Assembly (NCBI GenBank): GCA_904501775.1
Contig: CAJGCJ010000001.1
Location: 1-55,441, forward strand
Length of the DNA: 55,441 nt
Direction of reading: 5' to 3'
Source: an uncultured Bacteroidaceae bacterium
Lineage (GTDB): Bacteria; Bacteroidota; Bacteroidia; Bacteroidales; Bacteroidaceae
Under the pieces are notes generated by a model. The model saw only the letters and a program-made list of their open reading frames with translations, was not told where the DNA came from and did not search any database. Of this stretch, positions 1 through 55,441 are shown in pieces; positions within the stretch are counted from its first letter, which is position 1; each line of letters begins with the position of its first letter. A program made the position numbers and the translations under genes.

Positions 1-1
1 A

Positions 2-238
2 ACAAGCATTGGAGATCAGGCGTTCCAATTTTGCAACGGACTTACAAGCATTGCAATAGGCAACAGCGTAACAAGCATTGGAAATTTTGCGTTCAGTGAA
101 TGCACCGGACTTACAAGCATTGAAATCCCCAACAGCATAACAAGCATTGGAGATTGGGCGTTCAGTTTTTGCCACGGACTTACAAGCATTGTAATAGGCA
201 ATAGCATAACAAGCATTGGAGATTATGCGTTCTATGGC
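2..238 (+). repeat. In-frame 69-bp tandem coding repeats (23-aa LRR units), at least 3 copies
   Basis: The motif acaagcatt recurs at 2, 44, 71, 113, 140, 182 and 209. The alternating 42/27 spacing gives a 69-bp period. Confidence 0.85.
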
Positions 239-553
239 TCCAATAATATCTTTGAAATAAAGATTGGTTTAAAGGAGGCAATTTCTGCAAGTGAAACTAT
301 ATTCAGCGAAACAGCCTATAATAATGCTTGTTTGTATGTACCTGTTGGTAGTAAGGATTCTTACGCCAAGACATCGCCTTGGAGCTATTTTGATATCAAG
401 GAGATGGACTTTACCGGTATTGAGAATGTGTTTGACGATATAAAAGGCGAGAATGGAAATACAAAAACTATTTACAACCTCAATGGCGGCGCAGTTGAAA
501 ATCCCACAAACGGCATTTACATCATCAATGGCAAAAAGGTGCTTGTAAAGTAA
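2..553 (+). CDS. BspA-type leucine-rich-repeat surface protein, C-terminal part (5' end lies outside the window), with a T9SS-type C-terminal sorting tail
   Basis: Frame 2 is open from the window edge. Translation gives repeated TSIxIxNSxTSIGxxAFxxCxGL units (LRR_5/BspA type). The tail IYNLNGGAVENPTNGIYIINGKKVLVK resembles a Por/T9SS CTD. Stop TAA at 551-553. Confidence 0.8.
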   Translation, partial: TSIGDQAFQFCNGLTSIAIGNSVTSIGNFAFSECTGLTSIEIPNSITSIGDWAFSFCHGLTSIVIGNSITSIGDYAFYGSNNIFEIKIGLKEAISASETIFSETAYNNACLYVPVGSKDSYAKTSPWSYFDIKEMDFTGIENVFDDIKGENGNTKTIYNLNGGAVENPTNGIYIINGKKVLVK

Positions 554-570
554 TTGATATATATTTCATA

Positions 571-610
571 ATATTGTTCCCCACGCAAAGCGCAGGGAAC
601 AATATTTTTT
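571..610 (+). terminator. Rho-independent terminator downstream of the LRR gene
   Basis: 11-bp perfect stem atattgttccc / gggaacaatat (571-581 / 595-605) followed by a T run to 610. Confidence 0.75.
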
Positions 611-801
611 GAAACAAGCATCATTTGAAATAAAAGGCGAGAAACGATTCAACAAAGAGGGCGTTGTAGAGTTCTACACATGCCTTCATCATCAAAGGCC
701 TATCCGTTAACACCGGAGAAGAAAGCAGAATTTTACAGAACCATGTTGACTGATGAAAGAATCCTATAATCTATTGTCAAATAGAAAATCTGTTTCATAT
801 A

Positions 802-839
802 TACAACAATCGGGCAACTAAGGTTGCCCGATTGTTGTA
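802..839 (-). terminator. Stem-loop immediately 3' of tRNA-Arg (possible terminator or processing hairpin)
   Basis: 17-bp perfect inverted repeat tacaacaatcgggcaac / gttgcccgattgttgta with a 4-nt loop. On the minus strand it abuts the tRNA 3' end. There is no clean U tract (UAUAUAU follows). Confidence 0.5.
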
Positions 840-909
840 CTCCCGACGAGAATCGAACTCGTATCTTAGCTTTAGGAGAGCCACATTCTATCCATTGAAC
901 TACGAGAGC
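838..909 (-). tRNA. tRNA-Arg (anticodon CCT)
   Basis: The reverse complement folds by hand into a 72-nt cloverleaf: acceptor GCUCUCG/CGGGAGU, D arm GUUC..GAAU, anticodon stem UGGCU/AGCUA with loop CU-CCU-AA, T arm ACGAG-UUCGAUU-CUCGU, discriminator A. No CCA is encoded. Confidence 0.9.
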
Positions 910-946
910 AGAAACTCAAAATCTACCGATAATTGAGATTTTCGAC

Positions 947-956
947 TGCGAAGATA
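947..956 (-). promoter_or_regulatory. Putative Bacteroidetes -7 promoter box (TATCTTCGCA) for tRNA-Arg
   Basis: The minus strand reads TATCTTCGCA about 38 nt upstream of the tRNA 5' end. The same decamer family recurs upstream of many genes in this window. Confidence 0.4.
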
Positions 957-1150
957 GCACATCTTTTACAAAAATACGAAACTTATTTTCACTATTTTTC
1001 GAAAGTGCAATACGAAACAGGTCTCATTTGCCTATTGCAGACATTGTAATTCTGACAAACAGTTCTATTTATCGCAAAGGACAACCACCGGCAACTGTTA
1101 TAAACACTTAAAACTTAAGCCACAAACAAGATATTACCACACAAAATAGT

Positions 1151-1160
1151 TATCTTCGCA
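1151..1160 (+). promoter_or_regulatory. Putative -7 promoter box TATCTTCGCA
   Basis: Lies 16 nt upstream of the ATG at 1176 and matches the recurring TAnnTT(C/T)G motif. Confidence 0.45.
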
Positions 1161-1175
1161 ACAAAACAAAAAGAG

Positions 1176-2003
1176 ATGAAACGTATATTAGCGATACTAT
1201 CCATAATATGTTGTGCCACAGGCATATTGGCACAGGAGTATGATCGGTTGTTTGCACAAGGTGCACAAAATATCGAAGACAAGCACTACACACAGGCCAT
1301 CGGCTGTTTCCAAAAAGCAATTGCCCTTGAACCCGAGAATAGTATGAACGAGTATGCCTACAGCAACATGGCTTTTGCACAATGGGTTACAGGCAACAGC
1401 GCAGATGCAATAAAGTCGTATACACAGGCTCTTGAGATAAACCCCAATTCGATATCCATACTGCAACAACGCGCCCGAGTGTTCATTGAGAGCGACAACA
1501 ACGACGGCGCTTTGGCCGACTACAACAGGATTCTACAAATTGAGCCACGCAACGCTCACGCACTCTTCATGAGAGCATACATCTATGGTGCAAAAGAGGA
1601 GTACCAGAAAGCCTACAGCGACTACAATACACTGCTTTCGGTTGAGCCACGCAACAACAAGGCACGGCTCTCACTGGCTCTCTTATACCACAAGGCAAAG
1701 AGAGTCAATGACGCGCTTATGCTCGTTGGACTGCTGATAGACGACGAGCCCGAAAACGGCGAATATTACTATGCACGATGCAACATTGAAATGAGCGAAG
1801 GCCAGACATCGCTCGCACTCATGGACATAGAAAAAGCCATTGAACTTGCACCCGAAAATACGACATATTTAGTAACTGCAGCACAGTTGATGCTCGCCGA
1901 AGGAAAGAGACAGCAGGCACGTGCGCTACTCGACAAAGCTATCGGTTTAGGACACGACAGAAACGAGATTTCTGACATTTATCGCCGCTGCACAGCCAAA
2001 TAA
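1176..2003 (+). CDS. Tetratricopeptide-repeat protein with N-terminal signal peptide
   Basis: N-terminus MKRILAILSIICCATGILAQ. Multiple 34-aa TPR-like units (A..Y..AL.I.P.N pattern, EPRN repeated). Confidence 0.8.
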   Translation: MKRILAILSIICCATGILAQEYDRLFAQGAQNIEDKHYTQAIGCFQKAIALEPENSMNEYAYSNMAFAQWVTGNSADAIKSYTQALEINPNSISILQQRARVFIESDNNDGALADYNRILQIEPRNAHALFMRAYIYGAKEEYQKAYSDYNTLLSVEPRNNKARLSLALLYHKAKRVNDALMLVGLLIDDEPENGEYYYARCNIEMSEGQTSLALMDIEKAIELAPENTTYLVTAAQLMLAEGKRQQARALLDKAIGLGHDRNEISDIYRRCTAK

Positions 2004-2070
2004 AGCAGTTCTACAGCTATAAGAATGTTATTTTTCTCTTAACAAATGCAGATATTGTAAAATATTATCG

Positions 2071-2078
2071 TATATTTG
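2071..2078 (+). promoter_or_regulatory. Putative -7 box TATATTTG
   Basis: Exact TAnnTTTG, 27 nt upstream of the ATG at 2105. Confidence 0.45.
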
Positions 2079-2104
2079 GGCAACATTGGAAAATAACAAA
2101 AAAA

Positions 2105-2539
2105 ATGACTGAAAAAAGTAACAATACCCCTTACAACATAAAGGAGAAAAAAGAGAAAAACGCAGCATACCGTTCGCTCATAAGAGCAGAGTTGGCAGAT
2201 GAATTGTACGATAAGATTCTAAACATAATTGTTGTTGAAAAGAAGTATCGCGACAAGGATATTTCAGCAAAAGGATTGGCTGTTGAGCTTAAGACCAATA
2301 CCAGATATATCTCGGCGGTTATAAACTCAAGATTCAACACCAACTTCTCGTGCCTTGTTAACGAGTATCGTATCAAAGAGGCACTTCACCGCATGAAAGA
2401 CAAGAGATATGCCAACATGACAATCGAAGAGATTGGCGACTCGGTGGGATTTGCAAACAGACAATCTTTCTACGCTTCGTTCTACCGCATTATGGGAGAG
2501 ACACCAAACAGCTACCGTAAAAGGAACAACGGGAAGTAG
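2105..2539 (+). CDS. Short AraC/XylS-type helix-turn-helix transcriptional regulator (HTH domain only)
   Basis: 144 aa. The C-terminal ~100 aa show an AraC HTH_18-like pattern (ISAKGLAVELKTNTRYISAVIN ... IEEIGDSVGFANRQSFYASFYRIMGETPNSYRK). There is no room for a ligand-binding domain. Confidence 0.75.
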   Translation: MTEKSNNTPYNIKEKKEKNAAYRSLIRAELADELYDKILNIIVVEKKYRDKDISAKGLAVELKTNTRYISAVINSRFNTNFSCLVNEYRIKEALHRMKDKRYANMTIEEIGDSVGFANRQSFYASFYRIMGETPNSYRKRNNGK

Positions 2540-2560
2540 AGATTGCAGCCCAAAGGAACA

Positions 2561-3181
2561 ATGGACATACACAGCACAATACTCGACATAAAAAAGAGTC
2601 TGCGCCTGTCGATGAATGGAGTGGTATCGACGCTGCAGCGCAGGCAGGGACTCGACTACAAAATAAATTTCGGAGTTGAGATACCCAGAATAAAGAGTAT
2701 AGCATCGGAATACGAGCAGAACAGGGAACTCTCTTTGGCACTATGGAGAGAGAACATACGCGAGTGCCGCATACTTGCAATATTCATTATGCCGGCAGAT
2801 GAATTTACAGCCGAAGATGCAAGGAAATGGATTGACACCGTTTCGTACACCGAACTTGCCGACCACCTGTCGATGAATCTGCTATGCAATATCCCCGGTG
2901 CTGCAACACTTGCTACCGAATGCTTGAAAGAGAGCGCAATGCTAAGCCTCTACTGCGGGTACATGACCCTATCGCACCTGCTGCGGAGAGGCGTAACATT
3001 GAGCGAGGATGAAGAGAAGAATTTCTTACAGGCTGCCGACAAGGTGTTGGCTGCCGACAACTGCAGCAGCGTGATACAGAGATGTGCCTACAATGCCGTG
3101 TCAAAATATATCGACAACGACACTGAGCGTAACCACCCCATTGCAATGCACTACGGTAACATAAAACACTTTTTTAGATAA
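2561..3181 (+). CDS. DNA alkylation repair protein (AlkD-like HEAT-repeat family)
   Basis: From memory, it resembles Bacteroidales 'DNA alkylation repair protein' sequences (LRLSMNGVVSTLQRRQGLDYKINFGVEIPRIK...LWRENIRECRILA). The ORF-track start at 2543 is TTG, so I prefer the ATG at 2561. Confidence 0.6.
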   Translation: MDIHSTILDIKKSLRLSMNGVVSTLQRRQGLDYKINFGVEIPRIKSIASEYEQNRELSLALWRENIRECRILAIFIMPADEFTAEDARKWIDTVSYTELADHLSMNLLCNIPGAATLATECLKESAMLSLYCGYMTLSHLLRRGVTLSEDEEKNFLQAADKVLAADNCSSVIQRCAYNAVSKYIDNDTERNHPIAMHYGNIKHFFR

Positions 3182-3230
3182 ATTTCAATAAAAACCTACA
3201 CACTGCATATATTATTTATAAAAAAAGAGA

Positions 3231-3238
3231 TAACTTTG
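3231..3238 (+). promoter_or_regulatory. Putative -7 box TAACTTTG
   Basis: Exact TAnnTTTG, 16 nt upstream of the fur-like ATG at 3254. Confidence 0.45.
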
Positions 3239-3253
3239 TAACAGACAAGCCCG

Positions 3254-3727
3254 ATGGACAGCACTAAGATAGAAGAGACTGTAAAACAGTTGTTTGCCGA
3301 TTACCTTAAAAGCAACAAACTGCGTAACACCCCCGAGCGTAACGCTATTCTAAGTGCAATATACTCCATTGAAGGATGTTTCGACATAGAGACACTGCTT
3401 ACATATCTCGAAGAGAAGAAGAAATTCAGGGTAAGTCGTGCCACTGTGTATAACACAATAGCATTGTTGACAAACGCAAATCTGGTGATACACCACCAGT
3501 TCGGCAGCGAGTCGAAATATGAGAGATGCTATGGTTACGAGAAGAGTTATGCCGTATGCACACAATGCAACAAGGTAACTGAGATAAAGAACATAAAGCT
3601 GAAGGATAATATAAGCAACAGTATAAAGAAATTTCATCTCACACACTACTCGCTCTACGTCTACGGACTATGCGACAAATGTATGCGCACCATAAGACGA
3701 CGCAAGCAGAAGAGTGGCAAACAATAA
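3254..3727 (+). CDS. fur: Fur-family transcriptional repressor
   Basis: 157 aa. Winged-helix N-terminus (RNTPERNAIL..FRVSRATVYNT), HHQF, and two CxxC pairs (CTQC, CDKC) typical of the Fur/PerR structural Zn site. Confidence 0.8.
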   Translation: MDSTKIEETVKQLFADYLKSNKLRNTPERNAILSAIYSIEGCFDIETLLTYLEEKKKFRVSRATVYNTIALLTNANLVIHHQFGSESKYERCYGYEKSYAVCTQCNKVTEIKNIKLKDNISNSIKKFHLTHYSLYVYGLCDKCMRTIRRRKQKSGKQ

Positions 3728-3752
3728 TTCAGGAAGAATAAAAAGATACAAT

Positions 3753-5021
3753 ATGAAAAAGAACATTGACGTACTATTAGGTCTACAATGGGGCGACGAG
3801 GGTAAAGGAAAGATTGTTGACGTACTTACACCCAAATACGATGTTGTGGCACGTTTCCAAGGAGGTCCCAATGCAGGACACACGCTGGAATTCGGTGGCA
3901 AGAAGTTTGTATTGCGTTCCATCCCTTCGGGAATATTTCATGGCAACCAGATAAACATCATAGGAAACGGAGTAGTTCTTGACCCCGCTCTCTTCATGAG
4001 CGAGGCAGTGGAGCTTGAGAAAGCCGGCTACGACCTTAAGAAGAACCTCTACATCTCGAAAAAGGCACACCTTATACTCCCTACAGGACGCATTCTTGAT
4101 GCAGCATACGAGGCTGCCAAAGGCGACGCCAAGGTAGGTACTACAGGAAAAGGTATCGGCCCCACATACACCGACAAGATTAGCCGTAACGGATTGCGCG
4201 TAGGTGACATACTCGAGAACTTCGAAGCAAAATATGCACAGGCCAAGGCACGTCACGAGCAGATACTGAAAGACATGAAATTCAGCTACCAACTCGACGA
4301 AGTTGAGGCAACATGGCTCAAAGGTATAGAATATCTCAAGGAGTTCCGTCTGATAGACAGCGAGCAGATGGTGAACGACCTTATGAACGAGGGCAAGAGC
4401 GTCCTTGGCGAAGGAGCACAAGGCAGTATGCTCGACATCGACTTCGGAAGCTACCCCTTCGTAACATCATCGAACACAGTATGTGCCGGTGCATGTACAG
4501 GCTTAGGAATAGCACCCAACAGAATTGGCAACGTATACGGTATCATCAAGGCCTACTGTACACGTGTCGGTTCGGGCCCCTTCCCCACAGAGTTGTTCGA
4601 CGAGGATGGCAGGGAGATGCGCGACAGAGGTCACGAATATGGTGCTGTAACAGGCCGTGAGCGCCGTTGCGGTTGGATTGACCTTGTAATTCTCAAGTAC
4701 ACCATCATGGTAAACGGTGTCACACACCTTATACTTATGAAGAGTGACGTTCTCGACACATTCCCCACAATCAAGGCATGTGTGGCATACAAGAAGAACG
4801 GCGAGGAGATTAAGCACCTTCCCTATGACATCACAGATGTGGAGCCCGTCTACACCGAACTTAAGGGATGGCAGTGCGACCTCACAAAAATCACAAGAGA
4901 AGAGGACTTGCCACAGGAGTTCATTGACTACATCAAGTTCCTTGAGGAGCAGTTAGGAGTACCTGTAAAATATGTTTCAATAGGTCCCGATCGCGAACAG
5001 ACCATCACTCGCAACATCTGA
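3753..5021 (+). CDS. purA: Adenylosuccinate synthase
   Basis: QWGDEGKGK P-loop, GGPNAGHT, TTGKGIGPTY, GAQGSMLDIDFGSYPFVTSS. The ORF-track start at 3714 is GTG and overlaps fur; the ATG at 3753 gives the canonical N-terminus MKKNIDVLLGLQWGDEGKGK. Confidence 0.95.
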   Translation: MKKNIDVLLGLQWGDEGKGKIVDVLTPKYDVVARFQGGPNAGHTLEFGGKKFVLRSIPSGIFHGNQINIIGNGVVLDPALFMSEAVELEKAGYDLKKNLYISKKAHLILPTGRILDAAYEAAKGDAKVGTTGKGIGPTYTDKISRNGLRVGDILENFEAKYAQAKARHEQILKDMKFSYQLDEVEATWLKGIEYLKEFRLIDSEQMVNDLMNEGKSVLGEGAQGSMLDIDFGSYPFVTSSNTVCAGACTGLGIAPNRIGNVYGIIKAYCTRVGSGPFPTELFDEDGREMRDRGHEYGAVTGRERRCGWIDLVILKYTIMVNGVTHLILMKSDVLDTFPTIKACVAYKKNGEEIKHLPYDITDVEPVYTELKGWQCDLTKITREEDLPQEFIDYIKFLEEQLGVPVKYVSIGPDREQTITRNI

Positions 5022-5051
5022 TAGAGTGCAAGCAACATAACAAAAAAACAA

Positions 5052-5090
5052 ACGTGTCGGGCAACCCTTATGGTTATCGGCACGTTTTAT
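5052..5090 (+). terminator. Rho-independent terminator after purA
   Basis: Imperfect stem acgtgtcgggcaacc / ggttatcggcacgt followed by TTTTAT. Confidence 0.55.
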
Positions 5091-5113
5091 AATAAAAAGC
5101 AATACAATATAAA

Positions 5114-5875
5114 ATGAACATCTTATCAATTTTAGGAACATTTCTGCAAGTATCTTCGGGATATGCCACATACAGCAACGGTTCGGTAGGATACGACTAC
5201 TCGTACCTGATACTGTTTGCAGCAATCGCCATCGTAAGCTACATTGTACAGTGGAACTTGCAGAGCAAATTCAAGAGATTCTCACAGATGCCGCTTGGCA
5301 ACGGAATGACCGGACGCGATGTCGCAATAAAAATGCTGCACGACAATGGCATTTATGATGTAACAGTGACAAGCACTCCCGGACAGCTCACCGACCATTA
5401 TAACCCCACCGACAAGACCATCAACCTTAGCGAGGGCGTATACCGTTCGTCGAGCGTCGCAGCAGCAGCTGTTGCCGCACACGAGTGCGGACATGCCGTT
5501 CAACACGCCATGGCTTATGCACCGTTGACAATGCGCTCGAAGCTGGTACCGGTAGTATCATTCGCATCAAGCTGGATGACATGGATTCTACTCATAGGTA
5601 TTCTTACAGTACAGTCGTTCCCCGGAATATTATTGGCCGGCATTGTACTGTTTGCAATGACAACGCTGTTCAGTTTCGTAACACTTCCTGTTGAGATTGA
5701 CGCAAGCAAGCGTGCGCTGAAATGGCTATCATCGGCAGGCATTACAAACTACAGCAACCACTCGGCCGCAAGCAGCGCCCTGCGTTCGGCAGCATACACC
5801 TATGTAGTAGCAGCGCTCTCTTCATTGGCAACACTTATTTATTACATAATGATTTATTTAGGTCGACGCGACTAA
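5114..5875 (+). CDS. Membrane zinc metallopeptidase (YugP-like, Zn_peptidase_2 family)
   Basis: HECGH (HExxH) motif, flanking TM segments, 253 aa. Confidence 0.8.
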   Translation: MNILSILGTFLQVSSGYATYSNGSVGYDYSYLILFAAIAIVSYIVQWNLQSKFKRFSQMPLGNGMTGRDVAIKMLHDNGIYDVTVTSTPGQLTDHYNPTDKTINLSEGVYRSSSVAAAAVAAHECGHAVQHAMAYAPLTMRSKLVPVVSFASSWMTWILLIGILTVQSFPGILLAGIVLFAMTTLFSFVTLPVEIDASKRALKWLSSAGITNYSNHSAASSALRSAAYTYVVAALSSLATLIYYIMIYLGRRD

Positions 5876-5896
5876 AACAATAAAAAACAGAATAAA

Positions 5897-7261
5897 ATGG
5901 CAGCAAAACCATCGATACCAAAGGGAACACGCGACTTCTCACCCATTGAGATGTCGAAACGAAACTATATATTCAATACAATACGCAACGCATTCCATCT
6001 TTTCGGTTTCCAGCAGATTGAGACACCGGCAATGGAGAACCTGTCGACACTGATGGGTAAATATGGCGAAGAGGGCGACAAACTGTTGTTCAAGATTCAG
6101 AACTCGGGCGACTATTTCAGCAACCTCACCGACGAAGAGCTGTTGAGCCGAAATGCGGCCAAGCTCGCATCCAAATTCTGCGAGAAAGGACTCAGATACG
6201 ACCTTACCGTCCCCTTTGCACGCTATGTAGTGATGCACCGCGATGAATTGACTTTCCCCTTCAAGCGTTACCAGATTCAGCCCGTGTGGCGTGCCGACCG
6301 TCCGCAGAAAGGACGTTACCGCGAGTTCTACCAGTGTGATGCCGATGTAATCGGCAACAACTCACTGATGAACGAGGTGGAGCTCATACAGCTCATTGAC
6401 CATGTATTCGGCAAGCTGAACATCCGTGTAGCCATAAAACTGAACAACCGCAAGATTCTTGCAGGCATTGCCGAGGCTATAGGCGAGCCCGACAAGATTA
6501 TTGACATTACCGTTGCCATCGACAAGCTCGACAAGATAGGACTCGACGGTGTGGTAAACGAGCTCAAACAGAAAGGTATCAAGGACGAGGCTATAGACAA
6601 ACTGTTGCCCATATTGCAGTCACAGGGCGACAACAACGAGAAGCTCGCAACCATAGCAACAGTGCTGCAGGGCAATGCCATTGGCGAGAAGGGTGTTGAA
6701 GAGACAGATTTCATTCTAAAGACCGTAGCTGCAACAGGCATCAAGAGCACAGTAGAACTCGACCTTACACTTGCACGAGGCCTCAACTACTACACAGGAG
6801 CCATACTCGAAGTAAAAGCGCTTGATGTAGCAATAGGCAGCATAAGCGGTGGTGGACGCTACGATAACCTCACAGGTGTATTCGGTCTTGACGGCATGTC
6901 GGGAGTGGGAATATCATTCGGTGCCGACCGTATATACGATGTAATGAACCAGCTGGAGCTTTACCCCCAAGAGTCAATCATAACCACACAGATTATGTTT
7001 GTAAACTTTGGCGAGAAGGAGACACTACACTCATTGCAGCTTATTTCACAGATTCGTACCGAAGGAATATCGGCCGAGCTATACCCCAGTAGCGACAAGA
7101 TGAAAAAGCAGATGGGATATGCCAACAGCCATAATATCCCCTATGTTGCCATCATTGGCGAGAGCGAGATGAACGAGGGTACCATTACAGTAAAGAACAT
7201 GAACAGCGGCGAACAAAAGAGCCTTAACATAAACGAGCTCATTGCACTCCTTAAAGGATAA
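5897..7261 (+). CDS. hisS: Histidine--tRNA ligase
   Basis: Class II motifs: [27 protein letters not shown]-terminal anticodon-binding domain. Confidence 0.95.
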
Positions 7262-7278
7262 GCATAAGCAAGTATCAT

Positions 7279-7324
7279 TATATCAGCCGTAGGTTGGAGC
7301 ATGCTCCAACCCACGGCTGATATA
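7279..7324. terminator. Bidirectional terminator between convergent hisS and a lipoprotein gene
   Basis: 46-nt near-perfect palindrome tatatcagccgt-a-ggttggagc at gctccaacc-c-acggctgatata. Confidence 0.7.
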
Positions 7325-7370
7325 ATAGTATATTAGTTGCCCAATGGAAAGAGAACAATGAATGGTAGAA

Positions 7371-7766
7371 TCAATGCCACACACCGTGGTCGCCATCCAC
7401 TTTCCACGCACCATCGATGAGCAGCAGTTTCACCGTAATGACCATTTTCTGTCCCAACGGACCTATACCGCTTATCACAACCTCGGCATTGTCTTCGTTG
7501 ACAACCTCCCTCTCTATTGTATACGAAGGTATAAACCCTGCGGTTTTATCCTTATACTGCTTGGAGTTCACCGCAATATCAATCGTATTCTCAAAGACCT
7601 CGCGCTGCACCTCATCGGAGATATAGATATTCTCTTTTACAAACAGATTGTCGCCCGATGTTATAGCAGTGAATAGCTGCACTGCAACCTCACCGGGACT
7701 CTTCTGCGGGGGTTGATTACACGAGAACAGAAAAGAGAGCAACAAAAAATATATCACACGTTTCAT
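7371..7766 (-). CDS. Small lipoprotein (DUF4878/NTF2-like)
   Basis: The internal ATG at 7766 gives MKRVIYFLLLSFLFSC (lipobox Cys). The upstream 80 codons of the ORF-track ORF cross the promoter region. The family call is from memory only. Confidence 0.6.
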   Translation of the reverse strand: MKRVIYFLLLSFLFSCNQPPQKSPGEVAVQLFTAITSGDNLFVKENIYISDEVQREVFENTIDIAVNSKQYKDKTAGFIPSYTIEREVVNEDNAEVVISGIGPLGQKMVITVKLLLIDGAWKVDGDHGVWH

Positions 7767-7802
7767 GGATTCCCTTTTTAGTATCAGTATGGTTTTATTC
7801 TG

Positions 7803-7812
7803 TGCGAATATA
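7803..7812 (-). promoter_or_regulatory. Putative -7 box TATATTCGCA
   Basis: Minus-strand TATATTCGCA, 37 nt upstream of the ATG at 7766. This supports the shorter start. Confidence 0.45.
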
Positions 7813-7959
7813 CTAAAAACCCGACGCAGAACATAAACTTTGTCCCAATATTTCGCACAGCATATTGCATCAGACATAGGAGACACCGGGGAACAAGAAT
7901 ATTTGAGATAATTTTCTCTTATTTTTTTTATTAGACCTAACTTATTCACTTGTTTGTTA

Positions 7960-7967
7960 TACCTTTG
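7960..7967 (+). promoter_or_regulatory. Putative -7 box TACCTTTG
   Basis: Exact TAnnTTTG, 28 nt upstream of the ATG at 7995. Confidence 0.45.
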
Positions 7968-7994
7968 CATAAATATAACCAACATATAACAAAT

Positions 7995-8888
7995 ATGAAC
8001 AGACATAACTTTAAATCATGGTTTTTTGCAACCCGTCCATGGTCGTTCCCCGCATCTTCAATGCCTATAGTTACAACACTGGCCTATCTCTTCTGGACAG
8101 GCGAAAGCATTAATTGGGGCATAGGAATATGGACACTTATCAACATCATCGTCTTTCATGCAGCCGGAAACACATGGAGCGACTACTACGATTTCAAGAA
8201 AGGAGTTGACAGAGAAGACACCATAGGCGGAATGTCTATCACAAGTGGAGAGTTCAAGCCTTGCGAAATAAAGAGCCTTGCTATTGCATTGATGACAGTT
8301 GCAGTGGTATCGGGTATCATATTGGTAGCGTGCACCGGACTGCCCACGCTCTATTTTGGAATTGCCGGGGCGCTGCTCACCGTTCTATACCCTTGGCTCA
8401 AATATCACGCCCTTGGCGATGTTGATATTTTCCTCACCTACTCGGTGTTGCCTATCTTAGGTACCACATATGTAGCAACCGGAGAGATTGGCACAAGTGC
8501 CTTGTGGTTGGCTTTGCCTATCGGACTCATCACTGTAGGTATTCTTCATGTAAACAACACACGCGACATTGTACCCGACAAACGCGCAGGAATAAAGACA
8601 TTCGCGATGCTTGCAGGCGAAAAGGTCTCGGCATATCTCTACTGCCTTGAGGTTATAGTGCCATTCATTTGGGTTGCAGGCGGCATTGCAATGGGTAAAT
8701 TCCCGCTATTGTCGCTGCTTATAATCCCCGCACTGAAACCCGCAATGGACAATGTACGCAAGGTGATGGCTTTTCTTAAGAAAGATGCCAAAGAGCTATA
8801 CGGAGTAGATGAAAACACCGCCAAGCTGCAGCTTGCGTTCAGCATGCTGTTGACACTGTCACTCTTTATCGACAAACTGTTCCTATGA
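7995..8888 (+). CDS. menA: 1,4-dihydroxy-2-naphthoate polyprenyltransferase (UbiA family)
   Basis: UbiA Asp-rich motifs NTWSDYYDFKKGVD and NNTRDIVPDKRAG, about 8 TM segments. ATG at 7995 preferred over the track start at 7950. Confidence 0.8.
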   Translation: MNRHNFKSWFFATRPWSFPASSMPIVTTLAYLFWTGESINWGIGIWTLINIIVFHAAGNTWSDYYDFKKGVDREDTIGGMSITSGEFKPCEIKSLAIALMTVAVVSGIILVACTGLPTLYFGIAGALLTVLYPWLKYHALGDVDIFLTYSVLPILGTTYVATGEIGTSALWLALPIGLITVGILHVNNTRDIVPDKRAGIKTFAMLAGEKVSAYLYCLEVIVPFIWVAGGIAMGKFPLLSLLIIPALKPAMDNVRKVMAFLKKDAKELYGVDENTAKLQLAFSMLLTLSLFIDKLFL

Positions 8889-9499
8889 AAAGAGCCATAA
8901 TCACACTCCTTATTGCAACTGCACTGTGGACAATAATGTTCAGCCCTGCAACTGCACCATATGTAAACTTCTGGTGGATGATGACAGCATCGGCATGCAC
9001 CCTGTCGGCTTTGGCAACCATCTTCAATCCCGGATGGTGGAAACAGGTGCGCATAGATGCATCAAACATCATATTGGGAGTAGTAATAGCCGTTGCGCTA
9101 TGGTCTATATTCTGGATAGGCGACAAGCTGTCACAGATTATGTTCAACTTTGCCCGTCCACAGGTAGATCTTATATACAGCATGAAGGATGGCGAATCGG
9201 CATGGCTACTGACTGCGCTAATGCTGTTCCTTATAGGACCTGCCGAGGAGATTTTTTGGCGCGGATATATTCAAAAAACCTTTGCAGCACGTTGGAATCC
9301 CAATATCGGATTCATTGTAACTACTGCCATATACGCGCTTGTACATGCAGGCTCGTGCAACTTCATGCTCACTATGGCAGCCCTTGTTGCCGGCTTCGTA
9401 TGGGGACTCCTGTACCGTTTCTTCCCAAATAGATTCGGAGCAATAATAATATCACACGCTTTGTGGGATGTTGCTGTATTTATTTGGTTCCCTATATAA
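8885..9499 (+). CDS. CPBP-family intramembrane metalloprotease (CAAX protease-like)
   Basis: EEIFWRG (EExxxR) and HALWD motifs, multi-TM. ATGA overlap with the menA stop. Confidence 0.8.
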   Translation: MKRAIITLLIATALWTIMFSPATAPYVNFWWMMTASACTLSALATIFNPGWWKQVRIDASNIILGVVIAVALWSIFWIGDKLSQIMFNFARPQVDLIYSMKDGESAWLLTALMLFLIGPAEEIFWRGYIQKTFAARWNPNIGFIVTTAIYALVHAGSCNFMLTMAALVAGFVWGLLYRFFPNRFGAIIISHALWDVAVFIWFPI

Positions 9500-9510
9500 G
9501 TAAAACTACA

Positions 9511-9538
9511 ATTTAACAGTCGACATCAACTGTTAAAT
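9511..9538 (+). terminator. Stem-loop after the CPBP gene
   Basis: 10-bp perfect stem atttaacagt / actgttaaat with an 8-nt loop. No T tract. Confidence 0.4.
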
Positions 9539-9583
9539 AACATTACAAAAGTTTTAATATCTCATAAAATTTTACGAACTTTG

Positions 9584-9618
9584 TGTCGGTGTCTATTACA
9601 GATGCCGACATATTTTTT
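9584..9618 (+). terminator. Rho-independent terminator
   Basis: Stem tgtcggtgtc / gatgccgaca (2 G-U pairs) followed by TATTTTTT. Confidence 0.65.
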
Positions 9619-9629
9619 ATTTGCTTAAT

Positions 9630-9749
9630 CTCTGACACGAACTGCGACCTCGATAAGAGTTTTTTTGCAAATACCAACAACCATTGAGTCTGTGCTACAT
9701 GCGTAGATTCACTATAGGTTGTTGGGGTTGTCGCAGACTTGTGTCAGAG
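9630..9749. other. About 120-nt nested inverted-repeat structure upstream of the caspase cassette
   Basis: Outer arms ctctgacacgaactgcgac (9630-9648) / gtcgcagacttgtgtcagag (9730-9749), inner arms ccaacaacc (9674-9682) / ggttgttgg (9717-9725), apical ctac-atgc-gtag. Confidence 0.5.
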
Positions 9750-9832
9750 TATAGTGGGTCTGCGCTTCTTTTTTTACTCCATGATTTGTGCAGTCCCTTA
9801 CCCTTTTAACTGTACCAATCAATATAAGTAAT

Positions 9833-11233
9833 ATGAACAGAGCAAAAAAAGGTATCCCCAATAGCATTATTATATTTATGCTATTCGCAATGCTAAGCAC
9901 TACAGGCGTTCTGGCACAAAGTTTCAAATACACATATAAAGGTGTAGAGTTCAAATGCAAAACAAAAAAAGGCAAAACCAGGATTGTAGCTTTCAACAAC
10001 GAGTGTGCACGTGTTGTAATACCATCCGAGGTAAAGGATAAAAAAGGTATAAAACACAATGTTGACTGTGTAGACCTATATGTAGAGGCCTCCAGATATA
10101 AGACTCATACAATAGCTATAGAGCCGGGCGTAACAGAGATAGCTCCGTACTGTTTCTACCAGTTTGTAGAACTCAGCGACATCTATATCCCCAACACCAT
10201 AGAACATATAGGAAAAAAGGCATTCAACAAGAAACATATACCAAACTTTACAATGCCCTCAACCATAAATGAGGCCGACCTTATAGCAGGACTTGCTGTT
10301 TACCCACAAGCCGGTGGCACACAACAGCCTATAGACCCTATGGTTGGTATCGATTTATCGGCATACTCAGACCAAACGAATGAAAGCGAAAATAGAATAA
10401 GCGAACAGACTGTCACGTTTGAGACTGCTGCAATCACCCCCGGAACATCAGATATTGACACCCAGATTCCAATGGGAAGAGGTGAGAGGGAAAACACATT
10501 CTGTCTGATTATAGCCAATGAGAAATATAGCAACCAAGATACCCCCGACGTTAAATATGCCCTGCAGGATGGAGTCACATTCAACAACTACTGTCTTCGT
10601 ACACTCAGACTTCCCAAAAGCAATGTCCGCTTTGTAAAAAACGCAAAATACCTTGATATAAAAAGGCAGATTGATTGGCTTAAAATAGTTGCAGAAGCTT
10701 ACGGAAAAGAGGCCAATTTCCTTGTATACTATGCAGGACATGGCATGGCAGATGAGAAGGGCAACTGCAAACTAATACCATCCGATGTAAGTATTAATGA
10801 TGTAAACAATGGATTCAGCCTTAAAGAGCTATACACCGAGCTAGGAGAACTTACCACCAATAATGTATTGGTACTTGTAGATGCCTGTTTCAGTGGAAAC
10901 GACCGCGATGACATAGCCGCGACCAACGAAGAGCATCGCGGTATAGTGCGCGAAGTAAAGAACGAAGTTGCAACCGGCAATGTCGTAGTGCTGACTGCGA
11001 CATCCGAGACAGAGACCGCACTCTCGTTCGAGGAGCAAGCTCACGGACTCTTCTCGTACTACCTTATGAAGAAGATTCGCGAAACCGGTGGCGACGTAAC
11101 CTATGGCGAACTCTACGATTATGTAAAGAAAAACGTAATGAAAAAGTCGGTTATTGCAAAGAGCAAAAAACAGACACCATCTGTAACCGTATCGGCCACA
11201 ATAAAAGAGAACTGGAGAAATATGAAATTCTAA
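9833..11233 (+). CDS. Secreted LRR-caspase fusion protein (peptidase C14 family)
   Basis: The ATG at 9833 gives the signal peptide MNRAKKGIPNSIIIFMLFAMLSTTGVLAQ. The N-terminus has a BspA-like LRR (VVIPSEV..GVTEIAPYCFYQFVELSDIYIPNTIEHIGKKAF). The C-terminal caspase fold has His in YYAGHG and Cys in VDACFSGN. Confidence 0.8.
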   Translation: MNRAKKGIPNSIIIFMLFAMLSTTGVLAQSFKYTYKGVEFKCKTKKGKTRIVAFNNECARVVIPSEVKDKKGIKHNVDCVDLYVEASRYKTHTIAIEPGVTEIAPYCFYQFVELSDIYIPNTIEHIGKKAFNKKHIPNFTMPSTINEADLIAGLAVYPQAGGTQQPIDPMVGIDLSAYSDQTNESENRISEQTVTFETAAITPGTSDIDTQIPMGRGERENTFCLIIANEKYSNQDTPDVKYALQDGVTFNNYCLRTLRLPKSNVRFVKNAKYLDIKRQIDWLKIVAEAYGKEANFLVYYAGHGMADEKGNCKLIPSDVSINDVNNGFSLKELYTELGELTTNNVLVLVDACFSGNDRDDIAATNEEHRGIVREVKNEVATGNVVVLTATSETETALSFEEQAHGLFSYYLMKKIRETGGDVTYGELYDYVKKNVMKKSVIAKSKKQTPSVTVSATIKENWRNMKF

Positions 11234-11246
11234 TAAACCAATCACT

Positions 11247-11738
11247 ATGAAAAGAGTATTTATATTAATGGTATTTACCATTATGGCAATTGGTGCAAGT
11301 GCACAAGTAACATATAATGTAAGAGCAGGTATTGGAGGTATGGATGTTAAAAGTGATGATTATGTTTATAATTTTTATAATAAAAATTCTGTTGAAACAA
11401 TATTTTCATACGGTGTTATGGCGCAAGCAAATATTCCATTTAACAAATATGGGAAATTCTCATTTTCACCAACTGTTTTATTCTTAACAGATATGGATTA
11501 TGAAGAGTTATATATCCCTTTACTTCTGGGATATAAAATAGGCATAGGGCACAAAAAACTTTTTTTCCCTAAAATAGGTGCATCATTGGTATATGCAGAC
11601 TATCATGAAAGCCTTTTGGGTATAACTACTGACTTAGCATTTGAGTTAAATCATCTTGTCGTAGGAGTTTTTGGTTGTTATTCATTAAATTGTGATTACG
11701 GAAGTTGTATATTTGCCACCATCGGATATAAATTCTAA
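11247..11738 (+). CDS. Small outer-membrane beta-barrel protein
   Basis: Signal peptide MKRVFILMVFTIMAIGASAQ, alternating amphipathic strands, C-terminal ...ATIGYKF (terminal Phe). Visibly AT-rich. Confidence 0.7.
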   Translation: MKRVFILMVFTIMAIGASAQVTYNVRAGIGGMDVKSDDYVYNFYNKNSVETIFSYGVMAQANIPFNKYGKFSFSPTVLFLTDMDYEELYIPLLLGYKIGIGHKKLFFPKIGASLVYADYHESLLGITTDLAFELNHLVVGVFGCYSLNCDYGSCIFATIGYKF

Positions 11739-11744
11739 AGACAA

Positions 11745-12578
11745 ATGCGACACAGCTTTATTCTATTGACAGCCGTTATGTTACTCTCAATCCCGGTTCT
11801 TCCTATATATGGAAAGAATGGAAAGGTTAAGTGCGAGGGTACTTACCGGTATGTGTACGAAGCACACGTCTCACATGCCGAGGCACGAGTTTTGGGTGTG
11901 GAATATGCCATACAATGTGCCATTGCCGAAAAGTTAGGTACAACAATCACATCGGAGAGCCGTTTAGAGATGACAAATTCCAATGAATGGTTCGCACATG
12001 TATCGCGTTTCCACGTAAAAGGCAAATTCCTTCGACACATTAAAGAGCCACAGATTAGCGACCCGATATATGCCGACAATCTCTCTTCTATTGAGATAAG
12101 CGTTTCGTTCTATGCACAGCCATTAGAATATGCACCAACTGCTTTCAAGGCACGCGTACTACGAAATGGTACAGAACCACGTTTCGAAGATGACACCTTT
12201 AGGGCTGGGGACAAGTTCTATATGCAATTCCGTTCACCAAAGGCCGGTTTTTTGGCAATTTTCTTTGAGACAACAGATAACGTCATTTGCATGTTACCAT
12301 ATATTGGAGAGGAGGACGAACCTTTTTGGGTGAAAAAAGGAGAGGACTACACACTATTCGAAGTAGAGAACAATACTTACCACATGAGTTGTGACGAAAA
12401 AGACGAAATAAACTTCGTTCATATAGTATTCTCGCCCAAGAGTTTCATTCACAACGATTTGGAACGTGAAATGAGTCTTCGTGATTTCTCGGACTGGCTC
12501 GACAGCAGACGCGCCTATGACGAGCAGTTGGAAGTAGAAACAAGAATGATAAAGGTCAGCAAAGGAAAAGAGTATTGA
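11745..12578 (+). CDS. DUF4384-domain protein with signal peptide
   Basis: N-terminal hydrophobic leader. The central GDKFYMQFRSPKAGFLAIFFETTDNVICMLPY matches my memory of the DUF4384 core (G-D-x-hydrophobic run ... LFP/LPY). The N-terminal half is LPP20-like. Confidence 0.6.
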   Translation: MRHSFILLTAVMLLSIPVLPIYGKNGKVKCEGTYRYVYEAHVSHAEARVLGVEYAIQCAIAEKLGTTITSESRLEMTNSNEWFAHVSRFHVKGKFLRHIKEPQISDPIYADNLSSIEISVSFYAQPLEYAPTAFKARVLRNGTEPRFEDDTFRAGDKFYMQFRSPKAGFLAIFFETTDNVICMLPYIGEEDEPFWVKKGEDYTLFEVENNTYHMSCDEKDEINFVHIVFSPKSFIHNDLEREMSLRDFSDWLDSRRAYDEQLEVETRMIKVSKGKEY

Positions 12579-12599
12579 CAAGATATCTGAAAGAGCAAT

Positions 12600-12630
12600 C
12601 AATCCCCATCGAACAATTCGATGGGGATTG
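12600..12630 (+). terminator. Terminator after the caspase cassette
   Basis: 14-bp perfect stem caatccccatcgaa / ttcgatggggattg with a 3-nt loop, 22 nt after the stop. Confidence 0.65.
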
Positions 12631-12752
12631 ACTCATTTATAGAACATCAATGGCATCACCGCAATATATGATATAATCCATACTAATGAAAACAATCTGC
12701 TAAAGAAGTACATTATTTCTCAAAATCCTGCCTTTTTCTCATGAGTTTATTG

Positions 12753-12760
12753 TATTTTTG
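12753..12760 (+). promoter_or_regulatory. Putative -7 box TATTTTTG upstream of pta
   Basis: Exact TAnnTTTG, 81 nt upstream of the ATG at 12841. Confidence 0.35.
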
Positions 12761-12840
12761 CAGTACTGCAAGATATGCCTGCGAGATAACATCCCACAGA
12801 CATGTTGAAAAGAATACAACATTAATAAAATTATAATACC

Positions 12841-13851
12841 ATGGATGTTATAAAGAATCTTATCGAACGTGCTTGTCAAGAGAGACAGCGCATTGTTCTC
12901 CCCGAAGGTACCGAGGAGCGTACACTCAAAGCAGCCGACAAAGCTATTGCCGATGGCATTGCCGACCTTATCATTTTGGGTAACAAAGCCGAGATAGCCG
13001 CTTTGGCCCAGAAGTTCGGTCTTAGCAACATCGAGAAAGCTACTATCATCGACCCTATGGACAACCCCGATGCCGAGAAATATGCCAACCTGCTTTATGA
13101 GTTGCGTAAGGCGAAAGGCCTCACAATGGAGGATGCCCAGAAACTTGTATGCAACCCCTTGTATCTTGGTTGCCTCATCATAAAGGCAGGTGATGCCGAT
13201 GGTCAGGTTGCAGGTGCCGAGAACACAACTGGCAACGTACTGCGTCCCGCATTGCAGATTATCAAGACCACACCGGGTATCACATGCGTATCGGGTGCCA
13301 TGATGATGATTACAAATGCTAAAGAATATGGCGAAGAGGGTGTATTGTTCTTTGCTGACGTTGCTGTAACACCCAACCCCGATGCCAACCAGCTTTCACA
13401 GATTGCAGTATGTACTGCACAGACAGCGAAGGCTCTTGCAGGCATTGAGCAGCCCCGCGTTGCAATGCTCAGTTTCTCGACAAAAGGCTCGGCTAAGCAC
13501 GAGATGGTTGAGAAAGTTACCGAGGCAACAAGACTTGCACATGAACTCGCTCCCACATTGGACCTCGACGGCGAACTTCAGGCCGATGCAGCATTGGTAC
13601 CCTTCGTAGGTGCAAGCAAGGCTCCCGGCTCAACAGTGGCAGGCAAGGCCAATGTATTGGTATTCCCCGACCTTGGCGCAGGCAACATCGGTTACAAGCT
13701 CGTTCAGCGCTTGGGTGGTGCCGAGGCTATCGGCCCCGTACTCCAAGGTATTGCACGTCCTGTGAACGACCTTTCACGCGGTTGCTCGGTAGAGGATGTC
13801 TATATGATGATTGCAATAACAGCCAACCAAGCTATTGCAGCTAAGAAATAA
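12841..13851 (+). CDS. pta: Phosphate acetyltransferase (short form)
   Basis: 336 aa PTA_PTB domain: RIVLPEGTEERTLKAA, LSFSTKGSAKH, GNIGYKLVQRLGGAEAIGPVLQG. Confidence 0.93.
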   Translation: MDVIKNLIERACQERQRIVLPEGTEERTLKAADKAIADGIADLIILGNKAEIAALAQKFGLSNIEKATIIDPMDNPDAEKYANLLYELRKAKGLTMEDAQKLVCNPLYLGCLIIKAGDADGQVAGAENTTGNVLRPALQIIKTTPGITCVSGAMMMITNAKEYGEEGVLFFADVAVTPNPDANQLSQIAVCTAQTAKALAGIEQPRVAMLSFSTKGSAKHEMVEKVTEATRLAHELAPTLDLDGELQADAALVPFVGASKAPGSTVAGKANVLVFPDLGAGNIGYKLVQRLGGAEAIGPVLQGIARPVNDLSRGCSVEDVYMMIAITANQAIAAKK

Positions 13852-13863
13852 ACATAAAAACAG

Positions 13864-13895
13864 ATACTCTTTATCGGCATGCCGATAAAGAGTAT
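13864..13895 (+). other. Perfect 32-nt palindrome between pta and ackA (attenuator or processing hairpin?)
   Basis: atactctttatcggca / tgccgataaagagtat. No T tract follows. Confidence 0.5.
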
Positions 13896-13927
13896 TCTCA
13901 TAAAAGAACAAAATAAACATTACTGAC

Positions 13928-15133
13928 ATGAAGATATTGGTATTGAACTGCGGTAGCTCATCTATCAAGTACCAGCTGTTCAACATTGAGACTAAAGAGG
14001 TACTCGCAAAGGGAGGTATCGAAAAGATAGGCCTTGAGGATTCATTCCTTAAATTCAACCTTCCCAACGGCGAGAAGGAGACTATAAAGACTGCTATTCC
14101 CGAGCATACAACAGGTGTACGTCTTATCATCGATGTGCTCACAAGTGAAAAATATGGTGTGGTTAAATCTATTTCCGAGATTGACGCTGTAGGTCACCGT
14201 ATGGTTCATGGTGGCGAGAAGTTCAGCGCATCGACACTGCTTACCGATGAAGTGCTCCGCGACTTTGTAGCATGCAACGACCTTGCCCCCTTGCACAACC
14301 CTGCAAACATGAAGGGTGTGGACGCAGTTAAGGCAATTGCTCCCGAAATGCCTCAGGTAGGAGTATTCGACACAGCATTCCACCAAACAATGCCCGACTA
14401 CGCATATATGTATGCTGTTCCCTACGAGTTATACGAGCAGTATGGTGTACGCCGCTACGGTTTCCACGGAACATCGCATCGCTATGTAACAAAGCGTGTT
14501 CTCGAAATCACAGGTATGGAAGCAGAAGGCAGCCGCATCATCACATGCCACATCGGTAACGGTGGTTCTATAAGCGCAGTGAAGGATGGCAAGAGCATGG
14601 ATACCTCGATGGGCTTGACTCCACTTGAAGGCCTTATGATGGGTACACGCAGCGGCGACATCGATGCCGGTGCAATTCCTTTCATCATGGATAAATTAGG
14701 CCTTGACACACACGGTCTGTCCGACCTGTTGAACAAAAAGTCGGGTGTTGCTGCAGTATCAGGCATATCAATGGACATGCGCGAGGTTGACGCTGCAGCC
14801 AACGAAGGCAACAAGCGTGCAATTCTTGCAAATACAATGTATGCTTACCGCATAAAGAAGTACATCGGTGCATACGCAGCAGCAATGGGTGGCGTTGATG
14901 TAATTGCCTTCGCCGGTGGTGTAGGTGAGAATCAGGGTGGTATCCGCGAGGCATCACTCGAAGGTCTCGAATTCCTTGGTGTTGAGCTCGACAAAGAGTT
15001 GAATGCAAAGATGCGCGGTGAGGAGTGCATGCTCTCTACTCCCGAATCTAAGGTTAAGGTACTTCTTATACCTACCGATGAGGAGCTTATGATTGCAAGC
15101 GACACCTACGAAATTGTAAAGAACATGAAGTAA
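13928..15133 (+). CDS. ackA: Acetate kinase
   Basis: ILVLNCGSSSIKYQLF, GHRMVHGG, FHGTSHRYV, HIGNGGS, GTRSGDID. Confidence 0.95.
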   Translation: MKILVLNCGSSSIKYQLFNIETKEVLAKGGIEKIGLEDSFLKFNLPNGEKETIKTAIPEHTTGVRLIIDVLTSEKYGVVKSISEIDAVGHRMVHGGEKFSASTLLTDEVLRDFVACNDLAPLHNPANMKGVDAVKAIAPEMPQVGVFDTAFHQTMPDYAYMYAVPYELYEQYGVRRYGFHGTSHRYVTKRVLEITGMEAEGSRIITCHIGNGGSISAVKDGKSMDTSMGLTPLEGLMMGTRSGDIDAGAIPFIMDKLGLDTHGLSDLLNKKSGVAAVSGISMDMREVDAAANEGNKRAILANTMYAYRIKKYIGAYAAAMGGVDVIAFAGGVGENQGGIREASLEGLEFLGVELDKELNAKMRGEECMLSTPESKVKVLLIPTDEELMIASDTYEIVKNMK

Positions 15134-15144
15134 TTCTCTCTTAC

Positions 15145-15192
15145 ATAACACAAGAGGCATGCAATTTTAAAATTGCATGCCTCTTGTGTTAT
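15145..15192. terminator. Bidirectional terminator (48-nt perfect palindrome) between ackA and the TSCPD gene
   Basis: ataacacaagaggcatgcaatttt / aaaattgcatgcctcttgtgttat, 24-bp arms. Confidence 0.75.
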
Positions 15193-15235
15193 ATGACAAC
15201 AGCAAGGCTATAGCCTATACCGCCTGCCGTAAGAA

Positions 15236-15490
15236 TCACTCCTTCATCAACTGCTCAATGGCACGGCACAACTGGTCGGGGCACGATGTGGGCTTTCCGT
15301 TGCAGCTGATACCATTAAGGCGCTCCAGCACATCCTCGTATCTCATGCCTCTAACAAGAGAGCTTATACCCTGCAGATTACCGTTGCATCCGCCATAGAA
15401 ACGTACATCAACGACACAGCCATTCTCACCCGACACCTCAATAACCTGTGAGCATGTACCCACTGTCTTATATACAATCTTCTTCATCAT
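15236..15490 (-). CDS. TSCPD-domain protein (TIGR03905-like)
   Basis: 84 aa. GTCSQ ... GGCNGNLQG ... KPTSCPDQL motifs. Confidence 0.75.
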   Translation of the reverse strand: MMKKIVYKTVGTCSQVIEVSGENGCVVDVRFYGGCNGNLQGISSLVRGMRYEDVLERLNGISCNGKPTSCPDQLCRAIEQLMKE

Positions 15491-15915
15491 TTATCCATTT
15501 TAGTTTTAAATGCAAGAGCATAAAGTTTCATCTGCTTTATCATAGCAACCAGTCCGTTGCTGCGTGTAGGCGAAAGGTGCTCGCGCAAGCCTATTGCCTC
15601 GACAAAATAGGGCTCACTCTCCAGTATCTCTTGGGGAGTGTGTCCCGAATAGACTCTCAACAAGAGCGACACGATTCCCTTGACGATAAGAGCATCGCTC
15701 TCGGCGCGGTAGAACACCTTGCCGTCAACAAGGTCGGCCTGCAGCCACACACGGCTCTGACAGCCCTCGATAAGGTTACTCTCGGTTTTATACTCATCTT
15801 CAAGAGGAGCCTGCTCACTGCCCATGTCTATGAGCAGCTGGTATCTGTCCATCCAATCGTCGAATGAAGAGAACTCCTCTATTATCTCATCCTGTTTCTC
15901 CTTTATACTGTTCAT
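15487..15915 (-). CDS. sufE: SufE-family sulfur acceptor protein
   Basis: 142 aa. IEGCQSRVWL contains the conserved SufE Cys. 4-nt overlap with the downstream TSCPD gene. Confidence 0.8.
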   Translation of the reverse strand: MNSIKEKQDEIIEEFSSFDDWMDRYQLLIDMGSEQAPLEDEYKTESNLIEGCQSRVWLQADLVDGKVFYRAESDALIVKGIVSLLLRVYSGHTPQEILESEPYFVEAIGLREHLSPTRSNGLVAMIKQMKLYALAFKTKMDK

Positions 15916-15921
15916 ATAAGA

Positions 15922-16911
15922 TTATTTCTCGTTATAAATGACAGACAGCACAGTCTGTCCCACTATTCCAAGCGTCTCGGCCGAAATCCACGACATGTCG
16001 TCCTTCACAGTGTGCCAATAGGCGCCGAAACCGTTGTTGCTGTCTGTGTCATAATTGATGATGTCGATGCAGGGAATACCTGTAAAGCCATTGATGTAGA
16101 GATGGTCATCGGTCACATAACCACCCTCTTTATCGACAAATGTAGAGGCATAGCCCAGTTTTGCCGCATGCTTCCACACCTTGTCTACAATAGAAGAGGC
16201 ATAATGGTCCGAAATGCTCTCGCGCAGGAAGGTCGACTGCGGCGCACCCACTATGTCGAGCAATATTCCGTAACGGGCATTGTAGTTCTCTTTATGGGGC
16301 ATACGCGACCAATATTGCGAGCCCAGCGCCCATGAGTTCTCGTATGTAACCGTTTCGCTTGCATGAGTACCGTAGTCCTCGGCATCAAAAAGTATTATGT
16401 CGACACCTATCTCGGTGGGAGTTGCCGACAACACTCGTGCAACCTCAAGAAGCACACCCACGCCACTACCGCCATCGTTTGCGCCAAGTATGGGCTTGTG
16501 ATGATTCAAAGGGTCGGGGTCGGCATCGGCCCATGGACGGCTATCCCAATGGGCACACAACAACACACGTTTTTTCTTTTGTGGCTGGAACTGTGCAATT
16601 ATATTGCACGCATCAAGTTTTGTCCCGTTGTATGCAGTGAGGTTCATACGCTGCATCACAACTTCGGCACCATAGCTGCGCAGCTTATTGGCGAGCCATT
16701 CGGAGCATGCGCGGTGAGCCTCGCTGTTGGGCACACGCGGACCGAAAGCGACCTGCTCTGCCACGAAGTTATATGCGCTGTCTTTGTTGAACTGAGGCAC
16801 TTCTACCTTGACAGGTACACTCTCTTGCGGAGTCGATTGCTTTGCCGAGCTGCCTGCACACGAAACAAGCATTGCCAAGGAAATAATGAATATTACAAGG
16901 TTATTTCGCAT
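15922..16911 (-). CDS. M28-fold lipoprotein, probable glutaminyl-peptide cyclotransferase
   Basis: Lipobox LAMLVSCAG. LLCAHWDSRPWADAD, GANDGGSGV, FDAEDYG and WHT metal/active-site-like motifs, as in the type II QC described for Porphyromonas/Prevotella. Confidence 0.6.
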   Translation of the reverse strand: MRNNLVIFIISLAMLVSCAGSSAKQSTPQESVPVKVEVPQFNKDSAYNFVAEQVAFGPRVPNSEAHRACSEWLANKLRSYGAEVVMQRMNLTAYNGTKLDACNIIAQFQPQKKKRVLLCAHWDSRPWADADPDPLNHHKPILGANDGGSGVGVLLEVARVLSATPTEIGVDIILFDAEDYGTHASETVTYENSWALGSQYWSRMPHKENYNARYGILLDIVGAPQSTFLRESISDHYASSIVDKVWKHAAKLGYASTFVDKEGGYVTDDHLYINGFTGIPCIDIINYDTDSNNGFGAYWHTVKDDMSWISAETLGIVGQTVLSVIYNEK

Positions 16912-16915
16912 AATA

Positions 16916-18394
16916 CTATCGGTTCAGTTTCCAAGTAGCGCCCTCTTTGCCGTCCTTGACCTCGAAGCCCAATGCCTGCAACTCGTTACGTATCTTGTCG
17001 CTGGTAGCCCAATCCTTGGCTGCCTTGGCTGCCTGACGCTGCTCGAGCAGCATATCCACCACTTTGCCATAAGCCTCTTCGCGTGCGCTGTTCGAACCCT
17101 TCTCCTCTTTCAGACCGAGAATATCGAATGCGAAGATGCTGAACACCTCTTTCAGTTCGTCCAAGTCGGCTGCACTGATTGTAGCTTTCTTGTCGGCCAA
17201 CTGGTTTATTATGCGCGAAGCATCAAAGAGATGGGATATAACCTGTGCGGTGTTCATGTCATCGTTCATTGCATCGTAGCACTTAGAGCGCAAGCCTGTA
17301 ACCTCGACACACGATGTAGTGGCCGATGCTGTTACCGTTGCCAATGTATTCCATGCATCCATAAGACGCTGCAATCCCTTCTCGGCAGCCTGCAAAGCCT
17401 CGTTTCCGAAGTCTACAGTACTGCGGTAATGGGCCTGCAGTATGAAGAAACGGATTGTCATTGGAGAATAGGCCTGCTGCAACAAGGGGTGCGAGCCTGC
17501 GAAGAATTCGCTAAGGTTGATGAAGTTGTTATACGACTTGCCCATCTTCTGTCCGTTGATGGTAATCATGTTATTGTGCATCCAATATTTCACTACGGGG
17601 TGTCCCATTGCAGCAACTCCCTGTGCTATCTCACACTCGTGGTGAGGGAAGATGAGGTCCATACCACCGCCATGGATATCGAACTGCTCGCCAAGATACT
17701 TGCGTCCCATTGCAGTACACTCGCAGTGCCATCCGGGAAATCCGTCACTCCAAGGCGAAGGCCAACGCATAATGTGCTGGGGTTGCGCACACTTCCATAG
17801 GGCAAAGTCGGCCGGGTTGCGCTTCTCGTTCTGTCCATCAAGTTCACGGGTCGTGTTAAGGACATCGTCAAGGTTACGTCCCGAAAGCACACCATAGTGA
17901 TGTGTCTTGTCATATTTTGCTACATCGAAATATACCGAGCCTTCGCTCTCATAAGCATAACCGTTGTCGAGAATCTCCTTTACCAGCTGAATCTGCTCGA
18001 TAATATGGCCCGATGCATGTGGCTCAATGCTTGGAGGCAATACATTAAGAGCCTCCATAGCCTTATGGTAGCGCAATGTGTAGTATTGTACCACCTCCAT
18101 AGGCTCAAGCTGCTCAAGACGGGCCTTCTTTGCTATCTTGTCCTCGCCCTCATCGGCATCGTGCTCCAAGTGCCCCACATCTGTTATATTGCGCACATAA
18201 CGCACCTTGTAGCCGAGGTTCTTCAAATAGCGGAACAACACATCGAATGTTATTGCAGGACGTGCGTGTCCCAAGTGTGCATCACCGTATACTGTGGGAC
18301 CACACACATACAGGCCCACATTGGGTGCATGCAAAGGTTCAAAGACCTCTTTCTTACGCGTAAGCGTATTGTATATCATGAATTTACTTTCCAT
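16916..18394 (-). CDS. cysS: Cysteine--tRNA ligase
   Basis: HIGH motif (AHLGHAR) and KMSKS motif (KMGKS). The track start at 18400 is GTG; the ATG at 18394 gives [18 protein letters not shown]. Confidence 0.95.
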
Positions 18395-18437
18395 ATTCAC
18401 TGTTTTTTAAATGTTCGTATCTGTTTCGCATCCAAGA

Positions 18438-18447
18438 TGCGAAGATA
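18438..18447 (-). promoter_or_regulatory. Putative -7 box TATCTTCGCA upstream of cysS
   Basis: Minus-strand TATCTTCGCA, 44 nt upstream of the ATG at 18394. Confidence 0.45.
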
Positions 18448-18529
18448 GTGATAAAAAATCAAATTCAGGATATAAATAGAGGAAAAGAGATGCACGGGAT
18501 GGTGCATTTTATACATTGCACAAGAGAGA

Positions 18530-19036
18530 CTAATGCCTGAAATCTTTCAATATGGTTTGCAGATGCTGTCTTGTAAAGAAGATACGGCTTTTCACCGTAC
18601 CCAGCGGCAACGACAGTTTCTCGGCAATTTCGCGGTATTTAAAGCCGGATAGATGCATCATAAAAGGCACTCTGTACTCTTTGGGCAATGAGTTGAGCAC
18701 TTTATATATCTCTTTTGTATCGTAGTTGTTCTCAGTGGTGAAATTCTCGAGTTCGAGAACCTGATTGAGATGATACAGATTATCGGTCTTGTCGACAAAG
18801 GTCTGGTCGCGCACAACCTTGCGATAGTTGTTTATAAAAATATTGCGCATTATGGTATATATCCACCCTTTAAAATTAGTGTCGGGCATATACTTATCCA
18901 TATTGTCCAATGCTTTCAGCGATGTTTCCTGCAGTAAATCATTCGCCTCTTCCTTGTCTGCCGTCAGTTTGAACGCAAAGCGTTGCAGTTCCTGTTGTAC
19001 TTCGAGCAAATCTCTCCTAAACTTTGCAGTATCCAA
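18530..19036 (-). CDS. ECF-type RNA polymerase sigma-70 factor
   Basis: Region 2 (DLLQETSLKAL..GWIYTIMRNIFINNYRK) and region 4 (LPKEYRVPFMMHLSGFKYREIAEKLSLPLGTVKSRIFFTRQ). The only in-frame start near the N-terminus is TTG at 19036. Confidence 0.85.
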   Translation of the reverse strand: MDTAKFRRDLLEVQQELQRFAFKLTADKEEANDLLQETSLKALDNMDKYMPDTNFKGWIYTIMRNIFINNYRKVVRDQTFVDKTDNLYHLNQVLELENFTTENNYDTKEIYKVLNSLPKEYRVPFMMHLSGFKYREIAEKLSLPLGTVKSRIFFTRQHLQTILKDFRH

Positions 19037-19110
19037 TTTAAGCTGTTTTTATTATCGTATAATCTATTAAACAAGCAGAAAGTGCTTTTGTTTGCAGAAT
19101 ACCGATAATA

Positions 19111-19128
19111 ATTTCAGCCGGCTGAAAT
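19111..19128 (-). terminator. Hairpin abutting the murF-alr stop codon
   Basis: Perfect palindrome atttcagccggctgaaat. Weak U tract on the minus strand. Confidence 0.35.
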
Positions 19129-21608
19129 CAATCGCTGAAATAGACCCTTTTTATTCTATTTGACACCGATGTCAGAATCTCGTAGGGGATTGTATCTATC
19201 CACTCGGCAAGGAGTTCTACCGACAATTGGTTTCCGAATATCTCGACCTCGTCACCCTCTTTGCAGTCGATTTCAGTGACATCGACCATGCAGACATCCA
19301 TACAGATATTGCCGATGTAGGGAGCCTTTTGGCCTGCTATCATACAATATCCCCTGCCGTTGCCAAAACGGCGGTTAAGTCCGTCGGCATATCCGATAGG
19401 AAGCGCCGCAATGCGCGACTTACGCCCAAGTGTTCCGCGACGGCTGTAGCCTACAGTCTCATCTGCCGGCACCTCGTGTATCTGCAATATTATAGTCTTC
19501 AATGTAGATATGGGATGCAGTGACGCATCGTGTCCCATAGGAGAGACTCCATAGAGACCTATTCCCAATCGCACCATGTCGCATTGTCTGTCAACGAAAC
19601 GCTCGGCTGCCGCACTATTGCATATATGACAGAGGATATGATGGGGGAACGACCCTTGCAGCAGATCGGCTGCCTGTTTGAAACGGCGCATCTGCTCGGC
19701 CGAGAAATCATCGAACTGTTCGCTGTCGCTACCCGCAAAATGTGAGAATACCGAACGTGGAGTAAGTGCATGCTGACGTTTCAGTTCATCAATAAGTTGC
19801 GGAATTTCGTGGGGAAGGAATCCCAGACGGTGCATACCTGTATCAATCTTTATATGAACAGGATAATCGGTTATTCCCTCGCGGCCTGCTGCCTGTATGA
19901 GCATACGCAACATACCGAAGCTATAGACCTCGGGCTCGAGTTTATTGGCAAAGAGTGTGGGAAAAGAGCTCGGCTCGGGATTCATCACTATTATGCCGGT
20001 AGTAATACCCTCGCGGCGCAACTCGGCACCCTCATCGGCAACCGCAACGGCAAGATAGTCGACATTGCACTCCTGCAAAGTACGTGCAACCTCAAGAGCA
20101 CCTGCACCATAAGCCGAAGCCTTGACCATACATACCGTTTTCACTCCGCTTTTAAGATTGCTGCGATAGTGGTTAAGATTGTCGCGTAACGCACTGAGGT
20201 TCACTTCGAGTATTGTCTGGTGTACCTTCTTTTCAAGAGCCTCGGCAATCTCCTCGAAATGGAGCGAGCGCGAGCCTTTTATCAATATCGCCTCTTTGTC
20301 AAATGTATCGATGAGGCCCGAGCGCATAAAGGATGCAGTATCGGGGAAGAAGGATGTCTCTATTCCCAATTTCGAGAAACGGCTCTTTTCACTGCTTATA
20401 TCAGTACCTATTCCTATGAGCCTGTCGATACTGCGCTTTCCTATATATTGGGCAACAACACGGTATAACGAACGCGGCGACTGGCCGGTCTGTTTTATAT
20501 CGCCAAGGATAAGGGTATGCTTCAGATGTGGCATTGTAACGCATCGGCGTTCAAGGAAGTCGAGCGCTATGTCGAGCGATGCGATATCCGAATTGTAGCT
20601 GTCGTTAATGAGCATACAGCCGTTCTTGCCCTCTTTGACCTCCAAACGCATTGCAACAGGCTCGAGCTGTTCCATACGCTCGGCTATCACATCGGGCGAC
20701 ACCATCAGATAAAGAGCTGCAGCAAGGCAGTTTATCGAATCTTCGATAGACGCATCGTCGAGGAAAGGTATACTGTAGCTGTTCTCAAAAGAGAGGTAGC
20801 GGTATCTTATTGTAGTGCTTGCTTCGTCTTTTTCTATTGAACATATGTAGAGCGGACGCTCGGCATCGACCTTTGACCAAGCAATCTCGCGCGAGCCCAA
20901 CATTGCCCTGTTGACGCTGTTTGCAAGTATCGGATTATCTCCATTGTATATAAGCACATCGCAGTTCTTGAAGAGCTGCAATTTCTCGTCACACTTCTCT
21001 TGCAGCGAGTTGAAATTCTCTTGATGGGCATTGCTTATATTGGTAAGAATACCTATGGTGGGTGATATTATGCTCTGCAACCTGTTCATCTCACCGAGCT
21101 GTGATATTCCAGCCTCAAAGATACCGAGCTCGGTATCTTCACCAAGCATCCACACCGACAAGGGCACTCCTATTTGCGAGTTGTAGCTGCGCGGTGAACG
21201 GGTGACGTGATATTTGGCAGCTGTGAGATGATAAAGCCACTCCTTAACAATGGTTTTTCCGTCGCTGCCCGTAATGCCCACAACCGGAATATCAAACAGC
21301 TGACGGTGAGCAGCTGCCAGATGCTGCAATGCTGATACAGTATCGGGCACCTCAATAAAGTTGGCTTCGGGGAATTTTTCCATGCCCTCGCAGTTGCTGA
21401 CCACGAAATTACGCACACCCCTGTCGTAGAGCACCTGTATATATTTGTGCCCGTCGCCGAACTTTGTCACTATGGCAAAGAAGAGTGTCTCCTCGGGAAA
21501 TGTCAGTGAACGGCTGTCGGTCAACAGACGGGTGACACTGCTATGGGGCGAAGAGCCATGCAAGGGTGCTTTCAATATTTCAGCTATACTGCCAACTGTG
21601 TATTGCAT
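19128..21608 (-). CDS. Bifunctional UDP-N-acetylmuramoyl-tripeptide--D-alanyl-D-alanine ligase / alanine racemase (MurF-Alr fusion)
   Basis: The N-terminal Mur ligase has the GITGSDGKT P-loop. The C-terminal ~370 aa is an alanine racemase (VKASAYGAG PLP-Lys region, ..YADGL..). 826 aa. Confidence 0.9.
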   Translation of the reverse strand: MQYTVGSIAEILKAPLHGSSPHSSVTRLLTDSRSLTFPEETLFFAIVTKFGDGHKYIQVLYDRGVRNFVVSNCEGMEKFPEANFIEVPDTVSALQHLAAAHRQLFDIPVVGITGSDGKTIVKEWLYHLTAAKYHVTRSPRSYNSQIGVPLSVWMLGEDTELGIFEAGISQLGEMNRLQSIISPTIGILTNISNAHQENFNSLQEKCDEKLQLFKNCDVLIYNGDNPILANSVNRAMLGSREIAWSKVDAERPLYICSIEKDEASTTIRYRYLSFENSYSIPFLDDASIEDSINCLAAALYLMVSPDVIAERMEQLEPVAMRLEVKEGKNGCMLINDSYNSDIASLDIALDFLERRCVTMPHLKHTLILGDIKQTGQSPRSLYRVVAQYIGKRSIDRLIGIGTDISSEKSRFSKLGIETSFFPDTASFMRSGLIDTFDKEAILIKGSRSLHFEEIAEALEKKVHQTILEVNLSALRDNLNHYRSNLKSGVKTVCMVKASAYGAGALEVARTLQECNVDYLAVAVADEGAELRREGITTGIIVMNPEPSSFPTLFANKLEPEVYSFGMLRMLIQAAGREGITDYPVHIKIDTGMHRLGFLPHEIPQLIDELKRQHALTPRSVFSHFAGSDSEQFDDFSAEQMRRFKQAADLLQGSFPHHILCHICNSAAAERFVDRQCDMVRLGIGLYGVSPMGHDASLHPISTLKTIILQIHEVPADETVGYSRRGTLGRKSRIAALPIGYADGLNRRFGNGRGYCMIAGQKAPYIGNICMDVCMVDVTEIDCKEGDEVEIFGNQLSVELLAEWIDTIPYEILTSVSNRIKRVYFSD

Positions 21609-22579
21609 TGTTCTATTTCGTTTTTAAAGTCAAGATATGGATATGTTGTAGCAAGAGCCTCTATCTTTAACAGGAGTCTCTCTATAAAAGCATGGTGCTC
21701 GGACGACGAGGCATCATTAGGGCGATGCGCAAGCGCCTTGGCAACCTCTTCTATTTCACTGTTTATTTTCTTTGTCTGCGCGGTAAAGAATGAGTTCGCA
21801 AAGCACTCCCATATATACTCCTGAGCCAGCATCGAGGGATGCACCATGTCATCGGCATAGAAACGATAGTCGCGCAGTTCGTCGAGCATGATCTCATACG
21901 AGGGGAAATAGAGAACAATATCGGGAAAACGGCGCGACAACTTGTCTATGGCAAGCAACAGCACCGCCTTGCTCAACTGATTATCGTGTGCGCCGTCGCG
22001 CAAATGCCTGATAGGACTCACAGTAAACATTATTTTCAGCGAGGGGGAGAGAGCTGACAAACGTTCTATAACAGGCAGCATGGCATCTACCACCTCATCA
22101 ACCGACAGCAGCTGCCTGTCGAACATCTTTTGAGGCATCCTGTGACAGTTACCCACCACCCTGCCATCGCTTGCATTGCGGTAGACATAGGCTGTTCCGA
22201 AAGTAATCATCAACAGATTCAGATGACTGAGACTGTCGTGTGCCACAGAGATGCGGCCGTTTATCATAGAGATTGTTGTCTCTTTGCTGCACGAAGAGAA
22301 ATCGCCATGATGCATCATGCTGTGCCACTTGCCGTTATGCTGCACAAGTTCGGGCGACGAGGCATCTACAATTTTCTTGTCTATAATGGAGTTAAGAGCT
22401 GCTGCTATAGACAACGGGTTATAGAGAATGCCGAAAGGGTTGACATCCACATTGAACTTGCTCTCTTTAAGGCGCATACCCATATTATGTGCAAAGCACG
22501 AGCCAAGCAACATCACATTGTCCGAGTGTGTTATATTGAGCACACCAATAGGCAAAGAGACCTCTGTTTTTAAACGCAT
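21584..22579 (-). CDS. GSCFA-domain protein
   Basis: Literal GSCFA motif (LLGSCFAHNMG) near the N-terminus. 25-nt overlap with the murF-alr start. Confidence 0.8.
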   Translation of the reverse strand: MRLKTEVSLPIGVLNITHSDNVMLLGSCFAHNMGMRLKESKFNVDVNPFGILYNPLSIAAALNSIIDKKIVDASSPELVQHNGKWHSMMHHGDFSSCSKETTISMINGRISVAHDSLSHLNLLMITFGTAYVYRNASDGRVVGNCHRMPQKMFDRQLLSVDEVVDAMLPVIERLSALSPSLKIMFTVSPIRHLRDGAHDNQLSKAVLLLAIDKLSRRFPDIVLYFPSYEIMLDELRDYRFYADDMVHPSMLAQEYIWECFANSFFTAQTKKINSEIEEVAKALAHRPNDASSSEHHAFIERLLLKIEALATTYPYLDFKNEIEQCNTQLAV

Positions 22580-22608
22580 CCTTAAATCTGCAAATAGTTA
22601 ATTTGTTG

Positions 22609-22616
22609 CAAAAATA
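22609..22616 (-). promoter_or_regulatory. Putative -7 box TATTTTTG for the GSCFA/murF-alr operon
   Basis: Minus-strand TATTTTTG, 30 nt upstream of the ATG at 22579. Confidence 0.45.
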
Positions 22617-22640
22617 AGCAACCTGTTCAATTTATTATTG

Positions 22641-22650
22641 TATATTCGCA
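22641..22650 (+). promoter_or_regulatory. Putative -7 box TATATTCGCA for dxs
   Basis: 35 nt upstream of the ATG at 22685. Confidence 0.45.
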
Positions 22651-22684
22651 AAATATTTAAGTTGCATAACGCATATTAACAGAT

Positions 22685-24571
22685 ATGACAAAGGAGAATA
22701 AATTTCCGCTATTAAATACCATTGACTCACCATCGGACCTTAGAAAGCTATCCGAGAATGAGTTACCACAACTATGCAGCGAGCTCAGGGAATTTATAAT
22801 TGATTCACTTTCACAAAATCCCGGTCATTTTGCATCGAGCCTGTGCAGCATCGAGCTGACTGTGGCTTTGCATTATGTATTCGATACTCCCCACGATAAG
22901 ATTGTTTGGGACGTAGGTCACCAAGCCTATGGACATAAGATACTTACCGAACGCCGTAAGCGTTTCCACACAAACCGCAAATTCGGAGGCATAAAGCCTT
23001 TCCCCTCACCCGATGAGAGCAAATATGATGCCTTTGTAGCCGGACATGCCTCGAACTCGATATCGGCAGCATTAGGAATTTCGGTGGCAGCCGAGATGCA
23101 GAACAGCAACGAGCATGTAGTTGCCGTAATTGGCGACGGCTCAATGAGCGGTGGTCTTGCATTCGAAGGCCTCAACAATGTATCATCCACTCCCAACAAC
23201 TTGCTCGTTATACTTAACGACAACAACATGTCCATTGACAAGAGTGTGGGAGGAATGAGCCAGCTGCTTATTTCGATGCACTCGTCGAAGCTGTATAACA
23301 AGATACGCCACAAGATTGCCGTATGGTTCACCAAACTGGGCATTCTGAACCGCGAACGTGCCAACAGCCTCACCCGCTTCAACAACGGTTTGAAAGCAAT
23401 GCTCTATAAGCAGCAGAACATATTCGAAGGCATGTGTACACGCTATTTCGGACCTATTGACGGCCACGATGTGCTTGAACTTGTACGTCTGCTGAGGCTT
23501 GTAAAGGACATGAAGGGTCCCAAGATGGTACACATACACACAACCAAAGGCAAGGGATATGCACCGGCCGAACAAAACGCGACAGTATGGCACCAGCCGG
23601 GACTGTTCGACCCCGAAAGCGGCGAAAGAATAGTATCGAACGACAATATTCCACGTTTCCAGGATGTATTCGGAGAGACACTCTTGGAACTGGCACGTGC
23701 AAATGACAAGATTGTGGGAATAACCCCTGCAATGCCTACAGGATGCTCTATGAACATTCTTGGCAAGGAATTCCCAAAAAGAGTGTTTGATGTAGGTATT
23801 GCCGAAGGACACGCAGTCACATTCTCGGCAGGTCTTGCAAAAGGCGGGATAATGCCTTTCTGCAACATCTACTCGTCGTTCATGCAAAGAGGATATGACA
23901 ATCTTATACACGATGCGGCACTTCAGAGAGTAAACATGGTGCTGTGTCTTGACCGTGCAGGTATTGTCGGAGAAGATGGCCCTACACATCATGGAGCATT
24001 CGACCTTGCCTACCTGCGTCCTATACCCAACATCACAATAGCATCGCCCTATGACGAGCACGAGCTGCGCCGCCTCATGTATACTGCACAATTGCCCGAC
24101 ATGGGAACATTCGTAATACGTTATCCCAGAGGCAAAGGCATGCTTACAGACTGGCGTTGCCGGCTTGAGGCTGTAGAGGTGGGCAAAGGAAGGGTTCTGA
24201 GAGAAGGTAACGATGTAGCCCTTATAACAATAGGACCTATAGGCAAGCAAGTTGCAACAGTTATAGACGAGGCTGCACAGAAGGGAGTGAGCGTGGCACA
24301 CTACGACCTGCGCTTCCTAAAACCGTTGGATAGCGAGATGCTGCATGCCATAGGCAAGAAATTCAGCAGGATAGTAACCGTTGAGGATGGTGTAATAACC
24401 GGAGGAATGGGAGCCGCAGTGAATGAATTCATGTCGCAGCACGGCTATAAGCCACAGATAAGATGCATAGGTATCCCCGACCGTTTCGTTGAGCACGGAA
24501 CGACACAGGAGCTCTACCGTTCATGCGGAATGGACAATGAGACCATATTGGAGACTATTTTAAACATATAA
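22685..24571 (+). CDS. dxs: 1-deoxy-D-xylulose-5-phosphate synthase
   Basis: [29 protein letters not shown] motif [28 protein letters not shown]. Confidence 0.95.
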
Positions 24572-24592
24572 ACAAAAAGCAGAGAGTAGACT

Positions 24593-25930
24593 ATGAAGAT
24601 TGTGATTGTCGGTGCAGGCGCCGTAGGTACACACCTTGCCAAGATGCTCTCAGAAGAGAACGAGAACGTAGTGCTCATGGACGAGCACGAAGAGAGACTG
24701 GGTAAAATGGAGTCGTTGTTCGACCTTAAAGCAATGGTAGGACAACCCACACGCATAAGCGACCTTGAGGCTGCCGGAGTTGAGGGCAGCGACCTCTTCG
24801 TTGCTGTTACGCCCGATGAGAGTTCCAATATAACAGCGTGTATATTGGCCCACTACTTGGGTGCAAAAAAAACCATTGCACGTATCGACAATTACGAATA
24901 TCTTCTGCCCAAGAACAAGGCCTACTTTGAGTCACTCGGAGTAAACTCGCTCATATACCCCGAACAACTTGCTGCAGAAGAGATTGCCACAAGCATAAAA
25001 TATAGCTGGATGAGACAGTTGCTCGAGTTCGGCAACGGTGCACTGGTGATGATTGGAGTAAAGGTAAGGTCTAATTCTTCAATAGTAAATATCCCTTTCA
25101 AGGAGTTATCGCGCGATATCCCTTATCATGTAGTTGCACTGCAGCGAGGCGACATCACCATAATACCTCGAGGAAACGATGTCATTGAGGCCGACGACCT
25201 TGTCTGCTTCATGACCACAAAAGACAAAATCCCATATGTGCGCAACATCTGCGGAAAAGAGAACTATACCGAGGTAAGAAGCATCATAATGATGGGAGGC
25301 GGACGCATAGCTGTGCGTACAGCCAACCTCATATCAAACAAGGTACATGTCAAGATAATAGAGAGTGACATGAAACGCTGCCGACGACTTGTAGAACTTG
25401 TCGACGACAGTATTATGATTATAAACGGTGATGCGCGCGACCCCGAGCTGCTTGTTAGCGAGGGAATACACGACACCGACGCTTTCATTGCACTTGGAGA
25501 CAACTCGGAGACAAACATTCTGGCATGCCTCTCGGCAAAACGTGCCGGAGTGAAGCGGACAGTTGCCGAAATTGAGAACATCGACTACATTTCCATGGCC
25601 GAGAACATGGATATAGGCTCGGTGATAAACAAGAAGAAGCTTGCGGCAAGCAACATCTTCCAGATGATGCTGAAGACCGATGTATCGAGCGTCAAATGCC
25701 TCACCTTCATTCAGGCTGTGGTTGCCGAGTTCCCCGTACGCGAAGGGGCATACATCACAAGAAAGCCGGTCAAGGACCTTGGTTTGCCGAGCGGAGCCAA
25801 CATCGGTGGTCTCATACGCAACGGCGAAGGTTTGCGCGTAAGCGGAAACACCATGATACAGGCCGATGACCATGTCATAATATTCTGCCTTGAGCGTGTT
25901 CTCAAGAAACTCGAAAAATACTTCAACTGA
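24593..25930 (+). CDS. trkA: Trk potassium uptake system NAD-binding subunit
   Basis: Two Rossmann/RCK modules (IVGAGAVGTHLA; MMGGGRIAVRTA), 445 aa. Confidence 0.9.
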   Translation: MKIVIVGAGAVGTHLAKMLSEENENVVLMDEHEERLGKMESLFDLKAMVGQPTRISDLEAAGVEGSDLFVAVTPDESSNITACILAHYLGAKKTIARIDNYEYLLPKNKAYFESLGVNSLIYPEQLAAEEIATSIKYSWMRQLLEFGNGALVMIGVKVRSNSSIVNIPFKELSRDIPYHVVALQRGDITIIPRGNDVIEADDLVCFMTTKDKIPYVRNICGKENYTEVRSIIMMGGGRIAVRTANLISNKVHVKIIESDMKRCRRLVELVDDSIMIINGDARDPELLVSEGIHDTDAFIALGDNSETNILACLSAKRAGVKRTVAEIENIDYISMAENMDIGSVINKKKLAASNIFQMMLKTDVSSVKCLTFIQAVVAEFPVREGAYITRKPVKDLGLPSGANIGGLIRNGEGLRVSGNTMIQADDHVIIFCLERVLKKLEKYFN

Positions 25931-27387
25931 TGCTTCACCCAAAGGTAATATGCAGAATTATTGGATTGCTGTTACAGCTCGAGGCCCTGTTCCTCACATG
26001 CAGCATCGGCGTATCGTTATATTATAACGAGGAGAATATCCTAAGTGCATACATATATACAATAGCAGCACTTGTAGGCTGCGGAATATTGCTCACATAC
26101 ATCGGCTACAACAAGGAGCGCAACATATCGCGTAAAGACGGATATATCGTAGTGACACTCTGCTGGATTGTATTTTCGATGTTCGGAGCAATGCCATATT
26201 ACATAAGCGGATACATACCCTCCATAACAGACGCCTTTTTTGAGACAATGGCCGGATTCACCACAACAGGAGCTTCGGTGGTGGCCGATATGGAGATATT
26301 CCCACGCAGCCTCATCTTCTGGCGTATCATGACACAGTGGATAGGTGGATTGGGAATTGTATTCTTCACTGTTGCCGTATTGCCGATATTCGGACTCGGC
26401 GACCTTCATCTCTTCGCTGCCGAAACGATAGGTATTGCCCGCGCCAAGCTGCATCCGAGAATATCGGTAACAGCACGGTGGATTATGACCATCTATGTAT
26501 GTCTCACGCTTATTGAGGCTGTATGTCTCAAGTTCGCAGGAATGGGTTATTTTGACTCTATCTGCCATGCCATGTCTACAATGTCTACCGGCGGCATCTC
26601 TACAAAGACAGGCGGTATCGCATCATTCAACTCGCCTCTTATCGAATATATAATAATCATTTTCATGATTATGGGAGGTACAAGTTTCTCGCTGCTCTAC
26701 CTTGCACTATTCAAAGGCCGCCCAAAAGAGCTGTTCAGGGATGCAGAGTTCAAGACATACATAAGACTGGTATCTTTCTTTACCATTCTTATAGGTATAG
26801 GACTTTATGTAACAGAGAACATGAGCGCTGAGAGTACTTTCCGAACAGCGCTGTTCCAAGTTGTATCGGTAATTACCACAACGGGATTCTCGACCACTGA
26901 CTATTCGCACTGGACCCCTGTACTGTGGTTGTTGCTTAGTGCTGCAATGTTTGTGGGAGCATGCTCGGGCTCTACAACAGGAGCGATGAAGAGCATACGC
27001 GTAGCCATCCTTGGCCGCGTAATGGCAAACGAGTTCAAGCGTATTGTACACCCCAACGCTGTAATTCCCGTAAGAATGGGCGGTAAAGTAATCTCGGAAC
27101 AGGTACAGTCGGCCATAATGGCATTCACACTGCTGTATGTAGGAATGGTTGTTGTGGGAATTTTCGTGAACATGAGTTTCGGACTGAACCTTGTGGATGC
27201 ATACGGTCTTTCACTATCGAGTGTGAGCAATGTAGGTCCGGGACTCGGAAACTACTCTTCGCCCAATGCCATGGCAAGCCTGCCCGATGTGTTGAAGTGG
27301 TTCTACAGCTTGCAGATGCTTGTAGGACGTCTTGAGTTCTTTGCAGTGCTTCTGCTACTGACTCCCGTATTCTGGCGCAAACAGTGA
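25930..27387 (+). CDS. trkH: Trk potassium uptake system membrane subunit
   Basis: Four pore-loop motifs TTTGAS, STGGIS, TTTGFS, SNVGPG. Polytopic. 1-nt overlap with the trkA stop. Confidence 0.9.
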   Translation: MLHPKVICRIIGLLLQLEALFLTCSIGVSLYYNEENILSAYIYTIAALVGCGILLTYIGYNKERNISRKDGYIVVTLCWIVFSMFGAMPYYISGYIPSITDAFFETMAGFTTTGASVVADMEIFPRSLIFWRIMTQWIGGLGIVFFTVAVLPIFGLGDLHLFAAETIGIARAKLHPRISVTARWIMTIYVCLTLIEAVCLKFAGMGYFDSICHAMSTMSTGGISTKTGGIASFNSPLIEYIIIIFMIMGGTSFSLLYLALFKGRPKELFRDAEFKTYIRLVSFFTILIGIGLYVTENMSAESTFRTALFQVVSVITTTGFSTTDYSHWTPVLWLLLSAAMFVGACSGSTTGAMKSIRVAILGRVMANEFKRIVHPNAVIPVRMGGKVISEQVQSAIMAFTLLYVGMVVVGIFVNMSFGLNLVDAYGLSLSSVSNVGPGLGNYSSPNAMASLPDVLKWFYSLQMLVGRLEFFAVLLLLTPVFWRKQ

Positions 27388-27429
27388 TTCTTATAAAAGA
27401 GAGCGAATAGACATTATGGGATATAGCGG

Positions 27430-28431
27430 TCACTGTGACTCTATATAATGCAGCAGACTCTCAATATCCCTCTTCAGCCACTTATATTGCTTCGACTCCT
27501 TGTAATTGGTGTTCTTGTTCAGCATCAATGCCACATCGCATTGACTATGCCTATAGGATGAGAGTTCATTATCCATCTGCTGCTTATGGCATGCCAGACG
27601 TTGGATATCTGTTTCGCGCTTATTGCGCAGATGACGGCATATAGGACCCAGAACACGCAGCACCACACTATTCATTATATGGTGTCCCTGTATATACATG
27701 TATGTATCATCTTCCACTATTCCCAAACGAGAGAGTTCCTCTTTCAGCGCAGTGTAGGCGGGTAACAGGTGAGGGAAGCGTTTCTCAAGCAGCGCAAGTT
27801 CGTGCTCTACCCTCATGGCCAGATGTTTTAGCGAATCCTGAGGCGAAGATATCGTAAATGAGGTTATGCGAACGATATCGCAGAAACGCTGCATGCTCAT
27901 TGTCCTAAGGTCGTTGTTGCGGTAGAGCAATATGTTCCAAAGGAACAGCGGATAAGATATACGTGAGTACAGTTTGAAATAGGCCTCAAAGTCAAGTATA
28001 TCAGAATCGTTCAGAGTGCTTTGCACACAGACACGTTTCAGAGAATCGGCATAGCACTTATAATTCTCTATGGCATAGGCATATGTGTGCAGTATGTATC
28101 TATTGCCGAGCATCTGTCGCGAGGATGATGTCGCACCCTGCATAAGATAGTCGTAGTCGCTGTCGACACAAGCTATCATATTCTTTCCGACACCCTTGCC
28201 CAACATATTCATCATTGCGCTTTTTTTGCCCTTCGTAAGGCTTCTTCGCGTGGGCAGCAGCACTTCGAAATGGAATTTGTCGTTCTCGTACTCATCGAAT
28301 ACCGAGCGCCAAAACGATATGTCATCGTAACTTTCGACGTATGCCACGATGCGCGTCTTTGAGCTCTTGGGTCTTAAAGCATTTGCAGCTGCAAGAAAAC
28401 CCGAATTTATATATTCGGTGAGCCTCTTCAT
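27430..28431 (-). CDS. DUF4435-domain protein (Toprim/OLD-like putative nuclease), AriB/AbiL-component-like
   Basis: IVAYVESYDDISFW (acidic Glu), ACVDSDYDYL (DxD), YAYAIENY. 333 aa, with a C-terminal ~170 aa that I could not assign. Starts 6 nt after the ATPase stop. Confidence 0.65.
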   Translation of the reverse strand: MKRLTEYINSGFLAAANALRPKSSKTRIVAYVESYDDISFWRSVFDEYENDKFHFEVLLPTRRSLTKGKKSAMMNMLGKGVGKNMIACVDSDYDYLMQGATSSSRQMLGNRYILHTYAYAIENYKCYADSLKRVCVQSTLNDSDILDFEAYFKLYSRISYPLFLWNILLYRNNDLRTMSMQRFCDIVRITSFTISSPQDSLKHLAMRVEHELALLEKRFPHLLPAYTALKEELSRLGIVEDDTYMYIQGHHIMNSVVLRVLGPICRHLRNKRETDIQRLACHKQQMDNELSSYRHSQCDVALMLNKNTNYKESKQYKWLKRDIESLLHYIESQ

Positions 28432-28437
28432 GGGCCG

Positions 28438-29265
28438 CTACTCCTTTACTATTTCTGAAATCTCGGTTACCGCATCCATCCATCCGTCCATAATAATTGC
28501 CGGAGAGTGGGTACAGAGTATAATCTGTACATTGGGGTTGAGTGTCCGTATCAGCGAAATAAGACGCTGTTGCCACTCAATGTGCAACGACACCTCGGGC
28601 TCGTCCATAAAGAGGACTGCCGGACGTGACTCCTGAACAAGTGCCGTAAGCAGTATCACAAGCAACTGCTTTTCGCCCGAAGATAGAAGATAGGGGGATA
28701 TGACTTCGCCATATTGACTGAAATAGATTTCGTTACGGTCGCGCAGAATAGTCTTTGCAGTCTGTGCAAACAGTTCATCTATCATATCCTGAAACATCTT
28801 CTTGGGCTTCGTAATCTCGGCAGCCAGACGCTGGTCATCGGCATTGCCCGATGTCAGCAGGGATATTATTCTATTGCCAATATTTACCTGATAATTCAGG
28901 AAACGGCGTTGCAGATTATAGAGTTGCCAGTCGAGTTCGGTGCGTACATCAGCGCCCGATACCCTCGCAAGCGCTTCGCTGTTGATAACAGGCCTGTCGA
29001 CACAGCTTATAACATCGAATGTAATGGTTGTTGCATCCTGCGGATAGAACTCAATGTGTACACCCTCTTGCGGATTGCTTGTAACAATATTGTCGTGCAT
29101 AATCCTCAGATGCGCTGCCGAACGGTTTATTATGGTGCTTTTACCCACTCCGTTGCTTCCGCTGAGAATATTCACATCGGGACGCAGTTCCCAGAAAACA
29201 TGCTTGTGTTTTCCCCACAACGAATCAATCTCGATACTCTTAATATACTGTGCCTGCTTATCCAT
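28438..29265 (-). CDS. Compact ABC/RecF-type ATPase (AAA_21/AAA_15-like), AriA/AbiL-component-like
   Basis: Walker A GSNGVGKST, signature-like LSSGEKQ, Walker B/D-loop VLFMDEPEVSLH, H-loop CTHSP. The track start at 29283 is TTG and lies only 11 nt from the promoter box, so the ATG at 29265 (MDKQAQYIKSIEI) is preferred. Confidence 0.75.
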   Translation of the reverse strand: MDKQAQYIKSIEIDSLWGKHKHVFWELRPDVNILSGSNGVGKSTIINRSAAHLRIMHDNIVTSNPQEGVHIEFYPQDATTITFDVISCVDRPVINSEALARVSGADVRTELDWQLYNLQRRFLNYQVNIGNRIISLLTSGNADDQRLAAEITKPKKMFQDMIDELFAQTAKTILRDRNEIYFSQYGEVISPYLLSSGEKQLLVILLTALVQESRPAVLFMDEPEVSLHIEWQQRLISLIRTLNPNVQIILCTHSPAIIMDGWMDAVTEISEIVKE

Positions 29266-29293
29266 CTTACTTACTGTTTTCAACCGTTATTTG

Positions 29294-29301
29294 CAAAAAT
29301 A
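29294..29301 (-). promoter_or_regulatory. Putative -7 box TATTTTTG for the ATPase/DUF4435 pair
   Basis: Minus-strand TATTTTTG(CAAA), 29 nt upstream of the ATG at 29265. Confidence 0.45.
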
Positions 29302-29385
29302 GCATTTTGTTTCTCTTGCACAAATGAAGAATATTAAATTAATGTGAAAAATTGAGTTTTGATATATAATAATGATTTTTATTCT

Positions 29386-29395
29386 TATTTTCGCA
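29386..29395 (+). promoter_or_regulatory. Putative -7 box TATTTTCGCA for the nucleoside-kinase operon
   Basis: 25 nt upstream of the ATG at 29420. Confidence 0.45.
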
Positions 29396-29419
29396 CATAC
29401 ACCATAAAAACAGGCGCTT

Positions 29420-31063
29420 ATGATTACTGTATTCTGCAAAAACAACGGAGAGAGCAAGAAATTCGAAGCAGGGGTATCACTTATAGAGGTCTACAACGGA
29501 TTCAATCTGAAGATGACACAAGATGTAGTTGCCGCACTCGTAAACAACGAAGTTACCGGACTCACATTCCGTCTGTACAGGAACAAGGATGTTGAGTTCC
29601 TTGACATAACATCGGATGCCGGAATGAGACTCTATGTGCGTTCGCTGACATTTGTAATGATGAAAGCCATGCACGAACTGTTCCCGGGGCGTACTGTCCG
29701 TTTTGAGAACCCTATCTCAAACGGCTATTACTGCAGGATGGAGACTCAATTGACTGAAAACGAAGTCAACAGCATCCGCGATAGGATGCACACTATCATT
29801 GAGCGCGACATACGTTTCAAAAGGGTGGATTGCCACACATCCGAAGCGATAGAGATTTTCTCGAAGATAGGAAGGAGTGACAAGGTAAAGCTGCTCGAGA
29901 CCTATGACTCGATATACTCAAGCTATTATATGCTCGACGATTATATCGATTACTACTATGGCGGCCTGCTGCCAAGCACAGGATATATAAAGCTGTTCGA
30001 GATTGAGAAATATGGTGAAGGAGTTCTTCTGCGCATCCCCAACCGCGATTGCCCGGCCACTCTCGAGGACAAAGTTGACCAAGAGAAGCTGCAGGAGAGA
30101 TTTACCGAACGTCTGCGCTGGCATCAGATAATGGGAGTTGAGACCATAGGCGATTTCAACAAAGCGGTACAGGCCGGATATGCAATTGACCTTGTCAATG
30201 TATCCGAGGCACTGCAAGAGAAACGCATTGCCTACATTGCCGACGAGATAAAAAGACGTAATTCACGCGTAGTGCTCATAGCAGGCCCCTCATCATCGGG
30301 AAAGACAACAACGAGCAAACGCTTGAGCGTACATCTTATTGCATGCGGCCTTAAACCCTATGCTATATCATTGGACGATTTCTTTCTCAACAGGACCGAC
30401 ACGCCGCTAAAAGAGGATGGAGACTACGATTTTGAGTCGATATATTCAATAGACCTGCCCTATTTCAACGACTCGCTCAACAAGATACTTGCAGGCGAAG
30501 AGGTTATGCTGCCACATTACAATTTTCAACTTGGCGAACGCGAGTTCCTTGGCAACAGGATAAAACTAAATCCACAGATGGTATTGGTTATAGAGGGTAC
30601 ACACGGATTGAACCCCATGCTCACATCCCAGATACCCGAGGACGAGAAATTCAAGATTTATGTGTCGGCACTCACATCAATAAAACTCGATTACCATAAT
30701 AACATAGCAACATCAGATAACCGACTGATAAGGCGCATGCTGCGCGACTACAAATACCGCGGATACTCGGCCGAGGAGACAATAAGACGCTGGCCCGATG
30801 TGCGCGAGGGCGAAGAGAAGTGGATATTCCCCTATCAGGAGAATGCCGATGTAATGTTCAACTCGGCACTGCTCTACGAGCTTGCTGTACTAAAGCCACA
30901 TGTGGAACCGCTGTTGCGCCGTGTGCCACAGAACACTGCAGAATATTCCGTAGCACGTTCCCTTTTGAAAATTCTGGAATATATTGTACCTTTGCAGGAC
31001 AATGAGTTACCGCCAACATCTGTTATACGCGAATTCCTTGGTGGCAGCAGTTTCACCTATTAA
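29420..31063 (+). CDS. Nucleoside (uridine-type) kinase fused to an N-terminal TGS/ThrRS-like domain
   Basis: P-loop GPSSSGKTTTSKRL with a phosphoribulokinase/uridine-kinase-like core. The N-terminal ~230 aa contain a ubiquitin-like TGS segment (ITVFCKNNGESKKFEAGVSLIEV). Confidence 0.75.
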   Translation: MITVFCKNNGESKKFEAGVSLIEVYNGFNLKMTQDVVAALVNNEVTGLTFRLYRNKDVEFLDITSDAGMRLYVRSLTFVMMKAMHELFPGRTVRFENPISNGYYCRMETQLTENEVNSIRDRMHTIIERDIRFKRVDCHTSEAIEIFSKIGRSDKVKLLETYDSIYSSYYMLDDYIDYYYGGLLPSTGYIKLFEIEKYGEGVLLRIPNRDCPATLEDKVDQEKLQERFTERLRWHQIMGVETIGDFNKAVQAGYAIDLVNVSEALQEKRIAYIADEIKRRNSRVVLIAGPSSSGKTTTSKRLSVHLIACGLKPYAISLDDFFLNRTDTPLKEDGDYDFESIYSIDLPYFNDSLNKILAGEEVMLPHYNFQLGEREFLGNRIKLNPQMVLVIEGTHGLNPMLTSQIPEDEKFKIYVSALTSIKLDYHNNIATSDNRLIRRMLRDYKYRGYSAEETIRRWPDVREGEEKWIFPYQENADVMFNSALLYELAVLKPHVEPLLRRVPQNTAEYSVARSLLKILEYIVPLQDNELPPTSVIREFLGGSSFTY

Positions 31064-31072
31064 CAGTAATAA

Positions 31073-32302
31073 ATGAGCATTAGATTCTTAAGATACACAG
31101 CCTTGCTATGCCTGCTTATTGCAAGCATGCATATATGTGCACAGAACTCAATAGAGGAAATGAGGCGTAAGGCTGGCAACATACAGAAACAGATTACTGC
31201 AAAAGAGAAGATACTGCGCTCGTCACAGAAAGACGTGAGGAGCAAGATGCAGAACATAGAACTGCTCAACGCACAGATAAAAGAGCGAAAAGAGCTTATT
31301 GCAATCCTTAACAAGGAGTTGAAGACAATAAACGACTCTATTAAAAGAATAGATGCCGATATATCGGAGAACGAGAAGAGCATAAAGACAACTAAGAAGG
31401 AGTACTCTTTGGCTCTGCAACGCCACCAACGATACGGCTCGCTGCAGAACAAATTACTGTTCATTGTATCGGCAAAGGATTTTGACACCATGCTGCGCCG
31501 CTATCGCTACACGCGCGAATACATGGATGCACACCGCGCTTTAGGCATAGAGCTGAAGAGACAAGTCGAAGAACTTGAGATAAAACGTGCCAAGGCCGAC
31601 ACAGTGCGCTCTACAAAGAAGATTGCACTTAAAGAGCATGAAGAGCAGCAGAGCAACCTTCAGTCGCTCGAAAAGGAGCAGCGCAAGCTGGTCGGCGAAC
31701 TGCAACGACAATCGAGCAAAGTTAAGAAAGAGCTCGAGAAACAGCGCAAGCAACTTGCCAGCCTCAACAAAGAGATTGAACGCATAATAGAGCAGGAACT
31801 TGAGGCGCAGAGAAAGCGCGAACAGCAGAATTCGCAGAAGGAGAGCAAGGAACAGGTTGCACGCGAAAACGAGGGAGTAAAGAAGATGAGCGGATCGTTC
31901 CTGCAGAACAAGGGCAAGTTACCCGTACCGATAACAGGTCCCTATCACCTTGTTTCGGGATTCGGCAAGCAGAAGGGCGTAATAGGCAAAGGAAACGTAC
32001 AGATAGACAATGGAGGAATAGTCATACAAGGAGAGAAAGGCGCCAAGGCACGCTGTATCTTCGATGGCAAGGTAACAGCAGTCTTCCGCAACGACGATTG
32101 GGCATTTGTACTTGTGAGACACGGAAACTACCTTTCGGTGTATTGCCAGCTCGACAAAATAAATGTAAAGAGCGGAGACAAGGTTAAAGCCGGAGATATA
32201 TTGGGAGAGATTGCCGAGGACGCATCGGGACACACACGCCTGCTGTTCCAGCTGCGGCAAGAGAAACAGAAGCTCAATCCCACTCAATGGATAAAGCTAT
32301 AA
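31073..32302 (+). CDS. EnvC-like murein hydrolase activator (coiled coil + degenerate LytM/M23 domain)
   Basis: Signal peptide, about 250 aa of heptad-rich K/E/Q coiled coil, and a C-terminal LytM fold (GDKVKAGDILGEI). The HxxxD and HxH zinc ligands are absent (..IDNGGIVIQG.., ..TRLLFQLRQ..). Confidence 0.75.
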   Translation: MSIRFLRYTALLCLLIASMHICAQNSIEEMRRKAGNIQKQITAKEKILRSSQKDVRSKMQNIELLNAQIKERKELIAILNKELKTINDSIKRIDADISENEKSIKTTKKEYSLALQRHQRYGSLQNKLLFIVSAKDFDTMLRRYRYTREYMDAHRALGIELKRQVEELEIKRAKADTVRSTKKIALKEHEEQQSNLQSLEKEQRKLVGELQRQSSKVKKELEKQRKQLASLNKEIERIIEQELEAQRKREQQNSQKESKEQVARENEGVKKMSGSFLQNKGKLPVPITGPYHLVSGFGKQKGVIGKGNVQIDNGGIVIQGEKGAKARCIFDGKVTAVFRNDDWAFVLVRHGNYLSVYCQLDKINVKSGDKVKAGDILGEIAEDASGHTRLLFQLRQEKQKLNPTQWIKL

Positions 32303-32328
32303 TCAATGTATAAAAAGAAAGAGTTGCA

Positions 32329-33063
32329 TCAGCAACTCTTTCTTTTTATACATGCTACATAATCGTAATGTTCACCGTCCATTATTCTGGAACATTCGAG
32401 CCCGGCCTCGTTGGCATAATACTCAAGAGTATTGTAATCGAGATAGAGCCAATCGAAGGTCGCACCCTTTACTCCTTTGTAACGCATCTCAAAATCGACC
32501 TCGCCATAGTATCCGGCTGCAAGGTCTACCACGAACGAGCCATCCTCCTCTTCAAAGAGATAGCGCAGGTCCGACGAATCGAGCAACAGCTGTCCGTCCG
32601 GCGCCAGCAACCTTTTCACACAACGGAAGAACTGGGGCAGACGCTCCACCTTGCCGACGATACCTATTCCGTTCATGGCCATAAGCACGGTGTCGAACTT
32701 TTCACAGAATGTACCGTCGAAAAAGTTCACAAGGCGTGCATCAATACCACGCTCCTTCATCACCTGTACCGACAGTTCCGAGATATCTATTGCCACCACC
32801 TCGTGACCGCGTTTCTGCAACTCTACAGAGTGGCAGCCCGAGCCTGCACCTACATCAAGGACACGGCCCTTTGAGATGTCGAGCATGCACTGTTCGAGGC
32901 GCGGCATATTTTCGTAACTGCGGAAAAGAGTATCTACGGGTATCTCGTCTTCATAGAACATTGACGAGAGCACACGCAATTTAGCAGCCTTTCCTGTTGC
33001 GAAATAGTCGGCTATTGCACGCCCCATAGGGTCTTTTTTGGGTATTATAGTGGAGTTATCCAT
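32329..33063 (-). CDS. Class I SAM-dependent methyltransferase
   Basis: Motif I VLDVGAGSGCHS, acidic loop VVAIDIS. Confidence 0.8.
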   Translation of the reverse strand: MDNSTIIPKKDPMGRAIADYFATGKAAKLRVLSSMFYEDEIPVDTLFRSYENMPRLEQCMLDISKGRVLDVGAGSGCHSVELQKRGHEVVAIDISELSVQVMKERGIDARLVNFFDGTFCEKFDTVLMAMNGIGIVGKVERLPQFFRCVKRLLAPDGQLLLDSSDLRYLFEEEDGSFVVDLAAGYYGEVDFEMRYKGVKGATFDWLYLDYNTLEYYANEAGLECSRIMDGEHYDYVACIKRKSC

Positions 33064-34118
33064 TACATTTTAAGTTTACCGATAATTTTATCTGCTACAA
33101 CCTTGGGAGATATGTCCATGCAGCGATAGTCGCCATAACAGCAAGGCTTATTGCCAAAGATTGAGCATGGACGGCACTCAAGGGGAAGTTGTATGCAGTC
33201 TTCCTCTTTCTGGCGCCATCCAAGAAAACCGGCAAGTGGCGAGGTTGCACCCCATATGGATAGTGCCGGAATATCGGCCAATGACGCCATGTGCATATTT
33301 GCAGAATCCATACATAGCATCAGGTCGAGCCGGCTTATAAGACGCAGTTCACCATTGAAATTACTCTTTCCGATGAATGATATTACATTCCCGTAACTAC
33401 GGCACCAATCGTTGACAACCGCCTCTTCCTCGGCACCATTGCCAAAACATATAATCTTGATACCGCCCTTCTCGGAGAGCTGTCTCACGACTTCGCGCAT
33501 CTTGTCAATAGGATATATCTTGCCTTGATGACGTGCAAAAGGGGCAACGCCAACCCATTTGTCATCGCCCTTCACAGGGAGAATCGCAGCGAACTCAGAA
33601 ATATCACCCTTACCGTCGAACAACGACACGAAGTCGGGTGTGAAATGATAGCCCAAACGTACAAACACATCGAGATAGCGTTCGAATGTAGAGGGCAATG
33701 GCTCAAGAGATTTGTTTTTTGCCGATATCAGACGACGCTTTTGTGCACGCCCTTTCACAATATGTTCGGTGCGTACACCATTGAGTGCAAACTGGACGCG
33801 CAGAATCTTGGTACGCAGCACATCGTGCAAGTCGGCCATTGCATCGGGAGCAAACTCGTCGTTCAACTCTTTATAAAGCCGTCTGAGACCGACAATACCC
33901 TTGTAGTCATCAACATCCACCCCCTTATAAATGATATTATCGGGTTTGTTTATAAAGAACTGTTCGAAGCGTTTGCGGCTCACAAACACAAAACGGCAGT
34001 TGGGATAGGCCTTAGCCAACGGATAGAGCAATGGTATTGTCATTGCAATATCGCCTACTGCCGAGAATCGTGTAATAAGCAGCGTTTCGGCTTTTTCGTT
34101 ATTTTTTTGCAGCTCCAT
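33063..34118 (-). CDS. Glycosyltransferase family 9 (heptosyltransferase-like)
   Basis: 351 aa. N-terminal LLITRFSAVGDIAMTIPL and C-terminal CMDSANMHMASL..GATSP, typical of GT9. Confidence 0.75.
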   Translation of the reverse strand: MELQKNNEKAETLLITRFSAVGDIAMTIPLLYPLAKAYPNCRFVFVSRKRFEQFFINKPDNIIYKGVDVDDYKGIVGLRRLYKELNDEFAPDAMADLHDVLRTKILRVQFALNGVRTEHIVKGRAQKRRLISAKNKSLEPLPSTFERYLDVFVRLGYHFTPDFVSLFDGKGDISEFAAILPVKGDDKWVGVAPFARHQGKIYPIDKMREVVRQLSEKGGIKIICFGNGAEEEAVVNDWCRSYGNVISFIGKSNFNGELRLISRLDLMLCMDSANMHMASLADIPALSIWGATSPLAGFLGWRQKEEDCIQLPLECRPCSIFGNKPCCYGDYRCMDISPKVVADKIIGKLKM

Positions 34119-34713
34119 AGAGTACAGGGTTCAAGGAAGGATCGTTGTACATCTTCATCTGACGGTACACCTTCATATATTTGCGTCCTGCAGCAATATC
34201 GTCAAGCAACTGGCCGATAGAGGTTGTCATATCCTTATACTGTTCACAAAGTACATCGAGCTTGGCCTGACATTTCTGTCTGTGCTCTTCGCTCACGTCG
34301 GTGCGCTCAACCTCCTCACGCATGTGGTAAATCTTAAGCGAGAGAATTGAATAGCGGTCAACTGCCCATGCCGGGCTCTCGGTGTTTATAGTAGCATCCC
34401 CGGCAGGTGTAACGTCCTTGTAGAGATCAAGGAAATAGCTGTCAATGAGTTCAACCAAATCGGTACGGTCCTGATTTGACTTGTCAATACGTCTTTTGAG
34501 CGTCAGAGCCTCAACGGGATCAATCTGAGGATCGCGTATGATATCCTCAAAATGCCACTGCACTGTATCTATCCAGCATTTAAGGTAGAGATAATACTCT
34601 ATGCTCTTCAACGGATAGGGGTTATTTATAGGTGTATCAACATTGTCTGTCTTGTGATAATCTGCGATAGCCTCGTTGAAGATAGGCCAACTGAGCTCGG
34701 TAAATGCTTTCAT
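34099..34713 (-). CDS. DUF4254-domain protein
   Basis: The family call is from memory of Bacteroidales loci where DUF4254 sits next to GT9. The track start at 34743 is TTG; the ATG at 34713 (MKAFTELSW) fits the promoter box spacing. Confidence 0.55.
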   Translation of the reverse strand: MKAFTELSWPIFNEAIADYHKTDNVDTPINNPYPLKSIEYYLYLKCWIDTVQWHFEDIIRDPQIDPVEALTLKRRIDKSNQDRTDLVELIDSYFLDLYKDVTPAGDATINTESPAWAVDRYSILSLKIYHMREEVERTDVSEEHRQKCQAKLDVLCEQYKDMTTSIGQLLDDIAAGRKYMKVYRQMKMYNDPSLNPVLYGAAKK

Positions 34714-34740
34714 AACTACTATTTTAATTGTATTATTTGG

Positions 34741-34748
34741 CAAATCTA
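34741..34748 (-). promoter_or_regulatory. Putative -7 box TAGATTTG
   Basis: Minus-strand TAGATTTG, 28 nt upstream of the ATG at 34713. Confidence 0.4.
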
Positions 34749-34831
34749 ACTAAAGTTTACGATATTGGCAAAATATTATATAAATATTGGCTATATTTAC
34801 ATCGAAATAGAAGAGTTACACCCTACACACC

Positions 34832-35890
34832 ATGAATATTGTTATTGACGAAAAGATTCCTTATCTGAGACATGCTCTGGAACAGATGGGACACTGTGTA
34901 AAGGAGCTGCCCGGCAGCAAGATAGCAAAAAACGACCTGACAGATGCCGAAGCCCTTTTTGTACGCACCCGCACAAAATGCGATGCAGCCCTTCTCGATG
35001 GAACAGCTGTACGTTTTATAGGAACAGCCACAATCGGATATGACCACATTGATGCCGACTATTGCAAAAGCCATGACATAACATGGACCAATGCTCCCGG
35101 CTGCAATGCAGACGCAGTATTGCAATATGTACAATCGACCATATACGCTTGGATTAAGGAGAGGAGGGTCGACTGCAGCGATATAGTATTGGGCATTGTG
35201 GGTGTAGGCGAAATAGGAAGCCGCATAGCAAAATGGGCAAAAGAGTGCAATATCAGATATCTTCTCAACGACCCTCCGCGTGAAGCAGATGGTGAGAAGG
35301 GATTCTGCAGCCTCGATGATATTGCCAAAGAGTGCAATATAATCACATTCCACACAACGCTGAACAAAGGAGGCAAATTCCCGAGCCTGCACCTTGCCGA
35401 TGAGACATTCATGCAGAAGCTGCAAAAGTGCAGACTGCTGATAAATGCGTCACGCGGTGCTGTCGTCGACAACAATGCACTGCTGGAGAATCTGAGCATA
35501 GGCAACATCGAAGACATTGCACTTGATGTATGGGAGGGAGAGCCGAACTTGTCGCCTGAGCTTTTGGAGAGGGCATATATTGCCACCCCGCACATTGCCG
35601 GATATTCGACCGAAGGAAAGCTGAACGCAAGCCGCATGATGCTCGAAGCATTTGCCAAGTTCAGCAAACACCCCGGTGCAATACCGCCCATATCACTACC
35701 GGCGCCCAGCCAGCCTGTAGTTGACGCATACAGCAAAGAGGAGGCACTGCTCAAGATATATTCGCCACTGAACGACACAGCAGAACTTAAAGCAGCGCCA
35801 CACCTGTTTGAGGAGCTGCGCAACAACTATGAATTAAGACGCGAGCCTTCGGCTTATCAAATTATCATTAAAAACAACACGCAACCATAG
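34832..35890 (+). CDS. pdxB: 4-phosphoerythronate dehydrogenase
   Basis: D-2-hydroxyacid dehydrogenase fold with NAD motif GIVGVGEIGSRI, catalytic ..SRGAVVD.. and ..TPHIAGYS... The C-terminal extension is typical of PdxB. Confidence 0.8.
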   Translation: MNIVIDEKIPYLRHALEQMGHCVKELPGSKIAKNDLTDAEALFVRTRTKCDAALLDGTAVRFIGTATIGYDHIDADYCKSHDITWTNAPGCNADAVLQYVQSTIYAWIKERRVDCSDIVLGIVGVGEIGSRIAKWAKECNIRYLLNDPPREADGEKGFCSLDDIAKECNIITFHTTLNKGGKFPSLHLADETFMQKLQKCRLLINASRGAVVDNNALLENLSIGNIEDIALDVWEGEPNLSPELLERAYIATPHIAGYSTEGKLNASRMMLEAFAKFSKHPGAIPPISLPAPSQPVVDAYSKEEALLKIYSPLNDTAELKAAPHLFEELRNNYELRREPSAYQIIIKNNTQP

Positions 35891-35912
35891 TGAACAACGT
35901 GAAACACCAACA

Positions 35913-35943
35913 TTTTGCACAAGAAAAGCATATTTGTGCAAAA
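35913..35943 (+). terminator. Stem-loop after pdxB
   Basis: 10-bp arms ttttgcacaa / ttgtgcaaaa with an 11-nt loop. Confidence 0.5.
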
Positions 35944-35960
35944 AGAGAGTTATTTTTAGA

Positions 35961-35987
35961 AGAAACTCTTGGTAGTTTCTAATTTTT
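35961..35987 (+). terminator. Second hairpin with T-rich tail
   Basis: agaaact / agtttct stem followed by aattttta. Confidence 0.4.
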
Positions 35988-35991
35988 ATCA

Positions 35992-35999
35992 TAATTTTG
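35992..35999 (+). promoter_or_regulatory. Putative -7 box TAATTTTG for acpP-fabF-rnc
   Basis: Exact TAnnTTTG, 39 nt upstream of the ATG at 36038. Confidence 0.45.
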
Positions 36000-36037
36000 T
36001 CGCATCTAACAATTTATAATTCTTAAATTATACAACT

Positions 36038-36280
36038 ATGTCAGAAATCGAAGCAAGAGTAAAACAGATCATCGTTGAGAAGTTTGGTGTAATGGAGTCA
36101 CAGGTAACATCTGAGGCTAGTTTTACAAACGACCTTAGCGCAGACTCACTTGATAGAGTTGAGCTTATCATGGAAATTGAGGACGAGTTCGGTATCTCAA
36201 TCCCCGAGGATCAGGCAGAGAACATCGCAACAGTTGGCGATGCAGTTAAGTTTGTAGAGAAGGCTGTTGCTGAGAAGTAA
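36038..36280 (+). CDS. acpP: Acyl carrier protein
   Basis: 80 aa. [20 protein letters not shown] contains the phosphopantetheine Ser. Confidence 0.95.
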
Positions 36281-36318
36281 TCAGCTCTCTCATTTCATAA
36301 CCTAACTATTCTAACTTG

Positions 36319-37578
36319 ATGAAATCCAGAAGAGTAGTTGTAACAGGTCTTGGTGCTATTTGCCCGATTGGCAACGATGTTCAGACAATATGGAACAATG
36401 CTGCCAATGGAAAAAGTGGTGCAGGGCCTATTACTTATTTTGATACAACCCTTTTCAAAACCAAGTTTGCCTGTGAAGTAAAAGATTTCGATTCCAAAGC
36501 AAATATGGGTCGCGATGCACGAAAATTTGACTCGGACACACACTACGGAATCGACTCGGCCATACAGGCTATCAACGACAGCAAACTCGACTTTGAGAAG
36601 GAAGATTGCAACCGCATTGGTGTAGTATTCGGCGAGGGTATTGGTGGTATACGTTCTCTTGAAGAAGAACTTGGAACATATTTCCGCAATTTTGAGAAAG
36701 GCCCCCGTTTCTCTCCGTTCCTTATCACAAAGATGATATCGGACATGACAACGGGTGAGATCTCCATCAAATATGGCTTGAAAGGTCCCAACTACGTTAC
36801 AACATCAGCGTGTGCTTCATCTTCAAATGCAATCATAGACGCATATGACCAAATACGCCTGAACAGAGCCGATATTATGATTGCCGGTGGTTCCGAGGCT
36901 GCAGTATGCTCATCGTGCGTGGGCGGTTTCAACGCTATGCACGCACTCTCGACACGCAACGAAAGCCCCGAAACAGCGTCACGCCCCTTCAGCAAGAGCC
37001 GCGACGGTTTTGTTATAGGAGAGGGCGCAGCATGTCTTATTCTTGAGGAGTATGAGCATGCAGTGGCACGTGGCGCTAAGATATATGCCGAGATTGGAGG
37101 TGCAGGATTGACAGCCGATGCATACCACATGACAGCGCCCCACCCCGAAGGAGAAGGAGCATTGCAAGTGATGAAGAATGCAATTGAAGAGTCGGGACTT
37201 ACCCCCGAAGATGTAGACTACATAAACGTACACGGAACATCGACATATGCAGGCGATATTGCCGAGGCAAAGGCAATCAAAAGACTCTTTGGCGAACACG
37301 CTTATAAATTGAACATAAGCTCGACCAAGTCTATGACAGGCCACCTGCTCGGAGCAGCCGGAGCTTTGGAAGCTGTAATTACAGTGCTTGCAATAGAGAA
37401 CAAGACCGTTCCCCCTACAATAAACTTCGAAGAGGGTGACGAGGATCCCGAGATTGACTACAAACTTAATTTCACTTTCAATAAGGCACAAGAGAGAGAC
37501 ATCAAAGTTGCATTGTCTAACACATTCGGCTTTGGAGGACACAACACTTGCATAATATTCAAGAAAATTGAAGACTAA
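36319..37578 (+). CDS. fabF: Beta-ketoacyl-ACP synthase II
   Basis: Active-site Cys (TSACASS), HGTST, GHLLGAAG, SNTFGFGGHN. The ATG at 36319 follows the TTG used by the track. Confidence 0.95.
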   Translation: MKSRRVVVTGLGAICPIGNDVQTIWNNAANGKSGAGPITYFDTTLFKTKFACEVKDFDSKANMGRDARKFDSDTHYGIDSAIQAINDSKLDFEKEDCNRIGVVFGEGIGGIRSLEEELGTYFRNFEKGPRFSPFLITKMISDMTTGEISIKYGLKGPNYVTTSACASSSNAIIDAYDQIRLNRADIMIAGGSEAAVCSSCVGGFNAMHALSTRNESPETASRPFSKSRDGFVIGEGAACLILEEYEHAVARGAKIYAEIGGAGLTADAYHMTAPHPEGEGALQVMKNAIEESGLTPEDVDYINVHGTSTYAGDIAEAKAIKRLFGEHAYKLNISSTKSMTGHLLGAAGALEAVITVLAIENKTVPPTINFEEGDEDPEIDYKLNFTFNKAQERDIKVALSNTFGFGGHNTCIIFKKIED

Positions 37579-38305
37579 GAGAAAAGTGAAAGAACTCATT
37601 GATAAAGTAAGACTACTGTTCTGCAAAGACAGGGAGTCTTACTTTTTATTATATAATTTCTTAGGTTTCATACCACGGCATCTGCATCCTTATCAGACAG
37701 CCTTTACTCACAGTTCCAGCACATCGGGACACAACAAGAAGCTGAAGAACAACGAGAGACTCGAATTTCTTGGCGATGCAGTACTCAGTTCTATCATCTC
37801 GGACTACCTGTATACCACATTCCGCAATCAGCGCGAAGGATTCCTCTCCAAATCGCGTAGCAGACTTGTGTGTCGCGACAGTCTGAACAACATTGCCCTA
37901 AAAATAGGGCTCGACAAATTCATCGGGAGCACCAATAAGGGGCAACACCACAACACGCATATTTACGGGAATGCACTGGAAGCCCTTATAGGCGCAATCT
38001 ACATAGACAGGGGATACTCATTCTGCCGAACATTCGTAATAGAGAAGGTTCTGACTGTAATACCTGACATTGAATCCATCATAAAGGACGACAACAACTA
38101 CAAGAGCCTGCTGATTGAGTGGTCGCAGAAAGAGCACCGCGAAGTGACATTCAATCTGCTGAGTGAAGAGAAACGTACAGACGGACTGCTCTTTACCACA
38201 GAAGTTCTTGTCGACGGAGAGCTATACGGCTTGGGCGAAGGATTCTCAAAACGCGAAAGCCAACAGAATGCAGCCAAAGAGGCACTCGAAAAAATCAAAA
38301 ACTAA
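37568..38305 (+). CDS. rnc: Ribonuclease III
   Basis: Signature ERLEFLGDAVL, NALEALIGAIY, C-terminal dsRBD (..NAAKEALEKI). The start is uncertain: TTG at 37568 (overlaps fabF by 11 nt) or GTG at 37586. Confidence 0.9.
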   Translation: MKTKRKVKELIDKVRLLFCKDRESYFLLYNFLGFIPRHLHPYQTAFTHSSSTSGHNKKLKNNERLEFLGDAVLSSIISDYLYTTFRNQREGFLSKSRSRLVCRDSLNNIALKIGLDKFIGSTNKGQHHNTHIYGNALEALIGAIYIDRGYSFCRTFVIEKVLTVIPDIESIIKDDNNYKSLLIEWSQKEHREVTFNLLSEEKRTDGLLFTTEVLVDGELYGLGEGFSKRESQQNAAKEALEKIKN

Positions 38306-40134
38306 GAGAGTTCAAGCTGGAACGCATCGCGCAGTTTTCCAATCACCGGATTCTTGGTCTTCAGCATATCGAACTGCTTGGTGCGGTCGTATACGCGTCG
38401 TTGCACAACCACTTTATTGACCTTAACATTCATACGCAGACGCACTCCCTGAAGTTCTGCAGCAAGGCCTTGGAGTATTGACTTGGACTCTTTGTCAAAG
38501 ACATCGGCAACCAGCTCATTGTCAACAGCAATAGTAAAGCTGTCATCATCGTTCATGGAGGGCTGCATAATCTTCATTCTATCGGCCAATGCCCTTTCAT
38601 TCTCGGGCAACGACAGGGCGTATGCCATCCACGCACGCGAGAGTTCCTCGTTTGTCACTCTTTTTTTACTTTGTTGCGCAACAGCTGCATCGGCAACAGC
38701 ACTCTCTCCCTTGACAACAGCAGACTCTGTAGCGACCTGTGGTCTTTGGGTAGCCATTGTAGAACGGAACATGCCCCCCAACGTTGGACGACCCTGCGCA
38801 GCCTGCGGGCGCAACGCCTCGGGGCGTCCGGCCTGAGCACTCTTTTCGACATTCCCGTTTTGAGAGACCGGGGTAGCCGTACCGGCAATTGTACTCTTAA
38901 TCTCGTTTTGTACACATGCAGCAGCCCCGCCATCTGCCGATGCGGGAGTGCTATTCACTGCTTGAGCAGCCTGTGACTGCTGTTTATTGAATATCGGTTT
39001 TAGCTGTTTAGGGCTACGCCCACTAACATCATCTGCATCATCAGACAACAGTTGAGTCAACTGTATTATTGTGAGCTCTACCAAGAGTCGCTTATTGCGG
39101 CTCAAACGGTAGTTCATGCTACAGTCGCTGCATAGTTTTATTGCACGGTAGAGCATTTTTGCAGGCATCCTCTTGGCCTGTGACGAATATCGCGCTGCAA
39201 GCTCTTCACCGCCCTCAAAGAGCGACAAAGTAATCTCGTCACTTGCTACCATAACATCGCGCAGATGCGAAGCAAGACCATCGATAAAGATATTACCTTC
39301 GAAACCTTTTATAAGAACATCGTTAAAGAGCAGAAGAGCCTGCGCTGTACTGCCCGATAGCATATAGTCGGCAAAACGGAAATAGTACTCATAATCGAGC
39401 ACATTCAGACTGTCGATAACATTGGCATAGGTAAGGTTGCCTTGTGTAAAGCTCACCATCTGATCGAAAAGCGAGAGCGCATCACGCATGCAGCCGTCCG
39501 ATTTCTGTGCCACAATACGCAGAGCCTCATGCTCGGCATTTATTCCTTCACGGGTTGCTATACTTTGTAAGTGAGCCACGATGTCTGCTACCTCGATGCG
39601 GCTGAAATCATATATCTGACAACGGGAAAGGATTGTAGGCAATATTTTATGTTTCTCGGTTGTCGCAAGAATGAATATTGCATGTGCAGGGGGCTCTTCA
39701 AGAGTCTTGAGAAAGGCGTTGAACGCCGACTGGGAGAGCATGTGGACCTCGTCTATTATATACACCTTATAGCGTCCCAGCTGCGGCGGTATGCGCACCT
39801 GTTCATTGAGTGAACGAATATCCTCTACCGAGTTATTGCTTGCAGCATCAAGCTCGTAGATAGAATATGAGCGCTGCTGATTGAAAGATACGCACGACTC
39901 GCACTCGTTGCAGGGCTCTCCTGCCGGAGTAAGATGCTCGCAATTTATAGTCTTGGCAAATATACGTGCACAAGTGGTCTTGCCTACACCTCTTGGACCA
40001 CAGAAAAGATAAGCATGAGCAAGTTTACCGCTGTTTATAGCATTTTTAAGAGTAGTAGTAAGAGCTTTTTGCGATACTACCGTATCAAAAGTATCGGGAC
40101 GATACTTACGGGCCGAGACTATGTAATTATCCAT
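38302..40134 (-). CDS. dnaX: DNA polymerase III subunit gamma/tau
   Basis: GPRGVGKTT Walker A, Zn module CNECESC, DEVHML, SRCQ. A low-complexity Q/A/P linker is followed by a ~118-aa C-terminal domain. The stop overlaps the rnc stop by 4 nt (convergent genes). Confidence 0.93.
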   Translation of the reverse strand: MDNYIVSARKYRPDTFDTVVSQKALTTTLKNAINSGKLAHAYLFCGPRGVGKTTCARIFAKTINCEHLTPAGEPCNECESCVSFNQQRSYSIYELDAASNNSVEDIRSLNEQVRIPPQLGRYKVYIIDEVHMLSQSAFNAFLKTLEEPPAHAIFILATTEKHKILPTILSRCQIYDFSRIEVADIVAHLQSIATREGINAEHEALRIVAQKSDGCMRDALSLFDQMVSFTQGNLTYANVIDSLNVLDYEYYFRFADYMLSGSTAQALLLFNDVLIKGFEGNIFIDGLASHLRDVMVASDEITLSLFEGGEELAARYSSQAKRMPAKMLYRAIKLCSDCSMNYRLSRNKRLLVELTIIQLTQLLSDDADDVSGRSPKQLKPIFNKQQSQAAQAVNSTPASADGGAAACVQNEIKSTIAGTATPVSQNGNVEKSAQAGRPEALRPQAAQGRPTLGGMFRSTMATQRPQVATESAVVKGESAVADAAVAQQSKKRVTNEELSRAWMAYALSLPENERALADRMKIMQPSMNDDDSFTIAVDNELVADVFDKESKSILQGLAAELQGVRLRMNVKVNKVVVQRRVYDRTKQFDMLKTKNPVIGKLRDAFQLELS

Positions 40135-40195
40135 ATTGTATTATTTTCCTTCTGTGTATATAAAAGCGTCATGACAATTTGCTGACGAAAAGTAT

Positions 40196-40205
40196 GCGAA
40201 GATAG
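40196..40205 (-). promoter_or_regulatory. Putative -7 box TATCTTCGCA upstream of dnaX
   Basis: Minus-strand TATCTTCGCA, 62 nt upstream of the ATG at 40134. Confidence 0.4.
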
Positions 40206-40289
40206 GAAGAAATAAGAGAATATCACTCCATATATACTGTTTTTTTTATACCTTAGCAAAGGTAAAAAGTAACATAAAAACAATTTTCG

Positions 40290-40586
40290 ATGAACGACAG
40301 CATAGGCGATATAATAAAATGGATTGGCAGACACAAGTACCTGTTTGTCACATTGGCATTCCTTGCCATTATAATCCTTTTTGACGAGAACAATCTCATC
40401 AAACATTTTCATAACCAACGCGAGATTGCCGAGTTGAAATCGGATATAAAGGAGTTGAAAGAGGAGCACGACGAACTTGTAAAAAAAATAAACGAACTTG
40501 ACAAAGATACCGATGTCATGGAAAAGGTAGCCCGACAGAAATATGGCATGCACCTCGACAACGAAGATATATTTATCATTGAATAA
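40290..40586 (+). CDS. Septum formation initiator family protein (FtsB/DivIC-like)
   Basis: 98 aa. One N-terminal TM segment, then a coiled coil (REIAELKSDIKELKEEHDELVKKINEL) and ..ARQKYGM... Confidence 0.75.
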   Translation: MNDSIGDIIKWIGRHKYLFVTLAFLAIIILFDENNLIKHFHNQREIAELKSDIKELKEEHDELVKKINELDKDTDVMEKVARQKYGMHLDNEDIFIIE

Positions 40587-40603
40587 GAAATACAAACACG
40601 GAT

Positions 40604-40942
40604 ATGAAGATTATAGACACGCTTTACCGACTTGGAGCTATAACACTGCTCATAGGAGCTATAATGAAATTGACATTCCCCTTATATGCGCAATACATAT
40701 ATACAATAGGAGCAATACTCTTTGCAGTGATGCAGTTCATTGGCAGACACAAGGAGGGTAATTTTGTATTGCGCCGTCTGGTTTTCCAGCAACAGATAGG
40801 CGGTATATGTCTTGTCGCATCAGGAGTGCTGATGTTCACACACATACGCAACGAATGGATTGTTGCCATGTTCATTGGAGCCCTGTTCCAGCTATACACA
40901 GCATACAGAATACCGCAGGAGATTGAGAAGAGCAAGAAATAA
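40604..40942 (+). CDS. Small integral membrane protein, function unknown
   Basis: 112 aa with 3-4 hydrophobic helices. 17 nt downstream of the FtsB-like gene. No motif recognised. Confidence 0.55.
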   Translation: MKIIDTLYRLGAITLLIGAIMKLTFPLYAQYIYTIGAILFAVMQFIGRHKEGNFVLRRLVFQQQIGGICLVASGVLMFTHIRNEWIVAMFIGALFQLYTAYRIPQEIEKSKK

Positions 40943-40957
40943 AACTCTCATAATTTT

Positions 40958-41004
40958 ATAAAGATTAAAGGCATCGTCACTGTGACGATGCCTTTAATCT
41001 TTAT
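40958..41004. terminator. Bidirectional terminator (47-nt palindrome, 23-bp arms)
   Basis: ataaagattaaaggcatcgtcac t gtgacgatgcctttaatctttat, between convergent genes. Confidence 0.75.
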
Positions 41005-41019
41005 AAACGCTACGATATA

Positions 41020-43164
41020 TTACTTGACAATAGTCATCTCGTCAATCAATCGTTTACAGTTACCGAATTTCTCTATCACGAAGAGTATGTAACGTACGTC
41101 GACATTGATACAACGCTGCAGGTTATTGTCGAAAGCTATATCACCACTCAAAGACTCCCAGTTGCCATCGAACGCAAGTCCTATAAGCTCACCACGGGAA
41201 TTAAGAATACCGCTACCGCTGTTACCGCCTGTAATGTCGTTTGTTGAAAGGAATGCCACGGGCATCTCGCCATTAGGCAATGCATACTGTCCATAGTCCT
41301 TTGCATTATAAAGTTCCTTCAAGCGTGCAGGGACAACGAACTCGGCATTCTGAGGATTCTCCTTCTCCATAACCCCCTTAAGGGTTGTATAATATTTATA
41401 GGCAACACCGTCGCGGGGCTCGTAAGGCTTCACTGTACCATAGGTAAGACGCATTGTAAAGTTAGCATCGGGAGCGACGGGCTTGCCTGCTGCCATCTGC
41501 AGAAGACCGGCAAGATATCTCTTGTGTAAAGGTTTAAGAAGCGACAAATAGGCCTTATTCTTCTCTACAAGGCTCGTGTACATCTCGAATACCATATCAC
41601 GCAACTGCATACCGGGGTCCTTGTCGAGTTTCTTTGCAGAAGGCTTCTTCATAAACTTGTCGAAGTTCTTCTTGTTGCTAAGTATTGAGTTGTCGTAAAC
41701 ATAATCGATATACTTGTCGAGGTCGCCCTTATACTTTTCAATAGTCTTGTTCAGACGCTCGGGACGCTCCTCGGCTGTTGTAAGTGATACAAAGCAAGGC
41801 AATACCGACTTGGCGATGCGGCGGTCAACCTCGTGATTATAGTCACGGTTGTGCAACCAGTCATATACAGTAGGGAATGTCTCGGCAGCCTTTTCGCGAG
41901 TAGATACTGCGTCCTTCACTTTAGAGTTGAGATTACGATATATAAACTCAACATTCATTATGAGTTCGCTTGTCAATGTCATCAGATAGAGCATTCTGCT
42001 GTTATCCTTTACCAGCGTATTGATCTCTCCTACCACACTCTTATATCTGTCGTCGGACACTGTATTGGCAAACTGCATGAAGAGTGCTTCGTTGGCAAGC
42101 TTCTTCTCTACCACCTTGTTGTCAACGATAGCCTTGTTCATACCTATCGAATTCTTCCAATAGTTACTTATGCTGGCCATCTTGCTGGCATACTGGATAT
42201 TCACAGCCTCGCTCTTAGCCATCTCTTCGCGAATGACCTTAAGCGCAGCATCGCGCATTGCGATACGGGGTGCATTGCTTACGTTCATACGAGCCTCAAC
42301 CTCGCCACTTGTAAGGAAACGGTATGTGCTTCCGGGGAATCCCATAATCATTGTATAGTCACCGGGCTCAAATCCTGCAAGCGAAATATTGAGATGTTTG
42401 GGAGTACTCAAGGGCTTATTGTCGGGGCTGTAGGCAGCAGGATTACCGTTCTCATCGGCATATACTCGGAAGATTGAGAAGTCACCGGTGTGACGTGGCC
42501 ACATCCAGTTATCTGTCTCACCACCGAACTTACCGATTGAAGAGGGAGGAGTTCCCACGAGGCGAACATCGGTGTACTTCTTATAATATACCAAATAGTA
42601 CTTGTTTCCCTCGAAATAGGGCTTGAGCTCTGCTGTCAGATACTGCTTGTCCTTAACATCGTCGGCAGCAAAGAGTTCATCCGCAAGACCTTTAAGATAT
42701 GCTGCAGAGAAGCTCTGGTCGAGAGTCATCTTGCCATCGGCAATGCGCTTGTTGACTTCGTCTGTCACATCCTTGATCTCTGCAACAAAGGTAAAATTGA
42801 TATTTTTGCAGGGAAGCTCGTCCTTGTAGTCCTGTGCCCAGAATCCATCTTTCAGATAGTTGTGTTCAACGGCACTCAACTGCTGGATATAGCTGTAACC
42901 GCAGTGGTGATTGGTAAAAATAAGTCCATTGGGAGATACTATTTCACCAGTACATCCGCCACCGAAAATACCTATTGCATCTTTCAAAGAAGGTGCATCG
43001 GGAGAGTAAATCTCATCTACTGAAATTTCAAGACCGAGTGCACGCATCTGCTCTTCAAGATTCTGACTGCGCATAAGCTGCAACAACCACATACCTTCGT
43101 CGGCAAGCAACTGTGTGGGAAGCAGTGTGAATGCAGCGATTAGTGATAAAATAAATTTCTTCAT
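41020..43164 (-). CDS. S46-family dipeptidyl-peptidase (DPP7/DPP11-like)
   Basis: Signal peptide. ADEGMWL N-terminus, catalytic His in FTNHHCG, catalytic Ser in TGGNSGSG. 714 aa. Confidence 0.9.
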   Translation of the reverse strand: MKKFILSLIAAFTLLPTQLLADEGMWLLQLMRSQNLEEQMRALGLEISVDEIYSPDAPSLKDAIGIFGGGCTGEIVSPNGLIFTNHHCGYSYIQQLSAVEHNYLKDGFWAQDYKDELPCKNINFTFVAEIKDVTDEVNKRIADGKMTLDQSFSAAYLKGLADELFAADDVKDKQYLTAELKPYFEGNKYYLVYYKKYTDVRLVGTPPSSIGKFGGETDNWMWPRHTGDFSIFRVYADENGNPAAYSPDNKPLSTPKHLNISLAGFEPGDYTMIMGFPGSTYRFLTSGEVEARMNVSNAPRIAMRDAALKVIREEMAKSEAVNIQYASKMASISNYWKNSIGMNKAIVDNKVVEKKLANEALFMQFANTVSDDRYKSVVGEINTLVKDNSRMLYLMTLTSELIMNVEFIYRNLNSKVKDAVSTREKAAETFPTVYDWLHNRDYNHEVDRRIAKSVLPCFVSLTTAEERPERLNKTIEKYKGDLDKYIDYVYDNSILSNKKNFDKFMKKPSAKKLDKDPGMQLRDMVFEMYTSLVEKNKAYLSLLKPLHKRYLAGLLQMAAGKPVAPDANFTMRLTYGTVKPYEPRDGVAYKYYTTLKGVMEKENPQNAEFVVPARLKELYNAKDYGQYALPNGEMPVAFLSTNDITGGNSGSGILNSRGELIGLAFDGNWESLSGDIAFDNNLQRCINVDVRYILFVIEKFGNCKRLIDEMTIVK

Positions 43165-43209
43165 TGCTGTTCTGTTTATTAATTACATTTACTTCAAATA
43201 CAATAACTA

Positions 43210-43219
43210 CGCGAAGATA
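43210..43219 (-). promoter_or_regulatory. Putative -7 box TATCTTCGCG upstream of the S46 peptidase
   Basis: Minus-strand TATCTTCGCG, 46 nt upstream of the ATG at 43164. Confidence 0.4.
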
Positions 43220-43324
43220 CATTAAAAAACGCAGATGCCCGATATTTCAGTTATTAAATGTTATAACTTCATAATTATTGAGCAAATATGGTGCTTATAT
43301 TTGGATTTCAGAAATATAAAATAT

Positions 43325-43334
43325 TATATTCGCG
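43325..43334 (+). promoter_or_regulatory. Putative -7 box TATATTCGCG
   Basis: 20 nt upstream of the ATG at 43354. Confidence 0.4.
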
Positions 43335-43353
43335 AACCTAAAGCCAAGAAGAC

Positions 43354-44049
43354 ATGTACAGACTACTATACACAATAAAACTGCTGTGTGCCATATTCTT
43401 TGCATCATCGTGCAGCAACGAGTATATTGTCAAAGGCAGTACATGTGATATTTTCGACGGAGCCAACATCTATATCAAGACTCTTATTGACGGAAACTGG
43501 GAAGCCATTGACTCGTGCGAGATTCTGCATGGAAAGTTCATGATGGAAGGAGAGGCCGACAGTACCTTCATCTCGGCAATTTTCATTGGGAACGAAGCAG
43601 TGATACCTATTGTTATTGAAGAGGGCAACATCAATGTAGACATAGAGATGCACAATGTCACCATAAACGGCACCCAACTCAACGACAAGCTGTCGCATTT
43701 CTTCAACAAGAAGTACTATTACGAGCAACAGATAATGGACCTTGAGCGCAAGGAGGCCTCCATGATTCTTGAAGGACACACAAACAAGGAGGATTACATT
43801 GCCATACAGGACCAGATTGCCGAGATTGGCAACTCAATCAACTTTTTCATAGAAGAGTTCATCAAGGAGCACTACGAGAATGTATTAGGCCCATGTGTAT
43901 TTCAGCTGTGGTGTAACGGAATGCCCTACCCCACAATTAACGAACAGATTGGGCGCATACTGAAAGAGGCTCCCGAGGTGTTCTTGTCCGACACTTATGT
44001 AAAGGAATTTATGGCTGCAGCCGAGAAGAACAGCAATAAAGACAATTAA
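43354..44049 (+). CDS. Lipoprotein, DUF4369-like
   Basis: Lipobox FFASSC. The N-terminal domain (YIVKGS..DGANIYIKTLIDGNWEAIDSCEILHGKFMMEGE) resembles DUF4369 as I remember it. Confidence 0.55.
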   Translation: MYRLLYTIKLLCAIFFASSCSNEYIVKGSTCDIFDGANIYIKTLIDGNWEAIDSCEILHGKFMMEGEADSTFISAIFIGNEAVIPIVIEEGNINVDIEMHNVTINGTQLNDKLSHFFNKKYYYEQQIMDLERKEASMILEGHTNKEDYIAIQDQIAEIGNSINFFIEEFIKEHYENVLGPCVFQLWCNGMPYPTINEQIGRILKEAPEVFLSDTYVKEFMAAAEKNSNKDN

Positions 44050-44076
44050 AGCTATTGGAGTTCCAATAGCTTTAAT
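44045..44076. terminator. Bidirectional terminator between convergent genes
   Basis: 15-bp arms attaaagctattgga / tccaatagctttaat. Confidence 0.65.
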
Positions 44077-44086
44077 TTATAGAGGT

Positions 44087-45811
44087 TTATTCCTTTTTCC
44101 TGTCACTGTCTATCAATTGCAGCAGACGTTCTATAGCCTCATCCTCGGGAATATTCTTCTCGACACACTCCTTACGGCGATAAAGGCTTACCTTGCCGCG
44201 CGCCGCACCCACATAACCATAGTCGGCATCGGCCATCTCGCCCGGGCCGTTCACAATACAGCCCATCACGCCTATCTTCAATCCTTTCAGGTGCGAAGTG
44301 GCAGCCTTAATGCGTGCCAGCGTACCTTGAAGGTCGTACATTGTGCGTCCACAGCCGGGACAGGCTATATACTCGGTCTTACTTATACGCATACGGGTAG
44401 CTTGCAGGATGCCGAATGCAAGAGCATTTATCTCATCGTCGGCCACACCTTTATTCTCAATCCACACACCATCTACCAGACCGTCGATAAGAAGAACTCC
44501 CAAATCGGCCGAAGCCTTGATGCGCAGATTCTCTATCGCCGGCTCGTTATATACACGATGTACAATAACCGGCAATGTAACATTCTCATTTGCCAGCTTG
44601 TGTATAAGAGCACGTAGCTCGCCTACCGCATTCACATGGTTACTGAACGCCACGACAACCGCATTCTCTTTAGACTTCAGATTTGCAACAGTTGACTCAG
44701 TGAGGTCACTGTACTGCAAGTGGATAAACTCAAGACCCTTCTTGTCTGTTATTTCTCCATTGCGCGCCACAAAATCGGGAAGCATCTCACTGTTGCCGTC
44801 ATATGCACTTATGACGACAGGGAGTTTATCACCGCCTACAACACCTGAAACAGTTGTCGGACGGCGTTGGGGGTCGATATAATTGAAACCGGCATAAGGC
44901 TCTGCTTCTATATGACTGTGCTCCTCGCGTGCCGACACATAGTTGACAAGTTCCAATGCCACAGGAATCTCATTCTCGGGAGCCTCGGCCAAAGAGACGC
45001 GCAGCGTATCACCGATACCATCGGCAAGCAATGCACCTATGCCCACAGCGCTCTTGATACGGCCATCCTCGGCATCGCCGGCCTCGGTTACACCAAGATG
45101 CAAGGGATAAGATATGCCTTCGGCAGCCATCTGCGCAACCAGACGACGCACTGTAGTAACCATCATTGCGGTGTTGCTGGTCTTTATCGACACTACAACA
45201 TCTTTGAACTCTTCGTCGCGGCATATACGCAGAAACTCCATACACGACTCTACCACACCGGACGGTGTATCGCCATAACGGCTCATTATCCTATCGGACA
45301 ACGAACCATGATTAACACCTACACGTATAGCCTTGCCCTCCTGTTTGCACAGATTGAGGAACGAGGTAAAACGATCACGCAGACGGACAAGTTCCTGTGC
45401 ATACTCCTCGTCGGTGTAATCAATATGCCTAAATGTGCGGGCCGTGTCGACATAGTTTCCCGGGTTCACACGCACCTTATCGGCATACCGAGCTGCCACA
45501 TCGGCTACAGAGGCATTAAAATGTACATCGGCAACAAGCGGAACATTACAGCCTCGCTCGACAAGCGCAGCCTTTATCGCTCCCATGTTCACAGCCTCGC
45601 GGCTGCCCTGTGTAGTAAGACGTACAATATCGCCTCCTTTTGCCACGATGCGCAATACCTGCTCGACACTGCCCTCGGTATCCATAGTAGAGGTGTTGGT
45701 CATCGACTGCACCTTTATGGGATGCTTACCGCTTACTGTAACACCGCCTATATTGACTTCTACTGTCGAACGACGCTTATAATTGAATATATCAATTTGT
45801 CTTGTATTCAT
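44087..45811 (-). CDS. ispG: 4-hydroxy-3-methylbut-2-enyl diphosphate synthase, long form with inserted domain
   Basis: KVQSMTNT, [4Fe-4S] Cys motifs IACPGCGRT and GCIVNGPGE. 574 aa from the ATG at 45811 (the track start at 45817 is TTG). Confidence 0.92.
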   Translation of the reverse strand: MNTRQIDIFNYKRRSTVEVNIGGVTVSGKHPIKVQSMTNTSTMDTEGSVEQVLRIVAKGGDIVRLTTQGSREAVNMGAIKAALVERGCNVPLVADVHFNASVADVAARYADKVRVNPGNYVDTARTFRHIDYTDEEYAQELVRLRDRFTSFLNLCKQEGKAIRVGVNHGSLSDRIMSRYGDTPSGVVESCMEFLRICRDEEFKDVVVSIKTSNTAMMVTTVRRLVAQMAAEGISYPLHLGVTEAGDAEDGRIKSAVGIGALLADGIGDTLRVSLAEAPENEIPVALELVNYVSAREEHSHIEAEPYAGFNYIDPQRRPTTVSGVVGGDKLPVVISAYDGNSEMLPDFVARNGEITDKKGLEFIHLQYSDLTESTVANLKSKENAVVVAFSNHVNAVGELRALIHKLANENVTLPVIVHRVYNEPAIENLRIKASADLGVLLIDGLVDGVWIENKGVADDEINALAFGILQATRMRISKTEYIACPGCGRTMYDLQGTLARIKAATSHLKGLKIGVMGCIVNGPGEMADADYGYVGAARGKVSLYRRKECVEKNIPEDEAIERLLQLIDSDRKKE

Positions 45812-46298
45812 ATTCAAGCCCCTTAAGTTCTTCGTTGGCCTTCTCTATTTTTTTCTTGAGATTCTCTTTATAATCGGCAAGACGGGTAGCAAGAGCATCA
45901 TCGGCAAGCGACAGCATCTCGACGGCAAGGATGGCAGCATTGAGCGATGCGTTTACACCAACAGTCGCAACAGGTATTCCGGGAGGCATCTGCACGATAG
46001 CAAGCAAAGCGTCCATACCATCAAGCGTGCTGTTGATAGGCACACCAATCACAGGGAGTGTTGTGCTTGCAGCTATCACACCGGGAAGATGGGCAGCCAT
46101 GCCGGCTGCTGCTATGATAATTTTTATACCGCGTTCCTTGGCACCTTTGGCAAAAGCCTCAACCGCCTCGGGGGTACGATGTGCCGATAACGCATTTACC
46201 TCAAAGGGCACCTGCATCTCGTTGAGAAAATCTGTAGCTTTCTTCATTACGGGAAGGTCGGATGTGCTTCCCATTATAACACTTACTATTGCTTTCAT
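45792..46298 (-). CDS. purE: 5-(carboxyamino)imidazole ribonucleotide mutase
   Basis: VIMGSTSDLPVM, AAGMAAHLPGV, PVIGVP. Confidence 0.93.
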   Translation of the reverse strand: MKAIVSVIMGSTSDLPVMKKATDFLNEMQVPFEVNALSAHRTPEAVEAFAKGAKERGIKIIIAAAGMAAHLPGVIAASTTLPVIGVPINSTLDGMDALLAIVQMPPGIPVATVGVNASLNAAILAVEMLSLADDALATRLADYKENLKKKIEKANEELKGLEYEYKTN

Positions 46299-46319
46299 AT
46301 ATCAGTTATTTATTTCTAT

Positions 46320-48311
46320 TTATGGTCTTTCCTTTATAACACCTTTTCTATAGGCAACAAGCAGTCGCTCGAGGTCGGCTATCTTAATCAGAATGCCACG
46401 ACCTATATCTGTATCCTGCACCATCTCGCGATTATCGGTCATCTCCACAATCTGTGTAGTGCCATGAATATCGGTACCATTAGTAACAGCCTCCTCGGTA
46501 GATGTGAACGGTTCGTGCTGAACAAGCTCGAATCCGCGGCTATGATAAACCAGCGTATAGCCTGCTATACCTGTACGGTTATGGTATACTTTAGAGAATC
46601 CGCCATCAATAACCATCAGACGACCATTGGCCTTGATTGGCGTTTCACCATGTCCCACACGCACCGGCACGTGACCGTTTATTATGTGGCGATGAGTGCC
46701 CTTTACACCAAATTCATCGAGTATTCCATCGCACACATCGGCATTGTCACGCAGTATGTAGTACCAGCCTTTGGGCTCTTTCTGCACCTCCTTATCACTA
46801 AGCAGATAGCGTTCAAATGTTGCCATCTTAGCCTTTCCGAAGAGGGGCGACTCGGGGCCACACCACAGATACCAGAAGAAGTCGGCAGCCTTCTCACGCT
46901 CTGCAGCAGTGAGGTCGTTGTCAAAAGCACTGCGCGCCATGCGCTCGACCTTTTTCATAAGCTGCTTGCCCTTGACCTTTTCGCCATCAAAGACAACCTC
47001 GCGCATAGAGCCGTCTTCGTTGATTGGCACAGCTGCATGGAACATAAGATTCGAGTTATATATCGCATACATTCCGCCACGCATCAGCAGACAATTCACA
47101 TGATTCTGCAAACGCTCGCTGCGCATGAAAGAGTGGCGCAGACGTTCTATAACATCACTCTCTTCGGGAGTAAGGGCATACGGATTCTTGGGATCGAGAG
47201 TAGGCCACAGCTTATCCTTCATTTCGTAATCGGTACCGTCTATGTTTATAACGCCACGTTTCTTGTCGATAAATTCCATAAGACAACGGTCCATCATACC
47301 CCACTCGGGGTGCGCCATTGCTATCTGTCCCGACAGTTTGAATTCAATAACAGAGACAGCCTTATGCATCTGTGCAATAAGACGCACATCCTTATCGGTA
47401 AAATTGGTACGTTCCTCATCAACACGGGGCTGATAGATTTCACAAGGGTCATCGGCATACTGTTCCATTGCAAATGTTGCCAATGGTACCATGTTGATTG
47501 CATATCCGTCTTCGAGAGTGGTGGTATTGGCATCGCGCAACGAGAGACGCAGCACACTTGCAATACAGCAGGTATTGCCGGCTGCCGCACCCATCCACAG
47601 CACATCATGATTACCCCATGTAATATCAAGGTGGTGGTACTCACAAAGGGCATCCATTATATTATGGGCACCGGGACCGCGATCGAAGATATCGCCAAGG
47701 ATATGTAGGCGGTCTATCGCCAGACGCTGTATAAGATAGCACAGTGCTGTGATAAAGTGGTCGGCGCGACCTGTGCCTATTATTGTATTTATGATTGCAT
47801 TGAAGTAGGCCTGCTTGTTCACAATGTCATTGGCCTCGTGCATCAGTTCCTCTATAATGTAGGCATACTCCTCGGGGAGGCTCTTACGAACCTTTGAGCG
47901 GGTATATTTCGAAGATACATCACGACATACTATTATAAGCCTATGCAACGATACGATATAATAGTTACTCATATCCACACCCGAAAGCTTTACCCTTTTC
48001 AGTTTCTCCTCGGGGTAGTATATCAATGTACAGAGTTCCTTCCGCTCTTCATTGCTTATGGAATCGCCGAACAGTTCCTTTACCTTACGCTTGATATTTC
48101 CCGATGCATTGCGCAGCACATGCTGGAAGGCCTCGTGCTCGCCATGTATGTCGGCAAGAAAGTGTTCTGTGGGCTTGGGCAAATGCAATATCGCCTCGAG
48201 ATTGATAATCTCGGTTGTAACGCTCGACACTGTTGGAAAATCACGTGCCAGAAGACGCAAATACCTGAGGTCCTCTTTTACCTCTTCAATTGTAACATGC
48301 GATTTAGACAT
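46320..48311 (-). CDS. fbp: Fructose-1,6-bisphosphatase, class 3
   Basis: 663 aa. Metallophosphoesterase motifs GDIFDRGP and WGNHD. N-terminal YLRLLARDFPT is typical of FBPase class 3. Confidence 0.9.
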   Translation of the reverse strand: MSKSHVTIEEVKEDLRYLRLLARDFPTVSSVTTEIINLEAILHLPKPTEHFLADIHGEHEAFQHVLRNASGNIKRKVKELFGDSISNEERKELCTLIYYPEEKLKRVKLSGVDMSNYYIVSLHRLIIVCRDVSSKYTRSKVRKSLPEEYAYIIEELMHEANDIVNKQAYFNAIINTIIGTGRADHFITALCYLIQRLAIDRLHILGDIFDRGPGAHNIMDALCEYHHLDITWGNHDVLWMGAAAGNTCCIASVLRLSLRDANTTTLEDGYAINMVPLATFAMEQYADDPCEIYQPRVDEERTNFTDKDVRLIAQMHKAVSVIEFKLSGQIAMAHPEWGMMDRCLMEFIDKKRGVINIDGTDYEMKDKLWPTLDPKNPYALTPEESDVIERLRHSFMRSERLQNHVNCLLMRGGMYAIYNSNLMFHAAVPINEDGSMREVVFDGEKVKGKQLMKKVERMARSAFDNDLTAAEREKAADFFWYLWCGPESPLFGKAKMATFERYLLSDKEVQKEPKGWYYILRDNADVCDGILDEFGVKGTHRHIINGHVPVRVGHGETPIKANGRLMVIDGGFSKVYHNRTGIAGYTLVYHSRGFELVQHEPFTSTEEAVTNGTDIHGTTQIVEMTDNREMVQDTDIGRGILIKIADLERLLVAYRKGVIKERP

Positions 48312-48366
48312 ATCTGTAATGTTTTAAGCTTGTATTGGGATACAATACGACTAAATAAGTCTATAC

Positions 48367-48376
48367 CGCAAATTTA
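48367..48376 (-). promoter_or_regulatory. Putative -7 box TAAATTTGCG upstream of fbp
   Basis: Minus-strand TAAATTTG, 56 nt upstream of the ATG at 48311. Confidence 0.4.
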
Positions 48377-48454
48377 TTGTTATTTTTTCAAACGGCAAAT
48401 TTTATAAAGAAATAAGAGAGAAAGGGCGCAAATATCTTATACAAAGAATATATG

Positions 48455-49924
48455 TTACTCCTTGCGCAGACGGGCGACAGGAATGCGCAGCTGCTCGCGG
48501 TATTTGGCCACCGTACGGCGTGCCATTGTAAAGCCCTGCTCCTGCAGTTTCTCCATAAGCTCGGTATCGGTAAGCGGATTGCTCTTGTCTTCGTTGTCGA
48601 TAAGCTCCTGCAGACAACGGTGAAGTTCACGCACCGAGAGCTCGCCGCCATCGCTCATGGTAACGGCATCGCTGAAGAAATATTTCAACGAATAGACGCC
48701 CCATGGCAGCTGGACATACTTGCTGTTGCTCACACGCGATATTGTAGATATATCGTAGTTTGTTATCTGGGCAACATCATCGAGAATCATTGGTTTCAAC
48801 AGCGATTCATCGCCGCCGCTCAACAAGAAAGGAGCCTGCAGGCGCACTATGGCATTCATCGTATCGGACAAGGTATTCTCGCGCTGCTTCACGGCACTTA
48901 TAAATCCTTTGGCAGCATCAATCTTCTGTTTCAGGAATTGTGCAGCCGCCTTGCTCTCGCTGTTGCCGCACTTTATCTGCTCATCGAGCATACGCTGGTA
49001 ATCGTCGCTCACTCGTAGTTCGGGCACATACATATTGTTCAGTTGCACCGATATGCTGTCGCCATGAATATCTACGATGAAGTCGGGTATTATCTGTTGG
49101 CGGCTTGTTCCAAGACTCTCGGCCAAAGATGCACCGGGACGCGGATTAAGATGTGTTATATCGCTTATGGCTCTGCGACACTCCTCTTCGCTTACCGCGA
49201 GCTTGCCGGGCAGCACATCCCAACGCTTCTTGCTGAAGTCGTCGTAACAGTCGGTCACTATACGTTTTTGTAATTTGATAGAGTGCAGCTGCATGTCGGT
49301 GGTTGCATTATCCTGTGCATGGTTCAACTGCAACAACAGGCACTCCTGCAATGAGCGCGCTCCTATACCCGGAGGATCGAATGTCTGTATAAGGCCCAAC
49401 ACCTTCTCAATCTGGGCCATATCGGTATCCATGCCATAGTATATGGTCAGTTCATCCTCAATCTCGACAAGCGGTTTATAAAGAAGGCCATCCTCCTCGA
49501 GCGAGCCTATGATATATTCGCCAATAGCCTTTTCCTTTTCGTCAAGTGGCAATTCACCCAACTGTTCAAGCAACGTATCACCAAAGGATGTATCGGCCGA
49601 GTGAGGAATCTCCTCGGGTATCTCGCCACGTTTACGGTACTCCCAGCCATTGTAATCGGGAATCTCGTCCTCGCTGCTATAGTCATCGGACGAGTTTGCA
49701 TTCACCTCATCGCCATACTCATCCTTGTCTGTCGGCGAAACAGGATTGTGCTCGGCCTCTATGACTTCGAGCGCCGGATTCTCAATGACCTCGCTGCGCA
49801 ACTTATCCTCGAGCTCAACCGTAGTAAGTTCGAGCAGACGCACATACATCACCTGTTGGGGCGATAGTGTCTGCGTTTGCGTCTGTATCTGTGTTTGCGT
49901 CTGTGTAAGCGAGTTCTTTACCAT
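48455..49924 (-). CDS. rpoN: RNA polymerase sigma-54 factor
   Basis: RpoN box ARRTVAKYRE. The Gln-rich region I includes TQTQTQIQTQTQT. The acidic region II and HTH are present. Confidence 0.93.
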   Translation of the reverse strand: MVKNSLTQTQTQIQTQTQTLSPQQVMYVRLLELTTVELEDKLRSEVIENPALEVIEAEHNPVSPTDKDEYGDEVNANSSDDYSSEDEIPDYNGWEYRKRGEIPEEIPHSADTSFGDTLLEQLGELPLDEKEKAIGEYIIGSLEEDGLLYKPLVEIEDELTIYYGMDTDMAQIEKVLGLIQTFDPPGIGARSLQECLLLQLNHAQDNATTDMQLHSIKLQKRIVTDCYDDFSKKRWDVLPGKLAVSEEECRRAISDITHLNPRPGASLAESLGTSRQQIIPDFIVDIHGDSISVQLNNMYVPELRVSDDYQRMLDEQIKCGNSESKAAAQFLKQKIDAAKGFISAVKQRENTLSDTMNAIVRLQAPFLLSGGDESLLKPMILDDVAQITNYDISTISRVSNSKYVQLPWGVYSLKYFFSDAVTMSDGGELSVRELHRCLQELIDNEDKSNPLTDTELMEKLQEQGFTMARRTVAKYREQLRIPVARLRKE

Positions 49925-49942
49925 CGTGTCATATCCTTTCTT

Positions 49943-50761
49943 TTATTCGGCGAGCGACCTGATGATATTTGACAATTCCATCTTTTTATATGAAGCGACA
50001 TTGCTATTCTTGAAGACATAGCGTCCGACCTTCAGGTTACTCAGTTTGAGTGTCAGTGCAAGCGGAGTACCCACACCATCGATGCTCAATATTATGTTTC
50101 GCGGAAAACTGCGCCCTTCGAGTTTCTCAAAGTCGGAGTAGTTGCACGAAACCCTTACCTTCTTATCATATACACCGTTTGTGGCAAGCAGTTCCCCTGT
50201 ATGTGCATTGAAACGGAATGTGTACTGCATGAGCCCCTCTTCGGGAGTCTTTACAAGAATATCATCGCCTTCACGGGTAAAACTCATATTAGGCAGCGCA
50301 TCTATAAAATCCTTTCCGTCGGGCGAGAAAGGCTCGTTCAAAAAGACCGACTGCAGTATATTGTAGTTAAGGCCGGCCTGCTCGAGCACCGAAGCCGAAG
50401 TATAATCGAGCTGCACATACTCTTTTCCCACTCTGTTCATCACAAGGGCATCCTTTGGTGTCACCTCAAGACGCGCAACCTCAAAAAGCCCCAATGCGTT
50501 TATGCATATCTGTATTCCCTGCTCTTTCTCAACACCGAACGTACCCGATGAAGAGAGCGATTTCTCGCCTATCTCGGCCTTTATCTTCAGTTTGGCCGAC
50601 AGATTATCACAGACAGGAGCAGTCGCCTGAAAGTTGCTCACCTCCATCACCATGTTACTTATCTCGAGGTTACTCTTCTCTGTCTTTGCCGTACGGCAGG
50701 CAGCAAGCAGGAACAGCGAAATAAACAGGCATATATATATGTGGCTATCTCTTCTTGCCAT
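49943..50761 (-). CDS. Lipoprotein, DUF4292-like
   Basis: Lipobox LLAACRT. It sits after a TPR gene and dut, as in the Bacteroidales dut-TPR-DUF4292 arrangement I remember. Confidence 0.55.
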   Translation of the reverse strand: MARRDSHIYICLFISLFLLAACRTAKTEKSNLEISNMVMEVSNFQATAPVCDNLSAKLKIKAEIGEKSLSSSGTFGVEKEQGIQICINALGLFEVARLEVTPKDALVMNRVGKEYVQLDYTSASVLEQAGLNYNILQSVFLNEPFSPDGKDFIDALPNMSFTREGDDILVKTPEEGLMQYTFRFNAHTGELLATNGVYDKKVRVSCNYSDFEKLEGRSFPRNIILSIDGVGTPLALTLKLSNLKVGRYVFKNSNVASYKKMELSNIIRSLAE

Positions 50762-52493
50762 CTGAGTAGTATTTCTTTCTTTTTATCTTCTTCTTAAGTA
50801 TCTTGGAGTCGTCGCCTGCATCTACAGCAAGTTGCCACAATTCGAGGGCGCGTTCCATCTCTCCACATTTAGCAAACACATCACCGCAGTGGTGTAGCAA
50901 CACCTTGTCAAGACCGTCAGTTTCTATTGACAGCAGTTTCTCGGCATACGCCTTAGCCTCGCTGTAACGTCCTTGCTTGAACAATATCCACATATATGTA
51001 TCAAGATACGTTATATTCTCGGGTTCAGCCTTTATAGTACGGTAGCTCATATCCTCGGCTTTCTCGAGGTCGCCGCCATCGACTGTTATATTATAGGCAT
51101 AGTTGTTGAGCACCAAAATATTCGAGCTATTGTACACGAGCGCAGAATCGTAAGCCTCTACACTGGCCCTGTTGTTGCCCATGCTGTGATATACGTCGCC
51201 AATAATCGAATACATATCCGAGACAAACTCGTCGTTATAATCCTGCGAACGCACATCAATGGCTTTTCTCAATGTAGCTATTGCCTCGGGATACATATCT
51301 TTATTATAGCAGGCAATGCCACGATAGTAATATAGTTCCATAATCTCGGGGTTATACAATATCGCGGTATCACAGCGCTGTATAACCTTGTCATAATCAT
51401 TCTGCTCTATTGCTATCTTCAACAGCTGAAGCTGTGCGAAACGGTTCTCGGGCTCGTATCGAAGGATTGTCTCAAGAACGGGAACCAATGTATCGTTCGA
51501 TACCTCTTTCATCATCAGATAATTGGCATATATCTCGTTATTCGGAGCCTGTTCGTACGGCAGATTGGCTACTCTTTCAAGGAATGGCATGTTATACGAG
51601 GTGCTGTCGGTGCGCTCTTTCATGGCCACATATTTTATGAGTGCACGCGACCTCTCATCACCGATAAAGTTACTGTTTGTGAAGAGTTGCTCCATGCTTG
51701 CCGTGTATAGCGAATCGTTGCCCTGCATATTATAATACTCGGCCAAGGCAATTTGGGCCTTTGCATTGTCGGGCTCGACCTCAAGCACCGATTCATAGAT
51801 GTTCAAGGCTTTTTCGGTATCACCGAACTCCAAGAAGGTGTCGCCTATAAGCACCTTTACATTCAAATCCTCGGGGTATTCATCAAGAAGCTGCTGCAAT
51901 TCGTTCACAGCACGCTCACGCTCCTGCAGATAGATGTAGAGTTCATATTTCTTGAGTGTTATATTCTCGTTCTTACCCTCAATGCGTTCTATGTCATTCA
52001 ACGCCTCTATTGCCTTGTTATATTCGGCATCCTCGATATACATCTGTGCAAGGAGATAGTAGAGTTCACTGCGCGACGAAAAGTCCTTTACCATATCGAG
52101 ATAGGTATTCTTTGCCTCTTCGCGGTTACCGATATTCTCATACGCCGAAGCAAGCATGCTACGATACCAGTAATTGTCGCTGTCACCGGCTGCAGCGTTC
52201 TTAATCATATTAATAGCCTCGTCCTTGCGTCCCAAATAGAGATACATGGAGTACAGTTCTGACTGCACTATGGGAGAGTTCGGGGCAAGCAGCAGGCAAT
52301 GCTCGAACAGGTCAAAGGCTTCATCATATAATCCGGCCTCGCGTTTCGACAGTGCCTGATGATAGAAATAGTCGAATGTACGCTCACACGACACAGTGTC
52401 GCATGTTACCGCACGGTTATCATTGACACTCCCTGCTATTACATCAGAGAATGACAAAACCAAAAACATCAACAGACACATAACAAGTCTCAT
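50745..52493 (-). CDS. Tetratricopeptide-repeat protein
   Basis: 582 aa. Signal peptide and many TPR units (..A...Y..AL...P.N..). Confidence 0.8.
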   Translation of the reverse strand: MRLVMCLLMFLVLSFSDVIAGSVNDNRAVTCDTVSCERTFDYFYHQALSKREAGLYDEAFDLFEHCLLLAPNSPIVQSELYSMYLYLGRKDEAINMIKNAAAGDSDNYWYRSMLASAYENIGNREEAKNTYLDMVKDFSSRSELYYLLAQMYIEDAEYNKAIEALNDIERIEGKNENITLKKYELYIYLQERERAVNELQQLLDEYPEDLNVKVLIGDTFLEFGDTEKALNIYESVLEVEPDNAKAQIALAEYYNMQGNDSLYTASMEQLFTNSNFIGDERSRALIKYVAMKERTDSTSYNMPFLERVANLPYEQAPNNEIYANYLMMKEVSNDTLVPVLETILRYEPENRFAQLQLLKIAIEQNDYDKVIQRCDTAILYNPEIMELYYYRGIACYNKDMYPEAIATLRKAIDVRSQDYNDEFVSDMYSIIGDVYHSMGNNRASVEAYDSALVYNSSNILVLNNYAYNITVDGGDLEKAEDMSYRTIKAEPENITYLDTYMWILFKQGRYSEAKAYAEKLLSIETDGLDKVLLHHCGDVFAKCGEMERALELWQLAVDAGDDSKILKKKIKRKKYYSDGKKR

Positions 52494-52508
52494 ACAGCAC
52501 CTAAATTT

Positions 52509-52940
52509 TTATACGCCGGTGTGGCCAAAACCGCCTTCTCCGCGTTGGGTTGCATCGAGCACCTCAACACTCTCCCAATCAATCTGTTCGTGACGGGCAA
52601 TTACCATCTGTGCTATTCTCTCGCCATCAAGGATGGTAAAAGGCTCGTTGGAAAGGTTTACAAGTATCACACACACCTCGCCACGATAATCGGCATCTAT
52701 GGTTCCGGGTGAGTTGAGCACTGTCACTCCTTTTTTTATTGCCAAGCCACTGCGCGGACGCACCTGTGCCTCGTACCCCTCGGGGAGAGCCATATAAAGA
52801 CCTGTAGGTACCAATGCACGCTGCAAAGGCTCCAGCACCATAGGCTCATCGAGATTGGCACGCAAGTCCATGCCGGCCGACAATGGAGTTGCATATGATG
52901 GAAGTTCGTGTTTTGAACGGTTTATTATCTGTACTTTCAT
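52509..52940 (-). CDS. dut: dUTP diphosphatase
   Basis: [28 protein letters not shown]. Confidence 0.95.
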
Positions 52941-52972
52941 AACCTTTTGTAATACGTGAATTTTCTAAATTT

Positions 52973-53008
52973 AGAACTCCGAAAGCACTGTTTTGTTTCC
53001 GGAGTTCT
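52973..53008. other. Stem-loop between the GNAT gene stop and the dut start
   Basis: 9-bp arms agaactccg / cggagttct with an 18-nt loop. The T tract is on the plus side only. Confidence 0.35.
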
Positions 53009-53014
53009 TTTTAT

Positions 53015-54022
53015 TTAATTATTGCTGTTTTCCTCTGAATAGTGGTAGAATACCTTGTTGGCACCTGACGTGAGCTTTATAGCATCGGGATTCTCCTTGG
53101 CAAAAGACTCTATGTATCTCATTCTCTTGTCGTCCTGCAATTCGTCAACAGCTATTAGAAGACCGGTCTCTTCCACTTGACCGAACTCTTTATTTACTGC
53201 TGTTCCGAAAATTTTCATTGTCGGCGATAGTCCCATATATGCGTTAACCATTGGCGGTATTGCAAGTCCGTGCTTACGCACCTCTTGTTTCAAAGTTCTA
53301 TAGTCTTCATTGAAATTGTTGCTGCAGAATATCTCGCTCAACTCTTTCTCATCTGTTTCAATCTTCAACGGAGATACAGGCTCGACAAGTCTATCATTAT
53401 CGGGGAAATGTTTCTTAAGGAAGTAGAGTATCATATCGCGAGCACGTGTAAGGTACGAAGGGTACATTGTCACTTTGCCGAAGAGATATTTGACATCGGG
53501 AATCACAACTGTGAGCGCACCAAGACCGTCCCATAGATTGTCGAGAGCGAAAAGACTCTTTGAACCCATTCGTGTCGACTGATATTCGAGTGCCACAAAT
53601 GCACGACCCAACTCAACAGTATAAGGCAATATCTCTTTGAGGAATTTCTCCGAAAAACGGAACATTCCGTGCGCTGTTGCCACAATAGGCTCGCCATTCT
53701 CGTCCATACGCACATCCTTACCGTAGATATATCTGTAACCGCCAATGATATCATCACAATCGGGATTCCACACTATGAGCTGCTTATAGGGCTTCTCCAT
53801 TGTGTCGAACTCATCAATATCTATTGAGTTTCCTGTTCCGCCACCGGCTGCACGGAAAGCAATCTCGCGCAAACGACCTATTTCGCGCATCACGTTCGGT
53901 GAATCGTGCGATGTAACAACATATATCTCGTTATTGCTCCTATGTGTAAAACGCAGGCGCTTCTCTTCGGTAAGTTCAGCTTTCAGCAATTCTCGCGGAA
54001 CCGGTGCTATAATATCTTCCAT
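53015..54022 (-). CDS. GNAT-type N-acyltransferase (OlsB/GlsB-like, 'hemolysin-like' N-acyl amino acid synthase)
   Basis: 335 aa. It resembles the Bacteroidales N-acyltransferase of the glycine-lipid pathway (..REIAFRAAGGGTG..DxFD..VWN...GGYR). It is paired with an acyltransferase gene 15 nt upstream. Confidence 0.6.
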   Translation of the reverse strand: MEDIIAPVPRELLKAELTEEKRLRFTHRSNNEIYVVTSHDSPNVMREIGRLREIAFRAAGGGTGNSIDIDEFDTMEKPYKQLIVWNPDCDDIIGGYRYIYGKDVRMDENGEPIVATAHGMFRFSEKFLKEILPYTVELGRAFVALEYQSTRMGSKSLFALDNLWDGLGALTVVIPDVKYLFGKVTMYPSYLTRARDMILYFLKKHFPDNDRLVEPVSPLKIETDEKELSEIFCSNNFNEDYRTLKQEVRKHGLAIPPMVNAYMGLSPTMKIFGTAVNKEFGQVEETGLLIAVDELQDDKRMRYIESFAKENPDAIKLTSGANKVFYHYSEENSNN

Positions 54023-54037
54023 AATAATATTTATTTG

Positions 54038-54853
54038 CTACTTGAGACTGTACACTATATCTTGTACATGCTGCGCCCACTGCATGGGTGTACGCGACTT
54101 ATCAAAAGTCTGCCATGGTATAGGCTTGCCTATTGTAACTGTGAATTTCTTATTCTTGTTTTTAAACATCTCGTCGCTCAGATAGAGCATTGCGATGTTG
54201 AATTTTATGCCAAGCATTCTGTTAATATTTGCAAGGCGATAGAAAAAGTCGGAATTCTCTCCTTCGAAATGGATAGGAACGATGTCACGCTGGGTCTGTA
54301 CACTCTTTACTATGAATGTCTTTTTCCACTCAAGATCGTGCACCACCCCGTTTCGTTTGCGCGAGCAGATTCCTGCCGGAAACATCACGATGTGGTTGTC
54401 TGAATTGAAAGCTGCCGCCACCTGCTGTGGAAGATTGCGCGACTGTCCGCCTGTTTTGTTGACAGGGATGAAGAGCGAAGTCAGCTGTGGAATATTCATG
54501 AGCAGGTCGTTGACGAGGAACTTTATCTTTCCTTCATAATGCTCACCTAAAATAAGTCCGAGCCCAAGTCCGTCCTGTGCTCCCAGAGGATGATTGCTTA
54601 CAAATGTATAACGTCCGTCGGCAGGCAGGTTCTCTAATCCGCGTATCTCGAAGGAGTTATTGAAGAATTTCATGAATGAACGGATAAAATCAAGACCGTA
54701 CTTGTCGCTATTATTCTTCAGAAATTCATTGACCTCGTCCTGATGTATTATCTTTTTCAGATATGAGACAAGAAAACGAGGTACATATTTAGCTTTCTTA
54801 CCGGCTTTTGCCGCAAGAATCGCATCAACATCTATGCGAATTATCTCATTCAT
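54038..54853 (-). CDS. Lysophospholipid/O-acyltransferase (PlsC-family, OlsA/GlsA-like)
   Basis: Acyltransferase motif FVSNHPLGAQDG and ..MFPAG... The ATG at 54853 (MNEIIRIDVD) is preferred over the TTG at 54880, which overlaps the promoter box. Confidence 0.7.
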   Translation of the reverse strand: MNEIIRIDVDAILAAKAGKKAKYVPRFLVSYLKKIIHQDEVNEFLKNNSDKYGLDFIRSFMKFFNNSFEIRGLENLPADGRYTFVSNHPLGAQDGLGLGLILGEHYEGKIKFLVNDLLMNIPQLTSLFIPVNKTGGQSRNLPQQVAAAFNSDNHIVMFPAGICSRKRNGVVHDLEWKKTFIVKSVQTQRDIVPIHFEGENSDFFYRLANINRMLGIKFNIAMLYLSDEMFKNKNKKFTVTIGKPIPWQTFDKSRTPMQWAQHVQDIVYSLK

Positions 54854-54877
54854 GCTCCCTTTTTCTATAGTTTCATG

Positions 54878-54885
54878 CAAAATTA
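54878..54885 (-). promoter_or_regulatory. Putative -7 box TAATTTTG for the acyltransferase pair
   Basis: Minus-strand TAATTTTG, 25 nt upstream of the ATG at 54853. Confidence 0.45.
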
Positions 54886-54920
54886 AAGTTTATTTACAAC
54901 AAATCAAAATTATTAAAAAT

Positions 54921-54961
54921 AAAAAAAGAATGGGAGGTAATTGAATTGCCTCCCATTCTTT
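54921..54961 (-). terminator. Rho-independent terminator of rpoC
   Basis: Minus strand: 13-bp stem AAAGAATGGGAGG / CCTCCCATTCTTT followed directly by a run of 7 T. Confidence 0.85.
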
Positions 54962-54978
54962 TCACTATCTATTGATTA

Positions 54979-55441
<463 letters not shown>

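Follow-up and report, generated by a model that had tools for sequence, protein, structure and literature searches.

A compact ABC ATPase and DUF4435/Toprim gene pair of the PARIS family at a conserved chromosomal position in Bacteroidaceae

The window analysed here is a stretch of 55,441 nucleotides from contig CAJGCJ010000001.1 of an uncultured Bacteroidaceae bacterium (assembly GCA_904501775.1). It contains two intact minus-strand open reading frames (ORFs), which lie 6 nt apart between trkH and a TGS/uridine-kinase-like gene. The upstream ORF encodes a compact ABC ATPase and the downstream one a DUF4435/Toprim protein. The features of the locus, in positions of the window, are:

25930-27387, plus strand: trkH, convergent with the pair
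27388-27429, no strand: spacer of 42 nt between the convergent trkH and DUF4435 stops
27430-28431, minus strand: putative AriB-like DUF4435/Toprim nuclease, 333 aa
27433-27624, minus strand: C-terminal helical tail of the DUF4435 protein, aa 270-333 (about 64 aa), beyond the Pfam model, pLDDT 68-93
28039-28353, minus strand: Toprim core, aa 27-131
28333-28335 (E33), 28321-28323 (D37), 28156-28164 (D90/D92) and 28066-28068 (E122), minus strand: Toprim acidic residues
28432-28437, minus strand: intergenic spacer CGGCCC, 6 nt, from the ATPase stop TAG to the DUF4435 ATG
28438-29265, minus strand: compact AriA-like ABC ATPase, 275 aa from ATG 29265
28501-28515, minus strand: H-loop CTHSP, aa 251-255
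28582-28617, minus strand: Walker B/D-loop VLFMDEPEVSLH, aa 217-228
28666-28686, minus strand: signature LSSGEKQ, aa 194-200
28759-28938, minus strand: short helical hairpin, aa 110-169, from the AlphaFold2 model
29134-29160, minus strand: Walker A GSNGVGKST, aa 36-44
29294-29324, minus strand: predicted Bacteroides-type promoter, with -33 TTTG at 29321-29324, a 19-nt spacer and -7 TATTTTTG at 29294-29301
29420-31063, plus strand: TGS/uridine-kinase-like gene, divergent from the pair

An earlier reading of this DNA, made from its letters alone (the sequence-only reading), had described two co-directional minus-strand genes 6 nt apart, with their own promoter box and 42 nt from trkH, and the coordinates bear this out. 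Such close spacing is compatible with an operon. Across 79 related loci the gap between the two genes has a median of 23 nt and is at most 60 nt in 65; the genes adjoin wherever the contig reaches far enough, and the ATPase and Toprim are separate ORFs in all 79. An alternative upstream TTG at 29283 would give a 281-aa ATPase; ATG 29265 is favoured as the start because homologues measure 274-275 aa.

Promoters in Bacteroides follow the consensus TTTG / TAnnTTTG. The predicted -7 box of the pair ends 28 nt upstream of the ATPase ATG, and of 81 related loci, 75 have a TAnnTTTG box in the 120 nt that precede the ATPase; random 120-nt windows contain one in 4.8% of cases. A sigma-70 promoter scan and a terminator scan were set aside as uninformative: their counts stayed at shuffle level, and the promoter type is wrong for Bacteroidota. 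The terminator scan found no convincing intrinsic terminator in the spacer between trkH and the DUF4435 gene.

Pfam places the upstream protein among ABC-class ATPases, with matches to AAA_21 (66.1 bits, E = 7.2e-18) and AAA_15 (63.7 bits, E = 3.1e-17) and a weaker one to SMC_N (RecF/RecN/SMC_N; 42.2 bits against a threshold of 40) over aa 8-260. The PADLOC AriA model PDLC04164 matches it end to end (E = 4.5e-55; aa 5-273 on profile positions 3-251 of 253), and weaker matches go to the PADLOC models of OLD, GajA and retron I-B. Walker A, signature, Walker B and H-loop are invariant across 84 ATPase sequences. NCBIfam offers no equivalog model for either protein of the pair and reveals no specific resemblance to RecF or RecR.

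The nucleotide-binding domain has a single insertion between its halves, the helical hairpin at aa 110-169, predicted to consist of helices 110-137, 142-151 and 153-169, with pLDDT 85-93 over aa 110-200. Blocks within aa 111-130 are among the most conserved of the protein (entropy 0.37-0.40 bits). The AlphaFold2 model as a whole is weak (pLDDT 61, with aa 1-85 below 50), and only its confident helical segment and its fold-match ranking are used here; with this low-pLDDT model, AriA ranks first and PtuA second among the PDB fold matches.

The downstream protein matches Pfam DUF4435 with E = 2.3e-48 and 165.5 bits (cut-off 27) over aa 27-269. Its sole PADLOC matches are the AriB models PDLC02983 (1.4e-56) and PDLC04165 (1e-33). 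The motifs IVAYVESYDD, ACVDSDYDY and YAIENY are all present; in 79 DUF4435 sequences E33, D37, D90, D92 and D94 do not vary, and at least 90% have E122. The C-terminal region of about 170 aa that had earlier been left unassigned shrinks to the helical tail of about 64 aa, where the residues E273, I276, H282, Q285, N288, E289 and Y293 are invariant in the same 79 sequences.

Structural searches with this protein gave nulls. Neither phmmer nor a 31-sequence profile retrieved a PDB chain, AriB included, and Foldseek with its AlphaFold2 model (pLDDT 75, mostly 50-69 in the Toprim core) gave no significant match in PDB or BFVD; PHROG likewise held no match. Since the protein has no PDB match by sequence, profile or fold, its tie to the experimentally studied AriB stands at the Pfam/PADLOC family level. 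These structural nulls are not counted against homology, because Pfam and PADLOC match the protein strongly and an hhalign comparison with a phage DUF4435 protein (see below) works.

PARIS (AriA/AriB), a defence system solved only recently, is known from enterobacterial mobile elements. Its anti-phage activity is triggered by anti-restriction proteins (Ocr), whereupon released AriB cleaves tRNA-Lys; AriA and AriB dock through salt bridges of AriA D401/E404 with AriB R28/R31. The reference system, from an E. coli B185 P4-like satellite (structures 8UX9, 8V45-8V49), has the same two-gene plan of ABC ATPase plus DUF4435/Toprim protein. The published detection rule asks for AAA_15 of at least 32 bits or AAA_21 of at least 27 bits, with an adjacent DUF4435 of at least 27 bits (Rousset 2022, PMC9122126). 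The pair scores 63.7, 66.1 and 165.5 bits, with the genes 6 nt apart, and the curated AriA and AriB models are its top PADLOC matches. Homology of the pair to PARIS is therefore solid on sequence grounds. The Pfam scores confirm the ABC ATPase plus DUF4435/Toprim architecture proposed by the sequence-only reading, and the PADLOC scores agree with its PARIS-like assignment; every motif it had quoted is present in the sequence.

The same reading had also offered an AbiL-like identity, which finds no backing: the DUF4435 protein has no AbiLii match in PADLOC at E <= 1, and AbiLi is absent among the best 25 PADLOC matches of the ATPase.

The largest difference from AriA is one of size. The ATPase is far shorter than AriA, as had been noticed from the sequence (275 against 464 aa): the AriA core is kept, and about 175 aa of insertions are missing between Walker A and the signature. 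This stretch measures about 145-150 aa in the ATPase, as first estimated, against about 320 aa in AriA. The alignment to AriA is confined to aa 8-48 and 193-270, which correspond to AriA 6-45 and 365-440, and the solved AriA chains (8ux9, 8v45) align to aa 193-270 at E = 1e-15. In AriA, insertion IS1 (122-180) serves trigger recognition and the pore, and IS2 (242-289) forms the extended coiled coil of the hexameric scaffold (PMC11464382). With about 145 aa instead of about 320, the ATPase has no room for both IS1 and IS2, and in the model one helical hairpin of about 60 aa replaces the long coiled coil and the two insertions. The assembly and sensing mechanism of PARIS is therefore not directly transferable to the pair. 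The trigger pores of AriA are poorly conserved (PMC11464382), whereas the ATPase evolves slowly and its region at the pore position, aa 111-130, is partly among its best conserved.

Catalytic and docking positions compare unevenly. The acidic residues of AriB are E26, D30, D88, E90 and E122 (PMC11464382), and the spacing is common to both proteins, with E33, D37, D90, D92 and E122 here. An SLHI(D/E)WQ segment is common to the ATPase and AriA; within it the AriA docking residue D401 corresponds to E230, which is invariant in the alignment of close relatives, and AriA E404 corresponds to Q233. On the nuclease side, the docking arginines R28 and R31 of AriB are not kept, and their places, two and five residues past the catalytic Glu, are taken by Y35 and I38.

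Other members of the family are mobile. In Escherichia phage vB_EcoM-813R9 (ON470620), a pair that likewise matches the PADLOC AriA and AriB models sits in a P2-like variable hotspot between tail genes. The C-terminal 93 aa of its ATPase are 42% identical to the ATPase described here (hhalign probability 99.3%), and the Toprim cores of the two DUF4435 proteins align over aa 27-131 here with an hhalign probability of 92%. The phage ATPase is longer, at 419 aa, and PDLC04164 matches it in two stretches flanking an insertion. Klebsiella ColE1-type plasmids of 4.4 kb (e.g. NZ_CP141665) carry a compact ATPase of 325 aa that aligns at full length (27% identity over aa 8-275), followed by an overlapping DUF4435 gene; their best PADLOC matches are PDLC04164 and PDLC04165, and AbiLi also appears weakly for this plasmid ATPase. 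Identity between the plasmid pair and the pair here is just 20-27%, and the former is small-plasmid cargo, typical of mobile defence or addiction. The family thus includes classic mobile forms with a compact ATPase.

More distant systems share single components. OLD, Gabija GajA and retron/Septu PtuA have the same class of ABC ATPase (AAA_15/AAA_21), which yields weaker matches in PADLOC, the PDB and the fold search, and OLD and GajA also have a Toprim nuclease. OLD and GajA fuse ATPase and Toprim in one polypeptide, whereas here a stop codon and the 6-nt spacer separate two ORFs; the partner of PtuA is an HNH nuclease, unlike DUF4435. The DUF4435 protein has no PADLOC match to the Toprim_OLD, GajA or PtuA-partner nuclease models.

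The pair is carried by at least 585 species-level genomes, including Bacteroides, Phocaeicola, Prevotella, Paraprevotella and Alloprevotella; this figure counts carriers found through the ATPase itself and is a lower bound, not a prevalence. A homologue search with cluster look-up placed relatives of the pair in Bacteroides nordii, Jilunia and common gut Bacteroides. Of the 39 nearest species-level loci, 33 have the order TGS-kinase / ATPase / DUF4435 / trkH / trkA / dxs seen in the window's clade, and a contig end truncates another four. In other genera, trkA-dxs-GSCFA or an EamA transporter still adjoins the pair. A metagenome scan anchored on trkH yielded three loci only: one with the pair, one with trkH beside other genes and one distant.

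Sequence divergence follows the same pattern. Identity of the pair across genera is 57-83%, and its pairwise divergence tracks that of dxs and trkA (r = 0.93-0.97; Mantel test of pair against dxs, r = 0.93-0.95, p = 0.001). The distance matrices of the ATPase and the DUF4435 protein correlate at r = 0.97; the two proteins co-evolve. The dN/dS values of the pair genes are 0.063 and 0.087, against 0.059-0.093 in the flanking genes, and the ATPase has the lowest dN among six genes compared, so that purifying selection on the pair is as strong as on dxs and trkA. Truncation is seen in one possible case among 74 loci with a contig long enough to judge. Among the marks of a core gene, the pair shows synteny, congruent divergence and low dN/dS, and its vertical inheritance at this place in the chromosome goes back beyond the divergence of the Bacteroidaceae genera.

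Mobile context was sought around the pair. Phages, true plasmids and IMG/VR contigs yielded no close copy, and no integrase, transposase or other defence gene stands beside the pair in the loci examined, where the neighbours are all housekeeping genes. Two "plasmid" matches, in Bacteroides finegoldii and Phocaeicola massiliensis, were rejected: the contigs are named plasmid 41 and plasmid 93, and their housekeeping neighbours mark them as chromosomal. An SF1 helicase (AAA_11/AAA_12) is encoded upstream of the pair in 13 loci of other genera, at a distance of one or two genes. A functional link to this helicase was set aside; it is on the opposite strand, an EamA gene often lies in between, and neither the window nor its clade contains it.

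Chromosomal, syntenic and core-like, the pair differs from PARIS on satellites, prophages or islands, and lacks the patchy distribution and the prophage, satellite or defence-island carriage that are typical of that system without strictly defining it. The sequence-only reading had held that the pair interrupts a housekeeping stretch. Because of the synteny, the core-like divergence and dN/dS, and the lack of close phage, plasmid or viral copies, it is not an insertion. With 33 of the 39 nearest loci syntenic and partial synteny across genera, the pair comes near to being universally conserved at this place like a core gene, a finding which that reading had itself named as speaking against its defence proposal. 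Its suggestion of an undescribed subtype stands in part: no compact, core-conserved PARIS form has been characterised in the literature searched, where nothing relevant on PARIS or DUF4435 in Bacteroides or Prevotella appeared either, but automated tools would already call the pair PARIS.

The pair is most likely a Toprim nuclease system of the PARIS family that is gated by ATP and became fixed in ancient times. It would be a minimal machine of that family, in which an AriA-like ATPase, cut to its nucleotide-binding core plus a short hairpin, is joined by an AriB-like, metal-dependent nuclease, the two genes probably being co-transcribed from the conserved predicted promoter. Homology with PARIS suggests that the ATPase would form an ATP-sandwich dimer which binds the nuclease and keeps it inactive, and a cue might elicit an ATP-dependent response that releases or activates the nuclease. 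The nuclease would then cut nucleic acid and, like AriB, would most likely target the anticodon loops of tRNA, leading to arrest of translation and growth; whether tRNA or DNA is named as its substrate, the assignment is pure analogy. The cue may be a conserved feature, such as a guarded host component or a generic infection or stress signal, rather than a fast-evolving phage protein; this is the likelier kind because the ATPase lacks the trigger-binding and hexamer insertions of AriA and evolves very slowly. That the pair serves in innate surveillance or abortive infection as a module fixed in the chromosome, and not as a mobile defence island, is a tentative proposal whose probability we put a little below even.

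Core-like conservation, slow evolution and the lack of a defence-island or mobile context are unusual for anti-phage systems and fit a housekeeping role equally well. The pair could be a domesticated or ancestral enzyme of RNA or tRNA/rRNA processing and quality control, or of DNA repair and recombination, with the PARIS label a family-level false positive of the rules used by defence finders; this is possible, at a probability clearly under even. Models for such a role exist as analogy only: RecF-RecR is a housekeeping partnership of an SMC/ABC-type ATPase with a Toprim protein, RecR having helix-hairpin-helix and zinc-finger domains and not being known to act as a nuclease, and RNase M5 is a Toprim RNase. 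The idea gains from the occurrence in at least 585 species representatives of several genera, from the synteny with dxs/trkA/trkH/GSCFA and the EamA transporter across genera, from the lowest dN in the ATPase with dN/dS of 0.06-0.09 and divergence that follows core genes, and from the partly well-conserved aa 111-130, which match the AriA trigger pores in position. The missing PHROG match of the DUF4435 protein, the lack of close phage, plasmid or IMG/VR copies and the housekeeping neighbours point the same way. Yet the characterised relatives (PARIS, OLD, Gabija, Septu/retron PtuA) are all defence effectors, and we know of no DUF4435 protein or AAA_15/AAA_21 ATPase with a housekeeping function. 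Neither protein has an equivalog model in NCBIfam, and in one relative (L084) trkH is followed by other genes, the pair having been lost or moved. We regard it as rather unlikely that the pair is no immune system and is instead either a conserved Bacteroidaceae housekeeping enzyme (tRNA/rRNA processing, quality control or repair) built from a PARIS-family ATPase-Toprim, or the cellular ancestor of mobile PARIS, to whose ATPase the trigger-sensing insertions were added later.

The remaining explanations account for less of the evidence. A split, two-gene system of OLD/Gabija type, in which the ATPase would sense DNA ends or nucleotide levels and the Toprim protein would nick or degrade foreign DNA or stalled replication intermediates, is improbable. 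OLD, GajA and retron I-B effectors do combine the same ATPase class with Toprim, the ATPase matches their PADLOC models and has SMC_N/RecF-like similarity over aa 8-260, and the SF1 helicase near the pair in the 13 other-genus loci recalls the helicase partners of OLD class 2 and Gabija; but the DUF4435 protein matches AriB models and neither Toprim_OLD nor GajA, the C-terminal half of the ATPase is nearest to AriA, and the helicase is divergent, often beyond the EamA gene and missing from the window and its clade. PDB entries 8v45-8v49 describe AriA as an antitoxin to AriB, which makes a gated toxin plausible. A selfish, toxin-antitoxin-like addiction module persisting without host benefit is nevertheless very improbable, as such modules do not stay in one position across genera, at 57-83% identity and with both genes showing dN/dS of 0.06-0.09, and truncated copies are almost lacking (one possible among 74). 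Least probable of all, and largely refuted, is a horizontally acquired defence or abortive-infection cassette that landed between housekeeping operons. The pair has its own predicted promoter, converges on trkH, diverges from the kinase gene, and has mobile relatives on small plasmids and in P2-phage hotspots; against acquisition stand the identical arrangement in 33 of 39 nearest loci, the divergence congruent with dxs and trkA, the chromosomal nature of both "plasmid" contigs (41 and 93) and the absence of an adjoining integrase, transposase or defence gene in the loci examined.

A minimal version of PARIS thus appears to be chromosomally fixed, and conserved like dxs and trkA, in a dominant bacterial family of the animal gut. 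The rules of DefenseFinder and PADLOC would count "PARIS" in hundreds of Bacteroides and Prevotella species, and defensome statistics would be distorted or inflated if the pair is not immune. If it is immune, it would be a rare case of an abortive-infection-type effector held as a core gene over deep time, which would imply a conserved trigger. At 275 aa, the ATPase is near the smallest AriA-like gate, free of the hexamer and trigger-pore insertions, and may offer a tractable model of how ABC ATPases restrain Toprim nucleases.

The gene pair forms a compact minus-strand operon, and both open reading frames reported by the sequence-only reading were confirmed on the sequence. The catalytic motifs it had quoted for the two products are all present, in the order and at the spacing it described.

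29265 to 28438, minus strand: ATPase gene, 275 aa, ATG start
End at 27430, minus strand: DUF4435 gene, start 6 nt past the ATPase stop (TAG CGGCCC ATG)
29294-29301, minus strand: TATTTTTG box, TTTG at a 19-nt distance before the box, ATG 28 nt after it
29420-31063, plus strand: 547-aa TGS-uridine kinase of the sequence-only reading, PRK/uridine-kinase domain at aa 285-482 (Pfam)
19128-21608, minus strand: 826-aa ORF, Mur-ligase middle domain plus complete alanine racemase (MurF-Alr type fusion)

An alternative ATPase start, TTG at 29283, lies upstream of the ATG; the ATG is favoured because homologues are 274-275 aa long. Bacteroides promoters are laid out as -33/-7 elements, and the TTTG and TATTTTTG ahead of the ATPase gene show this arrangement. 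In 75/81 related loci a TAnnTTTG box is present in the 120 nt preceding the ATPase, versus 4.8% of random windows. The gap within the pair has a median of 23 nt in related loci, and 42 nt separate the end of the DUF4435 gene from the convergent trkH stop. The operon is intact and both active sites are conserved. For the divergent neighbour, Pfam recognises only the kinase part of the TGS-uridine kinase label; the N-terminal 280 aa, taken as TGS-like from sequence alone, gave no Pfam match at 1e-5.

The ATPase matches AAA_21 (66 bits), AAA_15 (64 bits) and SMC_N (42 bits) in Pfam, and its top PADLOC match is the AriA model PDLC04164 (4.5e-55). This model aligns to it in a single stretch, whole protein against the whole 253-position profile; on the 419-aa P2-phage ATPase it aligns in two stretches flanking an insertion, and it also matches the 325-aa ATPase from a Klebsiella plasmid. 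Across the three ATPases, this pattern therefore identifies the window protein as hardly more than the conserved core of AriA. Alignment to solved AriA covers only aa 8-48 and 193-270, on AriA 6-45 and 365-440 (1e-15), and the Walker A-to-signature interval is ~175 aa shorter than in AriA. In AriA that interval contains IS1 (122-180), which recognises the trigger, and IS2 (242-289), which serves to assemble the hexamer (Burman et al., PMC11464382). These insertions are a structural hallmark of characterised PARIS, whereas the window pair lacks both. Overall the AlphaFold2 model has poor confidence (pLDDT 61), but aa 110-200 are confidently predicted as a single helical hairpin; in the PDB the model's fold is closest to AriA chains, followed by PtuA. 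Conservation is among the highest at the hairpin base (aa 111-130), and aa 51-80 and 141-160 are most variable. A few database homologues are far longer (P0243, 476 aa; P0391, 390 aa; P0490, 418 aa, with an MscS-channel Pfam match and the ATPase in one protein); these are probably gene-calling fusions with adjacent genes and no real architectures.

The nuclease matches Pfam DUF4435 (2.3e-48) and, in PADLOC, AriB models only (1.4e-56 and 1e-33). The Pfam model spans aa 27-269, leaving only ~64 aa outside it, not the unassigned C-terminal region of ~170 aa described from sequence alone. Alignments of related sequences show E33, D37, D90 and D92 to be invariant and E122 almost invariant, with the same spacing as the AriB acidic residues E26/D30/D88/E90/E122 (PMC11464382). 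Solved AriB gave no match to the nuclease by sequence, profile or fold comparison, so the link to the experimentally studied protein is at the family level only. An hhalign probability of 92% to the DUF4435 protein of the P2-phage hotspot pair supports a Toprim core common to the two.

At least 585 species encode a relative (one genome scanned per GTDB species), a count without a denominator for prevalence, as loci were ascertained via the ATPase itself. The best 80 of these relatives, at 56-83% identity, come from unnamed Bacteroidaceae MAGs, Phocaeicola, Bacteroides, Paraprevotella, Prevotella, Prevotellamassilia and Alloprevotella. Of the 39 closest loci, 33 have the full order TGS-kinase / ATPase / DUF4435 / trkH / trkA / dxs, and a contig end cuts four more. 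In Paraprevotella, some Prevotella and Bacteroides sp., trkA-dxs-GSCFA still adjoins the pair; in the window, too, the gene beside dxs is GSCFA. In at least 24 loci of other genera (Bacteroides, Phocaeicola, Paraprevotella and Prevotella, among L040-L083, L101 and L102), one and the same EamA/DMT transporter gene lies divergently upstream of the ATPase (e.g. L076:6994-7953, minus strand), a position taken by the TGS/uridine-kinase-like gene in the window's clade. All examined neighbours are housekeeping genes (CysS, MurF-Alr, M28 and M23 peptidases, MscS, MeaB, HAD and others), and none of them is an integrase, transposase or second defence gene.

In some close relatives trkH and the pair are no longer linked, which places a rearrangement breakpoint precisely in the 42-nt spacer between the convergent trkH and DUF4435 genes. 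L007 (L007:9883-16203) and L030 keep kinase-ATPase-DUF4435, followed by other genes in place of trkH; in the metagenomic relative L084 (L084:2363-4843), trkH is followed by CAAX protease, RibF and HAD, so that the pair has either been lost there or been separated at the same breakpoint. In 13 loci of other genera, a divergent gene 1-2 positions upstream of the pair encodes an SF1 helicase of 605-800 aa (Pfam AAA_11 and AAA_12; L046-L051, L055, L056, L058, L060, L070, L075 and L077; e.g. L048:5089-6918, minus strand), often with the EamA gene in between. It is reminiscent of the helicases that accompany OLD class 2 and Gabija; the window has no such helicase. Two records have questionable names: the MAG contig L051 (JAMPGY010000014.1) is entitled 'Clostridium sp.', has the pair beside trkA-dxs-GSCFA at Paraprevotella-like identity and is probably mis-binned or mislabelled, and the homologue P0494 is 'Oscillospiraceae bacterium N12' at NCBI and Jilunia laotingensis in UniRef.

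Divergence of the pair resembles that of its core neighbours, and dN is lowest in the ATPase among the six genes compared.

Evolutionary rates (mean pairwise p-distance over 43 loci; median dN/dS and dN)
ATPase: p-distance 0.254; dN/dS 0.063; dN 0.108
DUF4435: p-distance 0.356; dN/dS 0.087; dN 0.200
dxs: p-distance 0.269; dN/dS 0.059; dN 0.167
trkA: p-distance 0.294; dN/dS 0.073; dN 0.141
trkH: dN/dS 0.093; dN 0.213
TGS-kinase: dN/dS 0.068; dN 0.193

Distance matrices of the ATPase and DUF4435 correlate with those of dxs and trkA at r = 0.93-0.97 (Mantel p = 0.001), as tightly as dxs with trkA (r = 0.94), and with each other at r = 0.97, a tight co-evolution to be read knowing that linked genes have a common history through linkage.

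The only close plasmid matches were rejected as chromosomal contigs with housekeeping genes aboard, labelled plasmid 41 (PLSDB L081, NZ_OY725943.1, Bacteroides finegoldii) and plasmid 93 (L083, OY726067.1, Phocaeicola massiliensis). The phage collection gave distant or partial matches only, IMG/VR held no close relative of either protein, and PHROG had no family for the nuclease. Small ColE1/Rop-type Klebsiella pneumoniae plasmids (L082 = NZ_CP141665.1, whole 4416 bp; also CP084858, CP071258 and LR890247) carry a 325-aa ATPase gene, an overlapping 325-aa DUF4435 gene and little else; this pair is compact, mobile and PARIS-like, at 20-27% identity to the window proteins.

By homology to PARIS (PMC11464382), the nuclease N-terminal region would dock above the ATP sites of the ATPase dimer and be held inactive; a cue would cause its ATP-dependent release, and the freed Toprim nuclease would cleave tRNA. 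The SLHI(D/E)WQ segment, bearer of AriA D401, is conserved, with E230 as the D401 counterpart, whereas AriA E404 is replaced by Q233, and AriB R28 and R31 by Y35 and I38. Residue comparison thus lends partial support to a docking surface that may resemble that of AriA-AriB. Because the AriA insertions are absent and the hairpin base is highly conserved, assembly would be expected to be based on a dimer rather than a hexamer, and the cue to be conserved.

A fixed surveillance or abortive-infection module is our tentative preference, at somewhat under even odds. A housekeeping or domesticated role is a serious competitor, with perhaps a one-in-three claim, and a DNA-targeting OLD-like variant is unlikely. 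A pure addiction module is very improbable. Least credible of all is recent insertion into a housekeeping stretch, the view of the sequence-only reading, which is contradicted by the kept synteny, the core-like divergence and the lack of mobile context.

The published detection rule (AAA_15/AAA_21 match plus adjacent DUF4435 match; PMC9122126) and PADLOC would both label the pair PARIS, as had been proposed from its architecture, which is therefore not new. Nor is shortness alone unique, given the Klebsiella plasmid pairs and the 302 clusters at 50% identity that score E <= 1e-30 against the ATPase, mostly 270-350 aa long among those listed. The PARIS family is typically mobile and patchy, but the window pair behaves otherwise, and our literature search found no account of a compact pair of this family that has become a fixed, core-like operon throughout Bacteroidaceae. 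The homology to PARIS is ordinary; the pattern of conservation is unexpected, and it matters for any tally of defence systems in gut Bacteroidota.
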